64,000 nt of DNA, taken from NCBI GenBank assembly GCA_046047495.1, contig JBJOHV010000018.1, positions 46,048 through 110,047 on the forward strand. The letters run 5' to 3'. Below are positions 1 to 64,000 of this stretch, piece after piece. This DNA comes from Pseudomonadota bacterium (GTDB lineage Bacteria; Pseudomonadota; Gammaproteobacteria; Pseudomonadales; Pseudohongiellaceae). Within the stretch, counting starts at the first letter, position 1; every line of letters begins with the position of its first letter. A program made the translations under genes and the position numbers. Below the pieces are notes generated by a model. That model saw only the letters and a program-made list of their open reading frames with translations. It made no database searches and was not told the DNA's origin.

Positions 1-810
1 TCAACCCACTTGTTAGCCCTGCCGCGTAGCAACACCCTGCGGTCCTTGCCATTGTTACGCTCCCTGACGGCCGAGGATGGTCTACCCAGTCCTAGCGGCA
101 GTCCGGAGGGCGATCGGGTGGAAATCCGTCCCTACGTACCAGGTGATTCGGTACGCAATATCATGTGGAAAGTCTACGCACGTACCCGGGAATTGAATGT
201 GAGACTACCGGAAAGGAGCGTCTTCCACAGTAATCGCACCCTTGCCTACCTCCTGTCTGGGCCAGACGACGAGGCGGCCGCAGCCGTGGCGCGTGTGGCG
301 GTGGAATCCGGGGTACTAGGTGATGATTGGGCTTTTTCAGCCGATGGGACTGAAACACCGTGCTCTGAGGTCCGTGAAGCATTGGAAGCCATCGCAGGAT
401 CCCGTGCAATCGACACACCATACGCCTACGGCCTGGACAATTTTCTGACCGCCTCTGCGGCGCAGGGAGGTACCCATTGCATAGTGTTTGCCGCAGCAAA
501 AGCCGGCCCGTGGATCGGCGCCCTCAAACAGACTATTGGCCGTTATAAAGGGCGCTTTTCACTGGTTCTTGCCACCGATGGCTTTGTCGAAGACCAGGAC
601 ATGAAACTTTGGCAACGCTTGGTATTTCGTGACGCTGAAATCAATTCGCAACCTGTAGGTGTGGGCATGTGGATGGCAGGGAATTCCCAACAAACACCGC
701 GTGCCGACCTCACCCGCTTGTTGACCGAGGTAGGGCAGCTTGTAGAATCCACCCTGGTGGTGGACAGATCCACTGGCCACAGTTTCGATCAACGATTACG
801 CAAGGTGTAA
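1..810 (+). CDS. DUF58 domain protein (5' partial, frame open to window edge)
   Basis: The motif 'VEIRPYVPGDSVRNIMWKVYAR' fits the DUF58 R-x-Y-x-x-GD signature. It lies only about 40 aa into the visible ORF, so the N-terminus is outside the window. The MoxR/transglutaminase neighbourhood is consistent. Confidence 0.75.
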   Translation, partial: STHLLALPRSNTLRSLPLLRSLTAEDGLPSPSGSPEGDRVEIRPYVPGDSVRNIMWKVYARTRELNVRLPERSVFHSNRTLAYLLSGPDDEAAAAVARVAVESGVLGDDWAFSADGTETPCSEVREALEAIAGSRAIDTPYAYGLDNFLTASAAQGGTHCIVFAAAKAGPWIGALKQTIGRYKGRFSLVLATDGFVEDQDMKLWQRLVFRDAEINSQPVGVGMWMAGNSQQTPRADLTRLLTEVGQLVESTLVVDRSTGHSFDQRLRKV

Positions 811-813
811 CGC

Positions 814-2952
814 GTGCATTCATTACCCAATCACCCTCAGCAACATTTCCTGCCGACCAGCCTGCGGGCCAGCATCATCGCATCAGGGTATTGGGTACTC
901 AGCCTTTCAGTAACAGGGCTCAGCGGTTCAGTTGCTTCATTCATCGGGTGTCTGGCTGGCTGTTACCTCGTGGATGGCCTGATCCACCGCCGCCCTTTGC
1001 AGCAAGTCAGGACAATCGTACTTGTTGGTGCATGTTTGCTGTTGATCATCGCGGGGGGCCTGGCTGCCCGATGGCTCACTGCCAGCAACTGGCTTGCCAG
1101 TATGCTCACCCCCATCGGCAGCTATAACACGGCTGAAGCCGTTCAGTGGTTGCTGGTTTGTGGTGGCGTGACAATCATCATGCGCACTTTGGCCCAACGC
1201 ACCACATTCGGGTCCTTCCTTGAAATTGTCTTCGTTGCGGCAGCATTTGTAATCACGTTGGCCGCCCACCGCAATGGAATGATCCATCGGCCCTATTTTG
1301 TCGGCGATTTCGCTCTGATGCGCGGCATCGACCCTGCGTCAATCCTGATGGCCATGGGTTGCGGTGCCGTGCTCAGCCTGGCGGCACTATTGATGATTGA
1401 ACACAACCATCGACGACTCCCTTACCATTTTGCCGTCCTGGGCTTGTTATGTTTTTCCCTGTTGCTGTATGTCCAGTTTTTTGGGCTACCCACCCCATCG
1501 TATACCGATGATCTGGGACTCACAGGACAGGAGCAATCACGTGGCCAGGATGACAATCCCTTCAAAGATGGCGAAAACAACGCCGAAAGCCTTCAGGCTC
1601 CAGTAGCAATCGTCCTGTTCCGAGACGATTACGAGCCGATCAGCGGTTCCTATTATTTTCGCGAAACAGCCTATTCACAGTGGAACGGGCAACTTTTGGA
1701 TGAGACTTTACGCAGTGATATGGACCAGGACCTTGCAGGTCATTTCACAAACTCCCGGATAGAATTGACTGAGCAGGTATTGGGACAGGGTGAACGCAAG
1801 CTGGTACGCACCAGTATCGGCATGCTGACACCCCACCGAACACCTTTTGGCCTGGACAGCCCTGTGGCATTTGAAAGCACGCCGAATCCTAACAACCTTC
1901 GCTTTAAGCGCACCTACGACGTTGAATCGATGGTTCCGGAGTTTTCCTTCGACGATCTCCTGGGTCGTTCTATTGGATCTGCCCTGTGGAGTCCCGATAT
2001 TTGGCAAGAATATCTTAAACTTCCTGATGACCCACGTTACGAACAGCTGGCCACCGAGTTATTGCAGGGACTCAGACCCGAGTTTCGCGACGACCCTTTC
2101 GCCCGGGCTTATGCCATCAAAAGTTATCTTGATGAGAATGGCATCTACAGCCTCAAGAATGAGCATGCCTTTGCACAGGACCCAGCCGCTTCATTTTTGT
2201 TTGGGGACTTGACAGGCTATTGCATGCATTTCGCTTTCGCTGCCACCTATCTCTACCGCAGCATAGGTATTCCGGCGCGCGTGGGCATAGGTTATTCAGT
2301 CCCAGCCAGCAACAGAGCCGGCGGGTCCGCATTGCTGGTACAGGCCATCCACGGACATGCCTGGCCAGAGGTCTATTTTGAGGATTTGGGGTGGGTAATC
2401 ATCGATCCTGCCCCCCGCCAGACACTGGTTGACATGACCACGGACCCGCAGAACGGGTTGCAGCAGATGCTGGGTGATATGCTGCGCAATGACGCGGCGT
2501 TTGAGGAATTCCTGGACGCTCAATCAAGCTCCGGAATTCCGTTGCAACTCATATTGAATGCACTCTACTCCATGGTAGCTGGAGCACTGGTAGTCGGTTA
2601 TCTGGTAAAAGCCTACCGGACACTGATAGTTCAGTTTGCTGGCAATACCAACATCTACCGATTGAGCTACCGCGCCAATTTGGACAGATTGGCTGCAATG
2701 GGCTTTCGTCGACGAATCGGGGAGAGCCGGGAATCATTCGCCAGACGTGTCGGCAATATTTCTCCCTCATTCAAGCACCTGACTGACAATCATCTGCAGT
2801 GCGCTCTTGGCAGAGTAAATCCCCATCCGCTAGCAACGGCTGAGTGGAGGGAAATGTCACACAAGGTGAGGGATGAGTTACGGAGTAACATTCCACTATG
2901 GAAACGGTTACTAGCCACCCTCAACCCTTACCCGTGGCTGTTGGTGCGGTAA
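814..2952 (+). CDS. TgpA-like transglutaminase-domain inner-membrane protein
   Basis: Multi-TM N-terminal third. The transglutaminase core Cys is in 'LTGYCMHFAFAATYLYRSIGIPARV' and His/Asp in 'HGHAWPEVYFEDLGWVIIDP'. A further TM segment lies C-terminal. GTG start 4 nt after the DUF58 stop. Confidence 0.8.
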   Translation: MHSLPNHPQQHFLPTSLRASIIASGYWVLSLSVTGLSGSVASFIGCLAGCYLVDGLIHRRPLQQVRTIVLVGACLLLIIAGGLAARWLTASNWLASMLTPIGSYNTAEAVQWLLVCGGVTIIMRTLAQRTTFGSFLEIVFVAAAFVITLAAHRNGMIHRPYFVGDFALMRGIDPASILMAMGCGAVLSLAALLMIEHNHRRLPYHFAVLGLLCFSLLLYVQFFGLPTPSYTDDLGLTGQEQSRGQDDNPFKDGENNAESLQAPVAIVLFRDDYEPISGSYYFRETAYSQWNGQLLDETLRSDMDQDLAGHFTNSRIELTEQVLGQGERKLVRTSIGMLTPHRTPFGLDSPVAFESTPNPNNLRFKRTYDVESMVPEFSFDDLLGRSIGSALWSPDIWQEYLKLPDDPRYEQLATELLQGLRPEFRDDPFARAYAIKSYLDENGIYSLKNEHAFAQDPAASFLFGDLTGYCMHFAFAATYLYRSIGIPARVGIGYSVPASNRAGGSALLVQAIHGHAWPEVYFEDLGWVIIDPAPRQTLVDMTTDPQNGLQQMLGDMLRNDAAFEEFLDAQSSSGIPLQLILNALYSMVAGALVVGYLVKAYRTLIVQFAGNTNIYRLSYRANLDRLAAMGFRRRIGESRESFARRVGNISPSFKHLTDNHLQCALGRVNPHPLATAEWREMSHKVRDELRSNIPLWKRLLATLNPYPWLLVR

Positions 2953-2990
2953 CACATTAGTTCAACTCGCCTCAGGATCTGGAGAACTCT

Positions 2991-4055
2991 ATGACATCCG
3001 ACGCATTTCCCAACAGCCCTGCATTGTCGGGTACGGAATCTACCCAGCATGCTTCGGATATCGCGGATGCACTGCGGACCCTACTGCGATTGCGCGATGC
3101 AGTAAAACAACACGTGCTTGGCAGAGACAAGGTAATCGATCTGGCAATAATCGCCTTACTCGCTGACGGGCATGTACTGTTGGAGGACTTTCCAGGTTCA
3201 GGCAAAACCACTCTTGCCAAAGCACTTGGTGAAGCGATCGTCACCGATGACAAAAACGTCGATGCCAGTATTATGCCCTTCAGGAGAATTCAGTTCACGC
3301 CTGACCTGCTCCCATCGGACGTGACTGGTGTCCCCGTTTTTGACAGTAACAGCAACGCGTTCCATTTCCGCCATGGCCCCCTGTTCGCTCACGTTGTATT
3401 GGCCGACGAGATCAATCGCACCTCTCCCAAAGTACAGTCAGCCATGCTGGAAGCAATGGGGGAAAAGCAGGTAACCGTTGACAATGTCACCTACCCACTG
3501 GATAAACTTTTTTTCGTGATTGCCACTCAGAACCCCCTGGACCTGATCGGCACCTACCCACTCCCCACCCCGCAGCTGGACCGGTTTCTGTTCAAGATCA
3601 CGATGCAGCACATTGACCGGCAGGCCGAGCTTGAAGTACTGGAAACCTGGCAGCAGCGCCGGGACAGACCTCCTGAGCAACGCATCTCAGTTTCCCGCGG
3701 GGATGTCTTGAGCGCTCGCTCTGCCATTGATCAGGGAGTCCACATCAGCCCGGCAGTGAAGGCGGCACTGGTGGATATATCAAGAAATATCCGAGAGGAC
3801 GACCGGGTGTTGCAGGGAAATTCGACCCGCAGCATGGTGCTGTTGTTACCTGCTTTACAGGTACATGCTGCACTGGATGGTCGGGATTATGTAAGCGCAA
3901 CAGACATTGAGGCACTACTGCCATTTGCACTTGCTCATCGGGTGGAGCTCGCTCCAGGCGTTGCCGATTTCAGCAAGATACTGCAAGACAGCATGCGTGA
4001 GCCCTTGGAGAAACTGGCAAGGAGCACATTGACCAAGTGGCCGACTGCGAATTGA
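2991..4055 (+). CDS. MoxR-family AAA+ ATPase
   Basis: Walker A 'FPGSGKTTLAKALG'. Walker B and sensor region 'VVLADEINRTSPKVQSAMLEAMGEKQVTV' and 'FFVIATQNPLD'. Size of about 350 aa is typical of MoxR. Confidence 0.9.
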   Translation: MTSDAFPNSPALSGTESTQHASDIADALRTLLRLRDAVKQHVLGRDKVIDLAIIALLADGHVLLEDFPGSGKTTLAKALGEAIVTDDKNVDASIMPFRRIQFTPDLLPSDVTGVPVFDSNSNAFHFRHGPLFAHVVLADEINRTSPKVQSAMLEAMGEKQVTVDNVTYPLDKLFFVIATQNPLDLIGTYPLPTPQLDRFLFKITMQHIDRQAELEVLETWQQRRDRPPEQRISVSRGDVLSARSAIDQGVHISPAVKAALVDISRNIREDDRVLQGNSTRSMVLLLPALQVHAALDGRDYVSATDIEALLPFALAHRVELAPGVADFSKILQDSMREPLEKLARSTLTKWPTAN

Positions 4056-6118
4056 GTATTTCCTACTGTAATCTACGACGCTTGATCCGATGCATCGCTG
4101 TCGCAATATTATATTGCTGGACTCCATTGACGGTAGCACAACAATCCGATGCCGAGATTGATGCTCTATTGGATGCGGCGGAAGACACCGCAATACCGGC
4201 ACCACTTTGTTTCGGCATACGGGAAATAACAGATTCCAGGGCCGTTTCCATCTGCGACGCCCTGTACCTCAACGAAAATGTCAAGGCCAGGGAGCTTGCC
4301 GACAATTGGGTCCGCATGGAACCGGATCATCCGGGTGCACAATTCGCTCTCGCCGAGGTTATGTTCTCAGTTGAGGCAAATCTTCCACGCGCTCTATACC
4401 ATCTTAACCTAGCTGAAAGCTTGACCAATTACTCATCCCTGGGACGTGCTTTGGCTTCAGGATTTCTCGAGTGGCACTATTTGACACTCTCACAGCTGTC
4501 TTATGTCCATCAATTGATGGGCGATCAGGTCGCCGCTCTCAGCTACCTGGAGAAACTGGAGTCCATATACGGACAGGATGTTGAATCGTTCCGCGGTTGG
4601 CCACTCATCAAGTTGAAGGAGTATGAAGCAGCAAGGGCGAGCGCCAATCTCGTATTGCAGGAAAGTGATGACGAAAGAGCCAGGGCGCGGGCATGGAACA
4701 CGCTATGCGCGGTTGAGCTGGCAAGCCTGCAACCCAAAGGTTCATTAGTATCGTGTGATCGGGCCATCGATGAGGATGAAGATATCGCCGCTATTGAAAA
4801 TGATTCAGATACAGTCTATTTGGTTAATGCCTCGGAAGTGTCACTAAGCTTACTGAAGATTGAGGAGGCCGAAGCTTTTCTGGATCGCGCCGCCAGATTC
4901 CCAAATCCTGAAAGCGTTGCCAATCCTTGGGTGTATAAGCTGTACTTAACCATGAATCAGGGTCGCTTGGATGAAGCACGCCAGGCACTGGATAGTATGT
5001 TGTTGTGGCGTGAAAATCAGGTTCCCGTGGTAGGCGTAATGAATCGTGCGGAGCACTTACTTGCCGCTGCCATGTTCCTGGTACTTTCCGGATACGGGGA
5101 AGATGCCGCTCGACTTGCGACCACTGCCATGAACGAGCCAGACAGAAATGGTTCTTTTAGTGCTGATGACGACCAGAAGGATGCTCTCGCAGCCCTGGTA
5201 ACCATGATTGCTCACAAGACAGCCTATCAAGCCGCATTGGAGGCTTCCTCCTCACTTGGCTTCTTGCAACGAAGCAAGGCAAGGCTGATGTCCCAGGGCT
5301 TAAGAATATCAGCATGGCGCGCGGAAAGACGGGCTGCTTCGCTGTTTGCGGACCAGTCTCTCATGTTGAATCGGTTTCGGCCCTACGCACCGCTTGACGT
5401 GCATATTCCTGAGTGGGTGGAACACGAGCTTATCAGTCTCATGGGTACAGGAATCAGCTCTCAACTATTGGATCAGGCGCGCAGCCAGGGCGCCTTCCTG
5501 CTCAATGAGGGCTACTTTCACGCCTATGCTACGGAAGTCAGTTTTCTGCGCGGCGATCACCCTGGGGTTTTGGAGAACGGCTTATTGTCACTGCCGATAC
5601 TTCCCGAGCAGGAAGTGCTCCTGCGCGCCCGATTGCAGGCCCGCATGGCGGATGCGAGCCTTAAGACCGGTCAGATAGATACTGCCCTCCAACATTTCGA
5701 ATCCGCGCTTCAACTTGACCCAGGGATCATCCGTAGATTGGGCACATCAATCCCCGTGAGCTTTAGAGATGATGGATCACGGGACTCCAGGGAACTTGTT
5801 AATGGACTGCGACGATCACCACGATTTCAGGAAATCACAGATGGATTCCCCCTCGAGGTGCGAATGAAACCGGAACCAACCGCGTGTCTGTATAATAAAA
5901 CCGGTCGCACGCTTGGGTGCTACACCTTGGATCCTACCGAAAGCGTTTCTGGACTGACTTTACTCGATCAAATGATCGCGGGCCTTCACAGACAGTTATT
6001 CACGCCAGGCTACGAGCTCAGCGAAGCCCAAATCGCACTCCTGCTTGGGTCCAGCGTCATAATGAGCGCCCAGCAGGAGCGCAATCGTCAACGAGACGAA
6101 CTGACGGTTCTGCAGTGA
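4037..6118 (+). CDS. Hypothetical helical-repeat (TPR-like) protein with a signal-like N-terminus
   Basis: 693-aa ORF that overlaps the moxR 3' end by 19 nt. Hydrophobic N-terminal segment 'CIAVAILYCWTPLTVAQQ'. Ala/Leu-rich repetitive helical composition. I recognise no family, and the start codon is uncertain. Confidence 0.5.
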   Translation: MADCELSISYCNLRRLIRCIAVAILYCWTPLTVAQQSDAEIDALLDAAEDTAIPAPLCFGIREITDSRAVSICDALYLNENVKARELADNWVRMEPDHPGAQFALAEVMFSVEANLPRALYHLNLAESLTNYSSLGRALASGFLEWHYLTLSQLSYVHQLMGDQVAALSYLEKLESIYGQDVESFRGWPLIKLKEYEAARASANLVLQESDDERARARAWNTLCAVELASLQPKGSLVSCDRAIDEDEDIAAIENDSDTVYLVNASEVSLSLLKIEEAEAFLDRAARFPNPESVANPWVYKLYLTMNQGRLDEARQALDSMLLWRENQVPVVGVMNRAEHLLAAAMFLVLSGYGEDAARLATTAMNEPDRNGSFSADDDQKDALAALVTMIAHKTAYQAALEASSSLGFLQRSKARLMSQGLRISAWRAERRAASLFADQSLMLNRFRPYAPLDVHIPEWVEHELISLMGTGISSQLLDQARSQGAFLLNEGYFHAYATEVSFLRGDHPGVLENGLLSLPILPEQEVLLRARLQARMADASLKTGQIDTALQHFESALQLDPGIIRRLGTSIPVSFRDDGSRDSRELVNGLRRSPRFQEITDGFPLEVRMKPEPTACLYNKTGRTLGCYTLDPTESVSGLTLLDQMIAGLHRQLFTPGYELSEAQIALLLGSSVIMSAQQERNRQRDELTVLQ

Positions 6119-7323
6119 GCGCCAAAACAGATACCGCACCTGGAACGCTTTCCACTGGCGTCATCATCATGCTTTCCGTGGTTTCAGCTCTGGGTCCAGC
6201 GGCGATGCAAATTCTACTGCCCGCATTGCCAGTTATACGGGAAATTTTCCAAGTCAGTACTGGGACAGCACAGCTGACTCTCAGCCTCTCCATGCTCTCG
6301 ATTGCTGTTGCTACGCTTGTATATGGCCCACTCTCGGACCGCTTTGGACGTAAGCCGATAATGCTGATCGGATTGATGGTGACGTTGGCTGGATCTGCAT
6401 TTTGTATTGTTGCACCCAGTATTGAATTGCTGATCCTGGGACGGATCATCCAGGCCTTTGGTGGTGCAGTGGGCCTAGTCTTGGCCAGAGCCATAGTACG
6501 TGATGTGTACGGGCCCGCGGAGTCTGCCCGGATCATTTCCACTCTGGTAATGGTAATGGTGGTGATCCCAATGCTGTCTCCAGCGCTTGGCGGCGAACTG
6601 ATGGTAGACTTCGGATGGCGATCAGTATTTATCGTGATTGGATTTCTCAGCTTTGCAATGTTCGTTCTAATGAATCTGCGCCTGACAGAATCCCTGGAGT
6701 CCCCAGTTCCCTTTGGGGGAGTGAGGGATATGCTGACTACTTACATGAGCCTTTTCCGTTCACGCATTTTTTGTGGGTACGCATTCTGTGTGGCTTTTGT
6801 CTCTGTTGTATTTTTTAGCTTTATTTCTGCAGCACCAGAGATCATGGTTTCAGCTTTAAGCAGGCCGGCAACAGAGTATGGATATTACTTCATAATGATT
6901 CCGGCAGGATTCATGGCAGGCAACTATGTTTCCAGACGATTCGGTAATCGTCTTGGAATTTATCGCATGATCGACTACGGCTCTCGCGTAGCACTCAGCG
7001 GTATCGTGGTCGCATTATTACTTCAACTATTTGGGGTACGCCATCCCCTGGCATTGTTTGCGCCGGTTGCTGTGGCAATCTTCGGAAACGGTGTGACACT
7101 ACCAAATGCCCAGGCCGGTGCTATCAATGAATTCCCCAGGACTGCAGGTAGCGCCTCTGGCCTGACAGGCTTTCTGCAAATGTCGCTTTCTGCATTGGCG
7201 GCACAGACCGTTGCCATAGTATTTAACGGGACAGCATTCCCGCTATTGATTCTAATGCTTATTGCGTCGACAGCTTCAATGATGGCTTTTCGGTTTGGTG
7301 TTGCCAAACCAAGCCTAAAGTAG
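6115..7323 (+). CDS. MFS transporter, Bcr/CflA-type drug resistance family
   Basis: 12-TM-like hydrophobic profile. 'LGPAAMQILLPALPVIREIF' and 'GPLSDRFGRKPIML' are typical Bcr/CflA N-terminal motifs. The track ORF starts at 5917 inside the upstream gene. Realistic starts are GTG 6115 (GTGA overlap with the upstream stop) or ATG 6169. Confidence 0.8.
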   Translation: MSAKTDTAPGTLSTGVIIMLSVVSALGPAAMQILLPALPVIREIFQVSTGTAQLTLSLSMLSIAVATLVYGPLSDRFGRKPIMLIGLMVTLAGSAFCIVAPSIELLILGRIIQAFGGAVGLVLARAIVRDVYGPAESARIISTLVMVMVVIPMLSPALGGELMVDFGWRSVFIVIGFLSFAMFVLMNLRLTESLESPVPFGGVRDMLTTYMSLFRSRIFCGYAFCVAFVSVVFFSFISAAPEIMVSALSRPATEYGYYFIMIPAGFMAGNYVSRRFGNRLGIYRMIDYGSRVALSGIVVALLLQLFGVRHPLALFAPVAVAIFGNGVTLPNAQAGAINEFPRTAGSASGLTGFLQMSLSALAAQTVAIVFNGTAFPLLILMLIASTASMMAFRFGVAKPSLK

Positions 7324-7340
7324 CGGCGTGCCCAGCCAAG

Positions 7341-8780
7341 TCACCCGGTAAGTAATGAGAGCTGAGCATGCAGATCATCACCATTGTCGAGACATCGCAG
7401 ATCCAGAAACACAGCGCCATCATGCAATCTTCCCAGCACCGGAATCGGTAACTGTCGGAGTGATGTGGCCAAAGCCATTAAATTACCTTGGCCTTCAAAC
7501 TCACTTTGAATCGGACGCAGGCACAATGCCCAGCTGGGCAATAGCTCTGTTGGGAGCGCCCCACTGCCTATTTGGCTCTGACAGGGCTCTAGAGTCACAT
7601 TGATCATACCTCCAATTGCTGCCTGCACAGCGGGCAATAATTGGTCTCCGACGGCTTTGATTTCATCACTACGACGTAGCAAGGTTCTGAGTACAGGCAA
7701 AGTCTCTGGAAGCTCATCAGGCTTTCTGTACAGCATCAGCACTGCCCTAAGAGCTGCCATTGTAAGCTTGTCTACGCGAAGTGCTCGCTTCAACGGATTG
7801 GCATTTATTCTCTCCAGTAAGTCCCTGCGCCCAACGATCAAACCTGACTGAGGTCCTCCAAGCAATTTGTCTCCACTGAAAGTCACGATATCGGCCCCTT
7901 GGGCGAGTACCGCAGCAACAGTCGACTCCGTGGGTAATCCAAAACGCTTCAGATCTACAAGAGCCCCACTTCCCAAGTCTACAATTAACGGTATCCGGGC
8001 ACTTCGAGCCAACTCTGATAACTCTGGCACGGAAACCGAACTGGAGTATCCTTGTATTACGTAATTGCTTGTATGCACCTTAAGCAAGGCTGTCGTCCTA
8101 TCACCGATGGCCTTGAAATAGTCCCGAACATAGGTTCTGTTGGTAGTTCCAACTTCAATCAAAACGCAACCCGCACTGGCCATGATATCAGGGATGCGAA
8201 ATGACCCGCCTATTTCCACCAATTCGCCTCTGGAGATGGGTACCTCACTGTCCTTTGCCAGAGTATTCATGACCAGCAATACAGCCGCCGCATTATTATT
8301 TACCACGGTTGCACTCTCGGCTCCTGTAAGTTCAATCAACAGATCGAGCACATGCAGGTCTCTGTCACCACGACTACCGCTGGTAAGATCAAACTCCAAC
8401 GCATGAGAATGAGCGGCAACCTGGTTCATTGCAGAAATCGCTGCATCCGGCAGTAGTGATCTTCCCAAATTGGTGTGAATACTCGTTCCAGTGAGATTAA
8501 AAACTGGCTTCATGGAATTCAGGTGTTTTTCTTCCACCAATGTCATAATCTCCCTAGATATATGGGGAATCTGCGCAATATGGCCGGATTGCCATTGATG
8601 CAATTCCGGAGATAGTCGCCCATTGATTATTCTATCTCGCCATTTCGCCAGCACGGTACGTGCCGCCGCAACAACAGCTGGTTTTCCATATTTATCGATA
8701 GCTCCCACTAGCTCAGATCGCCTCAGGAGAAGATCTACCGCAGGCAAAGTCTTTAGGAGATCTGTTTGACTATCGTCCAT
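7341..8780 (-). CDS. selA: L-seryl-tRNA(Sec) selenium transferase
   Basis: Colinear with E. coli SelA as I recall it: 'LPAVDLLLR', 'VFNLTGTSIHTNLGRS', 'NNNAAAVLL', 'SRGELVEIGGSFRIPD', 'TFSGDKLLGGPQSGLIVG' (PLP lysine region) and 'LDLRCL'. Confidence 0.9.
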   Translation of the reverse strand: MDDSQTDLLKTLPAVDLLLRRSELVGAIDKYGKPAVVAAARTVLAKWRDRIINGRLSPELHQWQSGHIAQIPHISREIMTLVEEKHLNSMKPVFNLTGTSIHTNLGRSLLPDAAISAMNQVAAHSHALEFDLTSGSRGDRDLHVLDLLIELTGAESATVVNNNAAAVLLVMNTLAKDSEVPISRGELVEIGGSFRIPDIMASAGCVLIEVGTTNRTYVRDYFKAIGDRTTALLKVHTSNYVIQGYSSSVSVPELSELARSARIPLIVDLGSGALVDLKRFGLPTESTVAAVLAQGADIVTFSGDKLLGGPQSGLIVGRRDLLERINANPLKRALRVDKLTMAALRAVLMLYRKPDELPETLPVLRTLLRRSDEIKAVGDQLLPAVQAAIGGMINVTLEPCQSQIGSGALPTELLPSWALCLRPIQSEFEGQGNLMALATSLRQLPIPVLGRLHDGAVFLDLRCLDNGDDLHAQLSLLTG

Positions 8781-8826
8781 AATTGGCTCATTTTACAAAT
8801 TTCGCAATTCCAGGTTCTACACCACT

Positions 8827-9777
8827 ATGCTATCAACAAAGAAAAAGACTCCATTACTGATAGTCAATGACTTCCATAGCGATACTGTAGCCAAACTTGA
8901 TGCCTCCTTTAAGACGTACAAATTGTGGAAGCTGAGCCCGCAAGCCCAGCATGATCTGATCAAAAGCATCGAGAACCAATGTATGGCGGTGGCTACGGCC
9001 TCATGGTCAACGAATCCCATAATTTACGAATTACCACATTTAAAAATTATTTCATGTTTCGGCGTTGGGGTGGATGCTATCAATTTTGATATTACTCGCA
9101 AAAGATCAATTGCAGTTACGAATACGCCTGGTGTTTTAAATGATGCGGTTGCTGACATGGCTATTGCACTAATTCTGATGTGCCAACGTGATCTTATAAA
9201 TGCCAACGACTATGTAAGGGATGGTAAATGGCCGACAGGAGCGTTTCCTTTTGGCCATAGTCTAGCCGGAAAAACTCTTGGAATATTAGGCCTTGGAGCA
9301 ATAGGTAACGCCATCGCAGTCCGAGCGCAATCTTTCAAGCTGAATATCGCATACCATAACCGAAATCAAAAGGATGTACCCTACAAGTACTACGCGTCCA
9401 TTCTTGAGTTAGCCAATTCTTGCGACATCCTTTTAAATGTTCTTCCTGGTGGTCGCGATACAAGGCGTTTAATTGGCATGCAGGTTTTTCAGGCACTCGG
9501 ATCCAGCGGTGTTTTCATCAATATCGGAAGGGGTACGACAGTTGACGAAAAAGCCTTAGAGGCAGCGCTTTTAAATGGGGTAATTGCAGCGGCTGGTCTC
9601 GATGTATATGAAAATGAACCGCATGTCTCTATAGCTCTTAGACAAATGAAAAATGCTGTGTTGCTCCCCCATATCGGTAGCGCAACAGTTGAAACACGTC
9701 AGTCAATGGGACAGTTGGTACTAGATAATCTTCTGGCTTGGGAGCGCGGTGAATCGCTGATATCGCCTGTTCTCTGA
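8827..9777 (+). CDS. D-isomer-specific 2-hydroxyacid dehydrogenase (glyoxylate/hydroxypyruvate reductase-like)
   Basis: NAD-binding 'GKTLGILGLGAIGNAIAVRA'. Catalytic region 'INIGRGTTVDE' and 'LLPHIGSATVETR'. Length 316 aa. Confidence 0.85.
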   Translation: MLSTKKKTPLLIVNDFHSDTVAKLDASFKTYKLWKLSPQAQHDLIKSIENQCMAVATASWSTNPIIYELPHLKIISCFGVGVDAINFDITRKRSIAVTNTPGVLNDAVADMAIALILMCQRDLINANDYVRDGKWPTGAFPFGHSLAGKTLGILGLGAIGNAIAVRAQSFKLNIAYHNRNQKDVPYKYYASILELANSCDILLNVLPGGRDTRRLIGMQVFQALGSSGVFINIGRGTTVDEKALEAALLNGVIAAAGLDVYENEPHVSIALRQMKNAVLLPHIGSATVETRQSMGQLVLDNLLAWERGESLISPVL

Positions 9778-9785
9778 GGCCGCCT

Positions 9786-11192
9786 TCAATTCAGCAAATG
9801 GAAATAAACATAGCGCGCTTCGTTGTCGTAGGGAAGTTGGAAATCTGATTTAGAGAAATAACTGCTCTTTAGGTCAATTTCGACAAACAAATCTCGATAG
9901 ACAGGGCTTAGCGAGTTATAGACTGTTTCTTGAATGATCATGATGTTGAAATGTTCTAATCCAATTTCTCGCGCATGGTCGCTTATCAATCTCCAAATAA
10001 GTGGTTGTTTGCGAAGCTCCTCATATTTTGCTGCTTGTATAAGTGCATCACCAAAGAGATCATATGATCTTATTCCTCCACTTTGGAACGTTCCCTGGAC
10101 TGAGTTGTAGGCGAGTCCCATGGCCCCTTTAATCGGCCTTGAATAGCCAAATTTCTTAACCTCTTGATTGAATGCGGAGAACATCTCCAGCGCGGTAGAT
10201 AGTGCGCTATCTGCCAGGGATCTTGCTTCTGTAGGTAAAAACGGATATCCCACCGAGCTGATAAATCCGTCCCCGGTTTCTTTTAGGCGAAATGCCCTAG
10301 ATCTGAGAGGATTGTGTTCGTAGCCTTTCATACAAATCTCCAGAAATGCCTGAAACACACCCATAAAAAATTCCTGCGTCTTCTCGTGTCGAATGCCACT
10401 TGACCGCTGAACATCAAAGACATTAATAATCGCTTTACCCTCTTTTAATGGCATAGTGTTCTCTAGCTCATCTCCAAGTTTTATTTGCTCAAGTTGGTGA
10501 GGATATACAAGCTTAGAAAGTTGGTTATATAAATGCTGTCTCACGTCTGCTTCAGTTGCTTTTAAGTAAAACCTTGTCCGCATACTTGAGTAGAATATCC
10601 AGCTGAATATTAACCCTGCGAAAAACCCCTGGAGCAACTGAAGCCAATAGAGTGTAAAGAAATTTTGGTCAACTACTAGCAAGAACAATCCTGATCCAAT
10701 AGTAATTGTTATATTCCTAATAATCGTAATGTAATATGACGAATGAAATGCAAATGCAGTTGCCAGAAGAAGTGCAAAATTTATCTGCCCGGAAAGAGCC
10801 ACTCGCACACTTTCAACATTTGACAAACTTCTCGTACCAACTAGAACAATGTTTAAAGTTAGCAAAAATCCTAGCATACCGCTTATAAGCACTATATCTA
10901 GAATTACTGGACTTTTTTTCTCAAGACTTGCAATTAAATAAGTTATAAAGGGATAACTTACGACAATTAGTATGGGTATCGCATACGTAAATAATGTATA
11001 TGAAAGGTATGGATTTTCTTGATTCGCGGGATGGAGAAATGTCATTAACGAAGATACAGTCAAAAGGAATGCTGCAATCCTACAAGGCCAACCAGACAGC
11101 GCTCGCGAAGCTTCTGCGCTTAACTCAGCATTAAATTCAGCTTTATGGTGCTGACAATACGCAGAATACCGATCTTCATTAGCGGTTAGCAT
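9786..11192 (-). CDS. Multi-TM protein with a C-terminal degenerate class III nucleotidyl-cyclase-like domain
   Basis: The N-terminal ~210 aa form about 6 hydrophobic segments. The C-terminal half aligns by eye to the cyclase homology domain: 'INVFDVQRSSG' (F-x-D-I-x-G-F-T position), 'ETGDGFIS' (K-x-GD-x position) and 'GLAYNSVQGTFQSGGIRSYDLFGDALIQAAKYEE' (G-x-H-x-G-x-V...GD-x-VN-x-A-x-R-x-E position). The canonical Asn/Arg are replaced. The coding sequence is AT-rich. Confidence 0.5.
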   Translation of the reverse strand: MLTANEDRYSAYCQHHKAEFNAELSAEASRALSGWPCRIAAFLLTVSSLMTFLHPANQENPYLSYTLFTYAIPILIVVSYPFITYLIASLEKKSPVILDIVLISGMLGFLLTLNIVLVGTRSLSNVESVRVALSGQINFALLLATAFAFHSSYYITIIRNITITIGSGLFLLVVDQNFFTLYWLQLLQGFFAGLIFSWIFYSSMRTRFYLKATEADVRQHLYNQLSKLVYPHQLEQIKLGDELENTMPLKEGKAIINVFDVQRSSGIRHEKTQEFFMGVFQAFLEICMKGYEHNPLRSRAFRLKETGDGFISSVGYPFLPTEARSLADSALSTALEMFSAFNQEVKKFGYSRPIKGAMGLAYNSVQGTFQSGGIRSYDLFGDALIQAAKYEELRKQPLIWRLISDHAREIGLEHFNIMIIQETVYNSLSPVYRDLFVEIDLKSSYFSKSDFQLPYDNEARYVYFHLLN

Positions 11193-11366
11193 GGGGTTAA
11201 CTACGGCTTGTTAAATTGTATGGATTTTTAGTTATTGTTAAGTGATTACGTTTTGTCCGCAGTAATAATCGTAAAAATATAATAAATTATGAACCGCTGG
11301 CTTATAAGCTAACAAATTAACAAGTACTAACATTTGAATTCAAGAAACTTAAACTGACTACGAGCA

Positions 11367-11960
11367 ATGGAGCAAAGCTTGATTCACCTTACAATTTTAG
11401 CTTTATATACCACGATAATTATCAGCCTTGTATGGGCGAGATTCAATGTTTTTTACACTCCAAAACACCTTACAACGATAAGCGTACTATACGATTCGAT
11501 TGTTTCTGTTCAAATTCTAGTTACGTATTATTCGTTAGTCATGGGAGCTCTGGATCCCATAATTCCAATAGCATTTTGCATTGGTCTCTATACATGCTCA
11601 CTCTACTTATTCTGGTGGTCCGTGTTTACTGCAAGAAATTTGGACTTTGCATTTAGTAACGAAGTTTCTAGAATTATTCGAACAGGGCCTTATTATTTTA
11701 TCAGGCACCCTTTCTACCTTTCCTATACCCTGTCTTGGATATCAAGCTCACTTCTGTTTAACTCGATAGGTTTGTGGATTACACTCGGTTTGTTGGTGAT
11801 CTTTTACTTCTTGTCAGCACGCAAAGAAGAGAAGGTTTTCAACGACAGCATGTATTCAATTCAATATGCAGAATATATACGAAGTACTGGCATGTTTCTT
11901 CCGAGGGTTACACAATGGAAAAATTGGCTTTTAAAGTTATTACCAACGAAGTATCAGTAG
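11367..11960 (+). CDS. Isoprenylcysteine carboxyl methyltransferase (ICMT)/phospholipid methyltransferase-family membrane protein
   Basis: About 5 TM segments. 'GPYYFIRHPFYLSYTLSW' fits the RHPxY motif. The C-terminal 'ARKEEKVFNDSMYSIQYAEYIRSTGMFLP' fits the EE..L...FG..Y..Y pattern of the family. Confidence 0.7.
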   Translation: MEQSLIHLTILALYTTIIISLVWARFNVFYTPKHLTTISVLYDSIVSVQILVTYYSLVMGALDPIIPIAFCIGLYTCSLYLFWWSVFTARNLDFAFSNEVSRIIRTGPYYFIRHPFYLSYTLSWISSSLLFNSIGLWITLGLLVIFYFLSARKEEKVFNDSMYSIQYAEYIRSTGMFLPRVTQWKNWLLKLLPTKYQ

Positions 11961-12517
11961 ATTTTTTCTTAGAAAAGTTCAAAAACTATGTTGGCATTAA
12001 ATTGCCCCTTGAATATGCAATAAACAACCAAGTTGTGGGAATATTCTTACACGATCAGCTAGTTGGTGGCTACATACTTGCGACCCAGCCACAGTTTAGA
12101 AGCTTGACCTTTGTCCCTGACAAAGTGAAAAGTAACTCGTCGTTTTTTAGAAAAGAGAAGATTGACATGATGGAAGTTAACGGCCTGTGGATTGGGCCAC
12201 AAGTCAAGACTGCAAAGCTTCAATTCTTAGTATGGATGCACCTTATGCTTGACATATTGAAGAAGCGAAAATCATATATCTTACTGATGAGCGACGCTCG
12301 CAATAAGAATATAGATTATATACACAGCTTGACTATGCCGATTCGCATATATGAAGGACCGCCGATATTAAGAGCGGGTGAGGAGAGTCATGAAACTGTA
12401 AGGGTGAGTTATACAACTCGTTATAATATTGCTAAAAACTTGCCTAGGTATTTAATGGAGTATCGAAGTCGCTCAATTAGATCTGAAGTTTCATCCACAC
12501 TGCATACGTATGCATAG
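11915..12517 (+). CDS. Hypothetical protein, possibly a GNAT-fold/thermostable-hemolysin-like acyltransferase (weak)
   Basis: The track ORF 11774..12517 overlaps the ICMT gene out of frame. The first ATG is 11915 ('MEKLAFKVI'), still 46 nt inside the upstream gene, and an alternative TTG lies at 12002. The layout 'VGGYILA ... MMEVNGLWIGP ... YILLMSDARNKN' loosely resembles GNAT-like families. The assignment is not secure. Confidence 0.4.
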   Translation: MEKLAFKVITNEVSVDFFLEKFKNYVGIKLPLEYAINNQVVGIFLHDQLVGGYILATQPQFRSLTFVPDKVKSNSSFFRKEKIDMMEVNGLWIGPQVKTAKLQFLVWMHLMLDILKKRKSYILLMSDARNKNIDYIHSLTMPIRIYEGPPILRAGEESHETVRVSYTTRYNIAKNLPRYLMEYRSRSIRSEVSSTLHTYA

Positions 12518-12561
12518 ATAGGTATACACATCTAACTTAAGGCAGTATTAAACCGATTTAC

Positions 12562-12590
12562 CCTCCTCCCATGATATGGGAGGAGGTTTT
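12562..12590 (+). terminator. Rho-independent terminator after the AT-rich island genes
   Basis: Perfect 11-bp stem CCTCCTCCCAT / ATGGGAGGAGG with a 3-nt loop (GAT), followed directly by TTTT. It lies 45 nt after the stop at 12517. Confidence 0.65.
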
Positions 12591-12788
12591 GATTATCAGA
12601 GCTGTGTTTAGTCTAGAATTTGGTTTCTTTATATCTTGGTCATCCCATTTCTGATATTACTTATAAGCTAGATTTTGCCCCTTTTCTGCTTTATTCTCCC
12701 GGTTCATTTTGCCGTCAATTTCGGTATTCATTTGCTTTGATTGGCGTTCAGGTTGGATTATTAAGTAGGTTTAATCGCAGATCAGGTT

Positions 12789-15536
12789 ATGAAAAAGAGC
12801 TCGAGATCGTCCTCAAATCGTAATTCTTCATCAAAAGCCGGGAAAAAGTATGTTTTTGCCTTTGGCCAGCATACGGATGGTAACGCTGCTATGCGTGCTC
12901 TTCTGGGCGGCAAGGGGGCTAATCTGGCGGAAATGGCCTCTATAGGCTTGCCAGTACCTCCGGGATTTACAATAAGCACTGAGGTCTGTACGTATTACTA
13001 TGACCACGACAGACGCTATCCACCCTCTCTTTTAAAGGACGTCGAGTCCTCTATCCACTCTATAGAACGGCAGATTGGTAAGGTATTCGGGTCAAGAGAT
13101 AACCCCTTATTGGTGTCTGTCCGTTCGGGCGCCAGAGATTCCATGCCCGGAATGATGGATACGATTCTCAATTTGGGACTCAACGACGAGACCGTTGAGG
13201 GCTTGGCAACAGTGTCCGGCAACCCCCGTTTTGCCTGGGATTGTTATCGTCGGTTTATACAGATGTATGGGGACGTCGTAATGGGCGTCCAGCCTCAAAA
13301 TGAGGAAGATGAGGAGCCATTTCACGCTGTTCTCGAGACCCTCAAGCTTTCACATGGCGTTCACCTGGACCGTGATTTAACAACGCCCCAACTCAAGGAA
13401 CTGGTTAAAAAATTCAAGTCCCTGATCAAGAAAAGAACCGGAAAGGCATTTCCCCAGGATGTCATGGAGCAACTGTGGGGAGCCATCAGCGCCGTTTTTG
13501 GCTCCTGGAAAAACCCACGAGCAATCGTTTACCGCCAGCAATACGGCATACCCGCTGAATGGGGTACGGCGGTAAATGTGCAGGCCATGGTATTTGGCAA
13601 CGCAGGTGATGACAGCGCCACGGGGGTCGCTTTTACCCGTGACCCTGCCAATGGCGAAAAAGTGTTTTATGGTGAATACCTTATCAATGCCCAGGGTGAA
13701 GATGTTGTTGCCGGTGTACGCACACCCCATGCAATTGCCGATATGGCAAAGGAATTACCCCTGAATTTCAAAGACTTGGAGCGCGTCAGAACAAAGCTGG
13801 AAAAGCACTTCAAGGACATGCAGGATTTCGAGTTCACGATCGAGAGCGGGAAGCTTTACATCCTGCAGACACGTAACGGCAAACGCACTGGCATGGCTGC
13901 CGTTCGAATCGCCGTAGAGATGCAACGTGAACGCATGATGAGCCAGGAGACGGCTCTTTTAAAGATTCCCGCCGAATCCATAGATTCCCTTTTGGTCCCG
14001 GTTTTTGATACCAAGGCGCTGAAAGCTGCCACTGTAATCGGAACCGGATTACCGGCTGGTCCGGGAGCAGCCACGGGACGCATCGCATTTAGCGCCCTCG
14101 CTGCAGAGCAGGAAATCAGAAAAGGCAATAAAGTGGTTCTGTGCCGGACAGAAACCTCCCCCGAGGATCTGAAGGGAATGTTGCATTCCCAGGGAATCCT
14201 CACTTCTCGAGGCGGTGTATCCTCCCATGCAGCTCTGGTTGCACGTCAGCTCGGCAAAGTATGCGTTTGCGGCGCCAGTGAGGTAATTATCAATTACGAG
14301 CGAAAGACCCTTACCGCCGGCAAGGTGGTACTCAATGAGGGCGACTACATATCCATCGATGGCACCACGGGAGCAATTTACAAGGGCATGATAGAAAGCG
14401 CACCGTCCGAGGTCAAAAGGGTACTCGAAGGTCGCTTGAAACCGGATCGCAGTTATACCTACGAACTCTTCCAGACTGTCATGAATTGGTCGGACAAGTA
14501 TCGCAGGCTGAGAATTCGAACCAATGCCGACACACCAGCGATGGCTCGCCAAGCTGTGTCCTTTGGGGCTGAGGGTATTGGACTTTGCCGTACTGAACAT
14601 ATGTTCTTTGAAGGTAATCGCATCGACTTCATGCGCCAGATGATTTTGGCTGTCGATGAAGTGGAAAGACGTGCTGCACTCAGGAAACTATTGCCGTTTC
14701 AGAAGAAAGACTTCATTGGATTGTTCAAGGAGATGAATGGCAAGCCGGTAACTATTCGCTTACTTGACCCTCCGCTTCATGAATTTCTGCCCCATGACGA
14801 TGTGGTTCGTCGCCAACTGGCAGACAAACTGGGAGTTCCACTGGAATTCATTATTGAACGCATTAAAGCGCTGCACGAAGAAAACCCCATGCTCGGCTGC
14901 AGGGGCTGTCGCCTGGGAATCCTGCACCCTGAAATCACAGAAATGCAGTCACGCGCCATATTCGAAGCAGCTGCACAAGTCCTGAAAGCCAAGAAAAAGA
15001 TCAAGGTAAAGCCGGAAATCATGATCCCCCTGGTGGGATTCAAGGCTGAACTGGCGGATCAGCTTAAAATCGTCCACCGTGTAGCCAGCGAAGTCATGCG
15101 GAAAACCGGTGTCAGTATCGACTATCTGGTTGGCACAATGGTCGAAGTCCCCCGCGCCGCAATTACGGCGAATGAGATTGCAGAAGAAGCAGATTTTTTC
15201 AGTTTCGGCACCAATGACCTGACACAGACAACTTTGGGTCTGAGTCGTGATGACATGGGTTTGTTCTACGATGCCTATTCCAAAAAAGAGATATACAACC
15301 AGAACCCGTTCGCCAGCATTGACCAGACCGGAGTGGGCCGCCTAATGAAATTTGCGGTTGAAAACGGCAAGCGGGTCAAGCCTGGCTTGAAACTGGGAAT
15401 CTGCGGAGAACATGCCGGCGATCCGTCATCGATTGATTTCTGTCACCAGCTTGGGCTTGATTACGTGAGCTGCTCGCCGCCCCGGGTTCCTGTTGCACGA
15501 CTGGCCGCAGCCCAGGCTGCATTGCGAAACAAATAG
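12789..15536 (+). CDS. ppdK: Pyruvate, phosphate dikinase
   Basis: '[27 protein letters not shown]' in the ATP-grasp N-domain. Catalytic His in '[22 protein letters not shown]'. PEP/pyruvate domain '[12 protein letters not shown]', '[11 protein letters not shown]' and '[11 protein letters not shown]'. Length about 915 aa. Confidence 0.92.
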
Positions 15537-15551
15537 GCTGATGGCCTAGGG

Positions 15552-17471
15552 TCAACTGTCAGCATAATTAATCGGCGGCATCGGACAATCCAGGGTATCG
15601 GCGACAGCACGGAATAGCTCCAGTTCTGCGGCACTGACCACCTGATCCGCAATGATACTGGCTGCACAGGCCTTCAGAAGGGCTGGCTTCTGCAAAGGAT
15701 TGATGCCGTTGAGACGCTCCAATGCAGCATTCAAGCCCTTGAAGCTGATGTCGGAGCGGGAGACCATGACCAATTCTCCAATGCCCAGTTTTTCACTTCC
15801 CAGCTGAAACGCCCTCCGGTTGGCCGTGTCAGTCCCACCTCCTGCATAAGACAAAGCAGACAACAGCAGCGCACTCTCCCTGGGCATCTCCTCCAACTTT
15901 GCGCGACCCAACGGGCGAGGTTGCTTTTTGATGAAAACCGCGTCCAGATGGCGTGCGACAATCGTTTGCAATGACCACTCGAACAGACTCACTTTTTTGT
16001 CATATGCGATTAGCTTATCCATATTGTCACGCAATCGCATGTACTGTTCTTTCGACAACTGACGAAGGGTTCCCAGTGCGATATTGATCAATGGCAGTCG
16101 TATCTCTGGCGACAGTTTTCCGGCTACATCGCCAAGCTTTTGAACCTCTTCATATACGCCGAAATCCGCTCCCGCACGCAGCACATCCAGTTGCCCGCTT
16201 CTGACCGAACCATCGCCATCGAGCAACAACAGGTACATCACGGCACGAGCACCGGCGGGTTCGCGCGCGGCGGACTGCAAGGATTGCGGGATTTGCAACA
16301 AGATCTGCTGTGCCTGGGATACGCTTTCCCGGGATGGATTTCCTGTCTGCGCAATCAAGGCGTCTGCTATCAGCAATCCAGTTGCACCCCCGACACTGCC
16401 CGTGATTCCAGTTTGCTGCTCTGCTACCTCGCTTTTCGGAGTCTGGGGTTCGCTAAATGAGTCGGGATCCGGCAGCAGATCATACCGGCCGTCCCAGTTG
16501 GGAAGGACTGCTCTGATTCTGTCCTCCAGGGGTGGATGGGTGGCCATCAGCCCACTGAGCAGGACCCGCCCACCCTCCTCGAACAGGGCATGGGAAATCT
16601 CCATGCGATTGGGATTGGTGAGATAAGACCGCTCGGAATGATTTGCGATGCGTATCAAAGCGTGACCGATGCCTTCCGGATTGCGGGTGAACTGCACAGA
16701 CGAGGCATCTGCGAGATATTCCCTTTGGCGTGACACAGCAGCTTTGATCAGATTACCGAAGAACGTGCCCACATAACCGATGACCAGCAAACCCAGTCCC
16801 AGAAAGACAAGGCCACCGGAATCCTTCGAGCGACGGGCATGGGACCCACTTCGCATAAGGTGATATCCGATGATCCCGAGCACGAGAATGCCGTGCAGTA
16901 TCGCAATCAGGCGGATATTGATCCTCATGTCGCCGTGCAGAATGTGGCTGAATTCATGGGCGATCACCCCTTGCAGCTCATCCCTTGTCAATGACTCGAT
17001 GGCACCGCGAGTGATGCCGATGACCGCATCATCGGGAGCATAGCCGGCTGCAAAGGCATTTATTCCCTGCTCTTCCAGAAGGTAGACCGGAGGCACCGGC
17101 GTCCCTGAGGCAAGCGCCATTTCCTCTACCACGTTGAGGACCCGCTTTTCATGAAAATCAGGGGTGGAAGGCAGCAGGAGACGACCATCCAGCATCTCTG
17201 CCACTCTCGCCCCGCCCCCGGCCAGCGCGGCCATCTTGTAAAGACTCCCGGACACCACCACACTGAGCACAACGGCACTTACCAGCAGGAACACATTCCA
17301 GTCGAATACAGGAAGGTTTTGAGACTCTCCAGTGGAAGATCCAAAAAAACCAAAGACAGCCATGACCAGCACATTCGTGATCACTATCAATGACAACACG
17401 GCAATGGCAAACAACAGGATCAACCTGCCAGTGTTGCGCTTGGCGATATCCTGAGACTGGAAGAAATCCAT
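15552..17471 (-). CDS. M48-family (HtpX-like) zinc metallopeptidase with a long C-terminal extension
   Basis: N-terminal TM segments. The HExxH motif is in 'VIAHEFSHILHGD', with further TM segments after it. An additional ~300-aa C-terminal region follows. The gene lies directly downstream of LemA. Confidence 0.8.
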   Translation of the reverse strand: MDFFQSQDIAKRNTGRLILLFAIAVLSLIVITNVLVMAVFGFFGSSTGESQNLPVFDWNVFLLVSAVVLSVVVSGSLYKMAALAGGGARVAEMLDGRLLLPSTPDFHEKRVLNVVEEMALASGTPVPPVYLLEEQGINAFAAGYAPDDAVIGITRGAIESLTRDELQGVIAHEFSHILHGDMRINIRLIAILHGILVLGIIGYHLMRSGSHARRSKDSGGLVFLGLGLLVIGYVGTFFGNLIKAAVSRQREYLADASSVQFTRNPEGIGHALIRIANHSERSYLTNPNRMEISHALFEEGGRVLLSGLMATHPPLEDRIRAVLPNWDGRYDLLPDPDSFSEPQTPKSEVAEQQTGITGSVGGATGLLIADALIAQTGNPSRESVSQAQQILLQIPQSLQSAAREPAGARAVMYLLLLDGDGSVRSGQLDVLRAGADFGVYEEVQKLGDVAGKLSPEIRLPLINIALGTLRQLSKEQYMRLRDNMDKLIAYDKKVSLFEWSLQTIVARHLDAVFIKKQPRPLGRAKLEEMPRESALLLSALSYAGGGTDTANRRAFQLGSEKLGIGELVMVSRSDISFKGLNAALERLNGINPLQKPALLKACAASIIADQVVSAAELELFRAVADTLDCPMPPINYADS

Positions 17472-17474
17472 GGA

Positions 17475-18071
17475 TCAGAAACTGACCTTGGGTACTGCCT
17501 GGATGGCTTCGCTGTCCTCAAATTCCAGCAAGCTGGCATCGGGTCCATGACCAAAGGTGCCGGCCACCAACGTCTGGGGAAAGCTCTGCTTGTAGGTGTT
17601 GTAGGCCATAACCTGATCATTGAAGGCCTGACGCGAAAATGCCACTTTGTTTTCCGTGCTGGTGAGCTCTTCGCTCAGTTGCATCATGTTCTGGTTCGCC
17701 TTCAGATCCGGATACGCTTCCATCACCACATTGAATCGTGTCAGGGCACCGGTCAAAGCAGTTTCCTTGGCGGAAAGATCCTGTATCAATGCAGCATTCC
17801 CCGGGTCTCCTGCGGCCGCAGCCAATCCGGCAGACGCGGCATTACGCGCTTGTATGACCGCCTCAAGAGTCTCCCGTTCATGTTTGATATATGCCTTGGC
17901 CGTCTCCACCAGGTTGGGAATTAGGTCATAACGGCGCTTCAGCTGCACCTCGATCTGTGCAAATGCGTTTTGATAGCGGTTCTTGAGAGATACCAGCTGG
18001 TTGTAGATTCCAATGAAATAGAAAAACAACAACGCCAGAATGACCAGGACGATGATGATGGTGATGTTCAT
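17475..18071 (-). CDS. LemA family protein
   Basis: Single N-terminal TM 'MNITIIIVLVILALLFFYFIGIYN'. 'LKNRYQNAFAQIEVQLKRRYDLIPNLVETAK' and 'RQAFNDQVMAYNT' are typical LemA. Its stop is 3 nt before the M48 peptidase start. Confidence 0.85.
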   Translation of the reverse strand: MNITIIIVLVILALLFFYFIGIYNQLVSLKNRYQNAFAQIEVQLKRRYDLIPNLVETAKAYIKHERETLEAVIQARNAASAGLAAAAGDPGNAALIQDLSAKETALTGALTRFNVVMEAYPDLKANQNMMQLSEELTSTENKVAFSRQAFNDQVMAYNTYKQSFPQTLVAGTFGHGPDASLLEFEDSEAIQAVPKVSF

Positions 18072-18183
18072 GAGTTGCTCCTATTGAGTTCATGTTCCGT
18101 ATTACAGCGCAATTATCGACTTCGTTCTTGTACTGTCTGCTGCACTATCTGCTCAGGGCTGTCCGAAAACGGGCTGCCCCAGC

Positions 18184-18900
18184 TTAACCTCGGCCAAGGA
18201 ATGGCTGAGTCTGGTTGAGTATTGTGGCATCTATGAGATTGACATCCTGGGGCAGTGACAACATGGCCATCACAACCTGGGCGACCTCGATCGGCTGCAT
18301 CTTGGGCTCCTCATTAGGCCTGTCGTTCCAGAAATCGGTGTAGACGCTGCCGGGATGTACACAGCTCACCATGATACCGAGATCCCTCCCTTCTATGGCG
18401 AGTGCCCGGGTCATCCCCTGAATGCCAAATTTGCTGGTCGTGTAGGGAACAGAGCCTTTGCGGGGAACCTGTGACGAAATACTGCCGATGTTTATGATGC
18501 GTCCACTGCCCTGCTCCTGCATGATTCGCATGGCTTCCCGCGCACAGAGAAAAGTCCCCGTCAGGTTGATATCCAAAACCCTCTGGAATGATTCCAGGTC
18601 CATGTCGGGTGTGGGGCCGCCAATGGCGATTCCTGCGTTGTTGATTAGTATGTCTACCGAATCCAGTACTTCCACGGCGTAGTCGAACATGGCGATGACT
18701 GTGTCCTCGTCGCTGACATCACCGCAGAAGCCAAAGAGATTGTCATGATCCAGTTCCATCAGGGCACTGTCCACCGATGCCTCGGATTGTCCGTTGATCA
18801 CCACACTGGCGCCGCGTGCCAGCAAGGCCAGTGCTATGGCGCGGCCAATGCCGCGCGTACCACCTGTGACAATTGCACCTTTACCCGACAAATCATACAT
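18184..18900 (-). CDS. SDR-family oxidoreductase
   Basis: 'KGAIVTGGTRGIGRAIALAL' is the TGxxxGIG cofactor motif. 'NNAGI' is present, and the catalytic 'YTTSK' fits YxxxK. Confidence 0.85.
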   Translation of the reverse strand: MYDLSGKGAIVTGGTRGIGRAIALALLARGASVVINGQSEASVDSALMELDHDNLFGFCGDVSDEDTVIAMFDYAVEVLDSVDILINNAGIAIGGPTPDMDLESFQRVLDINLTGTFLCAREAMRIMQEQGSGRIINIGSISSQVPRKGSVPYTTSKFGIQGMTRALAIEGRDLGIMVSCVHPGSVYTDFWNDRPNEEPKMQPIEVAQVVMAMLSLPQDVNLIDATILNQTQPFLGRG

Positions 18901-19025
18901 AGAATGAATCCCCCACCGGTCGCCAAGGTTTCGGTGTCACGGGTATTATTCCACCAATAATTCAGGATGTCGCCGCCCTGTAGATTTTGCTAAGCTCCGG
19001 GAACCCGTAATGCCAGAGAATAAAA

Positions 19026-20822
19026 ATGATGAATACTGGTCTGCTTGCCCTGCTGTCCCTGCTACCCATCCTGACTGTGGCGGTTTTCCTGGTGATCTTA
19101 CGCTGGCCAGCCAGCCGCGCCATGCCGATTTCCTATGTGACCGCCGCCTTGCTGGCTCTGCTGGTATGGCAAGTCAGTGTTGCCCAGGTGGCGGCAGCGA
19201 CAATCAACGGCCTGGTGGTTGCAGCGTCGCTCATATTCATCATTTTCGGTGCCATCCTGCTGCTCAACACCCTGCAACACAGCGGGGCCATCAATGCCAT
19301 CCGCCAGGGATTTTCCGACATCACTCCCGACCGTCGTATCCAGGTCATCATCATCGCCTGGTTGTTCGGTTCGTTCATTGAAGGATCCGCCGGATTTGGC
19401 ACCCCGGCCGCCGTGGCAGTACCTCTGATGGTGGGTCTGGGATTCCCGGCCATGGCCGCAGTCGTGGCAGGCATGATCATTCAGAGCACACCTGTGTCAT
19501 TCGGCGCCATCGGCACACCCATACTGGTAGGTATCAACACCGGCCTGTCCGCAGATCCACAGATGCTGCAATATGCCATGGACAGGGGCTTCGAGGAGTG
19601 GCGTCAGTTTCTGCATTTCATAGCCATCAAGGTGGCACTGATCCACGCCCTCGCCGGCACCTTCATTCCGTTGATCGTGACAGCGGTGATGACCCGTTAT
19701 TTTGGTCGCAATCGTTCGTTTGCAGAAGGATTGCAGATATGGAAATTCGCTTTGTTTGCTGCGTTTTCCATGACCATTCCCTATATCCTGGTAGCGAATC
19801 TGTTGGGGCCGGAGTTTCCCTCCATGTTTGGCGGACTGATTGGTCTGGCAATAGTGGTTACTGCGGCCCGCAAGGGCCTGTTCATGCCGGAAAACGACCA
19901 ATTGTGGGACTTTGACAGCAAGGAGAACTGGGATCCCGAATGGACGGGTCTGCCATTGGTGAAAGAACTGGATCCGTCTGCAGTACCTGCCATGTCCCTG
20001 GTGCGGGCATGGTCACCCTATCTCCTGGTTGCCCTGTTACTGATCGTCACCCGACTGCCCTGGCTCAATCTGGCCCAATACCTCAGGCATGCTCTGGTCA
20101 CCTTGCGCTGGCCGGATATTTTCGGCACGGGAATCACTGCGGAATTTCAACCCCTTTGGTCACCGGGCAGCATTTTCATCATCGTTTCATTGCTGACATT
20201 TGCCCTGCATGGAATGCAGCGGGCAGCTTATCTCACGGCTTGGCGCGAATCCGGCCGCACCCTGCTACCGGCCTCCATGGCACTGATATTCACCGTTCCC
20301 ATGGTCCAGGTGTTCATCAATACCAGTGGCGGCGTCGCCGGATTTGAGCAGATGCCGATCGCTCTTGCCGAAGGGGTTGCCAGCCTGACCGGAACAGCCT
20401 GGCCGTTCTTCGCCACGTTCATCGGCGGTCTGGGAGCATTTGTCGCGGGCAGCAATACGGTCAGCAACATGATGTTCGCCTTGTTTCAGTTTGGAGTTGG
20501 CGAACGCATCGCCGTGGATCCGACCTGGATCGTGGCCTTGCAGGCAGTCGGCGGGGCTGCGGGTAACATCATCTGTGTCCATAACGTGGTTGCAGCATCG
20601 GCTGTCGTCGGTCTCATTGGCCGGGAAGGTGCCGTGATTCGAAAAACCCTGCTGCCATTTGCCTACTATGCACTGATGACTGGTTCCATCGGCTTCGGAA
20701 TCGTCAATCTCGGTTCGGGCATTTTTAACGCCGGATTTGTCATCGCAGGGCTGATCACGGCAGGTATGGCCTTCCTCATCATCCGCTACGGTCATCCGGT
20801 GCGGCGTCCCATGGCGGTCTGA
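19026..20822 (+). CDS. L-lactate permease (LctP family)
   Basis: Colinear with E. coli LldP as I recall it, e.g. '[42 protein letters not shown]' and '[14 protein letters not shown]'. Polytopic, about 600 aa. Confidence 0.88.
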
Positions 20823-20857
20823 CCGGACAACCAGGTCCCCGCCAATCCAGGAGAGCA

Positions 20858-22465
20858 GTGACAGTGAGATCCGGCATCATCAGGGGTGGATTCTGTGTGG
20901 TGCTGTTGCTGGTTCTCCATTCCCAGGGCAAGGTTTACGCCCAAGGGCGGATCGACTTTCCCTTGGCATCTGCGATTTCTGGCGACGCAAGAGAGCACTT
21001 CCTGCAGGGCATTTCCCGCCTGCACGCCTTCGACTGGGCACAGGCACGCTCCCTGTTTCAACAAACCCAGTCTCAAGCTCCGCAGTTTGCCCTGGCCTAT
21101 TGGGGCGAAGCTTTGACCTACAACCCGCCATTGGGTGAGGACCTGGATCTGCATTCGCCGAATGCGGTGCTGGCGAAATTGGCACCAACCACCGAGACAC
21201 GCCTGGCGATGGTGACCGGAGAACTGGAGACCGGTTTGCTGAAGGCTTTGGAAGATTTTCTGAATACCCCAGGCGGATTGCGTGAGCGACGTCAGGCGTT
21301 CCTTGATCAGCTGGCCCGTGTTTACAGGATTCATCCCAGCGAACCCGAAGTCCAGGCATTCTATGCACTGGCCCTGCTGAGTGTCGCCGCGCAGTCTGAT
21401 GGTCCGAGCCGCCAGCAACTACACCAGGAAGCCGGACAAGTCGCCCTGCAATTGTTCAATCAGCATCCAGGGCATGTAGGGGGAGCCCAGTACACCGTGC
21501 TGGCCCACGACGAACCCGGACAGTTAAATCTGGCATTGGCGGCTGCCACCCAACTACGGGAGCTCGAGTCACCTTCGGCACACCTGCGGCATGTTGCCGC
21601 GCGCCCCTCCGTTCATCAGGGACAGTGGTATGACACTGCCGAGGCGAATGAGATCGCATTCTTCTCGGCGCGGGGCTCCTGGCAGCCGGGGATGCCTTTG
21701 GATGTCCTGCTGGAAACCCTGGAGTGGGGACAGTATGCGGACTTGCAGCTGGCAGACTATCAGCAAGCGCAGGAGTGGTTGGAGCGTGTCCTGGAACTCG
21801 TCGATCTCAACCCGGGTCTCGTGTCCGCGCAACGGACTCTTGGACGCATGCAGGCTCGCTATGCCGTCGAGTCGCAAACGTGGCTACCGTTTGAGGACAC
21901 GCTGCAGGGCAGTCCGCCTGAGCTGTTGGCGGTCGGCCTGGGGGCCATTGTTATCCACGATCTGGAGCTGGCCAGAAATGCCAATCAGCTCCTGAAAGCA
22001 GAGGCAGATAAATTCCCCCATGACGGGCTCCTGCGGCTGACACAGCTGACGCTCGAAGGAGGATTGCAATATGCCAGTGGCCAGGAAATCGAGAGTCGCA
22101 GGGTCTTCGAGGAAGCCAGAGCACAATTGTCCATACAAGGCCCCGATTATGGGCTGCCCCAGCCCATCAAGCCCACCCTGGAACTTTACGGAGAAACACT
22201 GCTACGCTCCGGGAAACCCGTTCAGGCGGCTGATATCTTCAGGGAAGCTCTCCTGAGGGCACCCCAACGTCCGGAGTCATTGTTGGGGCTGGCACGCAGC
22301 TATACGGCTATGGGAGATCCGTTCAAGGCCAATTCCCACTATCAGCGAATCCTCGATACCTGGGGTGAACGCAAATTGCTGGCCAGCAGTGAGGCCAAAA
22401 CCCATCTGTCAGTTTATGGTGAACCTTCTCCCGCAATCGATCCGGCTGCCACCTCCCGGCCCTAA
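20858..22465 (+). CDS. Hypothetical secreted helical-repeat (TPR-like) protein
   Basis: Signal-like 'GGFCVVLLLVLHSQGKVYAQG'. Ala/Leu/Gln-rich helical repeats. Co-directional and 12 nt upstream of selB. No family recognised. The start is an alternative (GTG) codon. Confidence 0.45.
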   Translation: MTVRSGIIRGGFCVVLLLVLHSQGKVYAQGRIDFPLASAISGDAREHFLQGISRLHAFDWAQARSLFQQTQSQAPQFALAYWGEALTYNPPLGEDLDLHSPNAVLAKLAPTTETRLAMVTGELETGLLKALEDFLNTPGGLRERRQAFLDQLARVYRIHPSEPEVQAFYALALLSVAAQSDGPSRQQLHQEAGQVALQLFNQHPGHVGGAQYTVLAHDEPGQLNLALAAATQLRELESPSAHLRHVAARPSVHQGQWYDTAEANEIAFFSARGSWQPGMPLDVLLETLEWGQYADLQLADYQQAQEWLERVLELVDLNPGLVSAQRTLGRMQARYAVESQTWLPFEDTLQGSPPELLAVGLGAIVIHDLELARNANQLLKAEADKFPHDGLLRLTQLTLEGGLQYASGQEIESRRVFEEARAQLSIQGPDYGLPQPIKPTLELYGETLLRSGKPVQAADIFREALLRAPQRPESLLGLARSYTAMGDPFKANSHYQRILDTWGERKLLASSEAKTHLSVYGEPSPAIDPAATSRP

Positions 22466-22477
22466 ACCTGCCATCCC

Positions 22478-24451
22478 ATGACGACGGTCATAAAAGCCCT
22501 TACCGTTGCGACTGCAGGCCATGTGGACCATGGCAAGACCTCACTGGTAAGGCGGCTGACCGAGGCCACCGGGATGGCTGACCCGGGCATGACCATCGAC
22601 CTGGGCTATGCCTATCGCCGGCTGGATGATCCGGAACCTGCCCGGTCATCCATTCAGACTCTGGGCTTTGTGGATGTTCCCGGCCATGCCAACTTCATCG
22701 GCAATATGTTGTGCGGGGTAGGCAGCGTGGACGCAGTATTGCTGGCAGTGGCAGCAGACGATGGCGTCATGCCACAAACCATTGAACATGCGGCGATTCT
22801 GGACCTGCTGGGAGTCTGCAGGGGTGTGGTTGCTCTCACCAAATCTGATGTCGTCGACCGGGCACGTATTCAGGAAGTGTCCCGGCAGGTAAACGAGCTG
22901 CTACGGGACACCAGCCTTGGCCGGCTGCCCGTGATTGCCGTGTCCAGCCGCACCGGTCAAGGCATCGATGCACTGGTGGAGCATTTCACTCTCCTTCTGC
23001 AAAGCCGAACGACCGTGGAGGACAGTGCTCACCACCCTCGCTTCTTCATCGATCGCAGCTTCACACTCAAGGGCATCGGCACGGTGGTCACAGGATTTCT
23101 GCGCAACGGCAGCCTGATCAGAGGCCAGTTCCTGCACCACTCCGCGTCCGGTCAGCCGGTCAGGATCAAGGGCATCCGGCATCACACGGTGGATCAGTCA
23201 CTGGCCACTGCCGGCCAGCGACTGGCATTGCAGATAGACGGGCACTACAGCCTCTATCAGCGCGGCCATTGGTTGGGTTCCCCGCAAGCAATTTTACCGA
23301 CTCGCAGACTGCAAGTGCGATTTCGCACTCTGGTCGAATTCACACCTCGATCTGCAACCACCTACCACCTGTATCTTGGAGCGCAACATACCCTGGTGAC
23401 CATGGCCCGTACAGGGGGTGCCGGCTCGCCTTTTTACCGTCTGCATGCGAGTGAGCCCGTGCTGGCGTGGGTGGGTGATCACTGTGTTCTGTTGGACCCG
23501 TCCGGGCGGCATGCGCTGGCCGGCGGTGAGGTAGTGGATCTGGATTCAAGCCGTAACAATTACGGTGTTGCTGCACGATTGAAGCGTTTGAAATCCCAGA
23601 CAGCGCCTGCTCACATGGCCTTGCTGACACAGCTGAGCGATCTGGAAGGTGGCATTGGGATGGAAGACTTTGCACGCTCACGGGGATTGACGGCAGCGGC
23701 AGCGCTGTCCCTGGTGGACAGTCTGCCCCCGGAAAGTTTCGTGGTCTGTACCGCCGAAGGCGGCCAGGTTACGCCAGCACTGCCATGGTTACTTCATCGC
23801 CGCCATTTCGATTCTTTGCGACACTGGGTGCTGGAAGCCCTGCAAACCCACCATGAAGAATTTCCTCAGCAGCCGGGTTTGGAGGAGCGGACACTGATCC
23901 TGCGGGCCGACCCGGCGCAACGGAAAGTACTGCCCCTGGTTTTAACCAGGTTGCGCACCTGTGGCGAAGTGACCGGACGAGCTGGCTTTTTAGCTTTGCC
24001 GCACCACAAAATAATCTTGCACCCCGACCTGTTGCGTTTCATGGACAGGTTGTATCCCCTGCTCGCCGAAGCGGGATTTGTAGCCCCCCGGACCCGGGAA
24101 CTTGCAGAGACACTGAATCTGTCCCTGGACTCACTGCAATGCCTGCTCAAGGATCTGGAGCAGGCAGCCCTGTTGGTCCGGGTCGCCCCCAACCGGCACT
24201 ACCTGCCGCAGACCCTGACCGGCATACAGGAATTTGTGGAGCAACTGGTGGCGGACAAGTCGCAAGACCCCTCCTTCAGCGTCATCGAGTTTCGCGACGC
24301 CAGCGGGATAGGGCGCAACCTGTGTATTGAATTACTGGAATATTTTGATAGTGTGGGGTTCACGCGCCGTGCTGGTAACCGACGCTTTATGACCAATCGC
24401 AATCCCGCCCGGGTCGGCATCAGCGGGGACACGGAGCCACCTGCATGTTGA
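22478..24451 (+). CDS. selB: Selenocysteine-specific translation elongation factor
   Basis: G-domain 'ATAGHVDHGKTSL', 'GMTIDLGYAY', 'VDVPGH' and 'LTKSD'. The C-terminal winged-helix region 'FRDASGIGRNLCIELLEYFDSVGFTRRAGNRR' matches the E. coli SelB mRNA-binding end as I recall it. Confidence 0.9.
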   Translation: MTTVIKALTVATAGHVDHGKTSLVRRLTEATGMADPGMTIDLGYAYRRLDDPEPARSSIQTLGFVDVPGHANFIGNMLCGVGSVDAVLLAVAADDGVMPQTIEHAAILDLLGVCRGVVALTKSDVVDRARIQEVSRQVNELLRDTSLGRLPVIAVSSRTGQGIDALVEHFTLLLQSRTTVEDSAHHPRFFIDRSFTLKGIGTVVTGFLRNGSLIRGQFLHHSASGQPVRIKGIRHHTVDQSLATAGQRLALQIDGHYSLYQRGHWLGSPQAILPTRRLQVRFRTLVEFTPRSATTYHLYLGAQHTLVTMARTGGAGSPFYRLHASEPVLAWVGDHCVLLDPSGRHALAGGEVVDLDSSRNNYGVAARLKRLKSQTAPAHMALLTQLSDLEGGIGMEDFARSRGLTAAAALSLVDSLPPESFVVCTAEGGQVTPALPWLLHRRHFDSLRHWVLEALQTHHEEFPQQPGLEERTLILRADPAQRKVLPLVLTRLRTCGEVTGRAGFLALPHHKIILHPDLLRFMDRLYPLLAEAGFVAPRTRELAETLNLSLDSLQCLLKDLEQAALLVRVAPNRHYLPQTLTGIQEFVEQLVADKSQDPSFSVIEFRDASGIGRNLCIELLEYFDSVGFTRRAGNRRFMTNRNPARVGISGDTEPPAC

Positions 24452-26277
24452 CTGAATTTCCAACCATCCCCAATCATCATGCTCTGTTTGCCATGGTGCT
24501 GACCGCGTTGGCACTGTACATGTTTACCCGCAAGTCCCTTCCTCTGGAAGTTTCCAGCCTAGTCCTGCTGGCAATTCTGGCCCTTGTGTTTGCAGTGTTC
24601 CCATTTCCCCTGACTGACGGGGAATTTGACCCTACGGAATTTTTTCATGGTTTTGGTCATGAGGCATTGGTCACAGTGTGTGCCCTAATGGTCATCGGAC
24701 AAGGGCTGGTTCAAACAGGAGCGTTGGAGCCCTTCGGCAGGGTTTTAACCCGGTTCTGGACAGTGAGCCCCTTCCTTTCACTGCTGGTCACCCTGCTGAT
24801 AAGTGCCGTGCTGAGCGCGTTCATCAATAACACACCGATAGTTGTTCTGCTGCTGCCCATATTGATCAGTGTGTGTCTGAGGACAAAAAGCCCGGCATCA
24901 AAAGTGTTGATGCCGATGGGTTTTGCCACCTTGATCGGCGGCATGACCACGACGATCGGCACATCCACCAATCTTCTGGTGGTCAGCGTCGCGGGGGATC
25001 TGGGGTTGCCCAGGTTGCAGATGTTCGATTTCATCGTGCCCGCCTCCCTGGGCAGCGGAGTGGCAATCCTCTATCTCTGGCTTGTGGCGCCCCGGTTGCT
25101 GCCGGATCGGAAAATCGAATTGGCCGACAGCTCTCCCCGATTGTTTCAAGCCCGCCTGCATCTGGATGAAGACAGCCCGGTGGTGGACAAGACCATCGCC
25201 GACGCCAAAAAACTGGCCAGTGACGGCATCAATATCGTGCGTATACGTCGAGGTGATCACCACGTGTTCCCCTTGCCTGATGCTGTCCTGCGTGCCGGCG
25301 ACAGTTTGCGGGTAATGGACACCGCCCGTCATATCCGCGCCGCCGCCGAAGCCCTGAAAGCAACATTGTATTCCGGTGATACGATCGTCGATGAAGATCA
25401 TCCTCTCAAGGCAGAGAATCAAACAGTGGCCGAACTGGCGGTCGTGGCGGGTTCGCCGCTGGATCGCACCAATCTGCGCTACACAAACTTTCTGGAAAGG
25501 TATCAGCTGATCGTGCTGGCCCTGCACCGGGCCGGCAAGGATATCTGGAAACCCTCCGAAGAAATCATGGACGTCACCCTTGAGCAGGGCGACGTGTTAC
25601 TGGTTCAGGGGGCCAAAGACGACATTCACAAGCTGAAGCAAAGTACCGAGTTTCTGGTACTGGATGCCACATCACAAGTACCCCCGACCCAAAAGGCTCC
25701 CATCGCCTTCATGACACTCATGGGCGTCGTTATCGTCGCAGCCACCGGGATCATGCCCATCGCCGTCAGCAGCATGGTGGGAGCCATCATCCTGTTGGCG
25801 ACCCGGGTATTGAATCTGGGTCCTGCCATCAGGGCCATCAGTTCCTCGGTATTGTTCGTGGTGGTGGCCAGCCTGGCTCTCGGCCAGGCATTGCAAGTGA
25901 CCGGTGCTTCCCTGTACCTCACAGAGCTGTTCCTGTTCTTTACCCGCGACGCCTCCCCCACGGTGATCCTGGGTGCACTGATGCTGCTGATTGCAATCTT
26001 TACGAACATCGTGTCCAACAATGCGGCGGCCGTCATCGGCACACCCATAGGCGTAGGCATAGCCACCCAGCTTGGCGTGAGTCCGGAACCATTCATTCTG
26101 GCTGTTCTGTTCGGGGCCAATCTCAGCTTTGCCACGCCCATGTCCTACAAGACAAATCTGTTGGTCATGAGCGCTGGTAATTATTCCTTCAATGATTTCC
26201 TAAAGGTCGGAATTCCCCTGACAATCCTGATGTGGATAACTTACACATTGATCCTGAGTGCCCTGTACCTTGCCTGA
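24445..26277 (+). CDS. SLC13/DASS-family anion permease with central TrkA-C (RCK_C) domains
   Basis: Two polytopic halves, including 'FINNTPIVVLLLPI' and 'SNNAAAVIGTPI', flank a soluble ~200-aa insert ('INIVRIRRGDHHVFP...GDSLRVM' and 'GDVLLVQG'). The ATG overlaps the selB stop (ATGTTGA). Confidence 0.8.
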   Translation: MLTEFPTIPNHHALFAMVLTALALYMFTRKSLPLEVSSLVLLAILALVFAVFPFPLTDGEFDPTEFFHGFGHEALVTVCALMVIGQGLVQTGALEPFGRVLTRFWTVSPFLSLLVTLLISAVLSAFINNTPIVVLLLPILISVCLRTKSPASKVLMPMGFATLIGGMTTTIGTSTNLLVVSVAGDLGLPRLQMFDFIVPASLGSGVAILYLWLVAPRLLPDRKIELADSSPRLFQARLHLDEDSPVVDKTIADAKKLASDGINIVRIRRGDHHVFPLPDAVLRAGDSLRVMDTARHIRAAAEALKATLYSGDTIVDEDHPLKAENQTVAELAVVAGSPLDRTNLRYTNFLERYQLIVLALHRAGKDIWKPSEEIMDVTLEQGDVLLVQGAKDDIHKLKQSTEFLVLDATSQVPPTQKAPIAFMTLMGVVIVAATGIMPIAVSSMVGAIILLATRVLNLGPAIRAISSSVLFVVVASLALGQALQVTGASLYLTELFLFFTRDASPTVILGALMLLIAIFTNIVSNNAAAVIGTPIGVGIATQLGVSPEPFILAVLFGANLSFATPMSYKTNLLVMSAGNYSFNDFLKVGIPLTILMWITYTLILSALYLA

Positions 26278-26278
26278 T

Positions 26279-27133
26279 ATGCCTAACACGAACCAGCCTC
26301 CGTCGGTCGAATCCTCCTGGTGTGGGATTTTCACCGAGCGACTCGAAACCCTGCGACGGCGTCTGTCTGAGTATTGCAGCAGCCCGGATGAGGCGTCGAT
26401 TCACGGCGTACGCACCGCCTTCCGACGCCTGCAGGCAACCTACAGCATCATTCCTGCGGCTTGCAGGAGGCAGGAGACCAAGCGCTTTATGGAAGACTGT
26501 AAAAGTTTCTTCCGACATAACAGCGCCATCCGCGACTGCGATGTCATGATGCAAAAACTGCCGGCACTGGGCATTGCAGAAAATTCAGAGCTGCTTGCCA
26601 TATTGCTGCACAAGCGTGAAACGCTGACAGAACAGACCATGGACATTGCCAGGCGCCTCAATAAAACGCAGCCACCAAAATTGAATCCCGTGGATGTCGA
26701 CCTCGCTCCGCACTATGTGGCGACGTTACGCAAACAGATCAATCGTTTCATGCGGCTGCGCCCCCTGGTGCTACGGGAACCAGCCAACCCGGAAAACGTC
26801 CATACCATGCGCAAAGTCGGCAAACGCATACACTATTTGCTGGAGCTGGATCCCGACCTCAGGCAAAGCAGCCTATTGCAAGACATCAAGCGATTCCAGC
26901 AGCTTAGCGGGGACATTCACGACTGCGATGTCACCCTGGCTTATCTGGCTGAATATACCAATCTCTTTCGTGAGGCTGTGACTGCTACGGAGAATTTGCG
27001 TCGCAGGAGGCAGTCCGATTATGAGCGCCTGTGTGAGTTTATCGTCGATGATCGATGGCTGAGTCTGCAGCAGCTGTTTTCGCAACCGGGTTCGACTGCA
27101 ACGCCGGGCCTGACTAATGACCACTCTGTCTGA
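26279..27133 (+). CDS. CHAD domain-containing protein
   Basis: Repeated His/Arg helices typical of CHAD: 'IHGVRTAFRRLQATY' and 'VHTMRKVGKRIHYLLE'. ATG 26279 lies 1 nt after the permease stop. The track's 26258 GTG start lies inside the upstream gene. Confidence 0.7.
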   Translation: MPNTNQPPSVESSWCGIFTERLETLRRRLSEYCSSPDEASIHGVRTAFRRLQATYSIIPAACRRQETKRFMEDCKSFFRHNSAIRDCDVMMQKLPALGIAENSELLAILLHKRETLTEQTMDIARRLNKTQPPKLNPVDVDLAPHYVATLRKQINRFMRLRPLVLREPANPENVHTMRKVGKRIHYLLELDPDLRQSSLLQDIKRFQQLSGDIHDCDVTLAYLAEYTNLFREAVTATENLRRRRQSDYERLCEFIVDDRWLSLQQLFSQPGSTATPGLTNDHSV

Positions 27134-27165
27134 ACATCCAATCTCATGCCGGCAAGAACCCTAAA

Positions 27166-28509
27166 ATGAAGCAATCTATCTACTTGAGACACCTGCGGGA
27201 GTTCTCTGATCATTTGATTCAGTTGCAGAAGCCGATACGTATTCTGGATGCCATCAAATGGCCCAATGACAGCGCCACCCGATTTTTCGAGCGGGATTGC
27301 CGGCGCCTGCCCGACATCGACAAGGCTTACTACGACTCCATTCCCCTGGGATTTGCACCCGAGAAACTGCGCTGCGACCTGAAGTCCCTGCGTGACGACG
27401 TCAAGCGCAAACTGGGAAATGATGGGCTGGGAAATATTCTGGTCACCACCACAGAGCAGTATCTGCAGGTCATCGACATGCTGGAGAATCGCGGCCAGTC
27501 GGACTTCGGCAAGTACAGCAAGGCGCTTTATGGGTCGGCGGCAGACCACCTGCATGGCGACCGGCATAGCCTGCGCAAGCTGGGTGAAAAGCTGTGTGAA
27601 ATTTTTTCGCTGCCGGGGGCCGGACATCTGGTGCGCCCCTATCAGAGAGATATCCCGGCCGAAAAGGCCGTCGTCTTACTCAAGGAGCGGCTGGGCACCT
27701 ACTTCAAAGACGGCAAGCCGACCATCATGCTCAGCGATGGCATTATTTCCGACGCGGCTGCCGGTGGGGATTACATCAAGATCAAGCAGGACGTGGAATT
27801 TTCGGACTTCGACCTGCAGATACTCGAGGTGCATGAAGGTTGGGTCCACGTGGGAACCACCTTGAACGGCCGCAACCAGAAATGGGCAACCTGGCTGAGT
27901 GTGGGTTCACCCAGGATTACCGCCTGTCAGGAAGGATTGGCGGTTCTGATGGAGACCCTGACTTTCAGCTCCTATCCCCAGCGCGCGCTCAAGGTCAGCG
28001 ACCGGGTGGTTGCCGTCGACATGGCCGAGAACGGCGCTGATTTTCTGCAGGTATTCGACTATTTTCGGAATAGAGGTCTGGACAAGACCTATTGCTATCA
28101 GATCACCCAGCGAGTCTTCCGAGGTGGCATGGTGGAGGGAGGATCCTGCTTCACCAAGGATCTATCCTATCTCAAGGGCTTCATCGAGAACGTGAACTTT
28201 CTGCGCAGCGCGATTCAGGCCGGCGTCCCTGAAATCATTCCCATGCTGTTTGTCGGCAAGGTGACACTGGATGACATCCCGGTGCTCTACGAGCACTATC
28301 TGCAGGGCCACATCGAGGCGCCCCGTTACATACCAGCCATGTTCCGTGACCTCAACGGACTCTATGTCTGGTTCGGCTTTGCCAGCGGCATTTCCATCGT
28401 CAATATGGAAGTGGTGCAGCAGCACTTCAAACGCCTGTTTGAAAGCCTGCCGCAGACCTCCCATCTTTTTACGAAGACTGTGGATTACGATGCCACCCCG
28501 GACATCTGA
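27166..28509 (+). CDS. DUF1704 / QEGLA-motif protein (MATCAP-like putative metallo-carboxypeptidase)
   Basis: Contains the eponymous 'ACQEGLAVLMETL' motif and an 'HEGWVH' (HExxxH) zinc-site candidate. The size and motif order fit the family named 'flavohemoglobin expression-modulating QEGLA motif protein'. Confidence 0.8.
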   Translation: MKQSIYLRHLREFSDHLIQLQKPIRILDAIKWPNDSATRFFERDCRRLPDIDKAYYDSIPLGFAPEKLRCDLKSLRDDVKRKLGNDGLGNILVTTTEQYLQVIDMLENRGQSDFGKYSKALYGSAADHLHGDRHSLRKLGEKLCEIFSLPGAGHLVRPYQRDIPAEKAVVLLKERLGTYFKDGKPTIMLSDGIISDAAAGGDYIKIKQDVEFSDFDLQILEVHEGWVHVGTTLNGRNQKWATWLSVGSPRITACQEGLAVLMETLTFSSYPQRALKVSDRVVAVDMAENGADFLQVFDYFRNRGLDKTYCYQITQRVFRGGMVEGGSCFTKDLSYLKGFIENVNFLRSAIQAGVPEIIPMLFVGKVTLDDIPVLYEHYLQGHIEAPRYIPAMFRDLNGLYVWFGFASGISIVNMEVVQQHFKRLFESLPQTSHLFTKTVDYDATPDI

Positions 28510-31500
28510 TCAGACCTTGCGCTGCTTGCTGGCTGCCCCATACCGCAGATCCAGGGTATAAGGCTGGGAGGGATGGGGCTCTTCGGTGCGGTAATCACGC
28601 TCCCCCTGACTGTGACCATGGGCCCAGAAACGGGCAACCCGTCTGGCCTCTGCCTCGTTGGCATTGACCGGGAAGGTATCGTAGTTCCTGCCACCCGGAT
28701 GTGAGACGTGATAGGTACATCCGCCCAGGGATCGATTGTTAAACGTATCGACCAGATCGAACACCAGCGGGGAATTCACCGGCAGGGTCGGGTGCAGAGC
28801 CGAATATGGTGCCCAAGCCTTGTAACGCACGCCCGCCACGTATTCACTTTCCTTGCCGGTGTACTGCAACGGCAATTTGCGCCCGTTGCAGGTGACGATG
28901 AAGCGGTTGCTCGTCATATTCCTGGCCTTGACCTGCAATCTCTCCACCGAGCTGTCAACGTAACGTGAGGTGCCCTGACCGGTGCTCTCCTCGCCCAGGA
29001 CATGCCAGGGCTCGATGGCACCGGTGAACTCCAACTCGACACCTGCCACATGGATGGTGCCAAAGTGCGGGAACCGGAATTCCTGAAACGGCGCAAACCA
29101 GTCCAGTTCGAATCCGTAGCCGGCATTCCGCAAATCTTCCACCACCCAGCCCAGGTCCTGCCAGACGAAATGCGGCAGCATGAACCGGTCATGCAACTCC
29201 GTACCCCAGTTGATCAATGGCTTGCGGTAAGGGTGCTGCCAGAAATGGGCCACCAGGGCTCTTAGCAGCAACATCTGCAAAGCACTCATCTGCCAATGGG
29301 GCGGCATTTCAAAATTGCGGAATTCCACCAGTCCCAACCTGCCGCTGCTGCTGTCCGGAGAATACAATTTGTCGATACAGAATTCCGCGCGATGGGTATT
29401 ACCGGTAAGGTCCACCAGGAAATTGCGCAGGATGCGATCCACCAGCCAGGGCTGCGGGGATTCCCCTTCCACCAGCTGCTGCAAGGCGATTTCCAGTTCG
29501 TACAAATTGTCATCCCGCGCCTCGTCAACCCGTGGCGCTTGGCTCGTTGGTCCTATGAACTGTCCGGAGAACAGATAGGAGAGGCTGGGGTGGTTTTGCC
29601 AGTAGCGAATCAGGCTGCCCAACAGGTCCGGGCGGCGCAGGAACGGGCTGTCCTCCGCCCGCGCTGCACCCAGGGTTACGTGGTTGCCACCCCCGGTCCC
29701 CGTGTGCTTGCCGTCCAGCATGAACTTCTCCGTGCCCAGTCGACACACCCTGGCGGCCTCATACAACTCACTGATGATGCCAGTCAGTTCCTTCCAGTCA
29801 TGGGCCGGATGCACGTTGACTTCGATCACGCCGGGGTCAGGTGTGATCATCAGCTTGCGCAACCGGGCATCCCGGGGCGGTTCATAGCCTTCCAGGATTA
29901 CCTGAAGCTTCAGCTTCGCTGCAGCATCCTCGATGGCACCCAGCAACGCCACATAATGTCCCAGATGGGTCAGCGGCGGCAGAAATACATACAGCCTCCC
30001 GTCCCTGATTTCCACACACAGCGCGGTATGGAAAATGGTATCCGGATCATCCTCCTCATCGGCAGTGCCCGGTGAGCCGTTGCCATTCAGGGGCTCATCG
30101 GCAGCGAAGGGATCCTTCTCAAACTGCTGGTGCTTTTTCTCCGGAGGCTGCCAGGGAATACCGTCCAGGGGCAAACGATAGCCCATGGGAGAGTCACCGG
30201 GAACAAGGTACATGGCGTCCCGTTTGAAATACCAGCGACAACTGCGCCAGCGGGACTGTTTGCCGTCATCCACCCAGGCCAGGGGCAGTGTATAGCCAAT
30301 GACCTTGTCCAACCCCTGGGCAAATACCTTGCGCAGGCGCTTGCGCTCCAATGGATCCTTGAGTTTGTTGTCATCCACCTCCACATTGGCCGGCAGGCTC
30401 CCTTCGCGGGCCAGGTAGAACAATTTATCTTCGTATCCGGGAACCACATAACGTGCCGGAACACCCAGGTTTCCACAGAGGGTGTCGATGAAGTTCCTGG
30501 CATCATCCTCCCGGCAATTGCCGCTTTGCGATTCGTCCGCCAGCAACTTGGCATTGCGCCACAATGGTTCCTTATCCGTACGCCAGTACAATCCCAATGC
30601 CCAGCGTGGTACCGGCTCACCCGGATACCACTTGCCCTGACCGAAGTGCAGTACCGCACCCCTGGTAAATCGCTTTTTTAAATCAAGCAGCAGATTGCCG
30701 GCCAGTTGGCGCTTTTCCTTTCCCAGGGCGGCGATATTCCATTGAGCACTTTGCATGTCATCGATGGAGACAAAGGTGGGCTCGCCACCCATGGTGAGAT
30801 TCACCTTGTGCTTCTTCAGTTCACGATCCACCGCCTTGCCCAATCCGTCGATGTGCGACCACTGGCTGTCGTTGAACGGCTTGGTGACCCGCGGGTCTTC
30901 GTGTATGCGAGTAACTTTGTTCTCGAACTCGAACTTCACTTCGCACACACCTGTCGTGCCGGTCACAGCAGCGGCGCTGACAGGGTCCGGCGTGCATGCC
31001 AGCGGGATATGACCCTCGGCGGCGAACAACCCGGAAGTAGGATCCAGGCCGATCCAGCCGGCACCCGGAATATAAACCTCGGCCCAGGCGTGCAGGTCCG
31101 TGAAATCCGCAACCGGGCCGGAAGGGCCATCGAGCGCCTTGACATCAGCGGTCAATTGCACCAGATAGCCGGAAACGAATCGGGCCGCCAGACCCAGGTG
31201 CCGCAGAATCTGCACCAAGAGCCAGCCGGTATCGCGACAGGAGCCAGTCCCATTGGCCAGAGTTTGCTCACAGGTCTGCACCCCTGGCTCCATGCGAATC
31301 AGGTAGCCAATGGCTGCTTGCAGCTGACTGTTGAGTTGTACCAGGAAATCCACGGTCGGCGTCTTGCGGCGCTTGATGGATTTCATCCAGGCCATCAGCT
31401 TGGGACCTTTTTCTGTTACCACCAGATAGGGGGCCAGGTCTCGTTTGAGCTGCTGATCGTATTTGAATGGGTAGTGTTGCGCAGAATCCTCCAGGAAAAA

Positions 31501-31776
31501 GTCGAAAGGATTGATCACGGTCATGTCGGCGATCAGCTCGACTTCCAGCGCCAGTTTCTTTGTGCGTTCCGGAAAAACGACCCGGGCCAGGTAATTGGCG
31601 AAAGGATCCTGTTGCCAATTGATGAAGTGATCCTTTGGCTCAATACGCAGTGAATAGCTTTGAATGGGTGTACGACAGTGGGGTGCAGGCCGCAAGCGGA
31701 TCACATGGGGAAAGATTTCGACCATGCGGTCAAAGTTATAAACGGTCTTGTGCGTTATTGCTACTTTGATGGTCAT
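28510..31776 (-). CDS. Large transglutaminase-family protein (Bact_transglu_N + transglutaminase core + DUF2126)
   Basis: N-terminus 'MTIKVAITHKTVYNFDRMVEIFPHVIRLRPAPH' is typical of Bact_transglu_N. Core Cys in 'GTGSCRDTGWLLVQILRHLGLAARFVSGY' and His/Asp in 'DLHAWAEVYIPGAGWIGLDPT'. A ~700-aa C-terminal extension follows. Confidence 0.8.
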   Translation of the reverse strand: MTIKVAITHKTVYNFDRMVEIFPHVIRLRPAPHCRTPIQSYSLRIEPKDHFINWQQDPFANYLARVVFPERTKKLALEVELIADMTVINPFDFFLEDSAQHYPFKYDQQLKRDLAPYLVVTEKGPKLMAWMKSIKRRKTPTVDFLVQLNSQLQAAIGYLIRMEPGVQTCEQTLANGTGSCRDTGWLLVQILRHLGLAARFVSGYLVQLTADVKALDGPSGPVADFTDLHAWAEVYIPGAGWIGLDPTSGLFAAEGHIPLACTPDPVSAAAVTGTTGVCEVKFEFENKVTRIHEDPRVTKPFNDSQWSHIDGLGKAVDRELKKHKVNLTMGGEPTFVSIDDMQSAQWNIAALGKEKRQLAGNLLLDLKKRFTRGAVLHFGQGKWYPGEPVPRWALGLYWRTDKEPLWRNAKLLADESQSGNCREDDARNFIDTLCGNLGVPARYVVPGYEDKLFYLAREGSLPANVEVDDNKLKDPLERKRLRKVFAQGLDKVIGYTLPLAWVDDGKQSRWRSCRWYFKRDAMYLVPGDSPMGYRLPLDGIPWQPPEKKHQQFEKDPFAADEPLNGNGSPGTADEEDDPDTIFHTALCVEIRDGRLYVFLPPLTHLGHYVALLGAIEDAAAKLKLQVILEGYEPPRDARLRKLMITPDPGVIEVNVHPAHDWKELTGIISELYEAARVCRLGTEKFMLDGKHTGTGGGNHVTLGAARAEDSPFLRRPDLLGSLIRYWQNHPSLSYLFSGQFIGPTSQAPRVDEARDDNLYELEIALQQLVEGESPQPWLVDRILRNFLVDLTGNTHRAEFCIDKLYSPDSSSGRLGLVEFRNFEMPPHWQMSALQMLLLRALVAHFWQHPYRKPLINWGTELHDRFMLPHFVWQDLGWVVEDLRNAGYGFELDWFAPFQEFRFPHFGTIHVAGVELEFTGAIEPWHVLGEESTGQGTSRYVDSSVERLQVKARNMTSNRFIVTCNGRKLPLQYTGKESEYVAGVRYKAWAPYSALHPTLPVNSPLVFDLVDTFNNRSLGGCTYHVSHPGGRNYDTFPVNANEAEARRVARFWAHGHSQGERDYRTEEPHPSQPYTLDLRYGAASKQRKV

Positions 31777-31805
31777 TGTGTAAGGTAGTCTGCAAAGATT
31801 CAGTA

Positions 31806-33269
31806 ATGGCGTTTGCCGTCAATATGCGCGTAGACTGGAAATCATATCACCCCGGCGACTTTTATGACGAGATAATTAGCTCTCCGGGATATGCACGACG
31901 TCACGCGCAGGCCCTGGTCTCCTACTTGCGATCGCTGAACCATGCAGAGCTTCTGGAAAAGAAGCGTGCGGCGGAACTGGCCATCAAAACCATGGGCATT
32001 TCCTTTACGGTATATAGCGATGCCGGCAATATAGATCGCGAATGGCCCTTCGATATCATCCCCCGCATCATTCCTGAAAAGGAATGGAACACAACCAGTA
32101 AAGGCCTGGAACAGCGTGTCCGCGCACTGAATTGCTTTATCAATGATATTTACAACGACCAGAAAATTTTCAAGGACAAGGTCGTTCCCCGCGATCTGAT
32201 TCTGAATTCCGGCAACTTCCGCAAGCAATGCCTGGGTGTCAAACCCATATACGGAGTCTGGGCACACATTTGCGGCACCGATTTGGTGCGGGACAAGGAC
32301 GGCAGATTTTATGTGCTGGAGGACAACCTGCGGGTCCCCTCCGGTGTGTCCTACATGCTGGAGAACCGCACGGTGACCAAGCGGGTCTTCCCCGAATTGT
32401 TCGAGAACTACAACATCCTCCCCGTCACTGAATACCCCACCGCCCTTTTCGATACCCTGGCCGCCATCTCGCCCCGCAGCCTGGAATATCCGGAAGTCGT
32501 TGTCCTCACCCCGGGCATTTACAACTCCGCCTACTTCGAGCATTCCTTCCTGGCCCAGCGCATGGGTGCCGAACTGGTGGAGGGTGGTGATCTGGTGGTG
32601 GAGGATGACTGTGTCTACATGCGCACCGTGGCGGGTCTGTCGCGGGTGGATGTCATTTACCGACGCATCGATGACCTGTTCCTCGATCCAACAGTCTTCC
32701 GCAAGGACTCTGTGTTGGGTGTCAGCGGGTTGATCCGTTCCTGGCTTAAGGGCAACGTGGCCCTCGCCAATGCGCCGGGAGCCGGTGTGGCGGACGACAA
32801 GGTGGTCTATACCTACGTGCCCGCCATCATCAAATATTACCTGGGCGAGGATCCCATCCTGCCCAATGTCCCGAGTTTTATCTGTTCGGATGAAAAGCAG
32901 TGCCAGCACGTACTGCAGAATCTGGACAAGCTGGTGGTCAAGCCTGCCAATGAATCCGGCGGCTATGGCATGTTGATGGGCCCTCAGTCCAGCAAGCAGG
33001 AGCGCGAGGAGTTTGCCCGCAAAATTAAGGCGAATCCGCGCAACTACATGGCGCAGCCTTTGATTTCACTCTCCACCGCACCGATCCTGGGCGAGCGCAA
33101 TGTGGAGCCACGCCATGTGGATCTGCGCCCATTCATCCTGCAGGCCCAGAAATCCTATGTCACCCCGGGGGGCCTGACCCGGGTCGCCATGGTCAAGGGG
33201 TCCTATGTGGTCAACTCCTCCCAGGGGGGCGGCAGCAAGGACACCTGGATCGTGGGAGAGAGGGACTGA
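31806..33269 (+). CDS. Circularly permuted type-2 ATP-grasp protein
   Basis: 'YDEIISSPGYARRHA', 'RDGRFYVLEDNLRVPSGVSYMLENR' and 'LVVKPANESGGYGMLMGP' fit the CP_ATPgrasp_2 family. I prefer the ATG at 31806, because the track start 31776 would overlap the divergent gene's start codon. Confidence 0.8.
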   Translation: MAFAVNMRVDWKSYHPGDFYDEIISSPGYARRHAQALVSYLRSLNHAELLEKKRAAELAIKTMGISFTVYSDAGNIDREWPFDIIPRIIPEKEWNTTSKGLEQRVRALNCFINDIYNDQKIFKDKVVPRDLILNSGNFRKQCLGVKPIYGVWAHICGTDLVRDKDGRFYVLEDNLRVPSGVSYMLENRTVTKRVFPELFENYNILPVTEYPTALFDTLAAISPRSLEYPEVVVLTPGIYNSAYFEHSFLAQRMGAELVEGGDLVVEDDCVYMRTVAGLSRVDVIYRRIDDLFLDPTVFRKDSVLGVSGLIRSWLKGNVALANAPGAGVADDKVVYTYVPAIIKYYLGEDPILPNVPSFICSDEKQCQHVLQNLDKLVVKPANESGGYGMLMGPQSSKQEREEFARKIKANPRNYMAQPLISLSTAPILGERNVEPRHVDLRPFILQAQKSYVTPGGLTRVAMVKGSYVVNSSQGGGSKDTWIVGERD

Positions 33270-33271
33270 CC

Positions 33272-34246
33272 ATGCTGTCCAGAGTTGCAGAACGGGTGTA
33301 CTGGCTGGCGCGTTACATGGAGCGGGCGGAAAACACGGCGCGTCTGCTCAATGTGTATTCCAATCTGCTGCTGGATCTGCCGCGGGGCACCAAGGTGGGT
33401 TGGCACAGCCTGGTGGAAATTACCGGGACTCATCCGGCTTTCGAGGCCACCAAGCGGCCCTCGGACGAGCGATCCATCGTACGCTTTCTGCTGGCGGAGC
33501 AAAATGGCCACTCCCTGTTGAGCGTATTGTCCATGGCCCGTGAAAACGCCAGGACCACGCGCGAAATCATCCCTGCCGAAGCATTTGAACAGATCAACAA
33601 TCTGTACCACTTCATCAAGGACAATGCCGCCAAGGGGATTTCTCGCGGCCCACGCCACGAGCTGCTCCAGGAGATCATAGAAAACTGTCAGCAGTTGACC
33701 GGACTGCTGGCCGGTACCATGAGTCACAATGCCGCCTACAGTTTTATTCGCATCGGCAGGAACCTGGAGCGGGCAGACATGACCACCCGTATCGTGGACG
33801 TGGGGTCCGGCAGCCTGCTGCCATCACTGGCTGCCAGAACCGATGGTGAAAGTCCACCTTCCGAGCCCTATGAGAATATTTTGTGGATGAGCGTGTTGCG
33901 ATCCATCAGCGCCTATCAGATGTACCGTCAGCACGTGCGTGATCGGGTGAATGCGGAAGATGTGGTGATGTTCCTCTTGCAAGATCCCTTGTTCCCGCGC
34001 GCAGTGGTTCACTGTCTGACCCAGGTGCAGAACTGCATCAGCGACCTGCCCAACAACGAAAACGCCATGCGGCAGGTGGCAGCAGCGCTGCGCCGCGGCA
34101 AGGAAGCCAAGATACCGTTACTGCTGGCGGGTGGGCTGTTTACCTACATCGACGAATTACAGGTGGAAATCGCGGGGATTCACGAACAGATCGCAGCCAC
34201 CTGGTTCCTGCCGGTGATCAGCCAGCAGCGATCACAATCCGCCTGA
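33272..34246 (+). CDS. Alpha-E domain protein (DUF403)
   Basis: N-terminus 'MLSRVAERVYWLARYMERAENTARLLNV' is the family hallmark, and a second 'RIGRNLERADMTTRIV' repeat is present. It starts 2 nt after the ATP-grasp stop. Confidence 0.75.
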   Translation: MLSRVAERVYWLARYMERAENTARLLNVYSNLLLDLPRGTKVGWHSLVEITGTHPAFEATKRPSDERSIVRFLLAEQNGHSLLSVLSMARENARTTREIIPAEAFEQINNLYHFIKDNAAKGISRGPRHELLQEIIENCQQLTGLLAGTMSHNAAYSFIRIGRNLERADMTTRIVDVGSGSLLPSLAARTDGESPPSEPYENILWMSVLRSISAYQMYRQHVRDRVNAEDVVMFLLQDPLFPRAVVHCLTQVQNCISDLPNNENAMRQVAAALRRGKEAKIPLLLAGGLFTYIDELQVEIAGIHEQIAATWFLPVISQQRSQSA

Positions 34247-34984
34247 TTCTTCCCGGGGCTTGTCCCAATTGGCTGCCCACGCAAGCGGTGGCATTTGGCG
34301 AAAGGCATCCTTCAAACGCTGATCCCAGCCACGGCTGATCTCACGCAAGAACTCGCTGTTGGCATCGAACTTGTGATGGCCATCCAGGATCAGGCTGTTG
34401 GTGCGATACACCAGCACCTCCACCGGCGGACCCACAGTGAGATTGCTGCGCATAGTGGAATCCATGGACACCAGGGCGCAGAGGGCGCAGGTATCCAGAT
34501 TGAGCTCCGGAGTCAGAATGCGATCCAGAATGGGCTTGCCGTATTTGCTTTCCCCGATTTGCAGATAGAGGGTGTCTTCGGAAGTCGTGATGTGATTGCC
34601 CTCCGGATACACCAGGATGACCTCGTGCCGACTGCCGGCAATCTGCCCCCCGATGATGAAGCTGGCTTCGAAACCGGAGCCTCCGCCATGCTTCTGCTGC
34701 TGGGCTTTGCTGACGTCACCCAGATAGTCCGAGGCTTCGAAAATGCTGGTCACCGTCATCAGGTTGATTTCAGCGTTTTTCTTTATGTCCAGTTTGATCT
34801 GGGCAATGGTCGCCTGAGTGGTGGCAAGATTGCCGGCGGACAGGATGACAAACTGCCGCTGGCCGTCGACTCCGAAGCGGAACATCTTGCTATAGGTGCT
34901 GATTTGATCGATGCCGGCATTGGTTCGGGAATCCGAACAAAAAACCATGCCGTCATTTACGGAAACTGCCAAACAATAGGTCAT
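34232..34984 (-). CDS. Anbu-type proteasome beta-subunit homolog (Ntn hydrolase)
   Basis: 'MTYCLAVSVNDGMVFCSDSRTNAG' has Thr directly after Met. ATG 34984 is chosen over the track start 35017 for that reason. Later 'GNLATTQ' and 'FIIGGQI' blocks are present. The genomic association with ATP-grasp, alpha-E and transglutaminase genes is typical. Confidence 0.75.
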   Translation of the reverse strand: MTYCLAVSVNDGMVFCSDSRTNAGIDQISTYSKMFRFGVDGQRQFVILSAGNLATTQATIAQIKLDIKKNAEINLMTVTSIFEASDYLGDVSKAQQQKHGGGSGFEASFIIGGQIAGSRHEVILVYPEGNHITTSEDTLYLQIGESKYGKPILDRILTPELNLDTCALCALVSMDSTMRSNLTVGPPVEVLVYRTNSLILDGHHKFDANSEFLREISRGWDQRLKDAFRQMPPLAWAANWDKPREESGGL

Positions 34985-35153
34985 GGAACTAACCGAAGTA
35001 CTTCTAGAGGTGAACAATCATACAGGCTCGTTCCGGATCAGGACAGAATTTTTTGACAGCACGAACGCAGCCCCTGATGACGGCATAATGCCGCCACCAC
35101 GGGGAATTTCCACAATGATTTCAAAGGGCTGAGCCAACCCTTATGGCTTGTCA

Positions 35154-35636
35154 TCAGCCGGTTTGGGGCGACTCCAGCAGGCTGCGCAGCATCCACGCAG
35201 TTTTTTCATGGACCTGCATACGCTGGGTCAGCAGATCAGCTGTCGGCTCGTCGTGGGCTTCATCCGCTGCCGGGAAGGCACTGCGCGCGGTTCGCGCCAC
35301 TGTCTCCTGGCCCTTGACCAACTGGCGAATCATGTCCTCGGCTGATTCATTGCCCTGGGCCTCTGCGATGGAAGTGAGCCTGGCGAACTCGCTGTAGGAT
35401 CCCGGAGCCGGCATGCCCAGGGCCCGAATCCGTTCGGCAATGCTGTCCACCGCCATGGCGAGCTCAGTGTACTGAGCTTCGAACATGGCATGCAGCGCGG
35501 TGAATTGAGGACCCGTCACATTCCAATGATAGTTGTGTGTTTTCAGGTAAAGGGTGTAGCTGTCGGCCAACAGACGAGACAGGTTTTGCGCGATGGTTTC
35601 CCGCTGCTGTTTGCTCAGCCCGATGTCCACTTGCAT
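35154..35636 (-). CDS. dps: Dps (DNA starvation/stationary-phase protection, ferritin-like)
   Basis: '[38 protein letters not shown]' carries the ferroxidase-site His/Asp/Glu pattern of Dps. Length 160 aa. Confidence 0.9.
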
Positions 35637-35736
35637 GGGTTGACCTCCTTCGTGAATATTTATTGTTCGATAGTAGAGAAATGCTGCCGATACCTAAAAT
35701 AGATAATATCTGTCACTCTGATCGACTAGATCTCTT

Positions 35737-36633
35737 ATGCGTTACCCCACCGTAAAACAGCTCCGCTATTTTGTGGCTTTGGAAGAATCCCAGCATTTCG
35801 GGCAGGCGGCAGAGACGTGCCACGTATCGCAATCGGCGTTCAGCAACGCCATTCAGGAACTGGAAAGTCTGCTGGAAGTCCAGCTGGTGGACCGCACGAA
35901 CCGGCAGGTGACGATCACAGCCATCGGAAAGGAGATTGCTGTCCATGCCCGACTGTGCCTGCAGGACATCGAAGCGCTGGTGGAAGTCGCCGGGGGCCAG
36001 CGTGAGCCTCTGACCGGAGATCTCAATCTTGGGGTGATCCCCACTGTTGCACCATTCCTGCTGCCGACTTTGCTGCCAAAACTGCGCAAGGCTTTCCCCA
36101 AACTGCGCCTGTTTCTCACTGAGGACAAGACGCCTGAGCTGCATGACCAGATGATGGCCGGCAAGCTGGATGTACTGTTGTTGGCGCTACCCTATGACTT
36201 GCGGGGCGTGGAAAACCTGCCCTTGTTCCAGGACCGTTTCCTGCTGGCTTACCGGGATGGAACCCAACGGGTTGATCCTTCCAATCACAAACTCAATCGC
36301 GAAGAAATGGAGAGCGTGATCTTGATGCAGGATGGCCATTGTCTGAGGGATCACGCCATCGATGCCTGCAATTTGCGAAGCGGCTATCGAGTCAGCCGTT
36401 ATTCGGCCACCAGCCTGCTAACCCTGGTTGAGATGGTGGATGCCGACCTGGGCATCACTTTTCTGCCGTCCATGGCGGAGAAATCCAACCTGCTGCGCAA
36501 TACCCGGGTGAAGACGCTCCCGATGGGGGCCAAGAGTTTTCGCACCATAGGCATTGCCTGGCGCAAGGGCAGTAACCGGGCGGAGGAATTCAAGCTGCTG
36601 GGCGGGTTCATCAAACAAAACGCAGGAATCTGA
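35737..36633 (+). CDS. oxyR: LysR-family peroxide sensor OxyR
   Basis: HTH 'LRYFVALEESQHFGQAAETCHVSQSAFSNAIQELE'. 'LGVIPTVAPFLLP' is present. The redox pair is in 'QDGHCLRDHAIDAC', two Cys 9 residues apart as in E. coli C199/C208. The gene is divergent from dps. Confidence 0.85.
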   Translation: MRYPTVKQLRYFVALEESQHFGQAAETCHVSQSAFSNAIQELESLLEVQLVDRTNRQVTITAIGKEIAVHARLCLQDIEALVEVAGGQREPLTGDLNLGVIPTVAPFLLPTLLPKLRKAFPKLRLFLTEDKTPELHDQMMAGKLDVLLLALPYDLRGVENLPLFQDRFLLAYRDGTQRVDPSNHKLNREEMESVILMQDGHCLRDHAIDACNLRSGYRVSRYSATSLLTLVEMVDADLGITFLPSMAEKSNLLRNTRVKTLPMGAKSFRTIGIAWRKGSNRAEEFKLLGGFIKQNAGI

Positions 36634-36757
36634 GCGGGCACCCATGGCATTTTTTCCCCAGACCCTCTCACCAGCCGGGCACCTCGTCGGGACCCAAGAG
36701 GGCGAAACAGTGGGCGGCGCTCTTCCTGCTCGGCTAATGGCTTTGCAGCAGTGAGGT

Positions 36758-36854
36758 TGGCGGAAGAGGCAGGAGTCGAACCCACCAGGCGCGCATGGTG
36801 ACGAGCCTCACCGGGTTTGAAGTCCGGGCACCCCACCGGGGATGACGCTCTTCC
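36758..36854 (-). tRNA. selC: tRNA-Sec (anticodon UCA)
   Basis: The minus-strand sequence is GGAAGAGCGTCATCCCCGGTGGGGTGCCCGGACTTCAAACCCGGTGAGGCTCGTCACCATGCGCGCCTGGTGGGTTCGACTCCTGCCTCTTCCGCCA (97 nt). Its ends and T-loop (GGTTCGACTCC...CTTCCGCCA) nearly match E. coli selC as I recall it. The anticodon loop is CTTCAAA. It has a 6-bp D-stem (CATCCC/GGGGTG) with a 4-nt loop, a long variable arm and an encoded CCA. Confidence 0.85.
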
Positions 36855-36877
36855 GCCCTGGAGTGTAGCACGGCGGT

Positions 36878-37705
36878 TCAGGGTTCGGTCACGTCGTTCA
36901 AGCCCCAGTCATAGTCCAGGTAACGAATCGGAATGGCGCCTTCCCGCAGCTGGGCCGCTGTTTCAACATCGAGCCCCAGCACCTTATGATACAGCGACAG
37001 AAACTCAGCCACGGAATAGGTGCCACGCCAACCTCTTTCGAAATCCTCGCGGTACCATTTGAAGATTTCTGAAACATACAGCCTGCCGTCCTCGAAGCGA
37101 TTGCGGGAGCGGTCGGAAAGAAACAGCCGGGTTGCGTCTTCCAGTTGGCTTTCCAGCTTGGCTGCAGTGTAGGGTTCCCAGCGCAATGCGGGACAGCCAA
37201 TGCTGGCACAGTTGACGGCAAAATGAATGCGCGGTTCGTCGAAGACACCCGGTGCACGAATCAGCTCGTGCTCGATGTGATCCAGCGACACTGTCATGCC
37301 GAGCAGGGAAATGAACTTCTTCTGCCATGGAGAGCGAAAAAGGCTTCCCAGATCCCTGATCGAATCGATTCCGGGGTAACCGGTCATCACCAGATCCAGG
37401 GTCCAGGCATTGTAGGCATTGATGAGAAAGGCGAGCCGGGCCGGCCGGGGCCAGGATTCGAACTCGGATTCGGTGGTTCTTGACAGTGAAGTCAAATACC
37501 GGGTCAATTGGGCTGCTTCCCGTTCCAACGCGGCATAATCCACCTGGGTCGCCCGGCCGCCCTCCATGACCCTGACCGAGTTCTGCAGCAGCATTTCCCA
37601 ATCGGCATCCGGCTCCTGGGCTTGCAGGCCAGGGGCCAGCAGTATCATCAACAGACCAAGCAGTATTCCTTTCATCCCTTTTCCCCGTCTACCTTCAACC
37701 AGCAA
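36878..37705 (-). CDS. DUF547 domain-containing protein (secreted)
   Basis: Signal peptide 'MKGILLGLLMILLAPGLQAQ'. 'LAFLINAYNAWTLDLV', 'RIHFAVNCASIGCPAL' and 'YLDYDWGLND' are the DUF547 blocks I recognise. Confidence 0.7.
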   Translation of the reverse strand: MLVEGRRGKGMKGILLGLLMILLAPGLQAQEPDADWEMLLQNSVRVMEGGRATQVDYAALEREAAQLTRYLTSLSRTTESEFESWPRPARLAFLINAYNAWTLDLVMTGYPGIDSIRDLGSLFRSPWQKKFISLLGMTVSLDHIEHELIRAPGVFDEPRIHFAVNCASIGCPALRWEPYTAAKLESQLEDATRLFLSDRSRNRFEDGRLYVSEIFKWYREDFERGWRGTYSVAEFLSLYHKVLGLDVETAAQLREGAIPIRYLDYDWGLNDVTEP

Positions 37706-37815
37706 AATGCAGTATGCTCCGCGTTTGATCTAACTATCCGAAAAATACCAACAGGCGGCCCTGGTACGATACAAGACTTCGATCCAGGTGGCTTGCCGGA
37801 ACAGGAATCTCACAC

Positions 37816-38904
37816 ATGCCTTTTGCACAGATTACCGGTTGGGGAAAATGCGTGCCGCCCGCGGTGCTCACCAATCAGGATCTGACCACGTTCATGGAAA
37901 CCTCCGACGAGTGGATCACCTCCCGCACCGGTATTCGTGAGCGCCGCATCTGTCACTGCAATTTTTCCGATATGGCCATCGTGGCCGCCCGCAGGGCTTT
38001 GGCTGCCGCCGACCTGGACCCTGCGGAACTGGACCTGATCCTGCTGGGAAGTCTTACCGTGGACTCCCTGTGTCCCAACACGGCCTCCATCATCCAGGAT
38101 GCCATCGGGGCCCGCCAGGCCGCGGCCATCGATATCAATTCCGCCTGCACAGGCTTTCTGTATGGTCTGCATATCGGCAGCAATCTGATCAAGGCGGGTG
38201 CCCACAAAAAAATTCTGGTTATCGGTGGCGAGTTCATCAGTCATTACATGAATTGGGCGCGCCGTGATGTGGCCGTGCTGTTCGGTGGTGCCTGTGGCGC
38301 CGTGGTACTGGAGGCCAGTGAGACCGAATCCGGGCTGCTGGCGGCCCGTATCGGCTGTGAGTCCGATGCCAAATACGCCATCCAGATCACCAACCTGGGC
38401 AGTGCCTACAGCCGCCTCAGCGACGAATTCCTTTACGTGGGCTGGAATTTCGAAGGCCAGGAAGTCTTCAAGCGGGCGGTCAGGAGCATGGCACAGGCCT
38501 GTGAGGATGTGCTGGAGCAGGTTGGCCTCACCATGGAGCAGGTGGACATCGTGGTTCCCCATCAGGCCAACAAGCGCATTCTGGATGCCCTGGCCAAACG
38601 CCTGAACATCCCCGAAGAAAAAGTCATGGTCAACGTCCACAAGTACGGCAATACCTCGGCCGGCACCATTCCCGTGGCCCTGACGGAGGCGTTGGAGGAG
38701 GGCCGCATCAAACCCGGGGATCATGTGTTGATGGCCTCCTTCGGAGCTGGTTTGACCTGGGGAGCCGGGCTGGTCCGTTGGGGTGACAGGGTAACCCCCT
38801 TGCGCCTCAGTGATGCGGAATTGCCGCCTTGCGACAAAACAGCCCTGGAGATTCTGGAGCCCCATATCCGACGCTATGCGGCCCATTCGAATACGTCCAC
38901 CTGA
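37816..38904 (+). CDS. Beta-ketoacyl-ACP synthase III (FabH-like)
   Basis: 'TSDEWITSRTGIRERR'. Active-site Cys in 'DINSACTGFLYGL'. 'VPHQANKRIL' and 'GNTSAGTIPVAL' carry the His/Asn of the triad. Confidence 0.85.
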   Translation: MPFAQITGWGKCVPPAVLTNQDLTTFMETSDEWITSRTGIRERRICHCNFSDMAIVAARRALAAADLDPAELDLILLGSLTVDSLCPNTASIIQDAIGARQAAAIDINSACTGFLYGLHIGSNLIKAGAHKKILVIGGEFISHYMNWARRDVAVLFGGACGAVVLEASETESGLLAARIGCESDAKYAIQITNLGSAYSRLSDEFLYVGWNFEGQEVFKRAVRSMAQACEDVLEQVGLTMEQVDIVVPHQANKRILDALAKRLNIPEEKVMVNVHKYGNTSAGTIPVALTEALEEGRIKPGDHVLMASFGAGLTWGAGLVRWGDRVTPLRLSDAELPPCDKTALEILEPHIRRYAAHSNTST

Positions 38905-38908
38905 TCTC

Positions 38909-39235
38909 ATGCTGACACTTTCCCTGCTGGTCTGGCTGGGTGTGATCGCTACCATCGCGACATTCTGGTGGCATAGTGATGGCGTCAAAACCCTGGCCGT
39001 AGCCGAGGCCAAACGCCGCTGCCAGGACGAAGGGGTGCAATTGCTGGATCACACCTTGTTCATCGAGTCGGTGAAACCCATGCGTGACCCGTCCGGTGGC
39101 TGGTGTATGCGGCGCAGCTACCAGTTCGATTTCACCTCCACCGGGGAGCAGCGTTACCGGGGGACCATTGAAATGCGCGGCCGCACGGTTCAGCGCATAG
39201 AACTGGAACCCCATATCATGCCCGGAGGCCATTGA
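38909..39235 (+). CDS. DUF3301-like small membrane protein
   Basis: ATG 38909 lies just after the KAS III stop. N-terminal TM 'MLTLSLLVWLGVIATIATFWW'. 'AKRRCQDEGVQLLDHTL ... YQFDFTSTGEQRYRGTIEMRGRTVQRIELEPH' resembles DUF3301 members as I recall them. Confidence 0.55.
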   Translation: MLTLSLLVWLGVIATIATFWWHSDGVKTLAVAEAKRRCQDEGVQLLDHTLFIESVKPMRDPSGGWCMRRSYQFDFTSTGEQRYRGTIEMRGRTVQRIELEPHIMPGGH

Positions 39236-39238
39236 CGC

Positions 39239-40567
39239 TCAGGCGATGCTGGCCCGCAAGGCAGGCAGGTAAAACAGCAAGGCAACTGCTCTGGCCACCA
39301 CGAAGAGAATAAATGCCCACCATAGCCCCACCGCACCGTATAGGCCCAGCATCGGCCAGCACACCAGCAGGAAAAACCCGGTCGACAACAGCGCAGCATT
39401 GCGCATCGCCGCCGTGCGGCCGGCGCCGATAAAGATGCCGTCCAGCTGAAAGGCGGCAAAAGACAGCAGCACATAGATGGCCGCCAGCCAAACCATGCTC
39501 CCCGCCACCTGCCTCACCTCGGCCAGATCCGTCAGTCCCGTGATGGCAAGCGGCCCCCCCAGCCACAACAGCAGCGCCAAACCCACGGCGGTGATGACGG
39601 CAAGTTCGGAGGAGCGCCGGATGGCCAGGTCCAATCCGGCCCGGTCGCGGGCGCCCACGGCGGTGCCCACCAGGGATTCCACGACAAAGGCATAACCATC
39701 CAGAAAAAACGCCGCGAAGGACACCAGTTCGAGCAATATGTGATTGGCAGCCAGCACGGCATCGCCAAAGCGGGCACTCTGGTTGGTGAACCAGGCAAAG
39801 GAGAAAATCAGCAGCAGGGTGCGTACCATGATGTTCAGATTGGCTACCAGGGTCTTGCGCAGCTTGCTGCTATCCAGCAGGGACCCCAGAGACCAGAACC
39901 GCTCTGCAGCGCTGCGGCGCGTCGCCAGCAGGCGCACTACCACCACCAAAGCCACACCAAGGGTGATCCATTCGGCCAGCAGGGTGCCGAGGGCAATGCC
40001 TCTGGCCCCCATACCGAGATACCCGGCAAACCACACGTCCAGGCTGATATTGAGGCCATTGAGTAACAATTGCAGCAACAGGATCAGCCGGCTGTTGCCG
40101 AGGCCAATCAATACCCCCATGAGGACGAACATCGCCAGGGTGGCCGGAGCCCCCCAGATGCGCAGCTGAAAGTAGCCGGATGCCACGGTTTCCACCGGCC
40201 CGCTGGCACTCAGCAGGGAAAAGGCCAGCTCATCGATCAGCCCCCGCAGCACGATCAACAGGCAGCCAAGCATTGCGGCGATCAGCAGGGCCCGCCCCAG
40301 CGCCGCCCGCACCTCTGCTTCGTCCCCCGCCCCGGCGGCCTGGGCGACAAAACCGGTGGTGCCCATGCGCAGAAACCCGAAACTCCAATACACGAAGCTG
40401 AACAACAGTGCGCCCAGCGCGATGGCACCCAGGTCCGTGACCGTGCCCAGATTGCCCAGCACGGCGGTATCCGCCAACCCTAACAACGGTACCGTGGCAT
40501 TGGCCAGGATGATGGGCCAGGCGCGGCGCAGGATAGTGACGTGATCAATTTTCAGCAGTGCTGCCAT
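39239..40567 (-). CDS. MATE-family efflux transporter (DinF-like)
   Basis: 12-TM profile. The N-terminus 'ILRRAWPIILANATVPLLGLADTAVLG' is typical of MATE. ATG 40567 is chosen, since the track start 40669 adds a non-hydrophobic 34-aa leader that reaches into cbpA. Confidence 0.8.
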   Translation of the reverse strand: MAALLKIDHVTILRRAWPIILANATVPLLGLADTAVLGNLGTVTDLGAIALGALLFSFVYWSFGFLRMGTTGFVAQAAGAGDEAEVRAALGRALLIAAMLGCLLIVLRGLIDELAFSLLSASGPVETVASGYFQLRIWGAPATLAMFVLMGVLIGLGNSRLILLLQLLLNGLNISLDVWFAGYLGMGARGIALGTLLAEWITLGVALVVVVRLLATRRSAAERFWSLGSLLDSSKLRKTLVANLNIMVRTLLLIFSFAWFTNQSARFGDAVLAANHILLELVSFAAFFLDGYAFVVESLVGTAVGARDRAGLDLAIRRSSELAVITAVGLALLLWLGGPLAITGLTDLAEVRQVAGSMVWLAAIYVLLSFAAFQLDGIFIGAGRTAAMRNAALLSTGFFLLVCWPMLGLYGAVGLWWAFILFVVARAVALLFYLPALRASIA

Positions 40568-40658
40568 TGAGGATCCACTGTTCAGTCTCCATGTATTGGC
40601 TTGTTGGCATACCTTCGATTGCCTATCATTCTTTCGCCAGCTGGACGTATAGTACGCT

Positions 40659-41621
40659 ATGGAATTCAAAGACTATTACGAGATTCTCGGGGTGGATCCG
40701 ACGGCCGACAAAAAAGCCATCAAGACCGCCTATCGCCGTCTTGCGCGCAAGTTTCATCCCGATGTCAGCACCGAGCACGACGCCGAAAAGCGCTTCAAGG
40801 AGGTCTCCGAGGCCTACGAAGTGCTGGGTGACGATGCCAAGCGCGCCGAGTACGACCAGTTGCGCACCTACGGTCGTAAAGGGGAAAGCTTCACCCCGCC
40901 GCCGGGCTGGCAGGGTTCGACCGGCGGTTTCGGGTTTCAGGGTGGCGACTTTTCCGATTTCTTCGAAGCCATGTTCGGCGGCGGTTTCAAGCAATCCGGT
41001 CGTAGCAGCCGCGGTTTCACCAGCAGTGAAGACATGTTTTCCACCCGCGGGCAGGATGTGGAATTGGACATGCCCATCTTCCTGGAAGACACGCTCAAAG
41101 GCGAAACCAGGACCATCGAGTACAAACTGCCCCACTATGGCGAACAGGGGCGCCTCGAGGACATCCTCAAGAGCCTCAAGGTTCGCATCCCCAAAGGCGT
41201 ATTGGACGGTGAACGCATCCGCTTGAACGGCCAGGGCGGCCCCGGTTACGGTGACGGCCCCGCAGGCGATCTGTACCTGCGCATCAAGCTGGTGCCCCAT
41301 CCCCTGTTCGATGTGACAGGACGTGATCTCAACATCACCCTGCCGGTGGCACCCTGGGAAGCGGCCCTGGGCGCCAAGGTCACCGTGCCGACCCTGGAGG
41401 GCAAGATAAGTCTGACTATCGCACCCGATAGCCAGACCGGCCAACGCCTGCGGGTCAAGGGCAAGGGTCTGCCTGGCCGGAGCGGATCCGCAGCGCCCGG
41501 GGATCTGTTTGTCATTCTCAAGGTGGTCATGCCGGAGCGATCTGACGAACAGTCGCGCCGCCTGTGGCAACAACTGGCCCAGTCCAGTTCGTTTGACCCA
41601 CGGTCATCACTGAATTCCTGA
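40659..41621 (+). CDS. cbpA: Curved-DNA-binding DnaJ homolog CbpA
   Basis: J-domain '[34 protein letters not shown]'. The C-terminal '[40 protein letters not shown]' is nearly identical in pattern to E. coli CbpA. Confidence 0.9.
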
Positions 41622-41631
41622 GGATACGCCC

Positions 41632-41934
41632 ATGACCGATGAATTTGTCACATTGACCCTGACCGACATCTGCCAGGCGGCGGAACTACCGGAGACCCTC
41701 TTCCTGCAGCTGGTGGAGCACGGGATCGTGCAACCCCACGGCCAGACCCGCGAGGAGTGGATGTTCGATACCACCATGGTGGGTGTGGCCCGTCGCGCCG
41801 GGCGCCTGCATCGTGATCTGGAATTGGAGTGGTCGGCGGTTGTGCTCATCGTCGATCTGCTGGAGCAGCGGGACCGGCTGCTGAGGGAAAACCGCCTGCT
41901 GAGCCAGCGCCTGCAACGCTTCATGCTGGACTGA
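41632..41934 (+). CDS. cbpM: Chaperone-modulatory protein CbpM (MerR-like)
   Basis: 100-aa protein immediately downstream of cbpA. 'LTLTDICQAAELPETLFLQLVEHGIVQP' and a C-terminal 'LIVDLLEQRDRLLRENRLLSQRLQRF' coiled segment are present. Confidence 0.8.
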   Translation: MTDEFVTLTLTDICQAAELPETLFLQLVEHGIVQPHGQTREEWMFDTTMVGVARRAGRLHRDLELEWSAVVLIVDLLEQRDRLLRENRLLSQRLQRFMLD

Positions 41935-42015
41935 GCCAGGTTCGTTCCAGAAATAATTCAGCGCTTCCGGGTTTAGCGCCTATACTTCAGCTACCCTTTC
42001 CCAGAGGAGCACGCC

Positions 42016-42774
42016 ATGACCGACACGGAATCGTTAAAAGACGCTGGATCTCCCACCGACAGCCCAGACGCGCCGCCGGCCAATCCCCTCGCCATCGCCA
42101 TCAATGTATTTGCCGCCCCGAGCGAGGCATTCGCCGCCCTGCAGCGCAAACCAACCGTTCTGTTTCCCCTGCTGATCACCATCATTGCCACCGTGCTGAT
42201 TTACGCCTGGTACTTCCAGACGGTGGATTACGACTGGTACGTGGATGACATCATCTCCCGCATGGGCAATGCCAATGCCGAACAGCAGGAGCAGATCAGG
42301 ACTGCAATGACCCAGCAGTCCCAGACCGTGATGACGGTGACATCAACCATCGGCGGTGCCATCAGCATCCTGCTGGTGTATACCCTGCAGGCCGGTTATC
42401 TGGCCCTGGTCTCCGCATTGGGTGGGGACGGTATCCGCTTCCGCCAGTGGTTTTCCCTGATCAGCTGGACCAGCCTGCCCTACCTGCTGGTGGTGCTGGT
42501 GATGGCGGTCAACATCATCATGAGCCCCAACGGACAACTGAGCATTTACGAAGCCAACTCCCTGAGCCTGTCCAGCCTGGGTATTTCCGGGGGTGACAGC
42601 ATGATCATGCGGGGCATCCTGGATGGCACCAACCTGCCCATGTTCTGGAGTGTGGCGCTGACGGTTATGGGTTACCATCAGTGGCTCAAATGCAGCTGGA
42701 CCAAGGGCATTGCCGTAGTTCTGGCGCCTTATGCAGTAATTCTGGGCGCTTTGGCGTATTTCGCCTTGACCTGA
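42016..42774 (+). CDS. Yip1-domain membrane protein
   Basis: About 5 TM segments after a soluble N-terminus 'NVFAAPSEAFAALQRKP'. The architecture fits the YIP1 family. The assignment rests on topology and resemblance only. Confidence 0.5.
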   Translation: MTDTESLKDAGSPTDSPDAPPANPLAIAINVFAAPSEAFAALQRKPTVLFPLLITIIATVLIYAWYFQTVDYDWYVDDIISRMGNANAEQQEQIRTAMTQQSQTVMTVTSTIGGAISILLVYTLQAGYLALVSALGGDGIRFRQWFSLISWTSLPYLLVVLVMAVNIIMSPNGQLSIYEANSLSLSSLGISGGDSMIMRGILDGTNLPMFWSVALTVMGYHQWLKCSWTKGIAVVLAPYAVILGALAYFALT

Positions 42775-42808
42775 CGGTGACTGTGTTAAGGTCCGCCGTC
42801 GGAGCATC

Positions 42809-43987
42809 ATGAATATAACCAAACCTCTTTTCGTCCTCCTGGTGGTCGCGTCGGTCATTGCCGTGCCCATCGTCATGCGTTCCGTGACCGGCGCCGATGC
42901 CAAGGAGGTCACGGTGGCGACGCTGGAGCGCCGCATCATCAGCCCCTCCATCCTGGCATCGGGATTCCTGGCCCACGAAGAGGAAGTCATGCTGAGCTCC
43001 GAGGTCATCGGCAAGGTGTCCGAGGTGCTGGTGGAGGAAGGCGACCGGGTTACCGCGGGGCAGCTGGTATTGCGGGTGGACGACAGGAATCTGCGCGCCA
43101 GCCTGGAACAGGCGCAAGCCTCCCTGCGCCTCAACACCATCGATATCGAGCGACAGGAAGTCCGCATCGCCAATCTGCGCAGCCAGTGGCAACGCTCCAA
43201 GAGCCTCCATGAGCGCCGCATGATCGGCGACGATGAGTTCGACAACATCAGCAACCAGCTGGAGCTGGCTGAGATCGACCTCAAATCCGCCAAGGAACGC
43301 CTTGCACAGGCGCGGGCCCAGCTGGACCAGGTCAACGACCAGCTCAGCAAGACCCAGATCGTATCCCCCATTGGGGGTGTGATCACCAGTCTGGACATCA
43401 AGGAGGGCGAGACCGCCATTGCCAGCTCCACCAATATCCCCGGTTCCTCGCTGATGACCATCGCCAATCCCGACAGTATCTATACCGAGGTGCTGGTGGA
43501 CGAGGCGGACGTGGCTACCATTGCCCTGGGCCAGGAAGCGGAAATCGTTGCCATCGCCTACCCGGATTCCCCCATGAAAGGGGTCGTGCGTTATATTGCC
43601 AACACCGCCAAGATCGCCCAGGGTCGCCAGGGTCTGAGTTTTACCGTGAAGATCGAAATCACGGAGCCCGGCAATGTGGTGCTGCGCCCCGGCATGTCCT
43701 GCCGGGCTGAAATTTTCACCCGTCAGGATGAACAGGTGCTGACGGCTCCGCTGGCGGCTGTCATCTTCGAAGAGGATCGCGCCGCCCTGCGGACCGAGTA
43801 TTTCGTGTTCGTCAATGATGATGGCGTGGCGCGCAAAACCCGGGTCGAAGTGGGCGTATCCGATGACGAATACCAGGAAATCATCAGCGGAGTGGATGCA
43901 GGTACGCAGATCGTGATCGGCCCGGATTCGGAATTGCGCCATCTGCTGGATGGCGACCGCCTGACTGCCACTCTGTTGGAACCCTGA
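42809..43987 (+). CDS. HlyD/MacA-type periplasmic adaptor subunit
   Basis: N-terminal TM. Lipoyl-like 'VSEVLVEEGDRVTAGQLVLRVD' and 'IVSPIGGVITSLDIKEGE' flank a long coiled-coil region. Confidence 0.8.
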   Translation: MNITKPLFVLLVVASVIAVPIVMRSVTGADAKEVTVATLERRIISPSILASGFLAHEEEVMLSSEVIGKVSEVLVEEGDRVTAGQLVLRVDDRNLRASLEQAQASLRLNTIDIERQEVRIANLRSQWQRSKSLHERRMIGDDEFDNISNQLELAEIDLKSAKERLAQARAQLDQVNDQLSKTQIVSPIGGVITSLDIKEGETAIASSTNIPGSSLMTIANPDSIYTEVLVDEADVATIALGQEAEIVAIAYPDSPMKGVVRYIANTAKIAQGRQGLSFTVKIEITEPGNVVLRPGMSCRAEIFTRQDEQVLTAPLAAVIFEEDRAALRTEYFVFVNDDGVARKTRVEVGVSDDEYQEIISGVDAGTQIVIGPDSELRHLLDGDRLTATLLEP

Positions 43988-43996
43988 ACCCGTCTT

Positions 43997-44698
43997 ATGG
44001 CATTGATCGAGCTGCGTGATATCACCCGGCACTACGTCATGGGCGGCCAGACTGTCCATGCCCTGGACGGCGTCAGCCTGGATATCAACCGCAATGAGTA
44101 CCTCGCCTTCATCGGCTCATCCGGATCGGGCAAGTCCACCATGCTCAACATCCTGGGCTGCCTGGATCGACCCAGTAGCGGGCATTACCATCTCAACGGG
44201 GTCAATGTGGAAAACATGCAGCCCAATGACCTGGCTGAAGTGCGCAATCGGGAAATCGGCTTCATTTTCCAGAGTTTCAACCTGTTGCCCCGGGCGGATG
44301 CCCTGGGCAATGTGATGCAGCCGCTGATCTACCGCAATATCGGCCTGCGCAAGCGTCGTGAAATGGCGAAAGAGGCCCTGGCAAGGGTCAAGCTGGCCAA
44401 TCGCATGGACCACCTGCCCAACCAGTTGTCGGGAGGACAACGCCAGCGAGTCGCCATCGCCCGGGCCCTGGTGACCCATCCGTCCATCCTGCTGGCGGAC
44501 GAACCCACCGGCAATCTGGACTCCCGCACCACGGTGGAGATCATGGAGCTCTTTGACGAGCTGCACAATGAGGGCCAGACGGTGATTCTGGTAACCCACG
44601 AAGACGAGATAGCCCGGCATTGCCGACGCATCGTGGAACTGAAGGATGGAAGGATATTTGCCGACAGCATTTCAACCAGCTCGGCGGCGGTGCACTGA
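43997..44698 (+). CDS. ABC transporter ATP-binding protein (MacB/LolD type)
   Basis: Walker A 'GSSGSGKST'. '[10 protein letters not shown]' is present. Signature '[15 protein letters not shown]' and Walker B '[12 protein letters not shown]'. Confidence 0.9.
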
Positions 44699-44699
44699 G

Positions 44700-45926
44700 A
44701 TGTTGTTCTCCCTGCTGGAAAGCGCCAGATCCGCCATGATTTCCATCCTGGCCCATGGCTTTCGCAGCTTCCTCACCACCCTGGGCATCGTCATTGGTGT
44801 AACCGGCGTGATCGCCGTGGTGTCGCTCACGGACGGATTGCGCACATCCGTCAGCCAGCAGTTTTCCGCGCTCGGCACCAACAGCCTGACCATTCGTTCC
44901 TATACACCGTTGCAGGATCAGATGAAGGGCATCAGGGCCAGATTGACATCCGATGATCTCGAGTCGATCGAACGGCGGGTGGATGGCATAGCCTCCATCA
45001 CTCCCATCCTCTATGCCACCCGCTCGGCCCAGATCAAATACGGCTCGCAGACCGCCTTCAGTCAGATCATGGGGACCACCTATGCCTATCAGGACGTGGG
45101 GCAGTTTTACACGGCAGCCGGCAGGTTTCTCGCCAACAGTGACGAGCAGACCCGGCGCAGGGTCGTGGTCATCGGTGATTCCGTTCGCGAAAATCTTGCC
45201 CTGCCGGAAAACCCCGTCAACGAATATATCGAGCTCGGCGGCGAGTGGTTCAAAGTGGTCGGGCTGCTGGAACCCAAGGGTGAGATGATGGGTTTCAACC
45301 AGGACGACATTGCCCTGGTTCCCTTCAGCACCATGGAAAGCATCCAGGGCAACCGCACCCAGACTGACATCCAGATTCAGCTCAGCGTCAGTGAGACCAG
45401 CGACGTGGAAACCGTTTCCCAACAAGTCAGAACCTTGCTGCGCAGCGCCCATGATCTGTCCATGGAGGACGATGACGACTTCGTCATCCAGACCCCGGAT
45501 CAGCTGATGGACACTGTGGATAACATTATCAATATGGTCACGGTGGTGGTGGGCGGTATTGTCGCCATCTCCCTGCTGGTGGGCGGGATCGGCATCATGA
45601 ATATCATGCTGGTATCGGTTACCGAGCGAACCCGTGAAATCGGCATCTGTAAAGCCATCGGAGCCAAACGCCACCATATCCTGCTGCAGTTCCTCATCGA
45701 AGCCCTGTTCCTTTCCCTGTTGGGAGGCATCATCGGGCTCGCGCTGGGCTATGGCATGGGGGCACTGATCGCCAGCAACATTCCCTCTTTCCCCCCCGCC
45801 ACCATCCCCTTCTGGGCTGCCGCCCTGGCCCTGGGATTCTCGGGTTTCGTCGGTGTCGTGTTTGGGATTCTGCCGGCTGCCAAGGCCGCCAATCTGGACC
45901 CTATCGAGGCTCTGCGCTACGAATGA
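44700..45926 (+). CDS. ABC transporter permease (FtsX/MacB type)
   Basis: ATG 44700 lies 1 nt after the ATPase stop. '[20 protein letters not shown]', a periplasmic domain, then the FtsX block '[35 protein letters not shown]'. Confidence 0.85.
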
Positions 45927-46083
45927 ACAACCGCTCCATCGGGACATCCCTCTGTCACGATCATTCCTTAAGCTAGCGCAAACTAATACACGATTGATCT
46001 GCATACTGGTTGCTAGGCGCCGCCCCAGACTATTTAATTGCAGCAGGTCATTTGAAGCCACAAAGCACGAGGAGCTTTTGCTT

Positions 46084-47097
46084 ATGGAATTCATCCCTGA
46101 ATTGGAAAGCACGATCAGCGACATGGTGCAGCCCGGTCGTGGCATTCTTGCCGCCGATGAAAGCGCCGGCACCATCGCCAAGCGATTTGCCGCGATTGGC
46201 GTGGAATCCACCGAGGAAAATCGTCGAGCCTGGCGCAGCCTGCTGGTCGAGGCACCGGGACTGGGTGATTACATCAGTGCCATCATCCTGTTCGAGGAGA
46301 CCCTGGCGCAGACGACGGCATCCGGCGACAGCATTCCCACCGCGGCCTGGCAACAGGCCATCGTGCCGGGCATCAAGGTGGACAAGGGCAAGGGACCCCT
46401 GCCCCTGTCTCCCGGCGATCTGATCACCTTCGGCCTGGATGGCCTCGCGGAGCGGCTTCGTCAGTACAAGCAGGCCGGTGCCCGGTTTGCCAAGTGGCGC
46501 GAGGTATATGCCGTGGAGCCCCAGGCGCCGACAGCCCACGGCATTCGCGCAAATGCCGAGATGCTGGCCCGCTACGCCGCTGTCTGTCAGTCTGAAGGTA
46601 TTGTGCCCATTGTGGAGCCCGAGGTGCTGATGGATGGCAAGCATGAAATCCAGCGGCATCAGGAAGTCACCGAGGCGGTTCTGCACGCCGTTTTTCACGC
46701 CCTGCACCAGCACAAGGTGGTGTTGGAGCTCATGGTACTGAAGCCAAACATGGTGCTGCCGGGCAAGGAGTGCCGCCGCGCACCCGCGGAGGAAGTCGCG
46801 CAGGCCACTTTGCGGGTTCTGCACCGCACGGTGCCGGCAGCGGTGCCCAGCATCAATTTCCTGTCCGGCGGCCAGAGTTCCCAGGAGGCCACGGAAAATC
46901 TCAATGCCATCAATCAGCAGACCGCAAGGGCTGACTGGCGCCTGTCCATATCCTATGGCCGGGCTCTCCAGGAAGAAGCCCTGAAAGCCTGGCAGGGCAA
47001 GGCTGACAACACCGTGGCCGCCCAACAGGCCCTGGTCAAACGGGCTCGCCTGAATCACCTAGCCATGGCGGGGGAGTACAAAAAAGACCTGGAGTAG
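46084..47097 (+). CDS. Fructose-bisphosphate aldolase, class I
   Basis: 'GRGILAADESAGTIAKRF', 'ISAIILFEETL' and 'GIKVDKG', with the Schiff-base Lys region 'LELMVLKPNMV'. 'LSGGQS' is also present. ATG 46084 is chosen, since the track start 45853 lies inside the upstream gene. Confidence 0.88.
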   Translation: MEFIPELESTISDMVQPGRGILAADESAGTIAKRFAAIGVESTEENRRAWRSLLVEAPGLGDYISAIILFEETLAQTTASGDSIPTAAWQQAIVPGIKVDKGKGPLPLSPGDLITFGLDGLAERLRQYKQAGARFAKWREVYAVEPQAPTAHGIRANAEMLARYAAVCQSEGIVPIVEPEVLMDGKHEIQRHQEVTEAVLHAVFHALHQHKVVLELMVLKPNMVLPGKECRRAPAEEVAQATLRVLHRTVPAAVPSINFLSGGQSSQEATENLNAINQQTARADWRLSISYGRALQEEALKAWQGKADNTVAAQQALVKRARLNHLAMAGEYKKDLE

Positions 47098-47165
47098 GTC
47101 TCGCCCAATCCGCACAATGATCGATAACCAGTTGTTCCTTTCACAGCCATCAATGGAGCGTCATC

Positions 47166-47759
47166 ATGGCCAAAGCCAAACCCGGTAAGCCCCACGTCGT
47201 AGAAGAGCTGGAGAATCAATTTCATGACCTGCAAAAGAAACTCGCCAAGGCGCGGGACAGTTATGTTGCCAGTCACGAAAAGGAACTGAGCTCTGCGCGC
47301 AAGAAGTTGAAGTCCCTGCAGCTGCAATTGAAGAAGGCCAGGGAACAAGCCGCCAAGGCAGCCGTACAAGCCAAAAAGTCCGGCACCAAGACTGCCAGGA
47401 ACCAGCTGAAGAAAGCCCGTGCCGCCAGCCTGTTGCTGGGCAATTCATTGAAGGAGACCAAGGACATCCTGGTCACCGCGGAAAGCAAGCTGCACGCCGC
47501 CAAGCCATTCGACCGCAAACTGGCAGCCCGGGCCAAGGTCCTGGCCCAATTCGAAAAGGATTGGGCGCGTAAAATGAAGGCCGAGACGGAAGCGAAAGCC
47601 AAGCGTGCCAAACTGGCGCTGGCCAAGCGCCGGGCAGCCAAGCGCAAGCCCTCGCTGCCGGTACCCGCAGCATCATCCGTACCGAGCACCAGTCCGGCTG
47701 CACCGGCGCAGACTGTTTCGGCCACTCCGACTGCCAAGCCCGCTGACAGCAACAGCTAG
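47166..47759 (+). CDS. Lys/Ala-rich coiled-coil protein with a Pro/Ser/Ala tail (histone-H1/AlgP-like composition), function unknown
   Basis: 197-aa ORF. Its composition is dominated by K, A, L and R ('KKLKSLQLQLKKAREQAAKAAVQAKKSG', 'AKAKRAKLALAKRRAAKRK'). The tail is 'PSLPVPAASSVPSTSPAAPAQTVSATPTAKPADSNS'. Only compositional evidence is available. Confidence 0.4.
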   Translation: MAKAKPGKPHVVEELENQFHDLQKKLAKARDSYVASHEKELSSARKKLKSLQLQLKKAREQAAKAAVQAKKSGTKTARNQLKKARAASLLLGNSLKETKDILVTAESKLHAAKPFDRKLAARAKVLAQFEKDWARKMKAETEAKAKRAKLALAKRRAAKRKPSLPVPAASSVPSTSPAAPAQTVSATPTAKPADSNS

Positions 47760-47768
47760 GCTGCGGGC

Positions 47769-48221
47769 ATGGAACAGAAAACTTTCCAGGTTGATCTGAA
47801 GCTGCTGGAAAATTACCTGTTCCAGATCGACTTTGGCGAGTTTGGCAATTTCATGACGGACGAGCCCGAACCGCTGGGCGGCGGCGAGGGTCCGGCTCCA
47901 TCGGCCCTGCTGGCGGCTTCGGTGGCCAACTGCCTGTCCGCCAGCCTGCTGTTCGCCATCCGCAAATTCAAATCCGATCCCGGGGAGCTTAGCGCCCGCT
48001 GCGAAGGCACCCTGGAGCGGATCGAAGGTCGCTGGCGCATCGTGAAACTGGCGGTGGGCATCCAAATGGAAGCGGCCGCGCAAGACCTCACCAATCTGGA
48101 GCGGGTGCTGGCCATCTTCGAGGATTATTGTGTCGTTACACAGTCGGTACGCCACGGCATACCGGTGGAGGTTGAGATACGAGACGGAACGGGGGCAGTG
48201 CTGAAGCAGCCGGCGGCCTGA
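47769..48221 (+). CDS. OsmC/Ohr-family peroxiredoxin-like protein
   Basis: 'GGGEGPAPSALLAASVANCLSASL' and 'IFEDYCVVTQS' carry the two conserved Cys positions of OsmC. Length 150 aa. Confidence 0.8.
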   Translation: MEQKTFQVDLKLLENYLFQIDFGEFGNFMTDEPEPLGGGEGPAPSALLAASVANCLSASLLFAIRKFKSDPGELSARCEGTLERIEGRWRIVKLAVGIQMEAAAQDLTNLERVLAIFEDYCVVTQSVRHGIPVEVEIRDGTGAVLKQPAA

Positions 48222-48239
48222 GACCACCGGCTGCCTCTG

Positions 48240-49079
48240 TCAATTGCGGTCGGCCGGTTTGACGAATTTCAAGGTCATGCGGTCGCTTTCGCCGATGGCA
48301 AGATACCTGGCGCGGTCCTGCTCCCCCAGTTGCAAGGTGGGAGGCAGGGTCCATACACCCTCGGCGTAGTCCTTGGTGTCCAGAGGGTTGGCATTGATCT
48401 CCGCAGCCGCAACAAACTCAAAGCCGGCCTGCTGCGCCAGTTCAATCACATAATCCTGGGTCACATAGCCGCTGGTCTGCATGAATTCCATGCTGCTGCC
48501 CGGTGGGGCCCGATGTTCCACCACACCCAGAACCCCGCCCGGCTTCAAGGCCGTGAAGAAGGCTGCGAAAAACTCGTGCTGGGTGCCCGCCATGACCCAG
48601 TTATGCACATTGCGAAAGGTCATGGCCAGATCGGCTGAACCCGGCGGCGCAATGGCGGTTTCGCTGGGGGGATTGAGGTGGGTCAGAATGGTTTCACCGT
48701 AAATTTCGGGATCCGCCGCCAGGCGGGCTTTGAACTGCTCCAGATTCGGCCGCATATAGGACAGCGGCGGATTCTCAGAGAAATGTGCAGCGTAGTAGGT
48801 GCCGTTGCCCTTCAGGAACGGAGCCAGAATTTCCGTATACCAGCCACCACCAGGCAGAATCTCTATCACCGTCATGCCGGACTGCAGACCGAAAAAGCTC
48901 AGGGTCTCCACGGGATGACGGTATTCGTTGCGGGCAATGTTGGCGGCGCTGCGGTGAGCACCCACACTGAGCGCCTGCAGGCGTTCAAGGTCATTTGCCA
49001 GCGCCGGCAGTGCAGCCAGGGATAGTGCCAGGGTCATGACGACCCGACTTGCCATTCTCATGTGAACTCCTCGTATCAA
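48240..49079 (-). CDS. Secreted class I SAM-dependent methyltransferase-like protein
   Basis: Signal peptide 'MASRVVMTLALSLAALPALA'. 'MTVIEILPGGGWYTEILAP' fits the motif I glycine loop, and 'LKPGGVLGVVEH' is present. Confidence 0.6.
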   Translation of the reverse strand: MIRGVHMRMASRVVMTLALSLAALPALANDLERLQALSVGAHRSAANIARNEYRHPVETLSFFGLQSGMTVIEILPGGGWYTEILAPFLKGNGTYYAAHFSENPPLSYMRPNLEQFKARLAADPEIYGETILTHLNPPSETAIAPPGSADLAMTFRNVHNWVMAGTQHEFFAAFFTALKPGGVLGVVEHRAPPGSSMEFMQTSGYVTQDYVIELAQQAGFEFVAAAEINANPLDTKDYAEGVWTLPPTLQLGEQDRARYLAIGESDRMTLKFVKPADRN

Positions 49080-49130
49080 ATCGCAGATGATCGGGCCGGT
49101 CTTGCAGGAGCCGGCCCGGGAATCGCGGGA

Positions 49131-51296
49131 TCAGAACGTGCCGTTGATCTTCAGGGACACCACTTTTCCGGAGCCACCGCATTGCTTCTCCACTTCCTCC
49201 AGAATGCCGGCGCTGATGCGTCCGTCATAACGGAACCGGTCGCGACACTGCACACCGGCGGTGGCATTGCGGGCATCGAAGCGGAAGGTGGTACCGCCGA
49301 AAGCAACAAACTCCACGAACGCCATCACCATCGGATCGCCGGAGGTGGACTCGATGTCGTCGATGTCGTAACGCAGGATATTGTCGTCAAAGCGATTGTT
49401 CCAGCTGGCACCATAGTTCATGCGCATGCTGGGAATGTCGTGTCGGAAGCCGACCATGAAGCGCCCCCGCTCGTAATTGGTGAAGCGGCGATCGATACCC
49501 AGGAACGGGTCCTGGATGCTGGAATCCCGCACCTCCAGGCTGGAGTTCACCAGCAGGTTGGGCAGCTTGATCATGCCCATGCGCACGCTGCCGCTGACCC
49601 GGCCTATCCACATATTGCCGTCACCGATGTTGCCGTTGGCGGACTGCAGATTGGTTTCCGAGGGCGACACGTCGATGCGCTCGATCTTGTCGTAATGCTC
49701 CATGTAATTGATGCCGGCGTTGAGGACACCCGCATCATTGGGCAGGCGGTACTCCGCATTGAAATCCACGGTCAACATGGTTTCCGGTTCCAGGTTGGCA
49801 TTACCGGCCTGGGTATTGGCGTCGTTGTCGTTGGCATCCTGGGAGGCCACGAAGTCGGAGAAGCTCAATTGCCGGACCCCGTATTCCACCCGGCCCCGCA
49901 GCTGGAAGGTATTGGTGACATCGAACCGGTAATCCACCTTGGGCTTCAGGAACTGGAAATCCCGCTCCTTGGACACGTCACCGGATTGGGTGATGGTGGA
50001 TGTCTCCCATTCCAGGGTGCTTTCCAGGGTCATGCGGGGATTCAGCTGCCAGTTATGCACGGCGAAGGGCTCGTAACGGATTTCCTCCACCGTGGAATTG
50101 GCATTGGCCACTGACACGGGCACCAGCCCGCCGAAGGCGGGATTGGGGGTGCCGGAGCTGCTGGCCACACCCAGGCGCAGCATGGAATCCAGGGTGGTCT
50201 GGGCCCGCTCAGCCCCCATCTCGATACTCTGCCCTTCCCACAGGTTCATGGTGTAGGAGCCGCGCAGAATGCGCTCGGAGATGGTGCTGTCGGTGTCCAG
50301 GAACAGGTTCTTGACCGGAGTGCCGTTGCCGTCCAGCTGGTAGCGCTCCCGGGTGCTGGCCTCATTGGCTTCATTGCCGATGAACAGCACCTTGAAGCGG
50401 CTGCCGTTGTCCCACCGGTATTCGTAGTCGCCACCGATTTCCCAATTGTCCTGTTCGCCGGGAATGGTTTCCTGCTCGATGCGCAGGGTATTGGGGGTCA
50501 CCCGCAAATTGGTGGTATAGCGATACACATCGGTGGGGTTGTCGTTCAGTGCATACAGGCCATTGAGCCGTGCGCTGGCATTGTCGCTGATGGAGTAATC
50601 CAGATTGGTGGATACCTGGTAGCTGGTCTGCTCCCGGATGCGCTCCTCGAAAATCCGGTCGTTGGGTGAAAAATTCCCCAGCACGCTTTCCTCGTCGCTC
50701 TCGTAATGGTCATAACGCGGCTCGGCAATGGCGCTGATCAGATAATTGAGGTTGCCGGTCTGGCCGCTGTAGGACAATGAGCCACCGGGCTGATTGTGGC
50801 TGTCGTCATAACGGTCCATGTTGACTTCGTAATTGATGCTGCTGCTGGACAGCTCCTCGAACAACACCACGTTGATCACCTGGCTGCTGCCCCGCACGTC
50901 CAGATCCCCGGAGGTGCCCCGGATGATCTCGATGTAGTCCACCTGATCCGCGGTGATGCGATCCAGCATGCCACGGGTCTGATTGTTCTTGCCCGCGGTG
51001 CGCTTGCCGTTCACCAGCACCTGATCGCCACCGCCGCCGCCCAGGCCGCGGCCGCCACGACTGACATTACCGCCACCGCCGGGAGGACCACCACCGCCCC
51101 GCTGATTGTCCATACCCGGAATCCTGGACAGCATGTCCTGGGCCGTTACCGGAGCCCACTCCGAAAAATAGGAGGCCGGGTAGACTACCGTGGAGTTGTC
51201 ACTGACGGTTTCCTGGGCCAGTGCCGGCAAGCTGAAACTTGCCGCCAGGGCGAGCATGGCGAGACGCAGTTTGAACGGAGGGGTGGTCGGCTTCAT
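49131..51296 (-). CDS. TonB-dependent outer-membrane receptor
   Basis: Signal peptide. Plug region 'AQDMLSRIPGM ... VLVNGKR ... VDYIEIIRG' with a Gly-rich insert. The long beta-barrel ends in the aromatic residue '...LKINGTF'. Confidence 0.85.
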   Translation of the reverse strand: MKPTTPPFKLRLAMLALAASFSLPALAQETVSDNSTVVYPASYFSEWAPVTAQDMLSRIPGMDNQRGGGGPPGGGGNVSRGGRGLGGGGGDQVLVNGKRTAGKNNQTRGMLDRITADQVDYIEIIRGTSGDLDVRGSSQVINVVLFEELSSSSINYEVNMDRYDDSHNQPGGSLSYSGQTGNLNYLISAIAEPRYDHYESDEESVLGNFSPNDRIFEERIREQTSYQVSTNLDYSISDNASARLNGLYALNDNPTDVYRYTTNLRVTPNTLRIEQETIPGEQDNWEIGGDYEYRWDNGSRFKVLFIGNEANEASTRERYQLDGNGTPVKNLFLDTDSTISERILRGSYTMNLWEGQSIEMGAERAQTTLDSMLRLGVASSSGTPNPAFGGLVPVSVANANSTVEEIRYEPFAVHNWQLNPRMTLESTLEWETSTITQSGDVSKERDFQFLKPKVDYRFDVTNTFQLRGRVEYGVRQLSFSDFVASQDANDNDANTQAGNANLEPETMLTVDFNAEYRLPNDAGVLNAGINYMEHYDKIERIDVSPSETNLQSANGNIGDGNMWIGRVSGSVRMGMIKLPNLLVNSSLEVRDSSIQDPFLGIDRRFTNYERGRFMVGFRHDIPSMRMNYGASWNNRFDDNILRYDIDDIESTSGDPMVMAFVEFVAFGGTTFRFDARNATAGVQCRDRFRYDGRISAGILEEVEKQCGGSGKVVSLKINGTF

Positions 51297-51482
51297 TATC
51301 GAGGGTCCGCAGTTATTTTAATCCCGGAAGTTTATAAGCATTCCACCGCCACAGTTGTTACAAATTGTGGGATTGCCGGTCGATTCGTCCTGCATTCCGG
51401 GCACCTGACGGAGCCTGGCAGAATGTTTTACCGCGCCTGCCCCTGGGGTACACTAGCGCGCCATTACAACAAGGGGGACGGG

Positions 51483-51800
51483 ATGGAACACTCCGAAAGC
51501 AAGAGCCTGCTGGGCAAGATACTGGGTGGTCACTACGGTCTCGCCGTCACCTACTGGTGGCTGTATTTCATCGGTGCCGCCGTCTTCTTCGTCACCGCCA
51601 GCCAGGCGGTGGATCGGGAGGACTGGCTGCGCTTCCTGCTGCTGGTGTCCCTGATGCTGGGCTATACGGGTCTGCTGCTGCTGGGCATACGGGCGGCTTA
51701 CAAGGGCCCGCAGATGTGGAAGGTCATGTCCCGCACGTCCTCTGTGTTCATGATCATCAATATTCTCGTCGGTATCGGTGCCCTCGGCTTCATCTACTGA
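51483..51800 (+). CDS. Small hypothetical membrane protein (3 predicted TM)
   Basis: The first ATG in the intergenic part of track ORF 50796..51800. 105 aa with three hydrophobic stretches. No family recognised. Confidence 0.4.
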   Translation: MEHSESKSLLGKILGGHYGLAVTYWWLYFIGAAVFFVTASQAVDREDWLRFLLLVSLMLGYTGLLLLGIRAAYKGPQMWKVMSRTSSVFMIINILVGIGALGFIY

Positions 51801-51811
51801 ATGACAGCCAC

Positions 51812-52669
51812 TTACTGAATTCCAGCCTGCGGGGGTGGCAGTGTCCAACTGGCCGGGTCCACCCGGTAATAGGCCTGCAGTTCCCGGTACAACTCCCCAT
51901 GATGGTCTTGCAGCTCGTGTGGCCGTTCGAAAAATGTCTCCGTGGCTACTGCAAAAAACTCGGCCGGATTGGTCGCCCCGTAATGGTCCAGCAGGCTGTG
52001 CCAGCCCTGCCGTGCCTGCCATTGAAGCGTGGCGAATTCCGCTGCGAACACCCGCGCCCAGCTCTGATAGGCGCCACGGGTATGCAGCAGGGGCGCGCCG
52101 TTGCTGACACCGTCCTCATCGTCCAGCTGATGGGCGAACTCATGGAGAACCACGTTCTGGCCGTCGTCGGCACGGGCGACTCCCCGGCGCACCGCATCCC
52201 AGGCCAGGACGATCTTGCCGTGACTCCATGATTCCCCTTCCATGGGCATGTGATGCAGTGATACCAGGCCGGCCTCGTCCGCCTGCTCCCGGTTGGCCAC
52301 GAAGGTGGACGGGTACACCAGAATGGCGTCCAGCTGGGGATAACACCCGGTCGGGCGATTGAGCAGCAGCAGGCAGGCATGGGCGGCGATGGCCATGCGC
52401 ACCTCGTCGTCGATGGCCTGGCCAGCGCAACCCACGAAGCGTTTGTCGGCGATGAACTGCTGGATGCGCTGCTGCAATTGCCGCTGCAGGTCGGGCGACA
52501 AATGGGGATAGACCGGCAGGACCCGGGGCAGCAGCCGGTGCCAGCGGTCGGGGAACGGCTGCTGCAGAATCCGTCTCAGACGCAGCTCCGGCCAGTAATA
52601 AACCCGGAATACCACTGCCGCCAGGATCAGCAGTAGTATGATCAATCCCGCGATGGATGTGGTGGACAT
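51812..52669 (-). CDS. MtfA-like (M90) zinc peptidase
   Basis: N-terminal TM. The zinc site is in 'VVLHEFAHQLD', followed by 'NPAEFFAVATETFFERP', as in glucose-regulated MtfA-type peptidases. Confidence 0.75.
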   Translation of the reverse strand: MSTTSIAGLIILLLILAAVVFRVYYWPELRLRRILQQPFPDRWHRLLPRVLPVYPHLSPDLQRQLQQRIQQFIADKRFVGCAGQAIDDEVRMAIAAHACLLLLNRPTGCYPQLDAILVYPSTFVANREQADEAGLVSLHHMPMEGESWSHGKIVLAWDAVRRGVARADDGQNVVLHEFAHQLDDEDGVSNGAPLLHTRGAYQSWARVFAAEFATLQWQARQGWHSLLDHYGATNPAEFFAVATETFFERPHELQDHHGELYRELQAYYRVDPASWTLPPPQAGIQ

Positions 52670-52762
52670 CGAACCCTCTTTGTCAGTAACCGAAGGCCTG
52701 GGCTAGACTTGCCGGGCCGGCCAGGTGGCCGCCAGACGCCTTACCACTGCAGGAGCCTACCC

Positions 52763-54202
52763 GTGCCAGACACCTCTGAAAGCCAATTAGCCCTGGTGGT
52801 CAAACAGGACTGTGGCACCTGTCGCCGTATCGAGCCGGTCATTCGCCTGTTGGGCGACCATTATGGCCAGTCCCTGCAGATCCATGTCCAGGACGATCCG
52901 GCATTCCTGGCGGGCCTGGCCCCGGCCACTCTGGATGCCGACCTGGGCTATTCCTTCCGCCACGACATCGAGGTGGTGCCGACCCTGCTGAGATTCAAGG
53001 ACGGTAGCGAGACCGATCGCATCGTGGGCTGGGATCGTGCCGCCTGGCGGCAACTCACCGGCCTGGCGGACCTGGGCTCTGACATGCCGGAATTTCAACC
53101 TGGCTGCGGCTCCCTGACCCAGGAACCGGGAATGGCGGAGCGGCTGGCCCTACGCTTTGGAGCTGACAGCCTGCAGGCCCGGCAACTGGAGATCGATGAG
53201 GCCGAGGATGTCATGGAGGCATGCTTCGACCGGGGGTGGACCGACGGCCTGCCGGTGGTGCCGCCGACACCGCTGCGGGTTTTACGCATGTTGCGGGCAA
53301 CCCCGCGCAAGGCCTCCGACATCGTTGGTGTGATACCGCCGGACAATGTGCCCTGCAGCGTGGAAAAGGTGGCAGTGAACGCTGTACTGGCGGGCTGCAA
53401 ACCCGAATATTTTCCGACGGTGCTGGCGGTAGTGGAGGCCGCGCTGGACGACCGCTTCTGCATGCACGGGCTGTTGTGCACCACCTACTTCTCCTCCCCG
53501 GTGGTGATCGTCAACGGCCCCGAAGCCCGGCGCATCGGTATGAATTCCGGGGTCAATGCCCTGGGTCAGGGCAACCGCGCCAACGCCACCATCGGACGCG
53601 CCCTGCAGTTGTTGATCCGCAACGTGGGTGGTGGCAAACCCGGCGGCATCGACCGTGCGACCCTGGGCAATCCCGGCAAATATTCATTTTGTTTCAGCGA
53701 GGACGAGTCCCAGCCTGACTGGCCCAGTCTGGCCATGGAACAGGGTTTTCAGCGGGACGATTCCGTGGTCTCCCTGTTTGCCGGTGACGGTGTGCAGGCT
53801 TTCATGGATCAACAATCCCGCCAACCTGAATCCCTGGCCCGCAGCCTGGCCCTGAGTCTGCGCAGCGTGGCCCATGGCAAACTTTGCATGATGGCGGATG
53901 GGTTGCTGGTGCTGTCTCCGGAACACCGCCGGGTGTTCCGCCAGGGAGGGTGGACCAAGGCCGAGGTCAAGGCAGCCATCATCGATGCCCTGCGAATTCC
54001 CGGCACGGCAGTGGTGCGCGGCGCCGGCGGCATTGCCGAAGGCATGCCGGTGGCACTGCGGGACAGAACCCTCAACAAGTTCCGTGACGGCGGCTTCCAC
54101 ATCGCCTGTGCCGGCGGCACTGCCGGCCTGTTCTCCGCCATCATCGGCGGCTGGGTCGCCTCCGGCGAGCGCGGTAGTCAACTGGTCGCGAAAAAGATAT
54201 AA
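52763..54202 (+). CDS. Thioredoxin-fold (CGTC) domain fused to an uncharacterised ~350-aa domain
   Basis: GTG 52763 lies 7 nt after AGGAG (52751-52755). The N-terminal ~110 aa look thioredoxin-like ('LALVVKQDCGTCRRIEPVI ... VVPTLLRF'). The rest ('RGWTDGLPVVPPT', 'GNRANATIGRALQLLIRNVGGG', 'GNPGKYSFCF') matches nothing characterised that I know. It lies immediately upstream of the selenoprotein gene. Confidence 0.6.
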   Translation: MPDTSESQLALVVKQDCGTCRRIEPVIRLLGDHYGQSLQIHVQDDPAFLAGLAPATLDADLGYSFRHDIEVVPTLLRFKDGSETDRIVGWDRAAWRQLTGLADLGSDMPEFQPGCGSLTQEPGMAERLALRFGADSLQARQLEIDEAEDVMEACFDRGWTDGLPVVPPTPLRVLRMLRATPRKASDIVGVIPPDNVPCSVEKVAVNAVLAGCKPEYFPTVLAVVEAALDDRFCMHGLLCTTYFSSPVVIVNGPEARRIGMNSGVNALGQGNRANATIGRALQLLIRNVGGGKPGGIDRATLGNPGKYSFCFSEDESQPDWPSLAMEQGFQRDDSVVSLFAGDGVQAFMDQQSRQPESLARSLALSLRSVAHGKLCMMADGLLVLSPEHRRVFRQGGWTKAEVKAAIIDALRIPGTAVVRGAGGIAEGMPVALRDRTLNKFRDGGFHIACAGGTAGLFSAIIGGWVASGERGSQLVAKKI

Positions 54203-54240
54203 AGACCCTTCTCTTTCAACCAGGTAACCAGGAGGCATGC

Positions 54241-54777
54241 ATGGCAACGACGTTGCTGGATCCCACCGGTGAATTGCAGACGACTCAAAGGCCGCTCAAC
54301 CAGCGATTGGCCGGCCTGCAGGGTGTCACCATCGGATTGCTGGACATATCCAAACCCCGTGGCAAGGAGTTTCTCGATGAGGTACAGCGCCAGCTGGAGG
54401 CCCTGGGGGCTTCCGTGCAGCGTTACATGAAGCCCACCTTCACCCGGGTGGCGCCAATCGCGCTGAGCCAGCAGATCGCCCAGGAATGCGATGCCGTCAT
54501 CGAAGGCCTGGCCGACTGAGGTTCATGTACCTCGTGCAGTTTGCATGACATCATGAACCTGGAAGGTCGTGGGATTCCGGCGGGCTTCGTGGCCTCGACG
54601 GAATTCATCGAGGCCGCAGCGGCCCAGGCGAAATCCCTGGGCATCGAGCCAATGTCGGTATTCGTGCCGCACCCGATCCAGGACCGCACCGATGAGGAAA
54701 TGGTGCAACTGGCCCGTGCAGCCATCGACAGGATCGTCGGCATGATTTTGCTGCCTGCTGATCAATCACCGAATTAG
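54241..54777 (+). CDS. UGSC-motif selenoprotein (in-frame TGA at 54517-54519 read as selenocysteine)
   Basis: Track ORFs 54241..54519 and 54541..54777 are in the same frame, separated only by one TGA. Read-through gives 178 aa with '...IEGLAD-U-GSCTSCSLHD...'. AGGAGG lies 5 nt before the ATG. A SECIS-like hairpin starts at the next nucleotide. SelA, selB and selC are present in the window. Confidence 0.8.
54520..54559 (+). promoter_or_regulatory. Bacterial SECIS-like recoding hairpin
   Basis: The perfect 8-bp lower stem pairs GGUUCAUG (54520-27) with CAUGAACC (54552-59). An internal loop follows. The upper stem pairs 54532-38 with 54542-48 and includes UGCA/UGCA. The apical loop is GUU at 54539-54541, 20-22 nt after the UGA. 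Confidence 0.7.
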
Positions 54778-54825
54778 TCGGCATGCAGTGAGCGGGAGCC
54801 GGCCCCGAGGTAGTGATATTCTGCG

Positions 54826-54937
54826 GGGACACAGGGTGGTGGTCGGGCACGCGACACGCCGTAAACCCGTCCCTGGGGGCTCGGACGCGCCATCCCTGGC
54901 GCGTACGGTCGCTAGCCCGACCACCACCCTGTGTCCC
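54826..54937. repeat. Long intergenic palindromic element (23-bp perfect inverted repeat with a structured 66-nt spacer)
   Basis: GGGACACAGGGTGGTGGTCGGGC (54826-54848) is the exact reverse complement of GCCCGACCACCACCCTGTGTCCC (54915-54937). The spacer holds a second hairpin, ACGCGCCA-tccc-TGGCGCGT (54885-54904). No U-tract follows. Confidence 0.8.
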
Positions 54938-54990
54938 GTGAGCCACGTGCCACCGAAAATAGGTTTCAATAATATTCCCTAGGGGGGAGC

Positions 54991-56172
54991 ATGAAAGAAG
55001 CAGTCATCGTATCGACAGCCCGCACACCCATCGGCAAAGCCTATCGTGGCGCCTTCAACAACACCGAGGCTCCCACCCTCGGCGGCCATGCCATCGCCCA
55101 CGCCGTGCAGCGGGCCGGCATCGATCCGGCGGAAGTGGACGATGTCATCATGGGCTGCGCCATGCAGCAGGGCTCGTCCGGTTATAACATCGGTCGTACG
55201 GCCGCCGTCGCCGCCGGCCTGCCCAACACCGTATCGGGCATGAGCATCGACCGCCAGTGCTCCTCCGGCATGATGGCTATCGCCACAGCCGCCAAGCAGA
55301 TCATCGACGACCATATGCCCATTGTGGTGGGTGGCGGGCTGGAATCCATCAGCCTGGTGCAGAATGAGCATCGCAACAACTACCGTGCCCAGGACCCCAA
55401 TGTGATCGCCCGATCCCAGCACGCCTATATGTCCATGCTGGAAACGGCCGAAGTGGTGGCCCGCCGTTACAAGATCAGCCGTGAACAGCAGGATGAGTAT
55501 GCCCTGCAGAGCCAGCAGCGCACGGCGGCGGCTCAGGCAGCCGGAAAATTCGCAGCCGAGATCGTTCCCCTGCCGGCGAAAATGCTGTTCGTGGACAAGG
55601 CCACCAAGCAGCAGAGTCTGCACGATGTGAACCTGGACAAGGATGAGGGCAACCGTCCCACCACCACCCTGGAAGGGCTGGCCGGTCTGCAACCGGTCAT
55701 CGAGGGCGGCTGCATCACCGCCGGCAATGCCAGTCAGCTCTCCGACGGCGCCTCGGCGGCCGTGCTGATGGATGCCGCTCTGGCGGAGAAGAAAGGTCTG
55801 CAGCCCCTGGGTGCCTACCGGGGCATCGCCGTGGCCGGTCTGGATCCCGACGAGATGGGCATCGGGCCTGTCTATGCCATCCCCAAATTGCTCAAGCGTT
55901 TCGGTCTGACGATGGAGGACATCGGCCTGTGGGAACTCAATGAAGCGTTCGCCGTGCAGGTAATCTATTGCCGTGACAAGTTGGGTATTCCGAACGACCT
56001 GTTGAACGTCAATGGCGGGGCCATATCAATCGGCCACCCCTATGGCATGAGCGGTGCCCGCATGGTGGGTCACGCGCTCATCGAAGGCAAACGGCGTGGT
56101 GCCAGGTATGTGGTATGCACCATGTGCGTGGGCGGCGGCATGGGTGCCGCAGGTCTTTTCGAGGTGTATTGA
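54991..56172 (+). CDS. Acetyl-CoA C-acyltransferase (thiolase)
   Basis: '[19 protein letters not shown]'. Active-site Cys in '[13 protein letters not shown]'. C-terminal '[19 protein letters not shown]' and '[13 protein letters not shown]'. Confidence 0.9.
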
Positions 56173-56189
56173 CGAAACTGTCCCCTGGG

Positions 56190-57308
56190 TCAGCCGTCCA
56201 GGGCATGCAGGGGCTCCACGTACTCCCTGCCCAGTGCCTGCGCCACACCCTGGTGGGTCACCTGACCCCGATAGACGTTGAGGCCATTGCGCAAATGAGG
56301 GTTGTTGCGCAATGCCGTCAGCACGCCCTGTTCCACCAGCTGCAACAGCGGTGGCAGGGTGACGCTGGTGAGAGCCAGGGTCGAGGTGCGGGGAACCGCA
56401 CCGGGCATATTGGCCACGCAGTAGTGCAGGATGCCGTCCACCACGTAGACCGGATCGTCATGGGTCGTGGGGCGGCTGGTTTCGAAACAGCCGCCCTGAT
56501 CGATGGCCACATCGACGATCACCGCACCGGGCTGCATCAGCTTCAGCATGGCACGGGTGACCAGGTGGGGAGCAGCCGCGCCGATGATCAGCACGGCACC
56601 CACCACCACATCCGCATCGGTAATCTGTCGGGCAATCTCCTCCTCCGTTGAATAGAGCGTCCTGACCCGGTTGCCGAACATCAGCTCCAGCTCCCGCATG
56701 CGGGGTTCGTTGCGATCGAGGATGATCACATCGGCTCCCAGACCTACCGCCATCTGAGCCGCATTGCGGCCCACCACACCACCGCCCAGGATTACCACCT
56801 TGCCGGGCTTGACTCCGGGCACTCCGGCCAGCAATACGCCCCGGCCACCCTGGGTGATTTCCAGGTGGTGGGCCGCGGCCTGAATGGACATGCGTCCGGC
56901 CACCTCACTCATGGGGGTCAGCAGGGGCAGGCGCCCGGCTGCATCTGTCACCGTTTCATAGGCGATGCCGGTGACCCCGGCGGCCAGCAGGGCATCGGTG
57001 ATGTCGGGCACCGCCGCCAGGTGCAGATAGGTGAACAGTGTCTGGCCGGGGCGCAGCAGGCGACACTCCTCCAGTTGGGGCTCCTTCACTTTCACAATGA
57101 GGTCCGCCTCGGCGAAAATGCGCTCACGATCAGCCACCACCACCGCACCGGCAGCCTGATAGGCTGCGTTGTCCATGCCAATCTTCTGCGCCGCATCGGA
57201 TTGCACCAGCACCTTGTGACCGTGTGCCGTCAAATCCCGCACGCCGGCGGGTATCATGCCAACCCGGTATTCCCGGGTTTTGATTTCCTTGGGTACGCCA
57301 ATGATCAT
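56190..57308 (-). CDS. ald: Alanine dehydrogenase
   Basis: 'MIIGVPKEIKTREYRVGMIP'. NAD fold 'VVILGGGVVGRNAAQMAVGLGADVIILD'. 'HYCVANMPGAVP' is present. Confidence 0.9.
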   Translation of the reverse strand: MIIGVPKEIKTREYRVGMIPAGVRDLTAHGHKVLVQSDAAQKIGMDNAAYQAAGAVVVADRERIFAEADLIVKVKEPQLEECRLLRPGQTLFTYLHLAAVPDITDALLAAGVTGIAYETVTDAAGRLPLLTPMSEVAGRMSIQAAAHHLEITQGGRGVLLAGVPGVKPGKVVILGGGVVGRNAAQMAVGLGADVIILDRNEPRMRELELMFGNRVRTLYSTEEEIARQITDADVVVGAVLIIGAAAPHLVTRAMLKLMQPGAVIVDVAIDQGGCFETSRPTTHDDPVYVVDGILHYCVANMPGAVPRTSTLALTSVTLPPLLQLVEQGVLTALRNNPHLRNGLNVYRGQVTHQGVAQALGREYVEPLHALDG

Positions 57309-57323
57309 GATGAGAGCTTCTCC

Positions 57324-57845
57324 TCAGAGTCCGCAGACGGTGTCCGCAAAATGGATTTTCTCCTCCGCCGCCAGTTCCCATGACGGCAGATATTCAAAGC
57401 TGGCTGCCTGCAATCGCGCGGCGGCGATGTGGGTCCACACAGAGTCGCCCAGCCCACGCCGCACCTTGTCCTCAAATTCCAGGGTGGCCTGGTGATAACG
57501 TTCCAGGCGGCTGGCCAGCGGCGGCAGATAGAGGAAGGCCTTGGCGGCCCGCTCCTCGATCTCCATCCGGCCGTTTTCGGGATCCATGTAGAAGCGACAG
57601 AAAGGACTGTCGGGCTCCACACCCTGCTTGTAGCGATGATAGGACTGGTCAAGCAGATCCAGCAGAAGCACTGCCTGTCCGTCCATCAGTTGCAGGGCGG
57701 CAGGGAACTGACCCTCGCGCCTGACAGCCTGCAGGCTGGCGGCGACAAAGCGGAATGTGGCATCGTCCAGCTCCGTCTGCGCCACGGCGGACGGCACCGG
57801 CAGAATCATCCCCGCCACCAGCAACGCAGCGCAGACCTGCTTCAT
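57324..57845 (-). CDS. Hypothetical secreted protein
   Basis: Signal peptide 'MKQVCAALLVAGMILPVPSAVAQ'. Its start overlaps the arfB stop (ATGA). No family recognised. Confidence 0.45.
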   Translation of the reverse strand: MKQVCAALLVAGMILPVPSAVAQTELDDATFRFVAASLQAVRREGQFPAALQLMDGQAVLLLDLLDQSYHRYKQGVEPDSPFCRFYMDPENGRMEIEERAAKAFLYLPPLASRLERYHQATLEFEDKVRRGLGDSVWTHIAAARLQAASFEYLPSWELAAEEKIHFADTVCGL

Positions 57846-58258
57846 AACAGGTCTCCCCTGGGCTTGCCACGCATGCCCTTGATGCGTCCTTTCACCTTCT
57901 TTTCCTGCAGGCGCTTGTTGACCGAGGACAGGGTGGGACGGGTCGCCTTGCGCACCCGGCGCTGCTGCCTGGCTTTCAGCAGCATTCCTTCCAGACGCTG
58001 CAGGGCATCCAGGCGGTTCTGCTCCTGGCTGCGGTAGCGCTGGGCCTTGATGATGACCACCCCGTCATTGGAAATGCGCTGATCACCCATGGCCAGCAGG
58101 CGCTCCTTGACCAGTTCCGGCAGACTGGCGGCCCTGATGTCGAAGCGCAAATGGATGGCCGTTGCCACTTTGTTGACATTTTGACCTCCGGGTCCGCTGG
58201 CGCGTATGGCACTCAGCTCCACTTCACTGTCTGGAATGTCGTAACCGGCCAGCAACAT
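57842..58258 (-). CDS. arfB: Alternative ribosome-rescue factor ArfB (YaeJ-type peptidyl-tRNA hydrolase)
   Basis: 138 aa. The GGQ motif is in 'RASGPGGQNVNKVATAIHLRFD'. The basic C-terminal tail is 'KRLQEKKVKGRIKGMRGKPR'. Confidence 0.85.
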   Translation of the reverse strand: MLLAGYDIPDSEVELSAIRASGPGGQNVNKVATAIHLRFDIRAASLPELVKERLLAMGDQRISNDGVVIIKAQRYRSQEQNRLDALQRLEGMLLKARQQRRVRKATRPTLSSVNKRLQEKKVKGRIKGMRGKPRGDLL

Positions 58259-58460
58259 GGCAATGTCCGCAATCGGGCGATGGGTAAGTGCCCGCCATTG
58301 TACGCCTTTTTAAGGGGCTTGTTCCCAGTTTGGCGGACTGTCCCGGCACACCGGTCGGGTGTCGGCATCCGCTTGATTTGCCAAGGGTCTCTGGGGTAAG
58401 GTCAGGCAACTCGCGACCGTCAGCCGACCACCCTAACAACAACACTCAGTGTGCGCCCCA

Positions 58461-59732
58461 ATGATCAAACTTAGCCGCATGTCGCTGTCCACTGTCCTGG
58501 CCCCTCTTCTGGCCTTGGTCCTGTTCTGCATCTCGATCACTCCGGTGCGGGCTCAGGAGCCGATCCGCATCGCCTTCATTGATCCCTTGTCAGGCTCGTT
58601 TGCCTCCATCGGCAACAGCGGCCTCAAACAGCTGCAATTTGCCGCCGACCACCTGTTCAACAGCCAGGGGGGCATTCTGGGCGGTCGCATGATTGAAATC
58701 GTTCCCCTGGACAACAAGCAGAGCCCGACCGACACTCAGCTGCAGTTCCGCCGCGCCGTGGCGGAAGGCATCCGCATCATCTTCCAGGGCAACAGCTCGG
58801 CGGTGGCCAACACCTTGAACGACACGGTGATCCGGCACAATCGCCGCAATCCCGGGCAGGAGGTCCTGCAGATCAACTATTCCGCCGTCGACCCGGTGTT
58901 GACCGAGGAAAACTGCAGCTTCTGGCATTTCCGCTTCGACGCCCACGCCAACATGAAGCTCGATACCCTGACCACCTATCTGGCAGCCAAGCCGGAAATC
59001 AAGAGCGTCTACATCATTGGTCAGGACTACTCCTTCGGTCAGGTAGTGGCCGACACCTCCATCCGCCTGCTCAAGGAAAAGAGGCCAGACATCACCATCG
59101 TCGGCAATGAGTTCCATCCCATAGGCCAGGTCAAGGACTTCACCCCCTACGTCACCAAGATCGTGGCCTCCGGCGCCGACGCAGTGATCACCGGCAATTT
59201 CGGTGCCGACATGGTGTCCCTGGCCCGTTCCATCATCGATTCCGGACTGGATGTTCCCATCTATACGTTCTACGCCGCCTACGACGGCATTACCGCCACC
59301 CTGGGGGCCGATGCCCGCGACCAGATCTACCTGGTGCACAATGACGCATCGAATCCCCTGCCCACGGAAGAACGCAAGGCCTATTACCGGGCTTTCAAGG
59401 CCGCCAACCCGGGCTTCGACATGACCCAGCCCCGCATCGCCAATGCCCTGCAGATGCTGGTGGCGGCCATGGAGCAATCCCAGAGCACCGATCCCTATGA
59501 CATCGCCATGGCTCTGGAGGACATGCGCTTCACCAACCTGAGCGGGGAAGAGATCTGGATGCGGGGCGAGGACCACCAGATCATGCAGGCCCTGCACATC
59601 TCCCGCCATACCGACCAGGACATCGAGTTCGACGCCGACAATTCCGGCTTTGGCCTGCTGACGGAATACAGTGTGCCCATGGAAACCACCATCCCTCCGG
59701 TGCATTGCGAGATGGACCGGCCGCGCCGTTAA
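58461..59732 (+). CDS. ABC transporter substrate-binding protein (LivK/Peripla_BP_6 type)
   Basis: Signal peptide 'MIKLSRMSLSTVLAPLLALVLFCISITPVRAQ', then 'IRIAFIDPLSGSFASIGN'. It is the first gene of a Liv-type operon. ATG 58461 is chosen over the GTG at 58449. Confidence 0.8.
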   Translation: MIKLSRMSLSTVLAPLLALVLFCISITPVRAQEPIRIAFIDPLSGSFASIGNSGLKQLQFAADHLFNSQGGILGGRMIEIVPLDNKQSPTDTQLQFRRAVAEGIRIIFQGNSSAVANTLNDTVIRHNRRNPGQEVLQINYSAVDPVLTEENCSFWHFRFDAHANMKLDTLTTYLAAKPEIKSVYIIGQDYSFGQVVADTSIRLLKEKRPDITIVGNEFHPIGQVKDFTPYVTKIVASGADAVITGNFGADMVSLARSIIDSGLDVPIYTFYAAYDGITATLGADARDQIYLVHNDASNPLPTEERKAYYRAFKAANPGFDMTQPRIANALQMLVAAMEQSQSTDPYDIAMALEDMRFTNLSGEEIWMRGEDHQIMQALHISRHTDQDIEFDADNSGFGLLTEYSVPMETTIPPVHCEMDRPRR

Positions 59733-59781
59733 CCCTTGAACCTGAAGCACTGCAGTTAACGGTCGTCGGAGTCCTGACCTG

Positions 59782-60732
59782 ATGTTGGAAGTTTTCGTAT
59801 TCGCGACGCTCAATGGCCTCGTCACCGGACTGCTGCTGTTCATGCTGGCCAGCGGATTGACCCTCATCTTCAGCATGATGGGCGTATTGAACTTCGCCCA
59901 CGCCAGTTTCTACATGCTGGGCGCCTATTTCGCCTATTCCATCAGTCAGCAGATGGGCTTCTGGACCGGCCTGTTGTTGGCGCCGCTCATCGTGGGCGTG
60001 CTCGGCGCCCTGGTTGAAAGGTACGGCCTGCGCCGGGTGCACAAGTCCGGCCACGTGGCGGAACTGGTATTCACCTTCGGCCTGGCCTTTCTGATCGAGG
60101 AAGCCGTACAGTTCTTCTGGGGCCGGGACACCAAGAGCTATCGCACGCCGGAAATCCTCGACTTCCCGCTGTTCACCCTGTTCGGTCAGGAATTCTCCGC
60201 CTACCGCGGTTTCATGATTTTCATTTCCATCGGCATCTTCATCGGCCTCTACTACACCCTGACCCGCAGCCGCATCGGCATCATCATCCAGGCCGCCATC
60301 ACCCATCCCCACACCGTGGCCAACCTCGGTCATAACGTGCCCTTCATTTTTATGGCTGTGTTCGGCGTCGGTTCCGCCCTGGCGGGTCTGGCGGGAGTGA
60401 TTGCCGGGCCGGTGTTGACCACCTTCCCGGGCATGGCCACCGTGCTGGGCAGCATCGTGTTCGTGATCGTGGTCATCGGCGGACTGGGCTCCCTGTTCGG
60501 CGCCTTCGTGGCATCACTGCTGATCGGCCTGTTGCAGTCCTACGCCATCGCCTCCGACGTGGGCATGCCGGATCTGCTGGCACTGCTGGGGGTAAGCTTC
60601 GACCGTGATCACCCCTTGACCGATCTGTGGACCATGACCCTGCCACAGATCGCCCCGATCCTGCCCTTCCTGTTGCTGGTGCTGGTGCTGATCTTCAGGC
60701 CCAGGGGTCTGTTCGGTAAACGGGAAAGCTGA
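59782..60732 (+). CDS. Branched-chain amino acid ABC transporter permease (LivH-like)
   Basis: 'LNGLVTGLLLFMLASGLTLIFSMMGVLNFAHASFYMLGAY' is typical of the LivH family. Polytopic, 316 aa. Confidence 0.85.
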   Translation: MLEVFVFATLNGLVTGLLLFMLASGLTLIFSMMGVLNFAHASFYMLGAYFAYSISQQMGFWTGLLLAPLIVGVLGALVERYGLRRVHKSGHVAELVFTFGLAFLIEEAVQFFWGRDTKSYRTPEILDFPLFTLFGQEFSAYRGFMIFISIGIFIGLYYTLTRSRIGIIIQAAITHPHTVANLGHNVPFIFMAVFGVGSALAGLAGVIAGPVLTTFPGMATVLGSIVFVIVVIGGLGSLFGAFVASLLIGLLQSYAIASDVGMPDLLALLGVSFDRDHPLTDLWTMTLPQIAPILPFLLLVLVLIFRPRGLFGKRES

Positions 60733-61970
60733 TGGATATCGCCAGCATAGTGAGACGTCTGGCCCCCTGGATGGGGTTCCTGGTGATTCTGCTGGTGTTG
60801 CCCAGCCTGTTTGATTCCATACTGGCGATCTCCATCCTCAACCAGATGACCATCGCCATCGTGTTTGCCCTCAGCTACAACATGCTGCTGGGCCAGGGCG
60901 GCATGCTGTCCTTCGGCCATGCCGTCTATTTCGGCCTGGGCGGATTCCTCGCCGTGCATGCGCTGCTGATGATAGAGAACGAGACCGTGGTCTTCTCCGT
61001 GGTCTTCATTCCCCTGGTGGGCGGCCTGTTCGGGCTGCTGGCTGGCCTCTTCATCGGCAGCTTCTCCACCCACAAGGCCGGCACCGTTTTCGCCATGATC
61101 TCCCTTGGCATCGGTGAACTGGTGGCCGCCTCATCCCTGATCTTCGTCAGTTTCTTTGGCGGCGAAGCGGGAGTCAGCGCAGATCGCACCTACGGCCCGC
61201 CGTTTTTCGGCGTGGATTTCGCCCAGAATCTGGAGATCTATTACCTGGCCGCGGTGTGGACGTTTATCGCCACCGTGTTCATGTACCTGTTCACCCAGAC
61301 ACCTGCCGGTCGCATGGCCAACGCGGTTCGCGACAATCCGGTGCGGGCGGAATTCATCGGCTACAGCGCACGCCGGGTCAGGTTCATCAGTTTTTGCTGT
61401 GCCGGATTCTTTGCAGGCGTGGCGGGCGGTCTGTTCGCCCTCAACTATGAAATTCTCACCGAGGAAAATCTCAATGCCGTCACCTCGGGCCGGGTGCTGC
61501 TGATGGCCTATATCGGCGGCCTGGGCTACTTCATCGGCCCCATCATTGGCGCCGTGCTGCTGACCCTGATGAACTCACTGCTCAGCAATTACACGGAACT
61601 GTGGATGCTGTATCTCGGCATCCTGTTCGTACTGACCGTCATGTTTCTGCCCCGCGGCTTCGCCGGCTTCATCATGATGCACCGCCTGGCCTGGCACCAT
61701 GGCAAGCTGCCCAGCCTGGCGTTACCCTACCTGCTGACTGGAGTACCTGCCCTGGTTTTCCTGCTGGGGTGCATCGCCATGCTGGAAATGAGCCACAGTG
61801 AAGATGCGGAAATGCACTATTTCGGCCTGACCCTCGCCACCAGCGGAGCCGCCAGCTGGCTGCTGGTCGTTGCCGTTACAGCCACCGCCCTTCTTGCCTT
61901 GCTGCGCTCACTGCCCCGACTCAACCACGCCTGGAGGGCAGCCAATGCCCCCCGCGGAGAGCAGCCCTGA
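60732..61970 (+). CDS. Branched-chain amino acid ABC transporter permease (LivM-like)
   Basis: 'ALSYNMLLGQGGMLSFGHAVYFGLGGF' is typical of the LivM family. The start overlaps the upstream stop (ATGA-type junction). Confidence 0.85.
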   Translation: MDIASIVRRLAPWMGFLVILLVLPSLFDSILAISILNQMTIAIVFALSYNMLLGQGGMLSFGHAVYFGLGGFLAVHALLMIENETVVFSVVFIPLVGGLFGLLAGLFIGSFSTHKAGTVFAMISLGIGELVAASSLIFVSFFGGEAGVSADRTYGPPFFGVDFAQNLEIYYLAAVWTFIATVFMYLFTQTPAGRMANAVRDNPVRAEFIGYSARRVRFISFCCAGFFAGVAGGLFALNYEILTEENLNAVTSGRVLLMAYIGGLGYFIGPIIGAVLLTLMNSLLSNYTELWMLYLGILFVLTVMFLPRGFAGFIMMHRLAWHHGKLPSLALPYLLTGVPALVFLLGCIAMLEMSHSEDAEMHYFGLTLATSGAASWLLVVAVTATALLALLRSLPRLNHAWRAANAPRGEQP

Positions 61971-62722
61971 TGACGATCCTTAGTCTCAAGGATGTGCGCA
62001 AGAATTTCGGCAACACGGAAATCATCCGGGGCGTTTCCCTGGACATCATGCCCGGGGAAAAGCATGCCATCATCGGCCCCAACGGGGCCGGCAAATCCAC
62101 ACTGTTCCATCTCATCAGCGGACTCTATCAAGTGACATCCGGGACTATCGAGTTCCAGGGCAGGGTAATACACAACCTGCCGCCTTACCAGATTGCCCGC
62201 ATGGGCCTGGCCCGCAGCTTTCAGGTCACCAATATCTTCCCGTTGCTGAATGTGTTCGAAAACATCCGCTGCGCCCTGCTGTGGAGCAGCGGCTACCGCT
62301 ACTCGTTCTGGCATCTGCTGGGGCGCCAGGACGACCTCAATCGAAGGGTCACCGAGACCCTGGAAAAGATCGGCCTGCGGGACAAGGCCCATTATCCGGC
62401 TGGCGAGCTGGCCTATGCCCAGCAGCGGGCATTGGAACTGGGTATTGCCATCGCCGGCGGCGCCGACCTGATCATGCTGGACGAACCGGTGGCGGGCATG
62501 AGCCACACCGAGGCGGAGAATGCCGTGGATCTGATTCGCCGGGTGACGGAGGGCAAGACCCTCATCATGGTGGAACATGACATGAACATCGTGTTCGGCC
62601 TGGCGGATCGCATCTCCGTGCTGGTCTACGGCGAGGTGATCGCATCGGATGTGCCCCAGGCCATCCGCGGCAATCCCAGAGTCCAGGAAGCCTATCTGGG
62701 TGTGGAGGCCGGCCATGCTTGA
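61970..62722 (+). CDS. ABC transporter ATP-binding protein (LivG-like)
   Basis: Walker A 'GPNGAGKST'. 'ARSFQVTNIFPLLNVFEN' is present. Signature-like 'LAYAQQRALELGIAIA' and Walker B 'LIMLDEPVAGM'. Confidence 0.88.
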   Translation: MTILSLKDVRKNFGNTEIIRGVSLDIMPGEKHAIIGPNGAGKSTLFHLISGLYQVTSGTIEFQGRVIHNLPPYQIARMGLARSFQVTNIFPLLNVFENIRCALLWSSGYRYSFWHLLGRQDDLNRRVTETLEKIGLRDKAHYPAGELAYAQQRALELGIAIAGGADLIMLDEPVAGMSHTEAENAVDLIRRVTEGKTLIMVEHDMNIVFGLADRISVLVYGEVIASDVPQAIRGNPRVQEAYLGVEAGHA

Positions 62723-63410
62723 AGTCAAGGATCTGCACGCCTATTACGGCAAGAGCCACATCCTTCAGGGGGTGAATTTCCATATCGGTGACGGGGAAAT
62801 CGTCAGCCTGCTGGGGCGCAACGGGGTGGGACGCTCCACCACGGTGAAGACCATCATGGGCGAGGTGGCGCCGGTCGGATCGATAAAATACCGCGGCCAG
62901 GAAATTGCCGGTCTCAGGAGTTTTCAGATTGCCAAACTTGGCATCGGCTACGTGCCGGAAAACCGGGATATATTTCCCACCCTCACGGTGCGCCAGAACC
63001 TGCTGCTGGGCATGAAGTCGACCCGCGGCAGCGGTCGCTGGACCATGGACGAAATGTTCCGCATGTTTCCCAATCTCGGGGAGCGGGCGGATGTGCCCGG
63101 CGGCGTGCTCAGCGGCGGCGAGCAGCAGATGCTGTGCATGTGCCGGACCCTGATGGGCGACCCCGATCTCATCATGATCGACGAGCCCACCGAAGGGTTG
63201 GCACCCAAGCTGGTGGAACAGGTGGGAACCCTGCTGGCGGAAATCGCCCGGCGCGGCGTCTCCATCCTGCTGGTGGAACAGAAACTGTCCATCGCGTTGC
63301 GCATTTCCCAGCGCCTCTATGTGATGGGACACGGCAGGATGGTCTATGAAGGCACACCGGACAGCCTGCGGGATGCCGCCGATGTGCGGGCGGAATGGCT
63401 GGAAGTCTGA
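62715..63410 (+). CDS. ABC transporter ATP-binding protein (LivF-like)
   Basis: ATG 62715 ('MLEVKDLHAYYG') overlaps the livG-like stop by 8 nt. Walker A 'GRNGVGRST', signature 'LSGGEQQML' and Walker B 'LIMIDEPTEGLAP'. Confidence 0.88.
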   Translation: MLEVKDLHAYYGKSHILQGVNFHIGDGEIVSLLGRNGVGRSTTVKTIMGEVAPVGSIKYRGQEIAGLRSFQIAKLGIGYVPENRDIFPTLTVRQNLLLGMKSTRGSGRWTMDEMFRMFPNLGERADVPGGVLSGGEQQMLCMCRTLMGDPDLIMIDEPTEGLAPKLVEQVGTLLAEIARRGVSILLVEQKLSIALRISQRLYVMGHGRMVYEGTPDSLRDAADVRAEWLEV

Positions 63411-63480
63411 ACGGCGGATTCGCTGCGAATCTGTCATATTCCATCGCTAAGCTGAAGCGCTCTTCACAGGAGTATCCCCA

Positions 63481-64000
63481 ATGCACAGATTCCTGATGTC
63501 GGCCGTGGCCGGGCTGATATTTCTCGGCAGTACCCCGGCGCATGCCTGGTGGGATTTCGGTCACCGGCTTACCGGTGAGATTGCCTGGGCACAGCTCTCC
63601 GATTCCGCCCGCCAACAGCTGTACGACATTCTGCAGGCCCATCCCCGCTATCAGGAGGATTTTACGGCCGCCATGCCGGAGGAAATCCGTCTGGGCTCCC
63701 TTTCCCAGCGCCAGAGCTGGCTGCTGGGAAGGGCGGCTTACTGGCCGGATGTGGCCCGCGATCTGCCGGATGAGGAGCGGCGCCGCTATAACCGTTCCAA
63801 CTGGCACTATATCGACGGCGCATTGATCCGCGATCGCGCCCTGCGCCAGGGCAATACCTACATCGACATCAGCCCGTTCCCGGACGGCATGGCACTGCCG
63901 GCCGCGCAGCTTGAGTCCGAAGCGCAGGTGAACAATATTCTGCTGGCCCTGGATTACAACGCCCGGGTATTCACCGATGCGGACAGCAGCCCTGCCGACC
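63481..64000 (+). CDS. S1/P1 nuclease-like secreted protein (3' partial, runs off window; not in the ORF track)
   Basis: My own translation from ATG 63481 stays open to nt 64000. It reads 'MHRFLMSAVAGLIFLGSTPAHA|WWDFGHRLTGEIAW...YWPDVARD...NWHYIDG'. A signal peptide is followed by W-x-x-x-GH and WH(Y/F)ID blocks, as in P1/S1 nucleases. Confidence 0.6.
   Translation, partial: MHRFLMSAVAGLIFLGSTPAHAWWDFGHRLTGEIAWAQLSDSARQQLYDILQAHPRYQEDFTAAMPEEIRLGSLSQRQSWLLGRAAYWPDVARDLPDEERRRYNRSNWHYIDGALIRDRALRQGNTYIDISPFPDGMALPAAQLESEAQVNNILLALDYNARVFTDADSSPAD

Follow-up and report, generated by a model that had tools for sequence, protein, structure and literature searches.

Does the TGA that interrupts an otherwise open reading frame in this DNA end a protein or encode selenocysteine (Sec), and if the latter, what could the protein do? 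The window (the whole stretch of 64,000 nucleotides that was analysed) contains on its plus strand a frame that runs from the ATG at 54241 to the TAG at 54775-77 and is broken only by the TGA at 54517-19, as the preliminary description had proposed. Read through, the gene occupies 54241..54777 and has 178 codons including Sec93, followed by the TAG. The strong Shine-Dalgarno sequence AGGAGG that had been pointed out is located at 54230..54235 (plus strand), leaving a gap of 5 nt before the ATG. All 85 codons downstream of the TGA are open, and their protein-like appearance is borne out by conservation of the downstream frame in related loci. A separately called second ORF begins at 54541 with a TTG located within the loop of a hairpin; this is not a genuine start and has no ribosome-binding site.

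The joined 178-aa product scored 147.5 bits against NCBIfam NF041046 (cut-off 125) and 146.6 bits against Pfam PF24696 (UGSC family; cut-off 25), and both models span the TGA position. The name UGSC family (seleno)protein, given in the preliminary description, was therefore the right one. In the 80 best related genomic loci the homologous codon is TGA without exception, and the sequence U-G-S-C is present in 81 out of 81 aligned sequences. The N-terminal tail LLDPTxE is another invariant feature. In the window it forms part of the motif U93-G-S-C96-T-S-C99 (54517-54537, plus strand). Full-length homologues of the Cys form (P0001, P0005 and P0088/92/93) have Cys at residue 93, and their homology continues through the C-terminal half. 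Homologues ending at the TGA, or a lack of orthologues with Cys or Sec aligned there, had been named in advance as evidence against recoding; alignment at residue 93 revealed Cys or TGA, with homology extending through the C-terminal 85 aa.

The TGA is followed directly by a 40-nt hairpin (54520..54559, plus strand) with a lower stem of 8 bp (54520-27/54552-59), an upper stem of 7 bp (54532-38/54542-48) and a GUU apical loop (54539-41) at +20 to +22 from the A of the UGA. This geometry, already described from inspection, held up on folding: the minimum free energy is -18.4 kcal/mol (z = -4.3) and none of 200 shuffled sequences folded as well. Across related loci the upper stem is 96% paired, and the structure as a whole is paired in 85% of cells compared with 26-44% in slid controls. 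Covariation exceeded that in 500 out of 500 shuffles, with compensatory synonymous changes present in the upper stem. Of all 149 windows of seven codons in the gene, the one with the least synonymous diversity is codons 97-103, which encode the upper stem and loop (0.26 vs 0.82, p = 7e-4). The same test over the wider codons 94-108 was not significant (p = 0.106); synonymous freezing is confined to the structure-defined upper stem and loop. G23 and U24 of the loop are invariant in 79 sequences. A SelB-dependent SECIS element is expected to be a stable hairpin directly 3′ of the UGA, carrying in its apical loop a conserved G (and U) at a distance of about 16-37 nt. The UGSC hairpin is placed in this way and is conserved beyond what the protein sequence demands.

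Rfam searches, covariance searches of the kind suggested in the preliminary description, were run on the whole window in gathering mode and on 54450-54650 in E-value mode; apart from tRNA-Sec and noise they gave no match, and none to a SECIS family. The closest comparison is with the verified SECIS of E. coli fdhF. Both hairpins start directly after the UGA, both have an apical stem UGCA/UGCA, and G23-U24 and U26-G27-C28-A29 are in the same register. The UGSC hairpin differs in its three-nucleotide GUU/GUG loop (GGUC in fdhF) and in a longer and more regular lower stem, and its predicted folds have nothing in the upper stem that corresponds to the bulged U17 of fdhF. Not every bacterial SECIS element has such a bulge.

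The machinery needed to decode the codon, reported earlier to lie in the window, was located by profile searches. It consists of selA, encoding L-seryl-tRNA(Sec) selenium transferase (7341..8780, minus strand; TIGR00474, 542 bits, cut-off 268), selB, encoding the Sec-specific elongation factor (22478..24451, plus strand; TIGR00475, 308 bits, cut-off 242), and a tRNA-Sec with anticodon UCA (36759..36855, minus strand), found by ARAGORN and by Rfam RF01852 (63.5 bits, cut-off 47). The sequence evidence makes it almost certain that the UGA at 54517..54519 is decoded as Sec (U93) by the SelA, SelB and tRNA-Sec of the host, aided by the fdhF-like SECIS. That the TGA is a true stop, leaving two small ORFs or a pseudogene, is extremely unlikely. 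Gene callers do split the gene there, and most database entries of UGSC are fragments of about 97-100 aa; this appearance is opposed by the TGA in all 80 loci with its conserved in-frame downstream half, the full-length Cys-containing homologues, the conserved SECIS, the Pfam and NCBIfam models that cross the TGA, and the loop TTG without a ribosome-binding site as the supposed second start. The practical lesson is that UGSC is still being split at its TGA by gene callers.

Because of the HMM scores, the TGA in 80 out of 80 loci, the conserved hairpin and the Sec machinery in the window, the product is a typical member of the UGSC family. The family has long been catalogued, and the gene is hence no discovery: it and its recoding have been described since about 2007-2008, under the name 'UGSC-containing protein' of Zhang & Gladyshev, with no function given and a thioredoxin (Trx)-like fold guessed (PMC1976440, PMC2398784). 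The window protein shares with NF041046/PF24696 members the U-G-S-C motif, the length and the TGA-encoded Sec with its downstream hairpin, and the range is the same (aquatic Proteobacteria, Actinomycetota and others); no difference was found. Hyphomonas neptunium has been named as a carrier (PMC1976440), and a further cultured carrier, Noviherbaspirillum album CPCC 100848, is among our loci (L075). Sec forms numbered 255 and Cys forms 21 in the earlier survey (PMC2398784). Sec forms are far commoner among the relatives examined here too, as expected if selenium chemistry is required.

New here, besides the predicted fold and the likeness to GrdB/PrdB described below, is the near-constant pairing or fusion of UGSC with one uncharacterised, Trx-linked protein. 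Its gene (52763..54202, plus strand; gene call P0106, 100% identical to the window) starts with GTG and encodes 479 aa. It lies directly upstream of UGSC in 78 out of the 80 best related loci, which span Gammaproteobacteria, Betaproteobacteria, Acidimicrobiia, Chloroflexota, Myxococcota, Latescibacterota, Hydrogenedentota and Acidobacteriota. The median gap between the two genes is 13.5 nt, and in 27 of 72 loci stop and start overlap by 4 nt. Natural fusions occur in both orders: UGSC precedes the core domain of the partner in P0319, P0346 and P0363 and follows it in P0372 and P0343. A divergent Cys-form UGSC adjoins a core-domain homologue in reversed gene order, and at that locus the Trx domain is replaced by a separate 85-aa CxxC protein. 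Locus L032 carries UGSC with no partner detectable within 7 kb. The earlier GOS paper (PMC2398784) mentions a fusion to an unexplained 'Unknown_1', a candidate equivalent of the partner.

A search for a third gene conserved across the loci found none. Which neighbours occur depends on the lineage (MutY-like, MBL-fold, acyl-CoA dehydrogenase, thiolase), the downstream thiolase being conserved only in the Pseudohongiella-like clade, and the flanks give no metabolic clue. One weak promoter-like site, TTGTCA-18-TAGACT, lies upstream of the partner gene (52680..52709, plus strand), where one such site was found and 0.6 were expected from shuffles; no promoter-like site was found between the partner gene and UGSC. 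Operon position, frequent translational coupling and fusions elsewhere establish, at the level of gene arrangement, that UGSC is genetically locked to the upstream protein, and the two very probably form a functional complex.

The partner has two parts. Residues ~8-110 (52784..53092, plus strand) form a thioredoxin-like domain with C17-G-T-C20 at 52811-52822. It was matched by TIGR01068 (E 1.3e-4) and, by sequence, to thioredoxins in the PDB. A Foldseek comparison of the moderately confident structure model (pLDDT 72) with the PDB likewise returned thioredoxins, with TM to target of 0.5-0.7, through the Trx domain only. Neither C17 nor C20 varies in 69 sequences. The remainder, residues ~125-479 (~355 aa; 53135..54199, plus strand), is an orphan core domain that had no match in Pfam or NCBIfam even at E <= 10 and no relative among solved structures either by sequence profile against the PDB or by fold with Foldseek. 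It belongs to a superfamily with 6,464 representatives at 50% clustering. Its Cys212 (53396-53398, plus strand), in the motif AGCxPEY, is universally conserved; further motifs are DGLPVVPPT, RANATIGRA, DR and PEH.

At the junction of the two domains lies Cys115 (53105..53107, plus strand), part of a motif P-G-C-G-S that does not vary in 69 sequences from different phyla. That the partner cleaves itself at G114|C115 to form a pyruvoyl group was considered and set aside as unsupported, because the Trx-less core homologue in L081 is without that motif. No similarity of the partner to GrdE or PrdA, the pyruvoyl subunits, could be detected.

The fold of UGSC was modelled on the Cys form P0001, which is 58% identical to the window protein (AlphaFold, pLDDT 88.8). 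The model is a five-stranded beta-alpha structure of the flavodoxin-like (beta-alpha)5 type. Foldseek against the PDB placed it among generic flavodoxin-like or Rossmann-like proteins (flavodoxin, lumazine synthase, CheY-like) with TM of 0.4-0.5, and no thioredoxin fold was among the 50 best matches listed; a search of the PDB by sequence with the UGSC profile gave nothing significant. The fold of UGSC is thus predicted to be flavodoxin-like and not Trx-like as guessed in the literature. These results bear on the proposal, derived from the 2008 GOS paper, that UGSC is a free-standing Trx-fold thiol oxidoreductase whose adjacency to the upstream gene means nothing. UxxC does look like the CxxC of thioredoxins. 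With a flavodoxin-like model, the proposal is very unlikely and largely refuted, and the adjacency cannot be coincidental: it holds in 78 of 80 loci, the two genes are often translationally coupled, and either of them can come first in fusions.

Another protein to compare with UGSC is selenoprotein B, a component of the reductases for glycine, sarcosine, betaine and D-proline. The preliminary description had noted that the spacing U-x-x-C-x-x-C also surrounds Sec in glycine/sarcosine/betaine reductase B selenoproteins. Published work does give GrdB/F/H this motif (PMC6778437, citing Wagner et al. 1999; PMC13188914), and U93-G-S-C96-T-S-C99 of UGSC conforms to it; marine PrdB-like reads keep only UxxC. 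When nine UGSC members were compared with NCBIfam, the only models other than their own that they matched, all weakly, were GrdF, GrdB, TIGR01918 and GrdH. GrdF was matched by five of the nine (best E 8e-4) and GrdB by three (best 9.7e-5), always over the profile region ~332-406. The scores are far from family membership (15.6 bits against TIGR01917, threshold 602; 11 bits against TIGR01918, threshold 65), and Pfam GRDB PF07355 matched none of the nine at E <= 5. An HH-suite alignment of UGSC with marine PrdB/GrdB-like selenoproteins, 99 columns long, matched U with U and the +3 Cys with Cys; E was 5e-4 (0.0064 after masking of the Sec column), at an HH probability of only 6-31%. With Sec masked on both sides the score was 26.2, compared with 12.0 +/- 2.5 for shuffled (maximum 18.1) and 10.5 for reversed sequences. 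The Sec region of UGSC thus bears a weak resemblance to GrdB/PrdB, below threshold and consistent in register.

Most likely UGSC would be the subunit that supplies the selenol in a reductase made of two proteins and recycled by thioredoxin. In the explanation that we consider best overall, with a probability of about 0.4, UGSC and its partner would form one cytoplasmic enzyme. The orphan core would bind or activate a small substrate and contribute Cys212. Sec93, predicted to lie at a helix N-terminus of the flavodoxin-like domain, would be the catalytic nucleophile and attack the bound substrate, as does Sec in selenoprotein B. It would then be captured by Cys96 as a selenenylsulfide, with Cys99 as a second relay. 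The Se-S bond would be re-reduced by the Trx domain of the partner (C17xxC20), itself reduced by the cellular thioredoxin reductase. That the chemistry is selenoprotein-B-like, with Sec touching the substrate, we propose tentatively, at somewhat less than even odds.

The +3 and +6 cysteines and His102/Asp103 (segment U-x-x-C-x-x-C-x-x-H-D) are invariant only within the subfamily; in the wider family the first U/C alone is universal, and some fused Cys forms have neither the +3 nor the +6 cysteine, a point against the explanation just given. In one alternative this segment would be a binding site for a metal, metalloid or Fe-S cluster, or a sulfur or selenium carrier in persulfide or perselenide form, and the pair would serve in trafficking or detoxification instead of acting as a reductase. 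The CxxCxxC spacing with the invariant His and Asp would suit such a site, sulfur-relay proteins are known that have a flavodoxin-like or DsrE-like fold and a Cys where a helix begins, and there are weak matches to NifU/CIAPIN1 (E 0.07-0.39). These matches are not significant, the second and third cysteines are not kept in the wider family, and a fused Trx domain indicates turnover of a disulfide or selenenylsulfide; we regard this alternative as improbable.

The same complex could also work with its roles exchanged. Cys212 of the core would react with the substrate, as in methionine sulfoxide reductases, peroxiredoxins and ArsC, and UGSC would be a dedicated selenol/thiol shuttle that resolves the oxidised Cys212 (through Se-S, then Sec93-Cys96) and passes the oxidising equivalents to the fused Trx. 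Cys212 and the U/C of UGSC are the sole cysteine-type residues conserved in all architectures, and fused Cys forms that lack the +3 Cys (P0319, P0346) would still be workable if the pair were U/C93-Cys212. A fused Trx is a usual feature of repair reductases of the Msr type, and the varied, housekeeping-like neighbourhoods fit a repair or defence enzyme. Sec in known selenoenzymes is usually catalytic and not purely resolving, and in selenoprotein B, which UGSC weakly resembles, it attacks the substrate; this likeness speaks for direct catalysis. An exchange of roles appears rather unlikely, if clearly less so than a metal or sulfur carrier.

A more far-reaching proposal is that UGSC and its partner make up an unrecognised selenium-dependent, thioredoxin-recycled reductase. 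Its Sec module would be an evolutionary offshoot of the selenoprotein B that serves the anaerobic Stickland reductases, present in hundreds of mostly aerobic aquatic species together with a substrate-binding subunit from a superfamily of more than 6,000 clusters (50% identity). We put this forward with caution, as possible rather than probable. If true, the enzyme would reduce or reductively cleave an abundant small molecule to which no enzyme has been assigned. Few selenoprotein families are as abundant in aquatic metagenomes as UGSC, which has been without a function for nearly two decades. The lock to the partner, the fusions and the GrdB/PrdB-like Sec region provide a defined two-component system to express, trap and screen for substrates.

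Two groups of known systems can be set beside this pair. Trx-fused repair reductases (Trx-MsrA-MsrB, Neisseria PilB) and Sec-containing Msr offer an analogy, from general knowledge only, in having a catalytic Cys or Sec with a resolving Cys, an attached Trx domain for recycling and a housekeeping-like context; no sequence or fold similarity of UGSC or its partner to Msr enzymes was detected. With selenoprotein B (TIGR01917, TIGR01918, PF07355) the likeness is in the Sec region itself: in both, U-x-x-C-x-x-C follows a beta-strand at the start of a helix, and L-E-x3-I-P is equally distant from Sec. A second, substrate-binding subunit and an ultimately thioredoxin-type reductant are proposed for UGSC likewise. 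UGSC is shorter, with 178 aa compared with ~240 for PrdB and ~435 for GrdB, and the N-terminal part is missing; its partner is without detectable likeness to the GrdE/PrdA pyruvoyl proteins, and no Grd or Prd genes (including GrdA, GrdC and GrdD) were found among its conserved neighbours. Finally, selenoprotein B belongs to Stickland fermenters, whereas the hosts of UGSC are mostly aerobic aquatic heterotrophs.

Analysis of the UGSC gene, which encodes a 178-aa selenoprotein with Sec predicted at residue 93, located one + strand frame from ATG 54241 to TAG 54775-77. Its sole interruption is TGA 54517-19, after which 85 codons are open. The preliminary description had reported two same-frame ORFs parted by a single TGA, protein-like codons beyond it and an AGGAGG ahead of the ATG. 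All of this held: AGGAGG lies 5 nt before ATG 54241, and a TGA occupies the homologous codon in 80 of 80 related loci, with G-S-C-T-(S/T)-C next and the frame beyond it conserved. It is therefore extremely improbable that the TGA is a true stop codon. An out-of-frame ATG (54237-54239), 1 nt past AGGAGG, opens a 12-codon ORF only, and the in-frame ATG is better spaced from AGGAGG. A separate second ORF from 54541 was rejected: its start is a TTG within the hairpin loop, which marks it as a by-product of listing ORFs mechanically.

A 40-nt hairpin (54520-54559, + strand) starts directly past the TGA, its lower and upper stems measuring 8 and 7 bp and its GUU apical loop lying at +20 to +22, as first described. 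It folds at an MFE of -18.4 kcal/mol (z = -4.3), a stability matched by 0 of 200 dinucleotide shuffles. When this structure was tested on 79 distinct sequences, 85% of cells were paired, against 26-44% in a control with the partners slid by 1-3 columns, and the covariation score was reached by 0 of 500 shuffles. Pairing was 96% in the upper stem (8 pairs counted) and 76% in the lower stem, where each of two pairs had double compensatory changes in 24 cells. The upper stem codes conserved residues, so its conservation alone is weak proof of RNA constraint. Three observations tell RNA from protein constraint. Firstly, where the upper stem does change, which is seldom, both arms do so by synonymous, compensating substitutions (TGC to TGT with TTG to CTA; TCG to TCA with CAC to CAT). 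Secondly, codons 97-103 are frozen at their synonymous sites (Ser98 is TCG in 69/71 sequences, Cys99 TGC in 80/81, Ser100 AGT in 79/79 and Asp103 GAC in 79/81), while flanking codons vary almost freely; these codons have the lowest normalised synonymous entropy of the 149 seven-codon windows in the gene (0.26 vs 0.82; Mann-Whitney p = 7e-4). Thirdly, the only free synonymous stem site is His102 CAY, which stands opposite G, so that both alternatives pair. Counted from the U of UGA, the hairpin shares its register with the E. coli fdhF SECIS at G23-U24 in the loop and at U26-G27-C28-A29 in the 3' arm; the comparison sequence was checked and is fdhF in 5,419 of 5,426 E. coli genomes. G23 and U24 are established SelB contacts, and presumably so in this hairpin. 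No Rfam model recognises the hairpin. Overall, UGA 54517-19 is almost certainly recoded as Sec with a SECIS element; the finding is real and its original interpretation correct.

The Sec machinery was, as claimed earlier, found within the window: selA at 7341-8780 (-), selB at 22478-24451 (+) and tRNA-Sec at 36759-36855 (-). The three are spread across 30 kb on differing strands and form no sel operon. Two large ORFs (19026-20822 and 20858-22465) adjoin selB upstream. A LysR-family regulator (35737-36633, +) adjoins tRNA-Sec; it is OxyR-like at 215 bits, under the 329 cut-off, and scores 104 bits against 'selenium metabolism-associated LysR' (NF040786, cut-off 250). Some organisms have OsmC-like selenoproteins; the OsmC-like protein in the window (PF02566, 47769-48221, +) has an uninterrupted ORF.

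With U entered as C, the joined 178-aa product scored 147.5 bits against NCBIfam NF041046 'UGSC family (seleno)protein' (curated cut-off 125) and 146.6 bits against Pfam PF24696 'UGSC family' (cut-off 25), bearing out the family name given in the preliminary description. A search of about 5.8 billion proteins yielded 105 relatives. Most are fragments of ~97-127 aa covering about half of the query, as expected from gene callers that terminate at the TGA. The few full-length relatives have Cys at residue 93 (P0001, P0005, P0088/92/93) or a mis-translated W. In a scan of one genome per species at least 586 species carried a relative, and the 80 best loci were used for locus comparison. These loci come from Pseudohongiellaceae (82% identity) and, among others, from other Gammaproteobacteria, Betaproteobacteria, Acidimicrobiia, Chloroflexota, Myxococcota, Latescibacterota, Hydrogenedentota and Acidobacteriota. 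The comparison of residue 93 and the C-terminal half among homologues, proposed at the outset, thus came out in favour of Sec. The family was named 'UGSC-containing protein' in 2007-2008 (PMC1976440, PMC2398784), is among the most abundant selenoprotein families in Global Ocean Sampling (GOS) data with 255 Sec vs 21 Cys forms (PMC2398784), and is kept under unknown function in a 2026 review (PMC13188914). The window protein is a textbook member of this catalogued family and therefore not new as a discovery.

Directly upstream of UGSC lies a partner gene (GTG 52763, stop 54202, +; 479 aa), its start being that of the database gene call P0106. The first ~110 residues of its product are a thioredoxin (Trx)-like domain with C17-G-T-C20, and the remaining ~355 form a core domain (53135-54199). 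The partner is directly upstream of UGSC in 78 of 80 loci. Of the two exceptions, the sequence of L079 is cut at the UGSC gene; in L032 (Caldilineaceae MAG, JACKBC010000059.1), the only complete locus with a Sec-type UGSC and no detectable partner, it is genuinely absent within 7 kb either side. The median intergenic gap is 13.5 nt (38 nt in the window), and a 4-nt stop/start overlap in 27/72 loci indicates translational coupling. The sole promoter-like site in the window pair is upstream of the partner. A third conserved gene was not found, and flanking genes vary by lineage.

The association also survives rearrangement and domain fission. Next to P0093, a divergent Cys-form UGSC 31-36% identical to the window protein, a core homologue (37% identity, E 7e-60) occurs in reversed gene order; the Trx domain is absent and a separate 85-aa CxxC protein follows the core homologue. 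At L081 (2518-5347; also L082 and L083) the order is UGSC(Cys), Trx-less core of 373 aa, 85-aa CxxC protein without Pfam match, and an aconitase X family gene (PF04412, E 1.4e-71), which is a possible metabolic hint from a single lineage. Divergently oriented genes upstream encode a Zn-dependent alcohol dehydrogenase and a MaoC dehydratase. Fusions were found in both orders: UGSC precedes the core in P0319, P0346 and P0363, and follows it in P0372, which ends '...AVGD', exactly ahead of the expected Sec; P0343, of the same set, begins right past the Sec position. These data establish the genetic coupling of UGSC to the partner. From adjacency across phyla, its survival of rearrangement and fission, and two-way fusion, it is very likely (probability about 0.85) that the two proteins are physical and functional partners. 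The GOS paper of 2008 mentions a 'UGSC/Unknown_1 fusion' (PMC2398784), and 'Unknown_1' is probably the core domain.

Neither Pfam-A (2025) nor NCBIfam (June 2026) has a model that the core matches at E <= 10, and neither sequence nor fold searches gave a relative with a solved structure, the fold search using a model of only moderate confidence (pLDDT 72). An exhaustive profile search, clustered at 50%, gave 6,464 representatives, and 1,666 had E <= 1e-30; the best 150 include many stand-alone cores as well as the natural fusions. Stand-alone members are ~350 aa, and source names (P0226-P0375) are 'thioredoxin' or 'hypothetical protein' only. Six members of ~710-740 aa (P0284, P0287, P0260, P0322, P0324, P0327), without Pfam domain, match the core profile in 2-3 stretches and may contain duplicated cores or an extra domain.

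Modelled with AlphaFold (pLDDT 88.8), a Cys form of UGSC with 58% identity is a five-stranded beta-alpha sandwich in which Sec/Cys stands at the N-terminal end of the helix that follows strand 3. The Foldseek matches listed were all of generic flavodoxin-like or Rossmann-like kinds (TM 0.4-0.5). No thioredoxin was among the top 50 matches listed, and the Trx-like fold guessed in the literature is thus not supported by the model; that UGSC is a free-standing Trx-like oxidoreductase is very improbable.

The U-x-x-C-x-x-C spacing had been likened to that of selenoprotein B, and the literature agrees: GrdB, GrdF and GrdH share UxxCxxC, and PrdB is called homologous to GrdB (PMC6778437, PMC13188914). 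Non-self weak NCBIfam matches of nine UGSC members were exclusively to selenoprotein-B models, over the Sec-bearing profile region: GrdF (NF040794, 5/9 members, best E 8e-4), GrdB (TIGR01917, 3/9, 9.7e-5), TIGR01918 (various selenoprotein B, 2/9, 0.0025) and GrdH (NF040795, 1/9, 0.007). A diversified UGSC profile was aligned with 18 marine PrdB/GrdB-like sequences with U printed (GOS supplement, PMC2398784, Dataset S1). The alignment spans 99 columns (E = 5e-4), with U on U, +3 Cys on Cys, and L-E-x3-I-P at equal distance from Sec. Masking the Sec/Cys column in both aligned sets left a score of 26.2 (E = 0.0064), against 12.0 +/- 2.5 (maximum 18.1) for 40 column-shuffled controls and 10.5 for the reversed one. 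The proposed GrdB relationship therefore stands as a weak, register-true similarity; every curated threshold was missed widely, PF07355 gave no match and UGSC lacks the N-terminal part of GrdB. The evidence hints, short of proof, that UGSC is remotely homologous to the domain of selenoprotein B that carries Sec. The aconitase-X family includes cis-3-hydroxy-L-proline dehydratases; its occurrence in the operon of a Cys-type UGSC, alongside the PrdB link, is a curious coincidence in a single case. The abundant marine 'proline reductase/GrdB' selenoproteins have U-P-x-C then H/T/N-Q/R-T/A; the third Cys found in canonical GrdB is missing, and a subgroup with U-P-L-D has no +3 Cys either (PMC2398784, Dataset S1); they are probably no true Stickland reductases.

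U93, C96 and C99 are invariant in 81/81 sequences of the window UGSC subfamily. Over the family at large, the first U/C is the one universal position (CGSCSAAT in P0088-93, HCGASSS in P0319, DCGTSTS in P0346). Four partner cysteines are invariant in 69 sequences from many phyla: C17 and C20 (Trx), C115 (PGCGS, at the Trx/core junction) and C212 (AGCxPEY). C212 alone is retained in Trx-less and fused forms, and the minimal conserved pair is thus U/C93 of UGSC with C212 of the core. P-G-C-G-S (residues 113-117, 53099-53113) resembles the U-G-S of UGSC, and Trx-less core homologues do not have it; a self-processing role was considered and is unsupported. In the N-terminal L-L-D-P-T-x-E of UGSC (within residues 1-25, 54241-54315) D7, P8, T9 and E11 are invariant. 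This peptide falls in a tail of the monomer model that is of low confidence and seemingly disordered; it is a candidate segment for docking on the partner.

UGSC and the partner would make up one enzyme, cytoplasmic because neither has a signal peptide by inspection. The core would bind substrate, Sec93 would be the nucleophile, captured as a selenenylsulfide by Cys96 and then Cys99, and the Trx domain of the partner would re-reduce it. Direct action of Sec on the substrate is tentatively favoured, at less than even odds, because of the motif, the selenoprotein B similarity and the marked predominance of Sec over Cys forms. The chief rival, which we consider rather unlikely, is the same complex with the conserved Cys212 reacting with substrate and UGSC serving as a dedicated selenol shuttle, as in Msr/Prx/ArsC-type enzymes. 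Trafficking of a metal, cluster or chalcogen is improbable. Gene neighbourhoods gave no consistent substrate clue.

Beyond the papers searched are the near-obligatory pairing and fusion of UGSC with a Trx-fused partner bearing a ~355-aa domain of a very large superfamily that lacks a family model, the non-Trx fold of UGSC and its register-true GrdB/PrdB similarity. The pairing, the fold and the similarity open the long-standing question of UGSC function to experiment. As a possible if somewhat doubtful reading, UGSC with its partner may represent a new Sec-dependent reductase, kin to Stickland selenoprotein B, operating in aerobes.
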